From: Folioceros fuciformis
Lineage: Eukaryota
Assembly: GCA_049999805.1 (NCBI GenBank)
Contig: JBNGIO010006232.1
Coordinates: 134,592 to 186,339 of the forward strand
Direction: 5' to 3'
Length of the DNA stretch: 51,748 nt
Below are positions 1 to 51,748 of the stretch, piece after piece. Within the stretch, counting starts at the first letter, position 1. The number at the start of each line of letters is the position of its first letter. Under the pieces are notes generated by a model. It saw only the letters and a program-made list of their open reading frames with translations, had not been told where the DNA came from and did not search any database. Position numbers and translations under genes: made by a program.

Positions 1-7
1 GGCAGTA

Positions 8-3000
8 ATGTCCAGGGAGTCCGGGGGAAGGAGTGCGGAGGATGGGCAGGAGAAGTGTGGGGATGCCGGATCGTCGTCCACCGGATCCGTCAGGTCGCCA
101 GGGGGAGCCGGTGCCCACCACGGTGGTCCGGGAGCAACAGATGGTGGCGTGAAGAAGGCGGGAAAGGAGGAGCGTGAGGGGTCGTTGCACTTTCTCGTCT
201 TCAGGCTAGGTGTGGTGTGGGATTTTTGTTGGGTGGAACAGGCTGCATTGATCCGTGTCGTGCTGATGAGGAGGCTTTTTGGTGTTGTGGACAGCGGATC
301 CTGTGGCGGAGACGCGGGTGACGGCTCTGAGGAGGCTGCAGTTCTGCGTGGCGCAGAACTTGATCAGCGTGCATCTGTTTCACCCGTTCGCGGAGCCTTT
401 GGCCCGGAACCTGTTGGAGTGGTTCAACCTGCCCAGCCCTGCCCATGAGGAGACTGTTCTCAGCATTTTGATTAAGTTGGCCCAGGCATGGTTAATTTTT
501 GTGATGCCATTGGGTGGTTGTGAGCTTCGATGCATACATGCATGGCGGGCCATTGAGGTATTAATTTTTGTTGTGGCGGCAGGATGGCTACATGCGGGCC
601 CAGCTGCTGGAGATTGGAGCTGTTGAGTTTATGCAGCAGTTGCGGGAAGACAACGGGGAGAAGTTGCTGCCGTTGGTGAACCTCCTTATTTCCGCGCTAA
701 CCGAGTGGCATGCTTCGGGTGAGAACCAACAGGATGAGCCTTGCCCACAAGTGTGTGCTGATAGGATCGTCTCCGTTGGGGATGGGCAAACGTTCTCCCG
801 ACCTTGGCTGGACTCCATTGCTCCTCGCCAGTTTGTTGCCTCTCCAGATGGGGAGTCCTCGTATGCTGGAACCCAGATCTGCAGCCCAGGTGAGAATAGA
901 GATGGTGCCATGGTGGTGCACTGCATGGACACCGCCGGCAGCCGTCTAAGATTTGTTTTTCAAACTTGTGGGCCAGGGTTTCAAGATGTTGGACCGAGTC
1001 TGCCATACATTGACCTGGAGCCAGCGGATAATCAGTATCTGTTCGAATTGAATGGTCTGGGTCCACTTCCCAGCACTCCATTGGATGAAACTGGCATGAA
1101 GTAGTGAATATGGTGAGTTCAGGATGTTGGGGTTACCGGCAGATTGTGAGTTCTTGTCTACAGTTTGGTAGGCTTCTTGTTCTATGAGAAAAGGTTCAAG
1201 AGTCTGGCCCGATCACAGGCTATTCTAGCGAGTCGCAGTTGAGTTGCTTGAGGCTGGGGTGTCGGGAATCAAGTTTGAACTGCAGTGCCTGTGTCTGCGT
1301 GGCTAGGAGGATGTGGTGCAAACTTGCCCACTTGTAAAGTCCCGTGTCCTGTCCTTAATCGGGTTTCTGACACTTACGAGGTACCGGTCTTGCTGTCCTG
1401 CAGGAAGGCTTCAAGATATTGAACATCCTCGAATTGTTGAAGATGCACTCCGAGAGTTAAGGGAGACTGTCGTCGTTGACTTCCATCCCGAAGCCATCCT
1501 TCAATCACAGCCTATTTTGGAGGTGGGCTCTTCATGGGCTGACTGATTGCAACCTTCTTTGCCTCGATTACAGAGGAAGATATGTCTCACATGTTTGTTT
1601 CGGTGCAGAATGTCTTGTCCTTGCTCCATGTCCTGAAGAACACTGACCTGGTTCCAGTAGCTCTTGACTTTCTACGCTCTCTTGTTCGCAGAATAAAGGT
1701 AGAACCTTATCCACTCGTTTGCTTCCCAATCATGTTGTTGAGCATCTGTGTTTAGTAATCTAGTTGTCTCTCGCAGGCTGCTCTGAGTCTTTCGTATGAG
1801 GCTGCCTTTCAAGTTCACCCTCATGCCCAGCACGTACATGATCACCATGAGCAACCCAATGGAACCAGTCATCAGGCGGGCTATCCGGCCAACGTTGCAC
1901 ATAGTTATCCAGTTTCTACGAAACAGGATATAAACCACTCAAGGCAGCAGCCAGGCAGATGTGGGACGCGCATCCAGCTTATGCTTTATCTTGGACGACA
2001 TTTACATATGATGACATTGCACTTGATCAAGCTTCTGTCAGAAATAAAATACCACCAGGCTATCTTTGAGATTCTGCGAGAGCTCTTGTTGTTACTGAAA
2101 CCAGCAGTAGATGAGCAGTTTAACCCAAAGGTAGGTGAAACTCAAGTGCGACCCTCCATACTTTTCCAGGTCTCCCTTTCATCAAGCACAAATCTGATGA
2201 CAACGAAGTTTCAATGCAGTTGCGGACCCGCTATATGCAGTACTTTGGGGCACTCAATGACGTCGTTGGAGCTCTAGGTGGAGAATTTCAGGATCTGGGT
2301 GCACTCTGTCCGGGAAGCATCATGCAAGATGGTGAAGATAGTACTGAAACTTGGCAATCGAAATGTATTCCTGTGCTTACAGTTTTGAGCTACACAGCTG
2401 ACCTACTATCTCTGCTCAAACCTGCGGACGTAGTCGGGCTTTTGCCATTCAAACTAATCAAAGCATTAAAAGCACTGACAAGTAACCTTATACTCGCAGA
2501 ATGTAATTTCGGAATCCACACAAGGGTACCTTCTCTTCTGTGTGGCTGTTTGCAGTCATCTCTCAACAAACTTCAATGGAATGATGATGAATTGCTTCTT
2601 GTATGGTCTTGCAGATTTTGCCGTACATAGAGTTCTTTGATCCTGACTATTATCACGCATATTGCATGGCTCATGAAGCTTACGGTTCCATCCATGATGC
2701 CGAGAGGATGGTTAACGCTGGATTTGAGTATCTTATGATGAGGGACTCAGGAACCTCGTCACCTTCTAAAGTTCCAGAGAAAGTTAAGACTGAAACGCTC
2801 GTGAAATGTATGTGTGAAGCCGTCCCATACATGAAAGCATTTGAAGATGTCAACTTGGTCAGAAGATTCATTTCAGTTGTGCTTAAGTTGCTGGAGATTG
2901 AAGTGGAGAAGTTCCAGACAACCAGAGACAAACACCGGGGGAGGTTGAAAAAGATTAAAAGACACTTGGGGATGAGAACGGATCCGGCCAACTCTGACAG

Positions 3001-6000
3001 AAGACAGGATTTTTGGCTCGTCTTCAATGCGGACTTGGAGGACAAACTTGCTCAGACTGGGTACTTGCTTGTGCTCCTGCTTTCCCATGGTTCCGGGAAT
3101 GTCAGGAAAGCAGCGTATGATGCTCTTCTTGAGGTTTCTTCAGCAGAGAAGGAGCGGACAGACGAATGGTGTGCCTTGAATGAGCTTAGCTTCGGGAATG
3201 TCTGCACAGAAGACACACACAGCCAAGCAATCAATAGTCCCAGAAATTGTGTGGTTTCACCTGCAAGCATCCTTCACAATGTGTTCCTACGAGGCTCAAG
3301 GATCATGAGTGAACTTCTGACAAACGGTATCCACGATGCGGTCACTTGCAAGGTTAGATATGAACTACAGGAAGGACCTTAATGTTTGCTGATCAGTTTT
3401 ACGATGTAGCAGAACATGAGATCTCTGCTCATATGCAACTTCCAAGACTGATCTGTGTACTGTTACTTTGAAGGTACCAGTCATGTGCAGAGCTTTTACT
3501 TCATCATATAGAGTTTCTAGGTGTACACGAGAGACTACAGATGCTCCCAGCTCTGTCGTGGATAGCCTGCTCTGCTTCCGACATGAGAGGATGCTCAACA
3601 GTGGATAAGGTGGCCAACCTCCTTCTTCATGCGATGGAGACCGTAAGAAGCAGTGACTGTGTGGATTGGATAAACTATGATGCATCCACGGCAGCGTGGA
3701 CAGAAATTTCCTTCTTTCTAAGACCTCTCTTTAGCTCGAGCAGCTCTGCTCGGGTAAATGCAGCAACAGAGCTTCTCGGGGCTTTGCAGAACTGCTGCCA
3801 GACCGATGGATATGTTCCCTGGTGGATATCTCGAAGTGAAGGTTGCATTAAGAGGAAAAATCCTGGTCATTACATGTATGATCCATTTCGGTATGTGCTC
3901 CTGTTGGAACCGGACAAACGCCAAAGATCCTCCCCATCGGTGAAGTTCATCGATGTATTGAAGGGCAGAGGTGTCCACCAATGGGGTTCAGAATTTCTAG
4001 GGAAGAGAAGGCGGAAACTGCATGACCTCCTAGACATCATGAAATCCATATCTATGTGTGCAAACACTAGAAGAGCGGCAGCTGAGCAGCTCAACAAGTT
4101 GTCTGAAGATAGAGAGCTGTTCCAGGTTATGGAAGACGACTTGGACCTAGTTGAAGTCTTGCTTTGCGAGATAGTAAGCTGGATGAGAATGACGTACCAA
4201 CAGGCAGAGGAAGGCAAGAGCAAGATGATGGCCGATTGCATCGAGGAAGAGAGCAGAAATGCTATGAAGTCCATGGGTGAAGTTTGCCTTGGTCTTCTAA
4301 CAAACCTGACGACTTCCCCTTCAGCAAGGGAGGTTGCTAGAGTACGTAATTGGCTGACCACAAGTCCAAAGGAGCGGATTGAGCCATTGTTGCCGTTGAT
4401 TTTCCACCCCGTAACAAGTGTGCGCAGAAATATAGGATTGATATTGTCTTTTCTGCTCTTCAGTGCTGACTTGTTGTACTCGAGCTTGAAGATGGTAAGC
4501 GTTTCGCGTATGTCAACCAGCTTAGACCGTACGTGCTGATTTGATGGTCAGGGTTTCACCTACCAGTACGAGGTTTTTGCAGGTGGTATCCACAGACGAT
4601 CAGTTGTTTCCGGGATTATCTATGCAAATTCCATACCCATTGACGAAAGAAGTTCAACTGTTTGTTCCTGTCACCTTTACCAGGTGTTACCGGTTCCCTT
4701 GCCATGCTATTTCTGTTGATTTACGACAAGCTGATGAGCCTACATCCGAGCCCTTGCATTATGACCCTCTTGTTGATCATATGGTCGCTCAGCTCCGGCT
4801 TCTTGGTGGTAGGCCCTGTGGTAGCTTTCAGCAGCTTTGGCTCAATATTTGTAAGCTTATCCATCTCCAGGATTGCCATCTAAGCCTAAAGCTTCTTGGC
4901 TTGGTCATGGCAGGGGAGTTCAAAACTCTGGCAGAATTCTATCAAGTTAGGACAAGCATTGCCTCAAGAGTTGGTGTATCTCCCCTGGAGCTCCAATCTT
5001 TGAGGTGCATTTCTGCATTGAACGCCGATTACGTGATCCAAACCCTGCTGGAGCATCTGTCTTACTCAAAGGTATCCATGAATTGTTACGACTATGTATC
5101 ACATACGTCAGTAGTTCCTCTTGCCTTGCCTGCCCACAAGTATCTGCAACAAATAAGCCTTCAGATGGACCGCAGGACTACCAATACGAGTTTCGCCAGC
5201 TTGTAGAATTGGCAGCACAATGTTCGAGACACCCAGAGGTAGCATCTCATACACAAGTTCAACAGTTTCAGTGGGTAGTCCAGGACTAGACATTTTGCAT
5301 GCAGTTGATTTGGGTTGTGTTTGCATCCTCTCTGACTGTTGATTGCATCGAAGGCAGCAATTGTGCTTGCTAGGGGCAATTGGATGGTGCCTCTCGAACG
5401 ATTTCTCACCAGACGTCCAAAATCGGAAGAGGACATGAAATTGCTGCTTGAGGTTTGTACAAGCGATCGGACGCTAGTATGCTGACTGGCAAACGAGTCC
5501 CAATGAATTGTGACACAAATTGCATAAGCGAAGGCTGTACGGTCTCGCTTTCTCCCTGTTGTTGAAGAACTGACATGTATCGACACAACGCAGGTACTGC
5601 ACGTGGTACAAATTATGATGAGCACGAACTGCATGCCGTCATCTGGCCTTATCTTTCTAGCTACATCATGCAAGACGGCCCTTCTTCCCTTCCTGGCTGA
5701 CAGATTATCTGCAGGATTGGGTACTTCTCTTCAATTTGGGGAGAGTGACTTCAAGAACAAGAGCAAACACTTAAGTCGTGACTTATCCTGAGATCTGATT
5801 GGTGCAGGACAATCGACATCGCAGGAAGAATCATCCTCGGTTCACCAGGGAGATTTGAGGCTGCTGCATTTAGTGTTCAATCTTGTTCTCTTGGCTGAAA
5901 ATCACGTGGACAGAAAATTGTTCGGAAGGGTGGTAACGCTTCTATTAGAGGTATTTCACCAAACCGTCATCCCCTCGTGACACAGACTATTGACTCTGTC

Positions 6001-9000
6001 AACCTGAGATTTGATGCGAATGTCCCAGGATACAGCATTTTTCTCTGTCTTGCAAATCATCATCACGAAGATCCAGACTGCCCCGTATAGTTATTGTATC
6101 CTGGCTGTTCAAAGCCTCTCCCTTGTTGCAAAAGGGATGGCTGTGAACGTAGCTGGCAAGGCATCTACAAACATATTTTCTTTCATGAAGCTGAGCTACT
6201 TGGAACAAACCAGGTGTCTGGATGGACCACAGGCTGAGGGAGCATCGAACGGCAGCATGGAACAAGGTATAGTTAAGCTGATTGTCCCGCTCATCAAGCA
6301 CATGGCACGCTTTTACAGCACAGATCTTCCATCTCTGAGGCACAAGCAGCTGGTGAGGGAGATAGTTTACTGCCTATGGTGCATCACATGTTCTGTGCTA
6401 CCTCTCTTCTGGGAGAAGCTCTGGGCCTCTACTAGTGTCACATACTGGCTTTCGCGTGTTGTCACTGATCACGAAGGGACTGTCAGGGGCATGGCCTTCG
6501 GCATACTGGCCATGCTGGCGTCACCCGTCACGCCGGTCACACAAAAAATGCTTCTAAAGAACTGGCCTGAAGTGGGCCTTGTTGCTGTCAGAGCAGTTCT
6601 GAACACGCAGGAATGCTATGCCGTGCGGCAGGAGGCTCTTCGGTTTATCTTGGCTTCTAATTTTTGGACAGCCGCCTGCAAGCTGAACGTGGATAGTCTG
6701 GTTGGAGACGGAGAAATGCAGATCGATTTTGAGGAGATCGATCTTTTCGACATCAATACGGCCCTGAAGAAATGCAAATTCTGGAAGGCATTTCCGATCA
6801 TGCTGACTGAACGGAATGGAACACCTGGTTTTTATCGAGTCTTCTTAGAGCTCATTAGAAAATTGGCGTTTACAGACATGGAGTTCATTCAAGAGCAGTT
6901 TGTTCTGGTGCCGCCGATCTTTAACGCGCTGTTGATGCATTTAGGATGTCCAACCTCGGACTTTGAAACCAGTAACAGAGCACTAGACACCTGTGCGGTG
7001 CAATCGTATATCACGGTCTGGGAGAAAAGACGCATGCATAGCAGAATTCAATTGGCAGACAGATACGGTGTGATAGCACAAATAGCAGAAATTCTGGAGT
7101 TGATGGCCTCTACCAGAGATTCCAATCTACAAGAACGGGTCAATAGTTCCACAACCGTTGCGGCCCTCATCTGTGCATTGTGTCATTGTGCCCTCGACGA
7201 TGAGGAACGAGAGAATTCCATGCTGAATTATGGCACTTTCAAAGGTACAAAACAGCGTCTGCTGGAGGAGCAGCTGAAGCCCACCAGGAAAGCCATCACA
7301 GAGTATGAAAGAGCAGAAGGTGTGTTTCATGTGGCTACCACCTTGAATATGCTCCTCCAGCAGTGGTATGCACGGGACACAGCATACGGTCCCGTGCCTC
7401 CTGAGGCCTTACCACCAATCAGTGACAGATCCGATGCATCACGGCAGTCCGGTGGTGATCCTGCTGCTTCCAGCAAAGAAGCTTCCTCTCCTCATTTGCA
7501 ATTGAAGGACATCCTCAGTACCTCAGGAACGATGGTTTGCACAGCTGTAGCAAGCGTGCTAAAAGCCTATCCTTCTGTTCACCTGTTAAGAAGAGCCATA
7601 AATGCAGTCGCAGATGTCAGCACGCAGGCGACTGGTGGCATTGATGACTATCCTCTGCTATGGAGAATGTGGCTGTCAGTATCTGCACTTCTGGCCACCT
7701 TGCTATCACAAGAAGAGAAAGCAGAAATGGTGCTGAGTGACGAGCACGAGGAGTGTGGTGCAGTCCCGTCCGGAGCAGGAGCACTGCAACAACACTTCGC
7801 AGTAGAGGTAAGGGTGGTGTCCCTTCTTTTCATAATCCTACCATGTTGGTGGAGGGCCATATCCTCAATCTCCCAATTCACTCTGTTGTGCAGATCTGCG
7901 CAGCCTTAGTGACTGTCTTGGAGGAGTTGTTCGCAGAGAGCAGGAGGGCGAAGGCTTCAAACGATGCACGGTTCCTCCATCACCTCGTTTTCATCTTGTC
8001 TGCGGTTGGCAGGGCTCTACAAAACATCCTGACCTTCAGGTGCACTCTGGATCTTCTTGTCCGTTCTGCTTTTATCTGTGTTCAGTTGTACCACTCTCTT
8101 CGGACTCAGATCATCATTCTTGCTTTGCCAGTAGCAAAGCCAAGAAGTTTGCAGTGCAGTCGCTCATACCGAAGAAGCTGATAAAGCTTGCCCACGAAGC
8201 TCATTCAATTCTTGCGTACGGATATATCCGGTCCCTTCAGGCAATAGTAAGGAGATCCAGGCGTGGGCGATGGGTGGTTAGCAAGCAACGGGCCGTACCT
8301 GAGATGGTGCCACAGTGGAACTCCAGCAGACACCGGGGAATACCCATAAGCAGCAACCACGAAGGAAAAGCGATAGTGAAGCAGCCTGGCCAGAAGTCAC
8401 GCTCCTGCTGGACGGACATGGCTGATGAGGGAGTAAGGAAATTCAGGGCGCTCCTCTTTGAAGAGCTTCTCCTCTCGATCCGGCTGTTGGAGCACCTGGT
8501 ATACAAGAGTCCTGAAGCAGCTGAGGCTTCTGTTAGCAGTGGCGTCTTCAGCCTCATAAGATCTCTCTGGGACTTCGCCCACACAAATGAAGACCTTCTT
8601 TCGGAGTTGCTTGGTCTCTTGTGCAATTTGGCAGCCCAGAGTGACCAAGCCAAAGTGGTCACCAGCAAGGCTGGGCTGATGGACAACGTCATCTACCTGG
8701 TGTTGAACCCCTCAGTCGGCATGGTATGCTACAGTGTAGGACTCAGCTTGCTGCAGACGTTGATGACTAGGGCAGAACCGCGAGCAAGGTTTCTGCACAA
8801 GCATTGGCTGATGGGCTTGATATCTCAACTCAGCGAAAGCGTCCGCAGAAAGGATGTGGTGCGGCAGCACCTGCTCCTGCAATTTCTTGTGAATGTGGCA
8901 GCTTTCCCCCACGGCCAGACGATGATCTCCAAGCACCTCTCCACAGGCGCACAATTCGACCTCGTAAGTACCAGCTGCACCGTCATGTCAATGATTGAGC

Positions 9001-9602
9001 AAAGACACAGGCATTTCCACTGAATCTTGGACAATGTTTGCAAAAATGTGAAGGTGCTCGACATCGTTGAGCAAGGCAAAGAACCTGCAGCCAGCTCTGC
9101 CCTCTTCCTGCTCCGGAACCTGGCTTTCTCCCAGGACTGTCAAATGCACTTCGTGTCCAATCAGCGCACCATTCCACTGCTCCTCAAGTCCTTGGCCGCT
9201 CCAACACCAGAGGCACGCGCTTACGCATCATCTGCCATATGGGAGCTCCTCTTCAAAGGGAGCAGAGTGATAGCCATCTTCAAGAAGTCAGCTTCTCTCC
9301 TCCTCGAAGCAGAGATGGCTGCAAGATCTGACCTCAAAAAGCTGGACTCGATCCCCAACAAAGACAAGACGCCACACAACTCCCAGTTTGCCAACCTAGT
9401 GAGGCAGATCGAACAAGTAAGCTCCCCCACTCTTCCCCACATTCATCCTCTCATGGTGTGCATCTCTCTCCAACTCAGCCACCTGCTGCGTCTGCAGAGT
9501 CTCTTTGCCATAAATCGTCTGATTGGAGAGGAGTTGGTGGCATCCAAGGATTTCCCTGGAGAAGCTGATGAGCTGTGGAAAAAGGCCAAACAACTGCTAT
9601 GA
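8..9602 (+). CDS. RTTN: Rotatin (armadillo-like centriole/basal-body protein), multi-exon
   Basis: Splicing 209^295 and 485^583 gives ...FRL-ADPVAETRVTALRRLQFCVAQNL...LLEWFNLPSPAHEETVLSILIKLAQ-DGYMRAQLLEIGAVEF, which matches the rotatin N-terminal domain as I recall it (LLEWFNFPS). A chain of helical/ARM-like + strand ORFs (568-1104, 1981-3382, 3541-5206, 6011-7909, 8040-9602) is linked by GT-AG introns. The C-terminal ARM-like segment contains ALFLLRNLAF and AYASSAIWELL. Not all internal exon boundaries were resolved. Confidence 0.85.
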
Positions 9603-9631
9603 GCTGTGGAAAAAGGCCAAACAACTGCTAT
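9568..9631 (+). repeat. Perfect 31-bp tandem duplication spanning the rotatin stop codon
   Basis: gagctgtggaaaaaggccaaacaactgctat occurs at 9570-9600 and again at 9601-9631. Confidence 0.95.
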
Positions 9632-9756
9632 AGACTAAAACCCACAAATCAGATGTTTCAAATCGTGTCCTACTGCAAACGTATCAAACGTTGGAATCAA
9701 ATCTTAACCGCAATTTCCGAGCGTTTAAAAGCTGAAGGAGAAGACGTCGCTTGGCT

Positions 9757-10543
9757 ATGGCGGAAGCCCAAGGGGAAGAGCTCCCTCCCGAGGTCTGGCG
9801 GGCGATCCTGCAGAGGCTACCGGTGGCCGTCCTGGCCAGGGCCGCCTGCGTGTGCCGGCTATGGCATCTCATAGTGTCGGACCCTGAGGTGATGGCCACC
9901 TCCTTTCGCTCCGCATGGAAGGTGAAGGAGGTGAAAGGCCGCCCGGCCACCACGTCCTTCTGGAGCCGGCAGCATCTGGGCCAATTCGCAATCTCCCATC
10001 AGTTGCGCCGACATGACTCGCTGCAGGGCCTGGCCCTGCGGTACCATACTCAGGTTGCCCCCGCCTGGGGAGTTCAGGATGTGGAATGCAGGACGTGCAT
10101 GCATCGGCTAGCGCACCAGACTGAATCACCCTTCGTGTCTGTGGCAGGTTCCAGGTATCCTCCGCCTCAACAACATGATGAATGAGCACGCAATCCACTC
10201 CCGCAGGAGGCTCCTGATCCCTGTCACCCGGGCTGAGACTCTGGAGGGACAGACCTGTTTCATCGAGCTGGACATCTGTGCGAAGCGGGAGGTGGCTGTG
10301 TTGTACCTGGAGGGATCCCGGGCTGGCCATCACACCAAGGCGTCCTTGTTCCATTCCGATTTCTGCAGGGGCTCACAGTCCAGAGTGAACAGTAGTATTG
10401 TAGAATGCTTCAAGAGAAGCTTGCGTGTGGATGACGAGGTTGCACGGTACTACCTGCTCTTGGCAGACGGAGACATCCGAGCAGCCTATGCCCGTTTCAA
10501 CGACGATATGCGATGGGAGAGGGAGACGTCTCGCCGCGGCTGA
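9757..10543 (+). CDS. F-box + LysM domain protein (At1g55000-like); exons 9757-10053 and 10148-10543
   Basis: F-box LPPEVWRAILQRL...AACVCRLW. The LysM SHQLRRHDSLQGLALRYHTQ-VPGILRLNNMMNEHAIHSRRRLLIP is restored by the GT-AG intron 10054-10147. It is followed by the conserved ELDICAKREVAVLYLEG. Confidence 0.9.
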
Positions 10544-11092
10544 CGGAACATGGACACTTCTACTTCCCTCTCTTCTCCCTTGCTGCTGACAAACCTTAAA
10601 CATTCTCCTGCCTCTCCACTGGAGGTCAATTATATTGGATCCCACACCAGAGCCGTGTTCTTTCTGATCATTCTGCATTTAGCCATCCTGAGTTCTGAGT
10701 TGGTTAGGCCGATGCGAGCGACCAACCTCCATCTCCAGTGCTGCTCACCATAGCTTGAACCTTCAGTGGCACCTTTCTACATACACCAATCTGGCAGTTC
10801 CGTACATAGCATCATGTCCTGTTGTTATTGCAATCCTGGTGCTCAATTATCCAGGAGAACGCTGTCCCCTCTGGCTGTTATTCCCGGGAGCACCGGGACT
10901 CCATGATTCACCATAGACATGAAGGCACTAAACCCTGAATCCCTCTCTCAAACCCTAGCTGTCTGCAACATTGAGGAGAAGGGATTCGCGTTGTGGGCTG
11001 TGGAGCTTGGGATGATTGCAACCGCCAAGCGAATTCCGAGAATTTCTGTTCGTATAGCAGATTGTGTTTCTGTGAGAGGGGTGGCTGAAGCA

Positions 11093-11792
11093 ATGCCAGT
11101 GCTATCCATCTACACCAACGTGCGTGTACAGCCGGACGCCATCTCCCCGCTTCTGGAGCTGCTCAGCTCGGCCGTGGCCCGCATTCTGGAGCAGCCGCAG
11201 GATGTCAGTGTAACTTTCCTGCTTCACTGTCTGTCAGAAAAATGCGTCAGTAAACGTGTGCTGCATTGTTGCATGTTTCTGTCATGAGCTTTCGAGTTCA
11301 CACTCCAAGGAACGGCGTGCTGGACGCAACGTCTTACCTCTGCCCTCCGTGTTCTGACTGTGGGTCGTGAAGATCTGATCTTTCGTGCCAAGCTGGAGGC
11401 ATCGTCATTCGTCTCACGCCTCCTTGCGGAACCATTTTTGCTGGGGCGTGCAGCATGTGATGGTGTTGCTGCGGGGCGAGCAAGCGCTGTGTTTCGGCGG
11501 GACAAGAGAGCCAGCTGCTTTCGGGGAGCTGCTGTGTGTGAGCGGCCTCGGCCCTGAGATCAATGCGAAGCTGAGCGCGGCCATGTCGCGGGTTCTGGAG
11601 GTCCATCTGCGCATTTCGCCATCGCGCTTCTATGTTGCATTTCGAAATTCTAAGGTTGGCATGTTGTGTCCTGCATCCAATTTTGGTTTTGCTAGAGTGT
11701 GTGGAATGGCTGATACACTTGCGAATTTGATTCCGCAGGAGGGGGAGCGAACTTCATACAATGCTGATTGCTTCCATGCCCTGCATCAGTGA
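11093..11792 (+). CDS. MIF/D-dopachrome tautomerase-like protein (MDL); exons 11093-11203, 11454-11654, 11739-11792
   Basis: Starts M-P-V-L-S-I-Y-T-N-V, keeping the catalytic N-terminal Pro. Contains HVMVLLRG...FGGTREPAAFGEL...GLGPEINAKLSAA...RFYV, typical of plant MDLs. Introns are canonical. Confidence 0.9.
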
Positions 11793-12312
11793 AAGTTCAC
11801 GAGGTGCGTCTACCAAGAATCTGTAACCTCCTTTCTCGAAACTTCTTCCTCTTCTGCCTGGTCTCTTCACCTGACGTCCTGCAACGTAGGCTTGCTTGGT
11901 GCAGGTAGTCAGCTGGTGACGAGACCGACCATAGGGATGAAGTTCACATGCATTGGTTTCTCTCTGAAGTGAGATTTTGTTTTTCTTTCCCGTGTAGACC
12001 GAGGAATAGCTGTGCGCCTGGTGCCCAGCTCCAATTTTTCCAAGAGTCCAAGGTGCCACCATCTGACGCCTCCTCGCACACCAGTTACACAAGATACAAC
12101 GCCACCACGTCGTTACTTGCAAGAAGAGCATTTGTGATTTCCAACCAATGCTGGCACTGCAACAAGTTGGAACGTGTTTGTCATTTCCGGCTGTTTGTAA
12201 TCCTGATGAACGAGTTCGACACCACACCACTCGCGCCTTCTCCTTCCTAGAGCAGTCCTGCCAAGAATCGTCGTACACACCTATATGCAACCTTCCTGAG
12301 TGATCTACCAGA

Positions 12313-12752
12313 TCAGTAAGTCTGCTGTCCATGGGGATCATGGTCTTGTTTGGAGTGGGTCACTGCTCTCAGAATTATCTCCAGCAGGTGCAAGAACGTT
12401 TCATCAAAATTCGGGTATTTGGCAGTCAATTGACCAAACCTCCTGGCTCGCAATGCACTTCGAATATCCAGCTCTTTGTGCTTGGATCCAACCAAGAGGC
12501 AGTCCATAAGCTCTAGACAGGCCTGGTAGTTGCTGGTAGAGGGAAAGTTACGGAGTCGAACTAACAAGGGCGTGCTCAGCAGAATCGTGGACAGCTGAAT
12601 CAACGTTGCCATTGGCACCGGTGACAGATTACGCCAAGCCTCTCTGGAGCACAAGCATTCGTCTAGGAATTTGGTTGGTGGTATCACTCCCAGGATAGTA
12701 GCTTGGCTGACACGCCATGAGCACTGCTGCTGCCGGTTTGATCTGCAAGATT
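12313..12752 (-). other. Possible orphan coding exon (unassigned)
   Basis: Open frame of ~145 codons downstream of a ttgcag acceptor-like site, with a helical, protein-like composition. No recognisable motif. Confidence 0.25.
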
Positions 12753-12914
12753 GCGCGCTGTGGTTTCGAAGTTGAGTTTCTCAGAGTTGAGTATACCGCC
12801 AGGGCCAGCGGAGCAGGGCCACATTGCATGCCGCAAACCTTGTCATCGATCTTGTTGACGACTGCCTAGGAATTGGTGTTGGCTTTGGCATATCTGGGTA
12901 GATATGTCTGGATA

Positions 12915-15900
12915 ATGTCATGGCACCGCAGAGCACGATTGCTGCAACCTGGGCAAGTCTCCTGGAAAACTGCACAAGGCATGGCTGATATTGCAAAGCG
13001 GCTTGCATGCAGTCATGCTGTAGGAGCAGTGGGTTACAAGCGGAACGTCTGCAAGGCCACTACAGTGGGCGAACCATCACCAAGCGATGATGTTGCACCT
13101 CCCGTGGCCCCTAAGCGGTCCCATCCCAAGAGTGTGCATGGAACTTCCTGGGATGATCCCTATCATTGGATGTCAAATGCTCAGGATCCGTGTCTGCACC
13201 AACTTCTGCACCAGGAGCAGAAGTATTTCGATGCAGTGATGGCCGATACCCTTCAGCTGCAATCGACTCTGAAGCGAGAAATGGCAGGCAGAATGGCCAA
13301 ACAACTATCATCCTCCTTAGTTCCTTGGGGCCCTTGGTGAGGAGCATGCTTGCTGTCATTGTGTAAACTTTTTTATGATCTGTTCCAGAAACTGGGGGAC
13401 CGGACAGCATTCTGTTTTCGTACGCTATGGGGCATTGGAGGGCAACTGTGAATCTGAGAAACTAACACTGACGGTGGCATCAGGCTTTATTACACGAAGG
13501 TACCTGAGGGGAAAGAGTACCCAGTATTCTACAGGAAGAGAAGGGTCGAAGAGACTGCTGAACCAAGATCTGGATGGAGGAAACTGGTGGCTGCTGCTAC
13601 TGGTTTTAAGAAGGAGAGGCCTGAGGTGTTAGTTGATCAGAATCTCATTGCTGAAGAGCATGGCAAGGACTCATTCCCGGTCTCGTTGTCGTGTACTGCC
13701 TTCAGATGTGCACCCTGTGGAGTCAATTCATGTTGCATGATTTATCTGTTCTGTGAAAGGAACTTGGTGGAAGTATGCTTTAGAGTTTTCAAAGACAGTT
13801 TCTGACGTGAGTTGAATGTTCTGCAGGTTATGCTCAGCTGGGAATGTGCAAGCTTTCTTCTGACCATCGGCTGCTTGCTTATACCGTGGATCTTGTTGGG
13901 TCTGAGCTTTTTACACTGTTCATCAAGGATTTGAACACCGGACGCTTGCTCCAACAGCATACAACTGAAGGTGTTGCGAGTATGGAATGGGCGAGCAACT
14001 CACGAACACTATTTTACACAGTGCCAGATAATATGTTAAGGCCTTTCAGGTTGACTACATCTAAATCTGAGCAGATGTCCATAATGCTGGTAGCTATGTG
14101 TAAGGCCGATTCCTAATTGCTTACTTCGTGGGAGTGCCTGTATAGGGTTTTTGGTCGAAAGTTGGATGAGCGGGATTCTGATTATCTGCTGTTTGAGGAG
14201 AGTGATCCGCGCTTTTCTGTTGACGTTGGTAGGACAAAAGATTGGTGTTTCATCATTATCAATGTCAGGTCCAAGAATTCAAGCGAGGTGATTTTCATGG
14301 GGTCAGATAATGTGTATTACATTCATGTGTTGGGCTCACCATTTAGCAACACTCAGGGGAAGCCTAGTGTGCACTAATATGTGTTAATCTGGTCTTCTCC
14401 AGGTGTATCTGATGGATGCCAACAAACCTCAGGCTCGATTGCAGTTGGTTCAAAGGCGGAAGCCTGGGTTGGAGTATTTTGTTGAACATCACACTGGTCT
14501 TCTCTACATCCTCACAAATTTTACAGCAGATGACCATGATGTACACGATTCCGGAAATCTCAGACTCGTTCAGACCTCATTAGAAGCTCTGCGCTGTGAG
14601 TGTTGGCAGGTAAGGGCAGAGTGTTGCCTTGGTTTCGCTCTGCGAAGATTGTGGGCCCTTGACCCACTCGTGCTTGGCAGCAACTCCTGGTAGCACACAC
14701 GTGGATGTAAGTTGGGGGAGTTCTGTGACTTTCTAAGGCGTATGTTGCAGACTGTACTGGCAGCTGAGCCGGGTGTAGTTTTCGAGAACATGGAAATGTT
14801 CAAGAACCACCTGGTCCTTTATGCGAGAAAGGCAGGAGCACCTAGGATTCGTGTCCTTCAGATGCCCTTGTCATCACGCAATGAGGTTGGCACAGGTTGC
14901 ATGTGGTGGCCATGTACGTTGGTGAAAGGATGGCAAACAATATGGTGCGTTTGACACCTTCAGTGATATCATGCTGCAGGCTAGTCAACAGCCCATGGCT
15001 GTGCAATCTTGGAGGTTGCACCTTCCTCAAGAAGTTTGCTCTGTAACTCCTGGGACAAATCTCGATTTCCTGTCATCAGTTCTTCAATTGCAAGTTTCAT
15101 CACCTACGGTATGGTACCTTGACACTGTGGTTCGCTTTTGACAGACCTCGTTTTGTTTAGTTGTGAGTTTGGTTTGACACAACCACCTGCTCTGTCTTCC
15201 CTCCATGGTGTGCCATCTGATGCTTTTGCTTGCAGATCCCAGAAGCGTTTCTCGGATTCGATTTGTCCGAGAGAACAGCTGAAGTGCTTGAACAGGAGCA
15301 AGTGCTGCTGGATGGGGGAGCTTTTGCGGATTACAAGGGCGGCTCCTTGGAGAGAGGAACACAAAACCAAAGCAATCGTCTGCATACTACGGGGACCCCG
15401 AGATTGCCCAGGAACTTGATCAACCTGTCCAACCTCTTTCTTTGCACACGAAGAGAAGCTGTATCACATGATGGTGTGTCGGTCCCGATTACGGTAGTAC
15501 ACTCTCAAAAATTAGAACTGCGCGGCCAGAGTCCCTGCTTGCTTGTCGGATATGGTGCATATGGTGAGTCATTGGAGATAAATTGGAGCAGTGACCAACT
15601 GAGCTTACTTGAGCGGGGCTGGGTTTTGGCCTTTGCGCATGTCAGGTATGGTTTTCGTCCTTCCCTCATTAACCTGTCCGTGGGTGCTTTATATCCGTTG
15701 CAAATCCCGCTCTGTATGATCTCTCGAACATCGGATAAGAGTCATATTCATCAATCGGTTTTGCTGCTACCAGAGGGGGCGGTGAGCTGGGCAGATCGTG
15801 GTATCACTCAGGATCGCTAATGGAGAAGAAGAACTCCTTCTATGACTTCATAGCCTGCGGTCAGTTTCTGCTCGATCAAGAATATGCTCACAGAGATAAA

Positions 15901-16563
15901 CTGTGTGCATATGGCACCAGTGCAGGAGGGTTGCTAGTAGCAGCCTCAATCAACCAGAGTCCCGGTCTTTTCCGGGCAGCAGTCTTGAAGGTGATCTTAC
16001 TTACTTGACTGAATCTCGGTTTCAGGGGAGGCATTGATTGTTGGACACAAGTCGTAGCTTGCACCTGACTCTGACGAAGCATTTGGATGCTGGCAAGTTC
16101 TGTAGGTTCCCTTCCTCGACATCTGTAACACTATGTTGGATGCCAGTTTACCTCTAACTGTGCATGAATATGATGAGTGGGGAAATCCTTCAAGTGACCC
16201 TGCCACTTTTTCCTACATCAGAAGTTACTCGCCGTGTGACAACATTCGACATGGAGCAGTGTATCCAGCAATGCTGGTGACAGCGTCTCTCAGTGACACA
16301 CGGTAAGCTGCGGGAAGTTGCTGGCGTCAGGTCCAGATTTTACCTTCCGTTTCTGATGTATCTTATGATGCTGTGACAGGGTGGGCTATTGGGAAGCAGT
16401 TAAATGGGTGGCCAGCGTTCGTGCTTGCACCCACCAGGACCCCCGCCACCCTGTCATTCTCAAGCCTATAGCTGGAGGCCATTTTGGCGAGGGTGGCCGA
16501 TTCCAACATCTTCGTATGACTGCTCTGGAATACGCTTTTCTCATCAAAATGACAAGGCCATGA
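12915..16563 (+). CDS. Oligopeptidase B / protease 2 (prolyl oligopeptidase family S9A), multi-exon, probable organellar transit peptide
   Basis: N-terminal HGTSWDDPYHWM. Beta-propeller segments such as LLAYTVDLVGSELFTL. Catalytic domain has GYGAYG, HVRGGGELG, nucleophile GTSAGG (~15913), PFLD, EYDEWGNP, catalytic Asp in SDTRV and His in GGHFGEGG. Confidence 0.92.
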
Positions 16564-17321
16564 TCCAATCAGTTTTGGGAGCTCCTTTGAAAGAATGGTT
16601 TTCCTAGAAACGCCAGCAACGGTAAGACATCACATCATCTGGCCCCTGTAGCTGTGATCAGTCTTTTGATAGGTCATTCTGATGCTCGACACTCTCTGAA
16701 GTTCTTGTTCTGGCCCCGAATAAGCTCGCTGTCCCTTCTCCTACAGGTTGCAGGTGGAGCAAGAAGCACCCACGTGAAGCTCGGCTATTGTCTCATGGAC
16801 CTGTCATGGTGAGAGAAGACTGTCTATCGAGAAACGTACAGGAGACACGGTTGTCATGTAGGTAGCATGCTCAAAGCTTTCTCGGAACTTGCAAAACCCA
16901 ACAGCATGCATGGTCGTGCTGAATGCAGGCATACAAACATCCATATCGTGGTTCATCTATAAAAACTTCACTGAAGAATTTTTTGAGTACCTAGTAATAC
17001 AATATCTAGCTCCTAGTAAATGTTCCCTCGCAAACTACGGAGAGTAGTACGTGGACTCCTCCTCAATTTGTCGCACTGCGCAGTGTGGCTGCGGGTCGTC
17101 TTCAGGGCTGATGCTTGGATGCATATCCGATGACCGAAGCGGAAGCACGGCGCCTGCTGTCATTCTGCCGCTACCGCTGCATTCCTGAGCGCTCCTATCC
17201 CTCCGCAGATGCAGGCGTCCCTCTGGTTGCCGCAGTAACGAATCTTGCAAAAAAGGCGCTTTTTGTTGACCTGCTACAGCAGGAAGGGCAGATCGGAAGC
17301 TTGGAAGCTTGAGAGGAGCCA

Positions 17322-18699
17322 ATGAACGGTCGAGCAGGGATGGAAGCGGCAGCGCAGTGGGACGACCTGCGAAAGCAGGTACGCTGTGCTACACCAGCAG
17401 GTATTTCCGTCAATCACATCGGAGGAGCCTGGAAGCTCCGGTTCGGGCACGTCTGTCGTAATTTGCTAGTTTCTTGGATATGGAATTGATCAGGCGTCAG
17501 GCCAGGTGTCTTTCCCGGACAACGTTGAGCAGCAGCTGGACATCTGCTGCGCGTAACCCTTGATTAGTGATCAGTTTCCTGACATTTTGCAAAGATCTGA
17601 GTCCTTGCTGTTAGTACTGTTGATCTTACTGCCTTGCGTTTCGGGTAGTCAAAATAGGCTGAGCAGGTTCTGTGTATAGAACAGGCTATAATACTGCATG
17701 TTGAACGTCGAGACATCAGGTCAGCAAGCACGGTGGTTGACCTGTATCAGGGCACTTAACGTTGCTGCTGTGGCTTTACAGGCAAGGAAGCTGGAAGGCG
17801 AATTAGACGTGAAGTTATCCAGTTACAGGAGAGGTCCAAATGGCAGGGGAGATGAGCAAGCTAAAGGGGACGAAGCAGAAATAGAGACACTGTTACAACA
17901 ATTGCAAACTGTCAATGATAAAATGCAAGCATGGGTGTCCACGGCTGGTTCGGACGTTCTTTCACATACTCTTGCAAGACACCAAAATATCTTCCATGAG
18001 TTAGCTCAGGCAAGCTCTAGCATTCTGCTTTACCTGTTTTTCGAAACGTATGTGAGGATGGAGCACGTCGGTCATGGCTTGCGGTCAACAGATGTTTCGT
18101 TTGGTTCACAGGAGTTTCGGAGGATAACTTCAACTGCAAAAGCCAGCAGAGATCATGCAGAACTTCTCCAAACTTTCACCAGAACGAGTGAGGACAGGCG
18201 CAACAACTATGCTGCGGTTGATGTTGATTCTTCCCAGCAGTCTCTTCTCAGGGAGCAAGTCTCCATTTACCGAAACACGGCACAGGTGTGTAGCTTGCCT
18301 TATCCTGCTGAGTTGCGTGTTAAGTGCAGTTGGACTTTTAAAGTAGCTGTTGAAATGTCACGCAGGTAGACTACGTAATCGGTCAAGCCCAAGCAGCCTT
18401 CAGTGCTTTGAGCATGCAGCGGTCCATGTTTGATGATATTGGGGGGAAAATCAACTCCGTTGGCACGAAGTTTACATCTGTAAGGAGCTCCGCTTTTATC
18501 GATCGCTTATCGTCGTTGATTTCTTTTCCGATGAGGCTGAGCGACACTTTGTGCTAACGGATAACTACTGTCGCACGATGTTTAGGTGAGCTCCGTGCTG
18601 ACTGCAATAAAACGGAAGAAGTCGAAGGATACCATCATCATCTCCGCAGTAGTGGCCATATGTACCGTCCTGTTGATTATTTTGTGGTTGTCAAAGTGA
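17322..18699 (+). CDS. GOS11: Golgi SNARE 11 (GOS1-family Qb-SNARE); exons 17322-17378, 17782-18009, 18112-18285, 18366-18479, 18586-18699
   Basis: WDDLRKQ-ARKLEGELD...QLQTVNDKMQAWVS...SHTLARHQ...RNTAQ-VDYVIGQAQA...AIKRKKSKDTII followed by a C-terminal TM anchor, closely matching plant GOS11. The start could instead be the ATG at 17340. Confidence 0.92.
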
Positions 18700-19738
18700 G
18701 GCAGCATTGAGGCTAAGGGTGCAAGTGCGACCAATCTGTTTGCCTTCTGGAGTCCCAGCCTGACATTCGGCATGGACGGTACACTCCCACGGACCGTATG
18801 GAGACAAATTCCTTTCGTCAAGAGGTCCTTGCCCTGAGATGTCTGCGGACTTCTGTTGCTTTACTCACGCTGCGAGTTCCCTCAAATTTTCACGCTCCGT
18901 TTTTGGCTGGTTGACCAGCCAGGATGCAGGCCTCAAGCCGACTGGCCATCCACATAGACATATATATATATATATATTACTTAGTTTGGGTAAGAATGAT
19001 TTGGGGACTGAATCCAGTCCGGTCCAGTAGAGAGCGAGCGTGGGAAGCGGTATGGAGAAAGGGCATTGGAAACTTCACATCATGGCAGCTACGGGTATCC
19101 ATCTGTCCATCTGAACCATACACCGCAATGATCTCAAGTTGCCTCATGCCGTTCCCGTTTCCCTTGAGTCCGTTCAAAGTGAGCATGTCCCTGTCTCATC
19201 ATGCGGGAATGGCTTTCCTTCAACCACCAAATCATGCTTACGCAAAGTACTTTATGGGGTTCCCATCAAGACGTGCTTCCTTCTTCTCACCTAGGGCAAA
19301 GCGAGAAAAGACTACTTACTTACAATTGTACTCTAGCAAAAAACAGGACGGCGTGCTTGTTTGTTGTGTACACATTCATCACACACATTCCAGGTTCCAG
19401 TTGTCAAGAAGGTGTCAGCAGCTCTACCGAGGACACCGGGTTACTTCGTAAGCTACTGAGATTTACTCCCTCCTACTCTTGGCATGGCAGTCGGCCATCG
19501 TCACTCTCGCAGCTCACACCTCTTCACATGGGACACAAGAGTTTCACCTGTGCACCGGAGCTCTCCAAATTCACCTCAGGTGGCCGTCGCAGCTCTCTTC
19601 CAGCGCTCTACAATCCAACACTCAAGGTTCAACCAAGGAAAGAATAAGGATTGACCAGACGAGGTGGAAGAGACAAGAGCCTACACCTTGAGGTATGAGA
19701 AGCAAGGAGGAAGCCGATCGTATGTTTACAAGATGTCG

Positions 19739-21814
19739 TCATTCTCTAGAGGATGACAGTAAACTCTTTCGTTGTTCAGCACCTTGATCACCGAACTCCT
19801 TCCACTGTTCTGCACTAGCCTCAACATCCTCCTCCTCAATAGAGAAGTGGTTCAGTTCCATGTCCCCCTGCACGAGCGTGCAGAAACTTAGATTCATACG
19901 ACCCCATGTGCAAGCCGCAAATGGGTCCATGGGCCCTAAAAGCACTCCACAGGTGGAAATGGGGGACAAGAGACTACACACAATCTGTTTTCCAGTTATT
20001 TGTTGCACCTTACGCTTTTCACTCGCATAGTTCACCAATACCGTTCCTACCAGGATCACTGCACCTCCGATACAAGTCCAGGGCCTGCAAGATGGAAGTA
20101 CTTCATCAGAATTGATTCAAACTCGCGGGCATTCTACTTTTCGCGTTGAGCTCATGGGTGTCTGGAGAGAATACCCTGGCTGAGGAGTTTGCTGAAGGGC
20201 CCAACCAATCAAGGACCCAAGCACTGGCTCCATTGTGATAGCCATGGCCACCACTACTTGAGAAGAGTACCGTAGAACAGCATTCACGCCGGTGTGACCC
20301 ACAAATCCAGGTCCAAGAGCCAGGTACACAACCAGGAGCAAGAATTCTGTACCAGCGAGGGAAGGTTTAGAAGCGCATGAGAGAGCACATGCAGTTTAGC
20401 AATAAAGGTGGCACCAGGTACCTTGCTGAACCCAGTTGAAAGGACCACTGACGAGTCCGGACTCAGATTGGCTCCAGCCTTCCATAAGTCCCCCTGCTAG
20501 AGCAAGGAAGCCAGCAGCTAAAGCTGTAATAGGAAAGCTGTAGACATACAGTGGCATCCACCCTGGCACATGCCCAAACCCATTCATTCTATTAGCACAG
20601 TCGTTGCCTTCTTTCCTGCCGGCTTCCTTGTCCCCCTTTCCGGGCTTGCAAATTTGGAATCACCTCGAAGATGACGTCCAGCAGACAGATGAAGAGCAAA
20701 AGCTGCAGCTGCAAGAAACGAGGCGACATCCCCGGCGAACGTGACCTCTTGGTCACCTTGTACGCTCGACGCAAAGACTATTACAACTACTCCAAGGACA
20801 CCCAGCGCAACTCCACCAACTTCTCCTTTGGACAATGGCTGGCATTGTAACCACGAGACGGCTGCTAGAATGACCGGAGGCATGGCTACCAAGAGCAGAC
20901 TGTGTGGCAACGAGGTGTGATCCAAGGACCAAACCTTCATCCACAGCGAAGGCACGAGCAATCACGTTAGGCGCCACCACCGCCCAGAAAAGCTCATCAT
21001 CCATGCGAGCTCGGACTGGTGCGATAAATCAAGCCAGGCGTGTCATGACGAAGCGAAAGACGTACCCACAAACCGAAATGGCAAGCGATGGACAGCCCGT
21101 CCACCACCAGTACAAACACCGTGGCCTTCTGAAGAAACTGTTGCTTCTCAATCTCCCGCATCCGCCACCACTGCCAAACGAATCCGGGCAGCAGGATGAG
21201 AGCAGTAAGTTGCACTCGCCACCCTGCTCTCGTCACGGGAGCAGCTCCACCCATACTCTTCATCACCTGCCCCAAATTCGATTTCACGCACATCAACGAC
21301 CCACATCCACAATCCTTCACGACTCCAGCGCCCACAAACTTTAAAAGCCGTCGCACAGGGTTGAGACACATACTGCACCCGCAGACGAGATAGCCAGCAC
21401 CGCGCATACCAAGACCGGGGCCACGAACCACGGTGGCTTCAGCCCTTCTTCCTTCCACCCGTCGTCCCAGCTGGAACCAGCATCGTGGCCACGGGGACTG
21501 TCCCACCCAGCCTTGCCTTCTCCTGCTTCGTCACCCGACTCCGACAGAAGTCCGCGATCGTCCTCCAACATCCAGGTCTGGGCCTCCCCCCATGTCACCC
21601 GCTTCACTCGAACAGGAGCCTCTGGCGCTTCGATATTGCGGACGTCTGCTGCATAATCCTGCACCCCACTCGCTCCCGCACCTTCCCTGCCTGCTTCTCC
21701 TTCTCCATCTCCTGCTCCTCGTCCTCCTCCTCCACCTCCTCCTCCTCCTCCTACATCTCCTTCTCCTTCCCGCATATCTTTCTCCGCACCCACTTCAATG
21801 CCATCCAAACTCAT
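19739..21814 (-). CDS. EamA/DMT-family membrane transporter with acidic, Gly-rich N-terminus, multi-exon
   Basis: Hydrophobic exons: AVLAISSAG, AGWRVQLTALILLP, HFGLWV-WSLDHTSLPHSLLLV, GDVASFLAA, GHTGVNAVLRY, MEPVLGSLIGW, GGAVILVG. This is a two-repeat EamA pattern. Confidence 0.85.
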
Positions 21815-22786
21815 GGCCAATGGCTCCTGCACCGAATTTCTCGCCCAGCTTCAAATCCAAATTGCATGTCCGATGCAAACACGCGCACGCAGACACACAC
21901 GCTCCTGTGACCCTGGGCTCCAGCTCCCTTGACTCTAGTTACAACCTTGACCCCGGTAACATAACAACTTACATGCACACTGGAGAGGAACCAACCACAG
22001 CTCATTTCGCTGCACAGTGCACACGAACCCAGATCCAGATGTACAGTGTACATTACTCCACAGCTCTGGCAGGACAGCACATGCTCTCCGTACAGGCCAC
22101 ACCACTATGGATCTCTCTTGCGGCAACCAATACCAACTTTGGAGACTTTATATGTAAAACAAGGGATGAGAAACCCAAGAAAAAACACTGCACACACCAA
22201 CCTGCAGCACCCATAACTAATCCTCCATGTCACGCTCAAGAACTTCATCCCTGCACAGTAAAGCATTTAGAATATGATCTATAATCACACCTTTGTGACT
22301 AGAGTCTAGAAAAAGTTCAAAGAAGACTATCCTTTGCTCATGCTAGAAAATAAATTCTTAGAAGTCATTTGATGGTTCTTCATGCATAGTTCTCAATCTT
22401 GAGAGGGAAAAACCAGAGAGTAAAATTGATCTAGGATGATCTAGGTTGAAAGACACATGGATGCCAAGATAGAGAGAAAGGGAAGTTGGACTTCTTTAGG
22501 ATTGAGACAACTAGAAGAGACAATGGTCTAGAAAACTATTCTCAAAACAGAACCCACATATCTAGAGGTAGGAATAAAACTAGTCATACCAGCATACCTT
22601 GCTTTGCCAATAAAGCTGTAGAGGAGTGAAAGAGGAGTAGGGATGAGGAAGTGCAAGCATGAATGATTAGCCTCATGCTCTTCTAAAGAATGGAGACAAC
22701 TTGGTTAGGCAATGAATTCATAAGTTCAAGAAAGTTTTCAAGAATAATGGCAAAGGAGACAAACTTCGTTCAAAAATGAGAGTGTG

Positions 22787-23051
22787 TGAATTCCATCAGG
22801 TCCATTCCACCAGATCCACTCATGTTAGGACCAAACCCTAAATTCCAAGCTACTGAATTCCATCAGGTCCATTCCACCAGATCCGTTGTTGGAAGGACCA
22901 AACCCTAAATTCCAAGCTACTGAATTCCATCAGGTCCATTCCACCAGATCCGCTGTTGGAAGGACCAAACCCTAAATTCCAAGCTACTGAATTCCATCAT
23001 GTCCATTCCACCAGATCCGCTGCTGGAAGGACCAAACCCTAAATTCCAAGC
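22787..23051. repeat. Tandem array of 4 x 67 bp, each unit carrying AAACCCTAAA
   Basis: Units start at 22787, 22854, 22921 and 22988 (tgaattccatcaggtccattccaccagatcc...ggaccaaaccctaaattccaagc). Confidence 0.95.
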
Positions 23052-23463
23052 CACATCCATTGATAGTGCGAGAGGCATATGCCTCATGCCATAAACATGT
23101 AGTTCCACCGAGATGGCACATATTATATTTCTTTTTATTGAATTCGAAGCCTTTACATATATTTTACTTTTGAAAAACACTGAGAGACTTTACTAGAAGC
23201 ACCACGCACCACGAACCTATGCCAGTAACGGTTGCACACGCCCGGAAAACTCGCGAACCAGTCAGGACATGACCTTTTCAACCGCAGGCCGTTCAACGAA
23301 CCCAACCAAGAATAGTAAAGGTTGGAAATGAGCTTCCTCATTCCTTCTCCAGCGTGAACCGGCAGTATCACAAAGTTGGGACGTGCATGCATTAACACAG
23401 TATGACCTATACCAAGTCAGGAATCCCTTCCCTTCTGGTACGCGAGGGGAAGACACAGTCCAA

Positions 23464-26422
23464 CTATTTTCTGACGGCAACTACAGCTACATTCCGCGGG
23501 GAAATAGCGGGGTCGAAGAGAGGCACCAATCTCGGCGAGTACTCCATGGAGGACGTTGCCTCCAACTCCTCCAAAAACAGAAGCCGGTCCAAGAGAATGA
23601 ACGCCTCCAGTGCCGGGGCCAGGACCGCGCGCAGCGTCCAAAACGGACCTATCAAATCCTGCAAGCAAGGCAGCACCTCGGATCTGATCAGAATCCTGCA
23701 AATGAATGAATGAATGAATGAGAGGAAGGATAGATGTGAGGATGCTATGGAACACACGCCTGGTGTGTAGTGACATGTACCAGGTGCGGCTCAATTTCCC
23801 GCCAAATTTCTTGCACCAGCTGGCGCGGAACGGGGCCAAGTCCCATGCGCTTCAGAGCCTCATTCGTGTACTCTTGGAACGCATCTCTGCGGCTGGGAAC
23901 ACAATGCTCCTTGGCTTGCCTCGTTATTGGACGGTTCGCTCCTTCCTCTGGTGATGAGGAGGAGCTGGAGGAGAGCACAAGAGGTGTCAGGACACAGCGG
24001 AGGTAGGGAAGGTTTGAGCTGATGTCACAGTGTGGAATACACGCTTACTTGGAAGATGGATCTTCTCTAGTAGTGGATTCCGCGTCCCTGCGAGCTTGCC
24101 TCCGCCGTCGTGCTTTCCCTAAGCGACCGACGCTGGGGCTGGCTGTGGCGATGTTTGGATAGAAACGATGCAGAACCTGCACGAAACGGTTGCCTTTGTA
24201 CGTGAATTTGCGTAAAGGACGAGGGAGTGGACAGGTGAAATGGTGGAGGACGAGGAAGAACTGAAATCCACCAATTGGAAGGCCGCTCGAAAGGCATGTA
24301 TGTCGAAATTCTGTCGAGCGGCTGCGATTCCGCAGTCTTTCCATCTTGCAGCGCTCTGCACACACGCCAGGCCTGGTTAGTGTCAGGAGACGTCACGCTT
24401 TTGGAAAGCATAGTGGTGATTCTCAAGCGTTTTTCTGGGCTGGGAGGAGAGATAACGCTACCTGACAAGCAAGATCTCTTCCATTTCGATGCAGCTGCAA
24501 GCCGAGGCTTTTAGCTCCTCTGCTGAGAGGGAAACCAGTTTCACAGCCTGGGTGGCCTGAAGTTGAAGTATCTTCGGACAGAAGATTATAGCAGCAACCC
24601 ACACATACGACGGCCTTCACCTGGTGGCACTCCGAGAATGCCCTGTGTCACATGCGGGAGGATGTCAGGAACATCGACGGCCGACGGAAGCGGTTACGTG
24701 CTGTCGGTTCAGACTTACCGCAGAATGTTTGCAGAAAGATCTCCACATGCATGCAAGCCGGCAAGCACCACTGAGCGGGACTTCTTCTTGGCTTGTGGTG
24801 CATGGGGTGAGCCTGAGAGACTATGGAAGTCGAGCATGGGCATCATGGAGGTCAAGGAGGTGGGCTCATTTCCTGAGGCAACCCTACATGTGTAGGTCTG
24901 GGGTCCTAAAACCTTATGATCGGACTCTTTGTCAGCTGCAAACAGGATGAAGGTAAACTGGTGACGAACACGCGTAGGATTATTCAACCTGCAAAAGCGA
25001 GCTCAGTGAAGCCGACAAGAGACTCACACAGGCGCAAGCGAGATTCGTAGTGCTTCTTGATTTTCACAGCCCGCTCATTTGTCACATTGGCATGATGTTT
25101 GCAGACATCCAGTGCCACCACTGGAAGCTGATAGTCGAATGCCAAGACCTGTGCGAGGTAGCCCTGCACCAACAGCGGAGCAACAGATGCTAAAAGGTCG
25201 GCCCGATCACAACACAGTCTTGAAGAAGAGAGTCGTCACTCATCACTTACCTGTCCAGCACCAACATCGATCACATCTGTTGCGTTCACCTCTTCTGCGA
25301 TGCTTGACACAAGTGCAGCCAGAAATCTTATCTATAGAAACAGTAGTACAGAGTCTGACTTAGATCTCCTGAGTTGGTTTGGAAGCTTTTATTCCACACA
25401 GCTGCCTGCTGACAAGCATGGTAGATTTCAAGGCAATCTGGGGTAGATGGTTACCTCATGTCGCTTCTTGGAACTCATTCCCTGTGCAACAACACTGCCA
25501 AGATGAGCCACCTGCAGAGGAAGGAGAAGGAAACGACTGAGCCATAAAGACATGGAGCCGCGAGGAGCTAAAACATCAGCCATCCAGTAACAGGCCAGGT
25601 GCAATTTCATCACATTGGTTCTAGTCTCAGCAGGTTAGCTATCTGGAGCCTGACATATAGTCTCAGTCTCAGGTGGGCTACCTGACAGAGAACCGGCTGC
25701 TGGAAAGCTGCGATAACAAACAAGTCCTTCCCTCCACAAGAAGGGCATCAAACCTGTCATGAGAATTGCTATTTGTTCAAGCACCAAGATTGACCAACAA
25801 ATGTGATGATTCAACATCTGTGCACCAACATCCTTATCATGCAGAAAGCAGGCTACGGCGTGTTCAGGTATGATCCATACCAGCTGGCCGCTGGTACGTG
25901 GTTCTCGCTCAAGAGCAAGAGCGTTCGCACTTGTCACGAATGACTGCAGAGAAGCCGGCCATGATTCCTGAATATTCCCACCAGTGATGCTGTAAGTCTA
26001 CATCGTCTCTACCTAACAGATACTTTACAGTCCAACGCAACAAGATAATCCGTTAGGTCCACCTGCAGTAATCCACACGGGAGAAGCAGCATCTCCTCCA
26101 TCTCCATATCTCGCAAAGCGGTCAGCCAGTCCCAGTCCACCAGCTCCCATAGCTTCTCCTGCCGGCCACCCCAACGACATCAGCTTCATTCCACTAGCTG
26201 CTGGCCCGATTTCCACCTCATCTAACAAGCTCAGGAGCCCGCTCGTCATTGAAAGCATCCAGCACAGACCTGAAAAAAGTCTACCACATGAGCGTCCCAA
26301 AGTGCCTTGTATGGTTTGACGAACTGGGCAATGGCCTCAAGCTTCTGCAAAGTAGCCACTGTCTCTTCATCTTCGTCGGATTGTTTCACCAGATGCGGAC
26401 GCGCAACCGAAATCGGAAGCAT
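23464..26422 (-). CDS. METTL25/RRNAD1-like SAM-dependent methyltransferase, multi-exon
   Basis: Exons encode WDAHVVDFFQ-EKLWE, GMSSKKRHEV, VIDVGAGQ-GYLAQVL (motif I), LAGLHACGDLS and VGCCYNLLSE. The C-terminus is IGPFWTLRAVLAPALEAFILLDRLLFLEE...PLFDPAISPRNVAVVA. Confidence 0.9.
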
Positions 26423-26676
26423 GCTGATATGGGCAAGCTAGCTACCCATTGAGCTTCATTTGAGAGCCCGTGCGACGGTTGCTCTTTGCCAAACTGTCCC
26501 TAGTCATCTATAATAAGACTGAAGAATGTGTTTATAAAATCCAATTTTTGACGTTGTAAGGTAAAGAGTGCGTGTCCGATGATTCGCGGCCCATAGTTCG
26601 AGAACGGTTTCACGGCCGCTGTGGGGGTTCGAGTCTCGTCGAGAACATTGTATGACAAGGTGAATCGCAATAATTC

Positions 26677-27141
26677 ACATTTATGCCAGTTTGGTTACCT
26701 CATCTATGGAATACCGACGCGGACATTTATGCCAATTCGGGTTATCTCATCTATGGAATACCGACGCGGACATTTATGCCAGNNNNNNNNNNTGCCAGTT
26801 CGGGTTATCTCATCTATGGAATACCGACGCGGACATTTACGCCAGTTGGGTTATCTCATCTATGGAATACCGACGCGGACATTTACGCCAGTTTGGTTAT
26901 CTCATCTATGGAATATCGATGCGGACATTTATGCCAGTTTGGTTATCTCCTCTATGGAAATCTTGACAATGTGGTTATCTCATCTATGGAAATCTCATCT
27001 ATGGAATACCGTGNNNNNNNNNNTCTCATCTATGGAAATCTCATCTATGGAATACCGTGGACAGGGACCACGGAATACCACGGACAGGGACTACGGAATA
27101 CCACGGACAAGGACTATGAAATACCACGGACAGGGACTACA
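26677..27141. repeat. Compound minisatellite: 46-47 bp units, then 15-bp units, then ~23-bp units; two short N gaps
   Basis: acatttatgccagtt(t/c)ggttatctcatctatggaataccgacgcgg repeats about 6 times, followed by aatctcatctatgga units and then ggaataccacggacagggactac units. The units share the core tatggaatacc/ggaatacc. Confidence 0.9.
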
Positions 27142-27908
27142 TACCAATGTTTTTTTATTGGAATACATATTTTATATGCAAATATATCATGGCATCTAAG
27201 GAATATTCCTCTACTCTAGCTTGCCACAACCCTATATACACTATATAGCGGGACAATCGGGAGCTCCCAATTCTCTTCCTGTCCTCGCTGCGCACGCTAC
27301 TAGTGCACAGTGTTAGTAGCGGGTGAATTTGATGTCCGGGTGCTTGGAAACAAGTTAACACTGATGCGTGGTTCTATAATCCTGAGGGGTTTGAGGACCA
27401 GACCCCCAAGCATGAATTCCACCCCAACTGGCCAGTTCCTCTCGAGCACTTGCAAGGTGATCATTTTGGCATCCGGCACGCTCCAGCTGGATGCAAGAGC
27501 AGGTGCGGCACTAGGTAGCTTGGAAGCCACCCCCGCCAGCTTACACCGGTCGTTGAACCAGAGGACCTGCTTAGACTTCCTGTTTCGAGCCTCCTGAGAT
27601 TGACTGCGATCTTGGAGCAAGCATAGTCCGACGCAAACTTCTCCCACAAGAATTGCTGGTTGATGGAAGGCCCTATACCAACCGAACTCCAGTTGCACGG
27701 GCTGGCTCTACAGCCAAGTTGTTGCACCTGGCAGCTTCATTGTGTGCCAACATCTGCTTCCGTGAAGTCAGCTTGGCAAGAGGCCTTCCTAGCAAGCCTG
27801 TCACCCTCCACACAGTTGTGGTTCTCGCATGAACCTACGGATGTTGTGTCCCCCTACTCGCCCCAGAGCTTGCTACAAAGCTGCACTTGGCCATGACCCA
27901 TCCCGATC

Positions 27909-27953
27909 GGGTCACAAAATAGGTGTCCCGATTGGGACACCTACTTTGTGCCC
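27909..27953. repeat. Short near-perfect palindrome (~20-bp stem)
   Basis: gggtcacaaaataggtgtccc-gatt-gggacacctactttgtgccc. Confidence 0.85.
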
Positions 27954-28593
27954 AATGACCGAAGTGGTCACAAACGTTATGCCCCTTATCATTGCACCGT
28001 ATACCTCCGCCCTAAAATATCTATGAAAGAACCCCTGCCCGTATCGATATTCCATACTCATCTACCAAGCTCATCCACATCATCTTACCTTCTCAAGCAT
28101 ATACCAAAAATGCTTTAAGAACATACATCCACTCCATTTAAGCTCCCCATTTGAAATACATATATTCATTGATAGATTTTGTAAGCTCTTGCACCAGGCA
28201 TATCCAGTTAAAATTCATCTACCTGGAAAACGTAAAAATTTCATCTATCCGGAAATAAGAGAATATAAAAAAGTCATAGGGGGACTCGTGTATGGCATGC
28301 CAAAGGGGATACGCCCCCTCTCTCTCGGTTTTTTTCCAAACACACGGGGTTATGTGTCCCCTTCGGCGCGTACACGAGTTTGAGGGCCAAAACCAAACCG
28401 GACAATCGACAGATGCATGAGAAAAAACTTGTGTGGAGGCCACTTGAAAGACGTTTTCTCGGATCGACCAAAAACCTGCCATCACCTTAGCCGAATCTCA
28501 CGCCGCCCATTCTCTACCTTTCCTACTCGAGGTTTAGGGTTTTGCATGCCTTCTACCTCCCAACGCACACGCCCAACCACTAAGGAAGGACAA

Positions 28594-30069
28594 GCACCTC
28601 GTTGGCCGCTGTCTACCCCACCCTTCACTTCCCTTGTTTCTTGCAATGTTGGCATCCACAGCTTCCAACTCTTGCTAGATAGCGTCGCGTTCCTCCCCGC
28701 ACCCGACACAAGAAACCCTCCCCAACCTCTTCGCCAGTTGTTGCCTGCGCATGACATCCAGGNNNNNNNNNNNNNNNNNNNNNNNNNNNNNNNNNNNNNN
28801 NNNNNNNNNNNNNNNNNNNNNNNNNNNNNNNNNNNNNNNNNNNNNNNNNNNNNNNNNNNNNNNNNNNNNNNNNNNNNNNNNNNNNNNNNNNNNNNNNNNN
28901 NNNNNNNNNNNNNNNNNNNNNNNNNNNNNNNNNNNNNNNNNNNNNNNNNNNNNNNNNNNNNNNNNNNNNNNNNNNNNNNNNNNNNNNNNNNNNNNNNNNN
29001 NNNNNNNNNNNNNNNNNNNNNNNNNNNNNNNNNNNNNNNNNNNNNNNNNNNNNNNNNNNNNNNNNNNNNNNNNNNNNNNNNNNNNNNNNNNNNNNNNNNN
29101 NNNNNNNNNNNNNNNNNNNNNNNNNNNNNNNNNNNNNNNNNNNNNNNNNNNNNNNNNNNNNNACCTCTGTATGAACCCCAGGGATCGTAGCATCCTCGCC
29201 ACCCCTACTACCTGTAGCCTCATCGCCACCCCAGCTATCGACATTCTCGCTCCTGATCCTTGAAGATGCAGCCTCCGTTGACCCTTCTGTAGACGCAACC
29301 ACCATTGCCGTTTCTATACGTGTTCTAGCCACGACCCCTATATGCCCGGGTTCAGGGCTCTTCCCTCCCATGCTTTCTGCTACCATTGCCCCTCCATCGA
29401 CTGTAGCGGCCACTGGCCCTCCTTCGGCATCAGCGGCTGCTACCCCTCCTCTAGCAGCAACGGCCTTCAACAGGCTGACCTTCAACGGAGGCTGCATCTT
29501 TGGGGATTAGGAGCGAGACTGTCGGTAGCTGGGGTGGCGATGAGGCTATAGGTAGTAGGGGTGGCGAGGATGCTACGATCCCTGGGGTTCATACAGAGGT
29601 TGAGGTGTTTGCAGCCAATGATGGTAGTGTAGCAACGCTTGCAGTTGTGGCAGTTGTGGTGGACGCACCTGCCGATGGGGAGAGTGGGGCGGGGGGAAGG
29701 GGATTGTGGACGTGCGGACACCGCTGAGGCAGGTGGGGAATATTGGCCACGGTGGCACAGATGCAAATGAGGCAACCCTAAAGATGATGTCCATGATTGC
29801 AGCAGGGAGGTAGGACTGGACGATAGGACTGGACGGAGGGCGGCAAACCACGGAGGCCAATCTATGCGGAGAATGGGGAATTTAGTCGATGGAGGTACCT
29901 AGATGTCATGAGCAGGCAACAACTGGCGAGGAGGTTGGGGAGGGTTTCTTGTGTTGGGTGCGGGGAGGAGCACAAGGTTGAGCAGCAAGAGATGGAAGTT
30001 GTGGACGCCAGCATTGCAAGAAACGGGGAAGTGGAGGATGGGGTAGGCAGCGGCCAACGAGGGGGGTGC
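28594..30069. repeat. Long inverted repeat: arms 28594-29281 (containing a 400-N gap) and 29482-30069, with a 200-nt spacer
   Basis: 29163-29281 is the reverse complement of 29482-29600 (7 mismatches in 119 nt by manual count). 28594-28762 is the more diverged reverse complement of 29898-30069. Confidence 0.9.
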
Positions 30070-30492
30070 AAACGCAAGGAGCACAATTAGAAGGGGAAGA
30101 GGGGTAGAATACGGAGCCGAAAAGTCCACTGAACCCAAGACCACGGTGGCGGAGGAGGGAAGTTGCGTACACAGACCCAAAATCAGGCTCAGAGGAGGAC
30201 GAGAGGAGACGACCCTAACCCCGACTCCCTGGCGGATGAGGTGTGGCTATAACACCCAGGAAGAATATCAACACAAGGGGTGAGAGCGACAATGCAGGCT
30301 CGCAGCGAGGAGGTGGGAGCGAGAAGGATGTGTTCCGTACCTTGAAGTCTATGATGGTTGTTGTGCACAAAGCGACGCAAGCATTGGTCATAGGGGTGGA
30401 GAACTTGAAGGCGGCTGTCGATACCTAAAGGCAAGCAACCCTACACTACCTGCTACGAAATTAGGGTATGCATAGAGGTTGCAGGTATACAT

Positions 30493-30748
30493 AGGGGATG
30501 CAGATAGTTGTGGCTGTAGGGGATGTATGGAGAGTAATGGCTCGGGGTAGATGTGGATTGAGTGGTAGGCAGACACCCCATGAAGCAAACCCTTTTTTTG
30601 GTCAGAGGGTGTGCAGATAGAGTAGGGGATGCAGATAGAGTTGTGGTTGTAGGGATGTATGGAGAGTAATGGCTCGGGGTAGATGTGGATTGAGTGGTGT
30701 AGGCAGACACCCCATGAAGCAAACCCTTTTTTGGTCAGAGGGTGTGCA
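30493..30748. repeat. Tandem duplication, 2 x ~130 bp
   Basis: ggggatgcagatag...gtatggagagtaatggctcggggtagatgtggattgagtgg...cagacaccccatgaagcaaacccttttttggtcagagggtgtgca occurs twice. Confidence 0.9.
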
Positions 30749-31625
30749 TGCAGCGGCTTAGCAATAGAAACCCTGGCAAATAAACCCTGAACGTTGAGCA
30801 CCCAATTGTGTGGCTGATGGTTGCTCGTGGATATGCTGTGTTCTCCCATGGAAAAGTTTTGGAAGAGTTGATAGTCGATGTTGGGGAAAGACAGCACCTG
30901 CCAGACGCGAGTGCTGAAGGAAGCACAGATTGATGTAGATCTGTGCACTCGAGTCCGGCAGGTGCGTGATCGAATTCGAATTTTAGAATTTTAGATTGCG
31001 TGTGGCGCAGGGATTCTTCTTGATCGGTGGAGGCCGGAAGGGAGGCGAAGAGGAGAAGGGCCAGCAGTGTACAGGCATTCTGCACGGATTCCGCAGGGAG
31101 TTCCTGGCCGAAGCCTAGGATGTGGATGAGAGGCAGGTGGATGACTTTCCCAACCGACAACAGGGCGCGGGTATCGTGCTGGCAGAGCGCGAGATCAGAA
31201 TCCCAGAGTCCTTCAACGCAGTCGAGGGTGGACAGCGAGACAGCGCTAGCCAAGCCCACTTCCGCGAGCACATCAATGGCGATTTCGTGTACAACATTCG
31301 TCTCGGGCGAAAAGGACTACCCGCATGAAATGTGAGGAGATGGACTCCCATGTTTGCTCAAGTGTTATGGATGAGGTAATGAAAGTGAATTTCCATTTCG
31401 TTTGCCTCTATTTGTGGTGAAGTGCGAAGTGTGCATGAAATTGGATCCGGTACCAAGAAGGCCGAAACCGCCGAATTTGTGCAGGCCTGTTTCCCGCCTT
31501 CCCGAGTTTGAGCGTGTGTGGATCCATCCATTGCTGGCCCGGGACTTGCACCTCCTGCGGATCGATGAAGCTGATCGATTGAAGACGTGGCCTGGTGCGG
31601 AGGGACGGGACGCGGAGCGGGCTTC

Positions 31626-33599
31626 ATGGCAGCGGCACTCACAATGCCGCAGGTGGTGATACTGGAAGACAGCGACGATGACGCGCCCGGGGCCCGAGCG
31701 GCCGAGAAATCCATCACCAAGGAGCAGATGCAGCGTATGGCCAGGCACAGGGAGATGGCCCTTTCGCGGCGCCTTCAGATTCAGCAGCGCACGGCTCGTG
31801 TGCTGCCGCCTGCGGAGCCGGTTTCCGCTCAAGGTGGCTGTGGTTGGAGGCGTCCATGACGTTTGCGGAATTGAGGGAAATGCGGTGCTGACGGTCGCTT
31901 GTGTGGATGTGAATTCGCAGCATTTTGTTTGCAACAAGATGTGAGTGGGAGGGAGGCCGGAGGGATGCAGTCTACAGCTGGTTGTGAAGGGAATCCGATC
32001 TGCCTGGAGTCCGTGCCTGAGGCTAGGTTTTTGGAGGACCGGAGTAGCTTTTGCGTGGTTGAGAGCGGGGATGGCTGGAGGTCGGTGAAAAGGCGGCCGG
32101 TGCCCGTCCAGAGCTTTGGAAGGTTTGATTCTGGTGATGCTGCGGAGGCCGGGCCCGGGAAGAGGATGAAGGTGGAGGGAGTAGGCGTGCAACCTGGAGC
32201 TGTGGCGGGATTGGCTCCGAGCGGGAGAGAAGAGGTTGTGAAGAAGTTGGAGGCTGCGCCGTCGAAGCAGCAGATGCAGGTGCTTAGAGCAATCCAAGAG
32301 GGGAAGTCTGTTTTCGTGACGGGATCTGCCGGCACTGGGAAGAGTTTCTTGTTGGATTTTGCTATACGGATTTTGAAGATGATGCATGGTCCGGACACGG
32401 TGTTTGTGACGGCGTCCACTGGACTGGCGGCGTGTGCTTTGAGAGGGACTACGCTGCACTCGTTTGCTGGAGTGATGCCAGGGGAGAAGAGCAAAGAGGC
32501 ACTTGCGAGTGAGCTGAATGACAGGAGGAAGCACGAGGCCAGAGCACGATGGGCCAGGGCTCGTGCACTTATTATTGACGAGATCAGCATGATAGACGGT
32601 CAGTTCTTTGACAAGCTGGAGTACATCGGCAGAGCTGTGAAGAAGACTAGCCGTCCTTTCGGGGGGATCCAGCTTGTGGTCACTGGAGATTTCTTCCAGC
32701 TCCCGCCAATCGAGCGGAAAGGGTTCGCTTTCGAGGCTGCCACTTGGGCGCGGTGCTTCGACCTGCAGATTGAACTCTCGCAGGTCTTCAGGCAGGCAGA
32801 CCAGGATTTTGTGTCCATGCTGAACGAAATACGCAGAGGATCTTGTTCGGATAGAACCTATCAACGGCTTCTCACTTGTACAGATAGTGGTAGAATGGTG
32901 GATGGAGACAGAGTTGGCTATACTAAGCTGTACCCGCACAAGAATCAGGTGGGCCAGGAGAATGAAGTGAATCTGGAGTCACTCCAAGCGCAGAAATACG
33001 CCTTCCCTGCCAAGGATGAGATTTTCGTCAAAAACAAGCGAGCAGAGGACATGGTCGAGAAGCTGGGTGTGAGTCAGACGATTCGCCTTTGCGTCGGGGC
33101 ACAAGTGATGCTACTGAAGAATCTGGAGACGGGGATGGGCCTCGTGAACGGTGCCAGAGGGGTGGTGGTCGGCTTTTGCCCTACAGACAACCCCTCGGCT
33201 GCTCCATTTGTCAAGTTCCATAGCCCCTGCGGCATGTGGCCTGTGGTGGAGTTCGCAGGTGATCCCACACCCAGAGTGATGGGACCAGAGCCCTGGAGCA
33301 TCACGGAAGGTGATTACGAGCTGGCCAGGAGGACGCAAGTCCCTCTGTCCCTGGCATGGGCTCTCAGCGTCCACAAGTGCCAAGGCATGACTCTGGACAA
33401 GGTGGAGACAGATCTCTCAAGGTCATTCGGTGTGGGCATGGTGTACGTGGCTCTGTCCAGAGTGAAAAGCCTCGAGGGGTTGCGACTCCGAGGTCTGGAC
33501 AGGAGGAAGATCCAGGTCGATCCCAAGGTGAAGTTGTTCTACGACGAGCTCAGTGCCCAGGGCGAAGAAAGGCCTGATGCTGCTGCTGTTGCACACTAG
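31626..33599 (+). CDS. PIF1: PIF1-family 5'-3' DNA helicase (canonical, non-Helitron type); exons 31626/31644-31833 and 31939-33599
   Basis: Walker A TGSAGTGKS, TASTG, TLHSFAG, IIDEISM, PFGGIQLVVTGDFFQLPP, QVFRQ, GAQVMLLKNL, LVNGARG, AWALSVHKCQGMTL and YVALSRV. A phase-1 GT-AG intron (31834-31938) joins an N-terminal exon in frame. Confidence 0.93.
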
Positions 33600-33886
33600 T
33601 ACCTGTAGGTTGAATTTCACAGATTTGGAGAAGAACCTGGAGATGGCAGAATCCATGTCATCGCATGGTACATAACGTCTAGGAACTCCGGCGGCAAGTC
33701 ACCAAGCCCTCTTCTTCAAGCCGTGATGGACATAATTTCACCCCGCCGATTATGACAGCCATCCGTTCCGTTTCGTGGTGATGTGATATAGATATTTCAA
33801 AGTTGGCACTTGTCACGCCCTCCGAATTTTCTGACTACCTCTTGGTGTGAAGATCGAGTAGTTCCTCCGAGGGGACGTGAGCGGGG

Positions 33887-34945
33887 ATGGAGGCGGCGTG
33901 CCGGATGCTACTGAAGGTGGAGGTGCATGCGCACATGAACGGTTGCGTTCGCGAGGCGACGCTCTTGGAGCTGGCGGCGGTGGCTGGGAGCCTGGGTGAC
34001 GTCCAGGCCCTGGTGAGTAAGCCGGAACGCACTCTGGCGGACTGCTTCAGGCTGTTCGACGCCATCCACAACGTGGTCCGGGATCACAACACGGTGCAGC
34101 GCATCGCGGCCGAGGTGGTGCAGGATTTCGCTGCCGACAATGTCGTGTACCTGGAGCTGCGTACCACGCCCAAGAGCATCCCTGGCGTGGCCATGAGCAA
34201 GCGCTCGTACACGGAGGCGGTGCTGGCGGGGATAGCCAGTGCTGATGCCGACTCGAAGTGCTTCTGCCGCCTCCTGCTCAGCATCGATCGGCGGGAGAGC
34301 GAGGCGCAGGCCATGGAAACGGTGCGGCTGGCGCAGGAGCTGCGCGAGCAAGGTAAGCCAGTGGTCGGGGTGGACCTGTCTGGGAACCCGGCGCGCGGGG
34401 CCTGGGAATCGTGGCTCCCGGCGCTGGCCTGGGCGCGGGCGCAGGGGCTGCCCGTCACGCTCCACTGCGGGGAGATCCCTGGGTCCGGCTCGGAGGTCCG
34501 CGACATGCTGCGCTTCCGCCCCGACCGACTCGGTCATCTCTGCTTCCTGGAAGCTTCCGAGTGGGAATCGCTGCTGCTGTCCAGGATCCCCGTCGAGGTC
34601 TGCTTCACTTCCAATCTCCGCACCAACAGCATGGCGTCGTTGGCGGACCACCACTTCCGAGCTTTATGGGACGCCCAGCACCCCGTGCTCCTCTGCACCG
34701 ACGATTCCTCTGTCTTCCGTACTACTCTCTCCCGGGAGTACGCCCTAGCCGCCTCATTCTTCGGGCTGTCTCTCGAGGACCTCAGGCTGCTGGCAGAGAA
34801 TGCCATCGACTACACCTTCGCCGACGCCAGGCTCAAGGCTCGTCTGCACCGGAGGTTTCAGGAAGCTTCGGCCTCGCTGTTGCCGGGTGCAGCTGGATCG
34901 CTAGAATTCGGTGGTTGCGAGCACCCACCTTCCTTTCGGTCTTGA
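33887..34945 (+). CDS. ADAL: Adenosine deaminase-like protein (ADAL / N6-methyl-AMP deaminase), single exon
   Basis: KVEVHAHMNG, YLELRTTPK, LLLSIDRR, VGVDLSGNP, TLHCGE, RLGH, PVEVCFTSN and LCTDD. The ORF is an uninterrupted 352 aa. Confidence 0.93.
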   Translation: MEAACRMLLKVEVHAHMNGCVREATLLELAAVAGSLGDVQALVSKPERTLADCFRLFDAIHNVVRDHNTVQRIAAEVVQDFAADNVVYLELRTTPKSIPGVAMSKRSYTEAVLAGIASADADSKCFCRLLLSIDRRESEAQAMETVRLAQELREQGKPVVGVDLSGNPARGAWESWLPALAWARAQGLPVTLHCGEIPGSGSEVRDMLRFRPDRLGHLCFLEASEWESLLLSRIPVEVCFTSNLRTNSMASLADHHFRALWDAQHPVLLCTDDSSVFRTTLSREYALAASFFGLSLEDLRLLAENAIDYTFADARLKARLHRRFQEASASLLPGAAGSLEFGGCEHPPSFRS

Positions 34946-35006
34946 GTAGGTGGTTCTTTGCGTTGAGGCAAGGACTTTGAGCATTTTGCAAGCGGGAAGG
35001 AGGAGT

Positions 35007-36679
35007 ATGGACAAGTGGTATTACCTGATGGTGCTCTTTCCCGCGCTGCTGCTGGCACTGTACCTTGCCACCACCAGCCAGCGCCATTTCTGGTCTGCTG
35101 GCGAGGGCACGGTGAGCGCGGGGGGCCAGGCGATGCACGCAGAGCTGGGCGTACTGTGGATGCTGAAGGAGCAGGAGAAAGAGATCTTGAAGCTCCGTAC
35201 GGCTGGTGGAAGCCTTCCTGGGATGAAGGAGGTGGAGAGAGGAATTCTGGCACAACTTGAATTGAATAGGAGGATGCAACAGACGCTGAGGGGGAGCTTA
35301 AGAAATGTTGACTCGGTGAGCGGAGGGCAGGCGCCGGTTGTGGGCGGCGTACATTGCCACAATGTTGGTGCTGGGGAGGCGGGGGCAAGGCGGGAAGTGG
35401 TGTGGCGACCTGAGAAGAGGAGGTTTCTTCTTGCCTTGTGCGTGTCTGGGCAATTTTCCAACCGGCTCATTTGCCTGGAGAAGCACATGTTCTTTGCGGC
35501 TCTCCTGAATCGGAGTCTGGTGCTGCCCAGCCGGCGGTACGAGGCGTGGGCGTACGACATGAGCAGTGCTCTTGACGTGGGCCATATCAGGTCCTGCACA
35601 GGCAACCGGACGGTGCTGACGTTTGATGAGTTTGAAGCCGGGAGAGGGAAGGTGAATGTGGACAGGTTCATCTGCTATTTCCGGAATTGTTATCTCGATG
35701 ACGATAAGCGGGCGAAGCTGAAGGCAGCAGGAGTTACGTGGAGTTTGTGGGAGGATGCTTGGCCGAGTGATCCTGAACTTGGGGGAAGCACTATACCGTC
35801 TCATCCACGGTTGGATGAGTTTTTAGGCAAGTTTGGTGTGGAAGATGAGGTCATAGCTATCGGAGATGTGTTCTACGCGGATGTGGAGCAGAGCTGGCAG
35901 CAGCAGGTTGGAGGGCCTCTTGCACACCCAGCATGCAAGACTGTCATCCAGCCTAGCAGGGTCATCGTGCTCACTGCACAGCGCTTTATCCAGACTTACC
36001 TCGGAAGCAATTTCCTGTCGTTCCACTTCCGGAGACACGGATGGTTGATGTTCTGGTGAGTTTCTTCTTCCTTCCTGGACAATCCGTCTGTGGGCATGGT
36101 AGCACAATGTAGAGTGTTTTCTCTGCCACCGTTTAACACACGATGAGTTTAAAATCATGTGCAGCAATACCAACCCCGAAGACTGCTTCTTCCCGATTCC
36201 CCAAGCAGCAGGCTGCATACTTAGAGTACTCCAGGCAACGAATGCGTCAGTCGTGTTCATCTCCTCAGATGCAGCTCCCTCTGAAATAGACCTGTTGAAA
36301 GCCATGCTCACGGAAGACGGCAAACATATCCCTGTTATCACCAGACCCGCGCACGACTCCCGCGTGAAGTGGGATTCTCTGTTGGTGAGGCACGGGCTGG
36401 ACAAGAATCCTGAGGTATGAGTCGCTCACCATCTCCTCGTATGGCATGTTCAGGAATACCATCTTGGGTTGCTTGCTGAAGGAGGGAGTTTCCGAGCTGC
36501 AGGTGGTGGGCATGCTTGACAAGACCATTCATGCACTAGCCACCTTTTTTATCGGGACTGCTGGATCTACGTTCAGCAATGACATCGTGAGACTTCGGCA
36601 AGAGTGGGGCACTGCAAGCTCTTGTGACGAATATCTCTGCCAAGGAGAGAAGCCAAACTACAAAGCAGAGTTGAATTAG
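35007..36679 (+). CDS. O-fucosyltransferase family protein (type II membrane, OFUT36-like); exons 35007-36055, 36165-36414, 36503-36679
   Basis: N-terminal TM, CVSGQFSNRLICLEKHMFFAALLNR, HFRRHGWLMF-CN...CFFPIPQAA and MLDKTIHALATFFIGTAGSTFSNDIVRLRQEWGTASSCDEYLCQGE. Confidence 0.9.
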
Positions 36680-36987
36680 AATATGTACAAATTCTCGTTG
36701 CCAATCTGTATCATACCTTGCCGCCTCTCTCCGTATCAGGGTTGGGAGATCTACCGATGCAAAAGACATTGTCCATCGACCAAAGTCGCATTTCCTGGAC
36801 GGGTTCGAACTGGAGGTTACACCGTCGTCCGCCAACAGACTTCTTATTTTACAGTGTGTAGTAACGGCCATGCTTCAAGCTTGCTTCCTGCGAATGCCTC
36901 CAACGGCATATGGAGATGCTTGAGTACTGTATCTATTTGGGCAAGTATGGTGAGGGATATGTCGGAGATCGAGGATAAACAAGGACA

Positions 36988-38667
36988 ATGCCGTCAGATT
37001 TCAGAACGCAGAGCAGGGGTCTGCTGCTTCCGCCAACGGAGGACGACGCATCGTCAGGCTGCGACAGGCTGCAGAGATACGAGCAGCTCAAGGTGTCGGT
37101 GCACGCACTGCGCAGCCAACTGCGGGCGCGGCCTGCTTCAGCATCCCCCTCGGCCCCAGTCCCCGGCGCACCCAGCCAAAACCCTAGGCCTGCATCTGCC
37201 AGCGTCACCGATGCAGCCGGAGCAAAGGAAACGGCGTCTGGAAAGCTTCTCCGGCGGCAATCTCAACTCCTGTACCAGGTCGGTTCTCTCTTCCTGCTCG
37301 GGTCGCTCTCAGGGGCCCGGATTTGCTGAACGGATAGGCGATTCCGATGGAGGGTCCTGGTCCTGAAGGATTCGTCATCGTGACACCTGTCTTCGACTCT
37401 GTTCAACAGGAAGAGATAGGCAAGTTGAGAGCCAAGCTGACGGAGAAGGAGAAGAAGATCGAGAGCCTGTCGCTCGAGAATGCGAAGCAGAAGAAGAAAC
37501 TGGAGTCACGTATCCATAATTTTGACAAGAAGTGTAGGGCTCTCGAGACTCAACTTGCGGAGAGCACTTCGAGAGTGCAAGAGGTAAGGTGCTCCCCTGA
37601 GGCCTTGTTGATTGACGTCATTGGCGGGCGATTCTCTGGATTTCGAACGCAGTCTCTGCGTTTGGATTGCAGGAGCTTGCTGCACAGGAGAGAGCCCAGG
37701 CCATGAGAAGAGAGAATGTGGAAGAGATGCACAGGCGGGCAGTGGTTGAGCTCAGGGACACCTACGATGCCACCATATCGGACCTTGAGAACAAATATCA
37801 GAGCTACAAGAACCAGGTGCCATTTTTGGGGATCACCCTCTTGGCTGGAGAGCAATCCACCATGGGGTAAATCGTTGATCTTCTGTGGCAGTCGGAAAGG
37901 ACGATGGAGGACTTGGCCGCTTCCAGCAACTCTCTGCGCGAGAAAGTGAGTCGTCTTGAGGAGGAGCTTGCTGCAGTATGCCTCAAGTCTGAAGATGATA
38001 GACTACGGCACCAACGAGAGGTATTACGATAGTTCTTGGTATGGATTGCTACTAAGCGCTGGGAAACAAGGGAAAGGAAAAAGAAAAAAGAAAAAAGAAA
38101 AAAAAAGGGCAAGACAGGACTTAAGTGCAGCATCACACGTATTGACGCCAGGCAAAGGAATGGAACCTCAAGCTTCAATCGATAAGCAAGAAACAAGAAG
38201 ATGAGATAACTGCCTTGAGTAAGTAGTCAATACATACACCTTCATGACCACCCACATAACTGTGCGTTATAGAGGCGTCCTGAAACCTCCACTGCAGGAA
38301 ACGAAATGGAGAAGGAGAAAAGAATATGGGAGAACGACAGGAAACAGGATGACGTTAGGCGTGCTTCGGAAATGCAAGGATACAAGTTGGAGAAGGTAAT
38401 CGAAGTGTGCAGGAGTGAAACCTGCTATGCGTTCAACGCCCTTTTTCTACAGCCGCCTAAGGTTTCAATACGTCGTGCACTTTGATCGGTTTCACGGTCC
38501 AGGTGAAAAAGATCGACACAATTGCAGAGCGCGTAAGGCTTGCCCTGGAAACCAAAGATACAATCATTCTGCAGCTGAAGGGTGAACTGACCAAATTGCA
38601 CCAGCATCTGAACCAGACCACTCACTGCTTTCAAGAGCAAGCCTCAGATTTACTTGGCAACCTCTGA
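36988..38667 (+). CDS. Coiled-coil protein, ~6 exons, C-terminus resembling CEP131/AZI1
   Basis: Phase-0 GT-AG introns join heptad-rich exons (EEIGKLRAKLTEKEKKIESL, ELAAQERAQ, SERTMEDLAASSNSLREKVSRLEEEL). The last exon is KKIDTIAERVRLALETKDTIILQLKGEL. The gene itself is well supported; the family call is tentative. Confidence 0.7.
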
Positions 38668-38891
38668 AATTGAGGGGAGCCTGGTAGGAAATTTCTTCCA
38701 CCGTTGGAGCCAAGGTGATACTGGACATCAACTTACAGAAGTCTCTTCAGATTAAGTCTGAGCTTAAGTCACCGTACCCTAGTCCGATTAGAGGGAAAAT
38801 CTTGTTAGTGCACTGATACAGGCGGCAACGAATGTTTGCCACTGTTAACCAAATTCATGGTGTAGTCAGATAGAATTCAGGTAAGATAAAC

Positions 38892-39835
38892 CTACAAGAA
38901 CGAAGCTGCGATTCTAGCTTCCAGACTGATGTCATCACCGCTATCTTCATCGAAAGTGTGATCAATGCAATGCGGACCCTCCAATTTCGAACATTGCCTT
39001 AGCACTTCTTCCGCAGTCGATATGACAGCGCATTTGGCCTCCACTAAGGAATGGAAGTCCTTGCCGACAATCCTGTTCGAAGCTCCACTTCTTGGCCGCT
39101 TCGAAGCGGCTCTAGCTAGCGACATATCCTGCTTCTTCCGATGGTGCAACAGGTCGATATATCGGTCGAGCTGCACATGATTTACTGTCCGCTTCAACAC
39201 CTCTGGACTACGATTCTCGTGTTGCCCGACATCTTGGTGAGACACCGCTATCCTGCTTCCCTTCCCTTTGCCTGGCTGCTGAACTAGACCTGGCACGTTT
39301 AGTCGGGTGGAGCTCACCGGTCTCAGGGTCTGCTTCTCATTTGCAGCTGCAATGCACTCCAAAGCAGCAAACTCATCGGCTTCGAAGCCTTCCTCTGCTA
39401 TGCGCTGTTGCCGCATCATTTCCCGCACGATTTTCCTAGACCTGCTCAGTGTAGGTTTCCTCTTTCGCTGTCTATTGCCACTCGCTCCATCCTCCGTCTC
39501 AGAATCATACGCTACCAGCTCTTCCGCACCTTTCGCAGGAGATCTACGACGAGATGCTCTTCGCAGCTGCGGAGGCGTGGGGAACGCCGAGTAGTGCTTG
39601 TCGAAACACTCCTTGGCGGTTCTCCCTGGCACCTGCAAGACTCGCCGCGCGCAAACCCTAAGACACTTTAGCTGGAAGCTGCAGCATAACCATGCCCAGG
39701 CAGAGGTGAAGCCTACCAGGATCAGGAAGGCACACTCACCTTTCTCGCAATATCAAGCCAGAAGTTCGCAGACGGCTTCACCTCATAGTATGCACTCTGC
39801 AGTGCTGCCTCCTCCTCTTTGGTCCAGGAATCCAT
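38892..39835 (-). CDS. SANT/Myb-like domain protein; exons 39835-39740 and 39632-38892
   Basis: MDSWTKEEEAALQSAYYEVKPSANFWLDIARK-VPGRTAKECFDKHYSAFPTP is restored by a GT-AG intron. Later SPEVLK...LDRYIDLLH motif and basic NLS-like stretches. Confidence 0.85.
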
Positions 39836-40293
39836 TCCCTGGGCCTAGCAATAGCAGCAGCACCGGCGTTTGTCCGCAGACTTTGTACAATGCTTCCAGA
39901 ACAGCTTGCGATCGTTCTTCCTTGTCATAATCAAGAAACTGGACCACGCCGCATCACACCAGCCTCTCCTCCTCTCCAGCATCCAATCTGCCATTCTTCG
40001 CAATTCTCACAGAGAAGAGCCTGATGGAATTACGAACCTTTGAATCCTACAATGCATTACGGCGCTTCGTCTCCGTGCAACGGTCATACTGGCGAAACAT
40101 TACCGATCTACTTTCGCCGCTCCTTATCCCATTCTCGGTTGTCCCTTCGATGGCAAATCCCGCCCTCGCCAAGCATCTGGTGGACGCTTGTCAGAATAGA
40201 ACCATGATCGGTGTTGGATGCAGTGGTTTTGTGCAGTGGACTCTTTCTTGCATTTTGTTTAAACAGGCTACCAGCACAAACAATGGAGAGGCG

Positions 40294-43200
40294 ATGTGGC
40301 GGATTAAATGGCTGCAGCCAGGCTTCACTGTCGGTGCTGCCTCACGGGATCATCGCTTATTCATATTTGCAGTCGTTCCTGCCCAGACAGTCTGCTGCGG
40401 ATGTTCGAGTGATCGGAAAATTGAGGGGGTTGAGAGGGAGGAGGCGACGGAAGTGGAACGGCTCTGGACGAACTTTTTTTCGGACCCTTTATACTGGTGG
40501 GATAACCGATCTAGCAAGGTGGAATGCCATCTCCTTCCTCCTGATGTGGGATCGGACATCGTTTTCTACCAGTGCTGCTTCTGACGTGGGCTCTTGTCGT
40601 GGGTTTCCAGAGGACTGTGGACTTTCCCGACTTCCGTAACAAGGTCACAAAGGAGGGCCTGTGGGTGGACAACGAACTCAACCCGAGCTGGGTGAAAAGC
40701 AAGCTCGATTCAATGGAACACATACTAAAGGCTGTGTCCTCTACCAAAGGTTTGTCCACGGTTTGACTGGCACAACCAGGTTGTGAAGTTCCAACATGCA
40801 GGCTTTAGTGGAGTAGAAAGATATTGGTTGTGTGCAGAAAAAGGGCCCTCCCCCAAAGATGTGAAGAAGGAGGAGCAGAAAATGTTGTGGGAGGAGTTCT
40901 TCGTGGATCCCTCTCAGTACAAAGATAATAGGCTGTACAAGGTAGTAGTATTCTGTCATTGTGTGCCTATGAATTTGAAGATGTGACACATTTGACTTGG
41001 GCTCCCGGACTTGCGTGTAGAAAAATCCCCAGCAACCCGACTTTAGGCACAAGAGAACAAATGCTGCTCTGTGGATTAATAATTCGCTGAAACCTCCGTG
41101 GGTAGAGTCACTGTTAGCTACGCTGGAATGGGGTGGAGCACACTCAAATGGTGAGTCCGGCTGCAGTCTGTCCACTTCTGGCTCAGCTTTAGGACACCAA
41201 ACGTAGAATATGTCTGATTGTTATCTATTGATTGCTTATCTTATTAAAATTGAAAGGTAGCAGTTCGTGAATCGCGCAGGGAAGTTGATGTGTCTGATTG
41301 CACCCAGAAGCTGAAGAGTTTGTGTGAAGAAGGATAAATCGAGGAGGCCCTTGACGTGCTCATGGAGGAGCAGGGGTTGGTGATCTACACTGAGATCTAC
41401 CGCTACCTGCTGCAGGGATGGATTGAAAAACAATCCCTGGCAGAGGCTAAGGAAGTCCATGCTCGCATTATGAGGAACGGATTTGAATCAAACAGCTATT
41501 TGGGGGAGTCCCTTGTGAACATGTTTGTCAAATGCGGGAGCCTTTCTGAGGCCCTCAACGTTTTCAACAGGTTGCCACGGCGCACAACATTCTCATGGAC
41601 TGCAATTATCTCTGGATACACCAAGGATGTACAACAATTGGAAGCTGTTGAAGTGTACAAGAGAATGAGGAAGGAAGGTATCATCCCCAACAAGTACACG
41701 TTTGTTAGTGTGCTCAAATCTTGTGGCATCTTACAGGACTTGGACGAGGGAAAGAGTGTACATGCAGAAGTAGTAGCCTGTGGATGCGAATCAGATTTGT
41801 ACGTTGGGACTACTCTTGTGGACGTGTATTCAAGATGTGGAATTATGGATCGAGCCCGGCAGGTCTTCGACACGCTGTGTCAGCGTGACATTGTGTTATG
41901 GAATGGGATGATTGCAGGATATGTCCAGCAAGGGCAATACACAGAAGCTTTGCAGTTGTACAAACAAATGCACGAGGAAGGTGTCAGCCCACATGATAGA
42001 ATCTTTGTCAGTGTCCTAAAAGCTTGTGGCAGCTTAGCAAGCACTGAGGAAGGTACACTGGTCGATGGTCAGTTGCTGAAGATGTACGCCCTGCTGATGG
42101 GTAAGGCCGATTCTCATGCATGGCGCTGAGTTAGACGATTACGTCGCCACCACTCTAATTAGTATGTATGGAGTGTGTGGGCGTATGGAGGATGCTCAGT
42201 CTGTTTTTGAAATTCAGACCCACTGCACTGTGGAGTCATGGAACGCACTGATAGAGGGGTATGTGGAACAAAAACAAAGTGCACGTGGTCTTGAACTCTA
42301 TGATCGTATGAAGGACGCAGGTTTCCAGCCAGATAATTAGACATTTGTAAGCATACTTAAAGCTTGTGTTAGCATGGCCGCCATGGAGCAAGAGTTGATC
42401 ATCTGTTGGCAAGCAGTGAAAGTAGTATCACTGCAGAGAGGTAAAGCAGTGCATGCCGAGCTTGTTCGAATGGGTCGTGACTTGAACACTTTTGTTGGTA
42501 ACACTCTTATCCACATGTTTGCCAGATTTGAGGGCCTCGTAGATGCGCGACGTGTGTTTGATACATTGTCCCCACGCAGTATTGTATCCTGGAACGCCAT
42601 AATCGCAGGGTATACTGACCTAGGACAAGGTGAGGAAGCCATCCAACTATATGGCCAAATGCAGAAAAAGGGCGTAGTACCAAATGAGTCCACATTTCTC
42701 TGTATATTGAAAGCCTCCAGCAGTGTTGGGGCTTTAAGCATAACCATCGAGGTCCATCGTGACCTAGTTCAAAGTGGACTCCCGTTGACATCACTTCTGG
42801 CCAGCAGTCTCATTCCAGCATATGGCAAATGTGGGAGCATGACGCAAGCTCAGCAGCTCTTCGACACATTGACTGAACCTGACGTTATATCATGGAACTC
42901 GTTAATCGCTGGCTATGCCCGGCAAGCAGAAGTTCACACGTGCTTGCCATGTTTCGAGGAGATGCTTCATGCAGGGGTACAGCCAGATGAAGTGATCTTC
43001 AACCATGTTCTGACATCTTGTTGTCATGCAGGCATGGTGCATGAGGGCCTGCAGTATTTTAAGGCCATGAAGTATCGCAGAATTGCACCTGGGCTACGAC
43101 ACTATGCAAATCTGGTCGACCTCCTTGGCCGTGCAGGACTCTTCAAACAGGCTGAGGACGTTATCGCAGGCATGCCCATGGGACCTGATCTAGCAATGTG

Positions 43201-43539
43201 GTTGTCTATACTTGCCTCGTGCCGACACTACAGCAACCTAGACTGTGGACGCCGTGCTTTCGAGTCTGCGGTGAAATGGATTCGAGGGAGGCAGCACCTT
43301 ATGTTCTAATGTCCACATTGTACAGACAGGCTAGTATGGCGGAGGAAGCCGACAAGCTGAGAACAGTTGTAGGAGCGTGGAAGAAGCCTGGAAAGAGCTG
43401 GATTGGGCAGGGAGACGAAGTCCATGAATTTTCAATTGGAGATAGGAGCCATGTCCAGAGCCAGCACATCTTCTGGACCATGTCTGCGCTATCTGCGCGG
43501 ATGAAAACACTGCTAGATTTTGAAAGAGGGTGCCAGTGA
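40294..43539 (+). pseudogene. Two OSB-type PDF motifs fused to a PLS-class PPR array with E/E+ end; apparently disrupted
   Basis: Predicted exons are 40294-40518, 40611-40749, 40838-40941, 41021-41150 and 41264-43539. The PDF motifs are LWTNFFSDPLYWWDNRSSK-RTVDFPDFRNKVTKEGLWVD and LWEEFFVDPSQYKDNRLYK-KNPQQPDFRHKRTNAALWIN. P/L/S repeats follow, then HYANLVDLLGRAG and KKPGKSWI...GDRSH. Lesions: TAA 41335-41337, frameshift ~42110, TAG 42338-42340, frameshift ~43272. Confidence 0.85.
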
Positions 43540-43585
43540 CTGAACCTTGATCCAGTAGATAAGCACTGCACTCAGGATACTTCAC

Positions 43586-43740
43586 GCTGCGATGGCCAAG
43601 ACCCATGCAGCGACACGCCCACAGCTTGGAAAGGGCACACTCTTATAGCTACCGCCTCTAAACTGCTATGGCCAAGACCCAAGCAACCACACGCTCGAAC
43701 CGTGCCGATGGGTAGCTCCTCATCGCTACCGCCACAAGTG
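43586..43740. repeat. Degenerate 2 x 76 bp direct repeat
   Basis: atggccaagaccca at 43592 and 43668, each followed by cacgc... and gctaccgcc. Confidence 0.7.
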
Positions 43741-44492
43741 CCTGCATGTAATGCATAAGATGCCTAATCTGTCACGTATTGCGCTTCACTGTCAACTCCC
43801 GAATCTCTGCACACTGCAGATTCTATAGCAACAGGTGCTCCCGGTGTCAGAACTTTAAAAAATTGTCCTATCTAGAGTCTACCCTGCGCCACCACATCGG
43901 TCAACCTACTTCCTCACAAGTCACTAGGCCGCAGTGTTTCCCTTGAGGGTCTCACCACAAACTGCCCACTGGAGAGAACCAAGCTGGCAGGCTATTGCCT
44001 CATTAAGGATAGCTCCATCCGGCTAGAGGTTAAGACCATGGGCCTTCAGAAGACAATGGCTTCAACCTCTGGCGCCTGTACTATCCTAGCCAACACCCTG
44101 CTGGCTTCCATGTTCACTGTCTCTTGACATGTGCTCACCACGACAAAGCTCCAGGCCGCATTTACAAAGAATGGAATTCTTCAGCAGTTCGGCCAGCCAC
44201 TTTTGTCTTTCGATGGAATCAGTCTTCGTCCCCGTTCATAATCGGATCCAATCCCATTCCAGACATCCATCCTCCACCTTCAGACTGTTAATCGAGCCAC
44301 CAGCCTGTCAAGGCTCCTCTCCCAGACAGAATGAAACTGCTTGCTGCCTCCTCTATACAAAACTGTGCGCCCTGCCTCTTTTCTGTTTCTCTAGGTCCAG
44401 TTTGTCCATGGAGCCACTGGACTCTTTTTTGAGGTCGTGCCTGTCATTTGATAGACCTGACCCAACAGACTAAATCCTTTTGAGTCTCAGCA

Positions 44493-45989
44493 TCATACTT
44501 TGTCATGGGCTTTAGTGCCAGGCTCCTGTTCATTGTAAGAACCTGAATCAGAGTCAGAGTCAGAGTCAGAGTCAGAGTCGGAGTCAGCTTCGGAGTCTGT
44601 GTCCGAGCCCCAGTCCGAGACGGAGTCGGAGTCTGAAAAGGCCGACAAATCTGATTCGTCCGAAAAGTCTGCAAGCTTCGCCTGCAAAAGTGCTTGAGAC
44701 GACTTGCTAGGATCCTGCATTTCCACAGACGAGACATTATCTGCCACTTCTAGTGGTGGAGCACTGGCTGCCTCAAGGGCCATTTGTATTTGAACTTTCT
44801 TCAGCTCAATTTCCAGCTTTCCTACGTACTCCCTCAACGCTTGAAGTGACTGCGCATGCTGTGATCTAAGTAAGGCCTGCAGAAATTGCATGTATTAGTG
44901 GAATTCGTCCAGTGACCTATGATAACCCACAAGACTAATGACGAGGAATGCATCAAGGCAAGACCGGGTAGGAAAATGCATGCACCTTTCGCTTATCCAG
45001 CATATTATCAGGAATCAACTTCTTCGGCTGCTTGTAGTTCCTCCCTCGGTACATGATTATGGTAGTTCCCTGATGAATGTCGATGACTTTCCCTCCCGAA
45101 AGCTTCTCCAGCTCCGTTGCAATGGCCCTAACCTCACCAGCTTGTTGGTTCTGGCAGTCAATGCGCACAGTTTCATGCTTCTTCCAATGCAAATGCATGT
45201 TCTGTATTGTTCCACCGTACACCCCACGTCGTCCTACAGGAACGTAGTTCCTGTTCTTGTAACCGATTTTCTTCAAGGCATGCAGTTGCTCTGGTGTCAG
45301 CACTTCCGGGTCATCTGGTTTAGCTGGCGGCTCGGGGACAGCATACTTCTTGATGGCCTGCTCATGACGCTCTATCTTCTTCTGAGCCTGCATCCAGCAA
45401 CAACCACAAAACTTCACCACAGCTCTACTGTCCGATGACAACCAATGTAATGAAGGAACATCTTTCGACAGCAACAACTGAACATCAATGCACAATTCTA
45501 TACCTTATGCATTCTGTACTTTAACAGCTCATCAGGGGACATGCTTAGTTTCCTCATCTTCCTCTCCCGCCGCAGCATCTTCAGTCGCATCGTGTCCTCC
45601 TTGGAAACCTTCCTCCTGTGACTTTTCTTCTTTTTCTTCTTCTTCTGACTCTTGAACCGCACACTTCCCCCCAGAAACGGATTCCTTGATGAGACCCACG
45701 ATACAGGTACCAGTCCACCCCCTTGTCCTCCTACAGTCACTGAAGTAAACATCCTCCATTGCCCCAGAAGCCCGTGAATCGCAGGGACCTGGAGCTCAGC
45801 GGCATTCAACCCATCTATCGACTCTTGCCCCTTTGACCCCTGGCCCAAACCTCCAGGGGCAACATCCACTCCAATGTCAGTCAAGTACAATGAGCTCAGC
45901 CAAGGAGGAACTTCCGGGACAGGCATCCGAGGACGCAGCCCGTGCGATGTACACAGTTCAATGCATTTACGCCTGATGCACCACGACAT
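44493..45989 (-). CDS. Single-CRM-domain (CRS1/YhbY) RNA-binding protein, organellar splicing-factor type; 3 exons
   Basis: DPEVLTPEQLHALKKIGYKNRNYVPVGRRGVYGGTIQNMHLHWKKHETV...IIMYRGRNY, a Lys/Arg-rich linker and a Ser-Asp acidic tail. The 3' end could include a further exon. Confidence 0.9.
44546..44635. repeat. Hexamer microsatellite (gagtca/gagtcg)n encoding a Ser-Asp repeat in the CRM gene
   Basis: Directly visible; translates on the - strand as SDSDSDSDSDS. Confidence 0.9.
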
Positions 45990-46092
45990 GGCTCCGCAGC
46001 TCCCAATACAGTCTCACTGCAGCTCTCAATCGTCATGCATTTCCACCTTTCATCAGTTGGGAGCCAGTCACTTTGCTTCCTCAAACCGTCTT

Positions 46093-46108
46093 AAACCCTA
46101 GACCCTAG
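46093..46108 (+). promoter_or_regulatory. Telo-box-like AAACCCTAG-ACCCTAG in the ~400-nt divergent interval between the CRM and PPR genes
   Basis: The motif is visible. Telo-boxes are known plant promoter elements, but function here is unverified. Confidence 0.35.
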
Positions 46109-46385
46109 CAGTTCAGTCACCAGGGGGAACGAAAGCCCTATCAGAGCTTGGCTTCTTTGGGTCCGTGGGAATGATTTGTAGTGCAAATGAATCCCCTTAG
46201 CATTCGACGCCATGTCACTGGCAATTGTGTATGCTCAACCCTGTCCGGTCCACATTCCAGGCAAGCTCATGGTGCTGGCTGGAAGCCTGGCCACTTGCTT
46301 GATTAGGCAGCTATGGTTGATGCACTGCGGGAGTTCCGGTCCCTGCAAGGTATTGGGTTTCTCCTCCACGCAAGAAACGTAGGGA

Positions 46386-48232
46386 ATGAGGAGGACAGAA
46401 ACCGCAGGCCTGAAGAAAGCTTTTGCTTCAGCAATCAGCCAAGCTGGTGCTTATATAAGATTAGGAACGATCTCGAGGGGGTCATGCACCTTTCCAGAGG
46501 ATGTTCAAGCAGGGGAATCGGATAGGGTTCGGAGGTTTGCGGCTCGGAGGGGTAAGCAAAGGATTGGAGTTTCTCAAGGGAACCAGGAGCAGTGCTTTAA
46601 GGTGCAGGGAGACAGACGGCCTGTCTGGTGGATGGAAGATCATGTCCCTGCCGTCGAACAGCAAGGTCGGGGAGGACGGAGTGCAGATCGCTCGGGACTC
46701 AAAGTGAGGTAAAATGTCTTCGACTGGAGTAATGCCCCTAGTGTGAAGCAAAGATAGCTGATCGCCTGGAAATCACGTCAGATCGTCCTGAATTTTGCAG
46801 AGGCGATATCAGCTCCTCTGATGGGTTGGAGAGCCTCCTGAAGGATGGTCGGCTGCATGAAGCTCTGGCAGAATGTATAAAGAACCGCAATCTTGCCGTC
46901 GGGAGACGAGTGTATGCGCTCGCCGTCAATCAAGGTCTGGACAAGGATGTGTCAATTGGAAAGAGGTTCATTCGCCTTTTTGCTTCTGCTCGTTGTTTGT
47001 CTGAAGCGCGTCAAGCTTTCCGCAATATCGTTGCCCCAAACGCATCCGCTTGGCGGCTGATCATCTCAGCAGAGGCCAGCCTGGGTACGGGTGAAGAGGC
47101 TGTCAAATTGTATCAGGAGATGGTGTGGTCTGGAGTGCGACCCAACGAGTATATCTTTGTGCCGGCTCTGAAAGCGTGTGCTAGCCTAGGATTGTTACGA
47201 GAGGGGAGGGAGATCCACTCCCAAGTGATCAAGTCTGGGTGTAAGATAGATGTATATCTTGGGACCGCACTTGTCGACATGTATGCCAAGTGTGGCAGCC
47301 TGGCTGATGGACGCAAAGTTTTTAACTGCCTTACAGAAAAAAATGTAGCTCTTTGGACCTCCATCATTGCCGGATATGCACAAGGTGGCAGAGGTCAGGA
47401 AGCTCTTCAGCTGTTTGAGCAAATGCAAATGCAAGGCGTGCAGCCGAATCGAGTCACTTTTGTTTGTGTGTTGAAAGCATGCACCTCGGTTGCAGCGTTA
47501 GAGCAGGGACGAGAGATTCATGCACAAGTTTTGCAGAATGGATTCGAATGCGACATGGTATTAGGGAATGCTCTAGTGGACATGTACTGCAAGTGTGGGA
47601 GCCTTGATGAGGCGCTGAGACTATTTGATCAGCTGCCAGGAAAAGATGTAGTGTCTTGGACATCGTTGATCGGAGGCTATGCTCACAACGGTGATGCAGA
47701 GGGAGCGTTGAATCTCTTTGAGCAGATGCAGGCGAAGGGTCTAGAGCCTAACGGTATCACATTTGTGAACGTTCTCACTGCCTGCAACCATGCTGGAAGG
47801 GTCGAAGAAGGTTCTCGCTTGTTTCAAGGTATGTCTAAGAGCTTTGGCATCAGCCCACAGGCTGAGCATTATGCCTCCATGGTGGACCTGCTTGGTCGTG
47901 CGGGCCATCTGAACGAGGTGGAAGAATTCATTAACGCAATGCCCTTGCAAGCTGATGTGAAGGTTTGGACGTCTGTGCTTGGGGCATGTCACACACACGG
48001 AAATCTGGAGCTCGGCAAACGAGCTTTCCGGGAGGTCATTGAACGAGAACCAGGCTGTGCCTCAGCTTATGTTCTAATGTCAAATATTTATGAAGCTGCT
48101 GACAGGATGGATGACGCCATAGCCATGCGACGCATGATGAGGACTGCAGGGGTAACGAAGCTACCAGGGAGGAGCTGGATACAGGTTCAGAACGAGGTTT
48201 TCAGTTTCCAAGCCCTGTGTGTACCTCCTTAA
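46386..48232 (+). CDS. PLS-class PPR protein with E domains and truncated E+ (no DYW); exons 46386-46708 and 46801-48232
   Basis: Regular P-L-S triplets (ALVDMYAKCGSL, WTSIIAGYAQ, TFVCVLKAC), then HYASMVDLLGRAG, AYVLMSNIY and KLPGRSWIQV. A phase-2 GT-AG intron (46709-46800) joins an upstream exon in frame. Confidence 0.92.

Positions 48233-51748: not shown

Follow-up and report, generated by a model that had tools for sequence, protein, structure and literature searches.

A transcribed pseudogene of a PDF-PPR gene family in Folioceros fuciformis and its intact relatives in seed-free plants

Standard descriptions of a PPR editing factor give it a targeting signal, a PPR tract and E/DYW domains, and the helper proteins of editing, of which MORF/RIP are known from seed plants, have mainly been described there. 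To our knowledge, the PDF motif has been described only from OSB proteins, in which it is the unit that binds ssDNA. OSB proteins are described as organellar proteins that are encoded by plant nuclear genes and carry from one to several PDF copies (PMC6963530, PMC4166229). The PDF of AtOSB1/2 binds ssDNA (PMC6963530, PMC4166229), and a preference of OSB1/2 for ssDNA over RNA has been reported (PMC4166229). Research on OSB proteins has been concerned with mitochondrial DNA recombination, not with RNA editing. A PDF module has not been reported for the described PLS-class editing factors, and neither 'OSB' nor 'PDF' occurs in the main text of a 2026 survey of editing-factor domain fusions.

The locus described here lies in a stretch of 51,748 nt of Folioceros fuciformis DNA (the window; contig JBNGIO010006232.1) and brings parts of both systems together. 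A preliminary description, made from the letters alone, had proposed that four short introns join two OSB-type PDF motifs to a PLS-PPR-E/E+ array in one reading frame. The reading that best explains the evidence, to which we give a probability of roughly 0.8, is that of a transcribed, spliced pseudogene of a nuclear PDF-PPR gene family, in whose intact members the PDF would bind single-stranded nucleic acid; for the window itself the result is an ordinary pseudogene. The locus shares with OSB proteins the same motif of ~55 residues, with invariant W, P, W, D, PDF, W and W positions, but whereas OSB proteins harbor a central SSB-like/OB domain with the PDFs behind it, the locus has no SSB/OB match and its PDFs are N-terminal, before the PPR part. 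With PLS-class E/E+/DYW factors it shares matches to PPR_1, PPR_2 and PPR_3, its best homologues being PLS-type proteins with E and often DYW; it differs from them in its PDF module and in being a broken copy without DYW.

Exons, introns and the two PDF motifs

The exon borders were checked against three runs, one of DNA (X1), one from the same species (X3) and one from a related species (X5). X3 and X5 were taken as RNA only because of GT..AG joints that are missing from X1, which is colinear with the window and has no spliced joints. The upstream part of the locus is organized as follows.

40150-40293, plus strand: possible N-terminal extension or 5' leader, with in-frame ATGs at 40150 and 40204; frame open from 39931, X3 contig start at 40131
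40294-40518, plus strand: exon 1, presequence-like N-terminus and first half of PDF motif 1 (40444-40518), ending after DNRSSK; donor from X3 and X5 joints
40519-40610, plus strand: intron 1, 92 nt, phase 0, GT..AG, within PDF motif 1; joint 40516>40609 (cut +2) in X3 and X5
40611-40749, plus strand: exon 2, second half of PDF motif 1 (40611-40718) and spacer; from HMM alignment and contigs
40750-40837, plus strand: intron 2, 88 nt, phase 1; skipped in X5 record 24, retained in X3 record 10 (through 40609-40939)
40838-40941, plus strand: exon 3, spacer and first half of PDF motif 2 (40864-40941), ending after DNRLYK; from exon model and HMM alignment
40942-41020, plus strand: intron 3, 79 nt, phase 0, GT..AG, at the position in motif 2 that intron 1 has in motif 1; joint 40939>41019 (cut +2) in X3 and X5
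41021-41150, plus strand: exon 4, second half of PDF motif 2 (41021-41125) and start of the linker; from HMM alignment and contigs
41151-41279, plus strand: intron 4 as observed, 129 nt, GT..AG; joint 41149>41279 (cut +1) in X3 and X5
41312-41314, plus strand: TGA closing the PDF frame of the observed mRNA, giving a 210-aa product with two PDF motifs and no PPR

The start codon at 40294 is a candidate, because the in-frame ATGs at 40150 and 40204 lie further upstream. All four proposed introns have GT..AG borders; introns 1 and 3 are borne out by X3 and X5, intron 2 by X5 only, and for intron 4 the donor is confirmed, the acceptor proposed at 41264 is not. The corresponding 41150^41264 junction is found in neither of the transcript-like contigs, both X3 and X5 having 41150^41280. 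Use of the acceptor 41280 makes the PDF frame end at 41312-41314 and leaves the PPR array in another frame, so that the single frame proposed for the two parts is broken, and even as first modelled that frame stops at a TAA at 41335-41337. A minor in-frame isoform via 41264 may exist beside the contig evidence. Retention of intron 2 in the mRNA brings in a stop at 40764-40766 and would give a 126-aa product. The locus is still transcribed and spliced: X3 record 10 (2308 nt, 0 mismatches) spans from 40131 through the PDF exons to 42738 and, as it covers both parts, carries PDF, linker and PPR in this order on one transcript. The related species uses the same out-of-frame acceptor, despite the absence there of two of the lesions of the PPR part.

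The identity of the PDF motifs was assessed with a profile HMM of 62 positions, whose source was 41 PDF segments from 26 proteins named OSB or SSB only. In the spliced N-terminus, motif 1 (aa 51-111) scores 68.5 bits over HMM positions 3-61 and motif 2 (aa 131-191) 63.2 bits over positions 2-60, neither with a gap at the intron sites, so that the assignment of both to the OSB-type PDF holds over the full length of the motif; the next-best match in a six-frame translation of the whole window reaches 5.8 bits (E 1.2). The exon model and the HMM alignment also place a phase-0 intron directly after DNRxxK in both motifs, as had been noticed, and the module duplication proposed from it fits a two-exon PDF cassette, exons 3 and 4 (234 nt), with phase-1 introns on either side. 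No SSB/OB fold had been visible in the letters, and Pfam families indeed number zero in all four PDF-exon translations (E <= 1); there is moreover no room for an SSB-like/OB domain N-terminal of the PDFs, because these start at aa 51. A word-based search with exon 4 alone as query returned two candidates, none of them scored.

It could be argued that this upstream part is a working PDF-only gene, whose 210-aa product of a presequence and two PDFs is functional and in which the PPR remnant is now 3' untranslated. The PDF reading frame is intact, with no lesion over 199 codons of PDF exons, but at the lesion density of the PPR part (four in ~2.2 kb) about one lesion is expected per 0.6 kb by our estimate, so that zero lesions in these 0.6 kb is unremarkable and not significant. 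Both species splice introns 1, 3 and 4, and one of them also intron 2, yet the same-species contig retains intron 2 and thereby reaches its stop after 126 aa. The stop at 41312-41314 lies within the last exon, and short proteins that are mostly PDF do exist, such as P0165 of Ceratopteris (two PDFs) and P0348 (two PDFs, 228 aa), although many short database entries are contig-end fragments or partial models. Motif 2, in turn, has YK in place of WW before DNR, where the column of the Y holds W in 67/67 of the aligned PDF sequences and that of the K in at least 90% of them. A working PDF-only gene is, on balance, unlikely.

The PPR array and its lesions

Downstream of the observed acceptor, the locus consists of the following elements.

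41281-43539, plus strand: remains of a PLS-type PPR array with candidate E/E+ motifs, lacking DYW, terminal TGA at 43537-43539; from Pfam, tblastn and frames
41335-41337, plus strand: lesion, TAA within the first PPR motif; from reading frames
~42100-42110 (near 42105), plus strand: lesion, frame shift; 11 nt shorter than the related species behind 42108
42338-42340, plus strand: lesion, TAG; TGG in the related species
~43276-43291 (near 43280), plus strand: lesion, frame shift; from frames and tblastn

The PLS-PPR-E/E+ array of the preliminary description is well founded in its PPR portion, which is strong in all three downstream ORF pieces (PPR_2 at 101.3, 46.1 and 121.6 bits, with Pfam matches to PPR, PPR_1, PPR_2 and PPR_3), whereas its E/E+ portion is weak and sub-threshold, E_motif reaching 20.7 bits against a cut-off of 27.3 and Eplus 12.9 against 24. 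In tblastn, 43291-43506 aligns with residues 1021-1095 of the DYW-type protein P0049 at 42.7% identity, and with the last 150 residues of four DYW-type homologues as queries no DYW remnant appeared at the expected place (E <= 10). Continuity of the array would need two frame shifts, near 42105 and near 43280. A PDF-PPR protein made from this locus is thus contradicted by four disabling lesions in the PPR part and by the out-of-frame splice observed upstream of them, and the locus is a transcribed pseudogene.

Sequencing or assembly errors could also feign such stops and frame shifts in an intact gene; three N runs occur elsewhere in the window, and assemblies have a general rate of error. However, the X3 contigs, obtained from the same species in another study, agree with 41279-43330 at every letter and without a gap, so that the lesions are not assembly errors, and two of the four are stop codons that arose by base substitution. 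An intact gene beneath erroneous letters is therefore hardly credible.

The related species is without two of these lesions, having TGG at 42338-42340 and 11 extra nt behind 42108. Its contigs span 40230-42933 and carry 156 differences from the window, and among the 40 differences listed, 20 fall on third codon positions, with 16 codons changed synonymously and 19 nonsynonymously. These 40 of the 156 differences hint at constraint on the PPR part during some of the time since the split or, in the other species, up to the present.

PDF-PPR proteins of seed-free plants

A search of public protein sets with the OSB-PDF HMM and the PPR families recovered intact homologues. N-terminal PDF motif(s) and PPR repeats occur together in 94 of the proteins retrieved, from lycophytes, ferns, Sphagnum and liverworts, some of them with E and a complete DYW, so that the architecture is not a chance product of this locus. 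As the preliminary description had allowed, it is already present in public protein sets, under generic names (PPR or 'hypothetical'). Judged by their sequences, PDF-PPR proteins are genuine and common in ferns, lycophytes, peat mosses and liverworts, as in the following examples.

Selaginella moellendorffii: XP_024532480.1, XP_024517303.1, XP_024539813.1
Diphasiastrum complanatum: KAJ7570437.1
Sphagnum fallax: KAH8950713.1
Adiantum capillus-veneris: KAI5076972.1
Ceratopteris richardii: KAH7415344.1
Riccia sorocarpa: KAL3675360.1

In 93 of the 94 proteins all PDFs lie inside the first 300 residues. Several database proteins start at position 28-30 of the PDF HMM. Clustering at 50% identity leaves at least 24 PDF-PPR representatives, and one lycophyte has at least two dozen such loci. 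PPR_2 is found in 26 of the 48 PDF-positive cluster representatives, an E motif in 8 and DYW in 3. Among the 120 best matches of the PDF search, 44 have Pfam PPR families, all 44 with a PDF match of 55-78 bits, and PF00436 is recorded for many of the OSB matches; conversely, among the 120 PPR homologues most similar to the window, 10 carry a PDF. The combination is absent from the seed-plant proteins of this protein sample. It is also independent of gene models, since single unspliced ORFs encode P0242, with three PDFs and PPR, and P0219, with PDF, PPR, E and DYW. The DYW domain of P0188, a PDF-PPR-E-DYW protein of Diphasiastrum, is complete, and residues 1-195 of the lycophyte PDF-PPR protein P0004 find proteins named OSB1, OSB2 and OSB3, for example Amborella OSB3 with an E of 2.7e-67.

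In these proteins a presequence is followed by one to three PDFs, a linker, a PLS-PPR array and an E domain, to which DYW is added in some of them; the locus has its parts in the same order, its E motifs being candidates. The database proteins are open reading frames, whereas the window copy is broken, and its PPR part is at most ~50% identical to that of any of them, which makes it a distinct, decayed member. It might be objected that the two parts are unrelated neighbours, a small PDF gene beside a PPR pseudogene that was never fused to it, whose match in frame via 41264 would be a one-in-three coincidence. The observed splice does leave the two frames unjoined, the PDF frame stopping 11 codons into exon 5, but X3 record 10 runs across both parts, and the tblastn alignment with P0242 in the PPR frame starts at 41275, before the acceptor that is used. 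The order of the parts and the first PPR motif after the linker, of the LCxEGxLxEA type, are those of intact fusion proteins, as is the length of the linker between the last PDF and the first PPR motif, 27 aa both in the window (in the frame first proposed) and in P0004. When 299 PDF segments are placed in a tree, finally, the nearest relatives of the window PDF motifs are PDFs of PPR proteins, and an origin from unrelated neighbours is very improbable. Labels for PPR-linked and other PDFs change 17 times over this tree, against a mean of 67 (minimum 60) in 200 shuffles; as these labels largely track taxonomy (seed-free vs seed plants) and the alignment has ~60 columns, no conclusion on a single origin is drawn from it.

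The PDF has no Pfam model and is invisible to domain-based surveys, which may explain why the literature searched holds no mention of the PDF-PPR architecture; such proteins may be listed in the supplementary OSB list of PMC13393729 and the fusion tables of PMC13386178. The architecture seems never to have been studied.

Fold and possible role of the PDF motif

Within the pseudogene reading, the family from which the locus descends has products with one to three N-terminal OSB-type PDFs, a short linker, a PLS-PPR array, E and, in many cases, DYW. At this locus two nonsense codons and two frame shifts have disabled the PPR part, the acceptor 41280 also uncouples the PDF frame from the PPR frame, and the largest product would be a two-PDF peptide of 210 aa, or one of 126 aa where intron 2 is retained. 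The PDF module of intact members would be a small helix/three-strand/helix unit which, by analogy with OSB proteins, may add sequence-unspecific binding of single-stranded nucleic acid at the N-terminus of the PPR tract, that is, on the 5' side of the RNA. It could thereby make the factor sit more stably on its RNA, or anchor it to the ssDNA of the transcribed nucleoid. Tethering to nucleoid ssDNA or R-loops, or a gain in unspecific affinity, had been suggested in the preliminary description.

AlphaFold models give a pLDDT above 90 across each PDF unit. A phmmer search of PDB sequences with OSB3 (P0122) returned no match at E <= 1, Foldseek with the two-PDF model reached a best E of 2.7, and in VIA-align no chain among 48,161 had a Z of 5 or more, the best being 4.0. 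With the PDF-PPR model, Foldseek found PPR proteins only (best E 6.5e-3). These comparisons neither assign a fold to the PDF nor speak against any.

A bolder proposal, which we regard as tentative and rather doubtful, is that a sizeable subset of the organellar editing factors in seed-free plants uses the PDF as a working N-terminal grip on RNA or on the displaced DNA strand of the transcribed nucleoid, a lineage-specific helper of PLS-PPR proteins; the window would be a fossil of one such gene. Such a grip, lying upstream of the PPR footprint, would, if real, increase affinity or link editing to transcription. The occurrence of an OSB ssDNA-binding motif on many editing-type PPR proteins offers, in any case, a cheap hypothesis for heterologous editing assays. 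The occurrence is also relevant to the history of the motif, as RefSeq PPR proteins of Selaginella carry a PDF, though no OSB is listed for this plant in one review (PMC4166229).

PDF exons and motif identity

Once joined, exons 1-4 (40294-41150, forward strand) yield an open frame:

40294-40518, forward strand: exon 1, with a GT..AG border
40611-40749, forward strand: exon 2, with GT..AG borders
40838-40941, forward strand: exon 3, with GT..AG borders
41021-41150, forward strand: exon 4, with GT..AG borders

No Pfam family was found in the four translations (0/4 at E <= 1). OSB sequences were obtained by a search with residues 1-195 of P0004, the PDF-bearing N-terminus of a lycophyte homologue. 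Out of 1766 candidates, 399 shorter proteins matched it at E <= 0.001, including proteins named OSB1, OSB2 and OSB3 by their sources (Amborella OSB3, E 2.7e-67). A PDF HMM of 62 positions was built from 41 PDF segments of 26 matches named OSB or single-stranded DNA-binding protein. This OSB/SSB-derived model recovers the two OSB-type motifs proposed in the preliminary description, at residues 51-111 (68.5 bits, HMM 3-61) and 131-191 (63.2 bits, HMM 2-60) of the spliced N-terminus, and aligns without a gap at the sites of the removed introns. Single exon pieces scored 37.7, 37.0, 26.4 and 19.8 bits, and the best piece in the rest of the six-frame window 5.8 bits (E 1.2). The HMM did not cross-react with PPR repeats, matching only 10 of the 120 best-listed PPR homologues.

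A phase-0 intron does interrupt each motif, just behind DNRxxK, as had been described. Exons 3 and 4 (104 + 130 nt) form a 234-nt cassette between phase-1 introns, an arrangement that fits duplication of a two-exon PDF module; the two copies are judged to be old because their sequences diverge widely. Seven database proteins (P0004, P0098, P0132, P0245, P0271, P0322 and P0352) start with the second half of a PDF only, from HMM position 27-29 onward, and these starts coincide exactly with the phase-0 intron sites of the window. Such half-motif starts suggest that the intron position is conserved, and that the upstream half-motif exon is missed by many gene models or ORF calls, so that PDF+PPR genes would be under-counted.

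Transcript and state of the PPR part

Contigs of three sequencing runs match the locus: X1, a DNA run colinear with the stretch; X3, from another study with the same species label as the window; and X5, from a second species that is about 92-94% identical. X3 and X5 are read as RNA because their contigs carry GT..AG skips missing in X1, their records being silent on molecule type. Introns 1 (40519-40610) and 3 (40942-41020) are spliced out in both, and intron 2 (40750-40837) is spliced out in X5 and kept in the X3 contig. The contig joints thus support introns 1-3 of the earlier gene model and its intron 4 donor at 41150, found in X3 and X5, and correct its final junction, 41150^41264: the acceptor used in both is 41279/41280 instead of 41263/41264. 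X3 record 10 (2308 nt, zero mismatches) starts at 40131, crosses the PDF exons and reaches 42738, and more X3 contigs extend coverage to 44200, so that both parts lie on one transcript. It contains in-frame ATGs at 40150 and 40204, upstream of 40294, and assignment of the start codon to 40294 is therefore only tentative.

When the acceptor seen in the contigs is used, the PDF reading frame stops at TGA 41312-41314, after 210 residues, and with intron 2 retained at 40764-40766, after 126. The acceptor first proposed would join the parts in frame, yet that frame stops at TAA 41335-41337, after 223 residues. PPR repeats run downstream of the PDF exons to 43539, and Pfam PPR_2 is strong in all three large ORF pieces (101.3, 46.1 and 121.6 bits). 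In the final piece the E and E+ motifs are both weak, at 20.7 bits (cut-off 27.3) and 12.9 bits (cut-off 24); four DYW-type queries gave no relevant match to a DYW remnant after it at E <= 10. Alignment with intact homologues starts in frame 1, moves to frame 2 near 42105 and returns to frame 1 near 43276, and the PPR part is interrupted by stop codons (TAA 41335, TAG 42338-42340). These lesions are genuine, since the X3 contigs match the window over 41279-43330 with neither a differing letter nor a gap. The intact PDF-PPR fusion initially implied for the locus is thus not upheld: the final junction is out of frame, the PPR part is broken, and no PDF-PPR protein can be made from it. With a probability of roughly 80%, the locus is a PDF-PPR pseudogene that is still transcribed.

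In the second species, a G at 42339 gives TGG in place of TAG, and 11 additional bases behind 42108 remove that frame shift; it shares the out-of-frame acceptor, and a compensating indel is absent from its aligned contig pieces. The window differs from it at 156 sites in all, and among the 40 listed, from which codons were counted, 16 codons are synonymous and 19 nonsynonymous, with 20 of the 40 differences at third positions. This is a weak sign of past constraint on the PPR part, or of present constraint in the second species.

PDF-PPR proteins of seed-free land plants

The PPR piece 41341-42126 matched 369 longer proteins at E <= 1e-10. The best 120, at 32-52% identity, include 10 with an N-terminal PDF; of the 120, those with names belong mostly to Diphasiastrum, a lycophyte, or to the fern genera Adiantum and Ceratopteris. 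Conversely, 44 of the 120 best PDF-search matches carry Pfam PPR families, each with a PDF of 55-78 bits. An exhaustive phmmer search of 1.84 billion cluster representatives with P0187, a protein with a PDF and two PPR motifs, returned 3843 proteins at E <= 0.001, of which 1260 pass a cut-off of 1e-10 and 112 one of 1e-30, counts that mix PDF and PPR matches. A PDF is present in 48 of 125 new representatives among the matches listed, together with PPR_2 in 26, an E motif in 8 and DYW in 3.

At least 94 proteins combine PDF and PPR, with one PDF copy in 81, two in 11 and three in 2; all PDFs lie within the first 300 residues in 93 of the 94, the exception being a 1917-aa Selaginella model. Intact homologues exist in other seed-free plants, for example P0188 of Diphasiastrum, with PDF, PPR repeats, E motif and complete DYW domain. 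The fusion is independent of gene-model software, since P0242 (three PDFs and PPR) and P0219 (PDF, PPR, E and DYW) are each one uninterrupted ORF on a contig. Among 20 representatives checked by name, 19 have PDF+PPR, and the 18 of these that are named all belong to Diphasiastrum, Selaginella, Adiantum, Ceratopteris, Sphagnum or Riccia; the remaining one is a 13-PDF protein without PPR from the angiosperm Kingdonia. Calypogeia and Riccia fluitans also occur among the PPR-homologue or PDF-search matches listed, and no seed-plant PDF+PPR protein does in these homology searches. Judged by sequence, PDF-PPR proteins are a real, widespread family of seed-free land plants. Some tandem-PDF proteins (P0243, P0251, P0256, P0260 and P0274, with 13, 11, 9, 9 and 9 copies) contain little else, and may be genuine genes or model artefacts; P0243, from Kingdonia uniflora, had no PPR match in a local check.

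AlphaFold2 with alignments gave a mean pLDDT of 83.9 (pTM 0.64) for P0187 and of 85.1, exceeding 90 over each PDF, for the two-PDF protein P0156. In these confident models the PDF unit is predicted to consist of two helices with three short strands between them; no solved structure matched it by sequence, and none convincingly by fold. In a PPR tract the N-terminal repeats contact the 5' side of the bound RNA, so that an N-terminal PDF would sit upstream of the RNA element read by the tract. PPR-linked copies retain the invariant aromatic and PDF residues, and the motif of the window is the one that reviews call the ssDNA-binding element of AtOSB1 (PMC6963530); OSB1/2 are described as favouring ssDNA over dsDNA or RNA (PMC4166229). 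The PDF could add unspecific single-strand binding to an editing factor or, alternatively, anchor that factor to nucleoid ssDNA.

The architecture is apparently undescribed so far. A full-text search, which reached few subscription journals and no supplements, found no paper linking PDF/OSB motifs with PPR proteins, nor 'PDF domain' together with 'pentatricopeptide'. In term-searched text, 'pentatricopeptide' is absent from a 2026 OSB-family study, and 'OSB' and 'PDF' from a 2026 survey of editing-factor domain fusions. One review gives OSB as not detected in Selaginella (PMC4166229), whereas Selaginella PPR proteins do carry PDF.

Neighbourhood of the locus

The window (50% G+C) contains further features around the locus:

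26597-27219: repetitive stretch interrupted by assembly gaps; several of its frames encode a repeated peptide
26783-26792, 27014-27023 and 28763-29162: N runs (assembly gaps)
38895-39752, reverse strand: upstream neighbour ORF of 286 aa
44956-45504, reverse strand: ORF encoding a CRS1/YhbY (CRM) domain (69.9 bits), flanked by the two PPR genes
46745-48229, forward strand: second PPR gene, of PLS type and 3.2 kb beyond the first, an open 495-aa stretch with strong PPR matches
49788-50348 and 50871-51452, forward strand: tandem pair of cysteine-containing ORFs that resemble each other, each about 190 aa long

The three N runs all lie far from the PDF-PPR locus. Pfam searches found no family in the 286-aa ORF, and none in either ORF of the tandem pair (E <= 0.001). 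No PDF motif was found upstream of the second PPR gene, which has a good E motif (50.3 bits) and ends within the E+ region; the CRM domain beside it is typical of organellar RNA-processing factors. An X3 contig skips 107 nt at 39629-39737 with CT..AC ends (GT..AG on the reverse strand), so that the upstream neighbour is transcribed and spliced.
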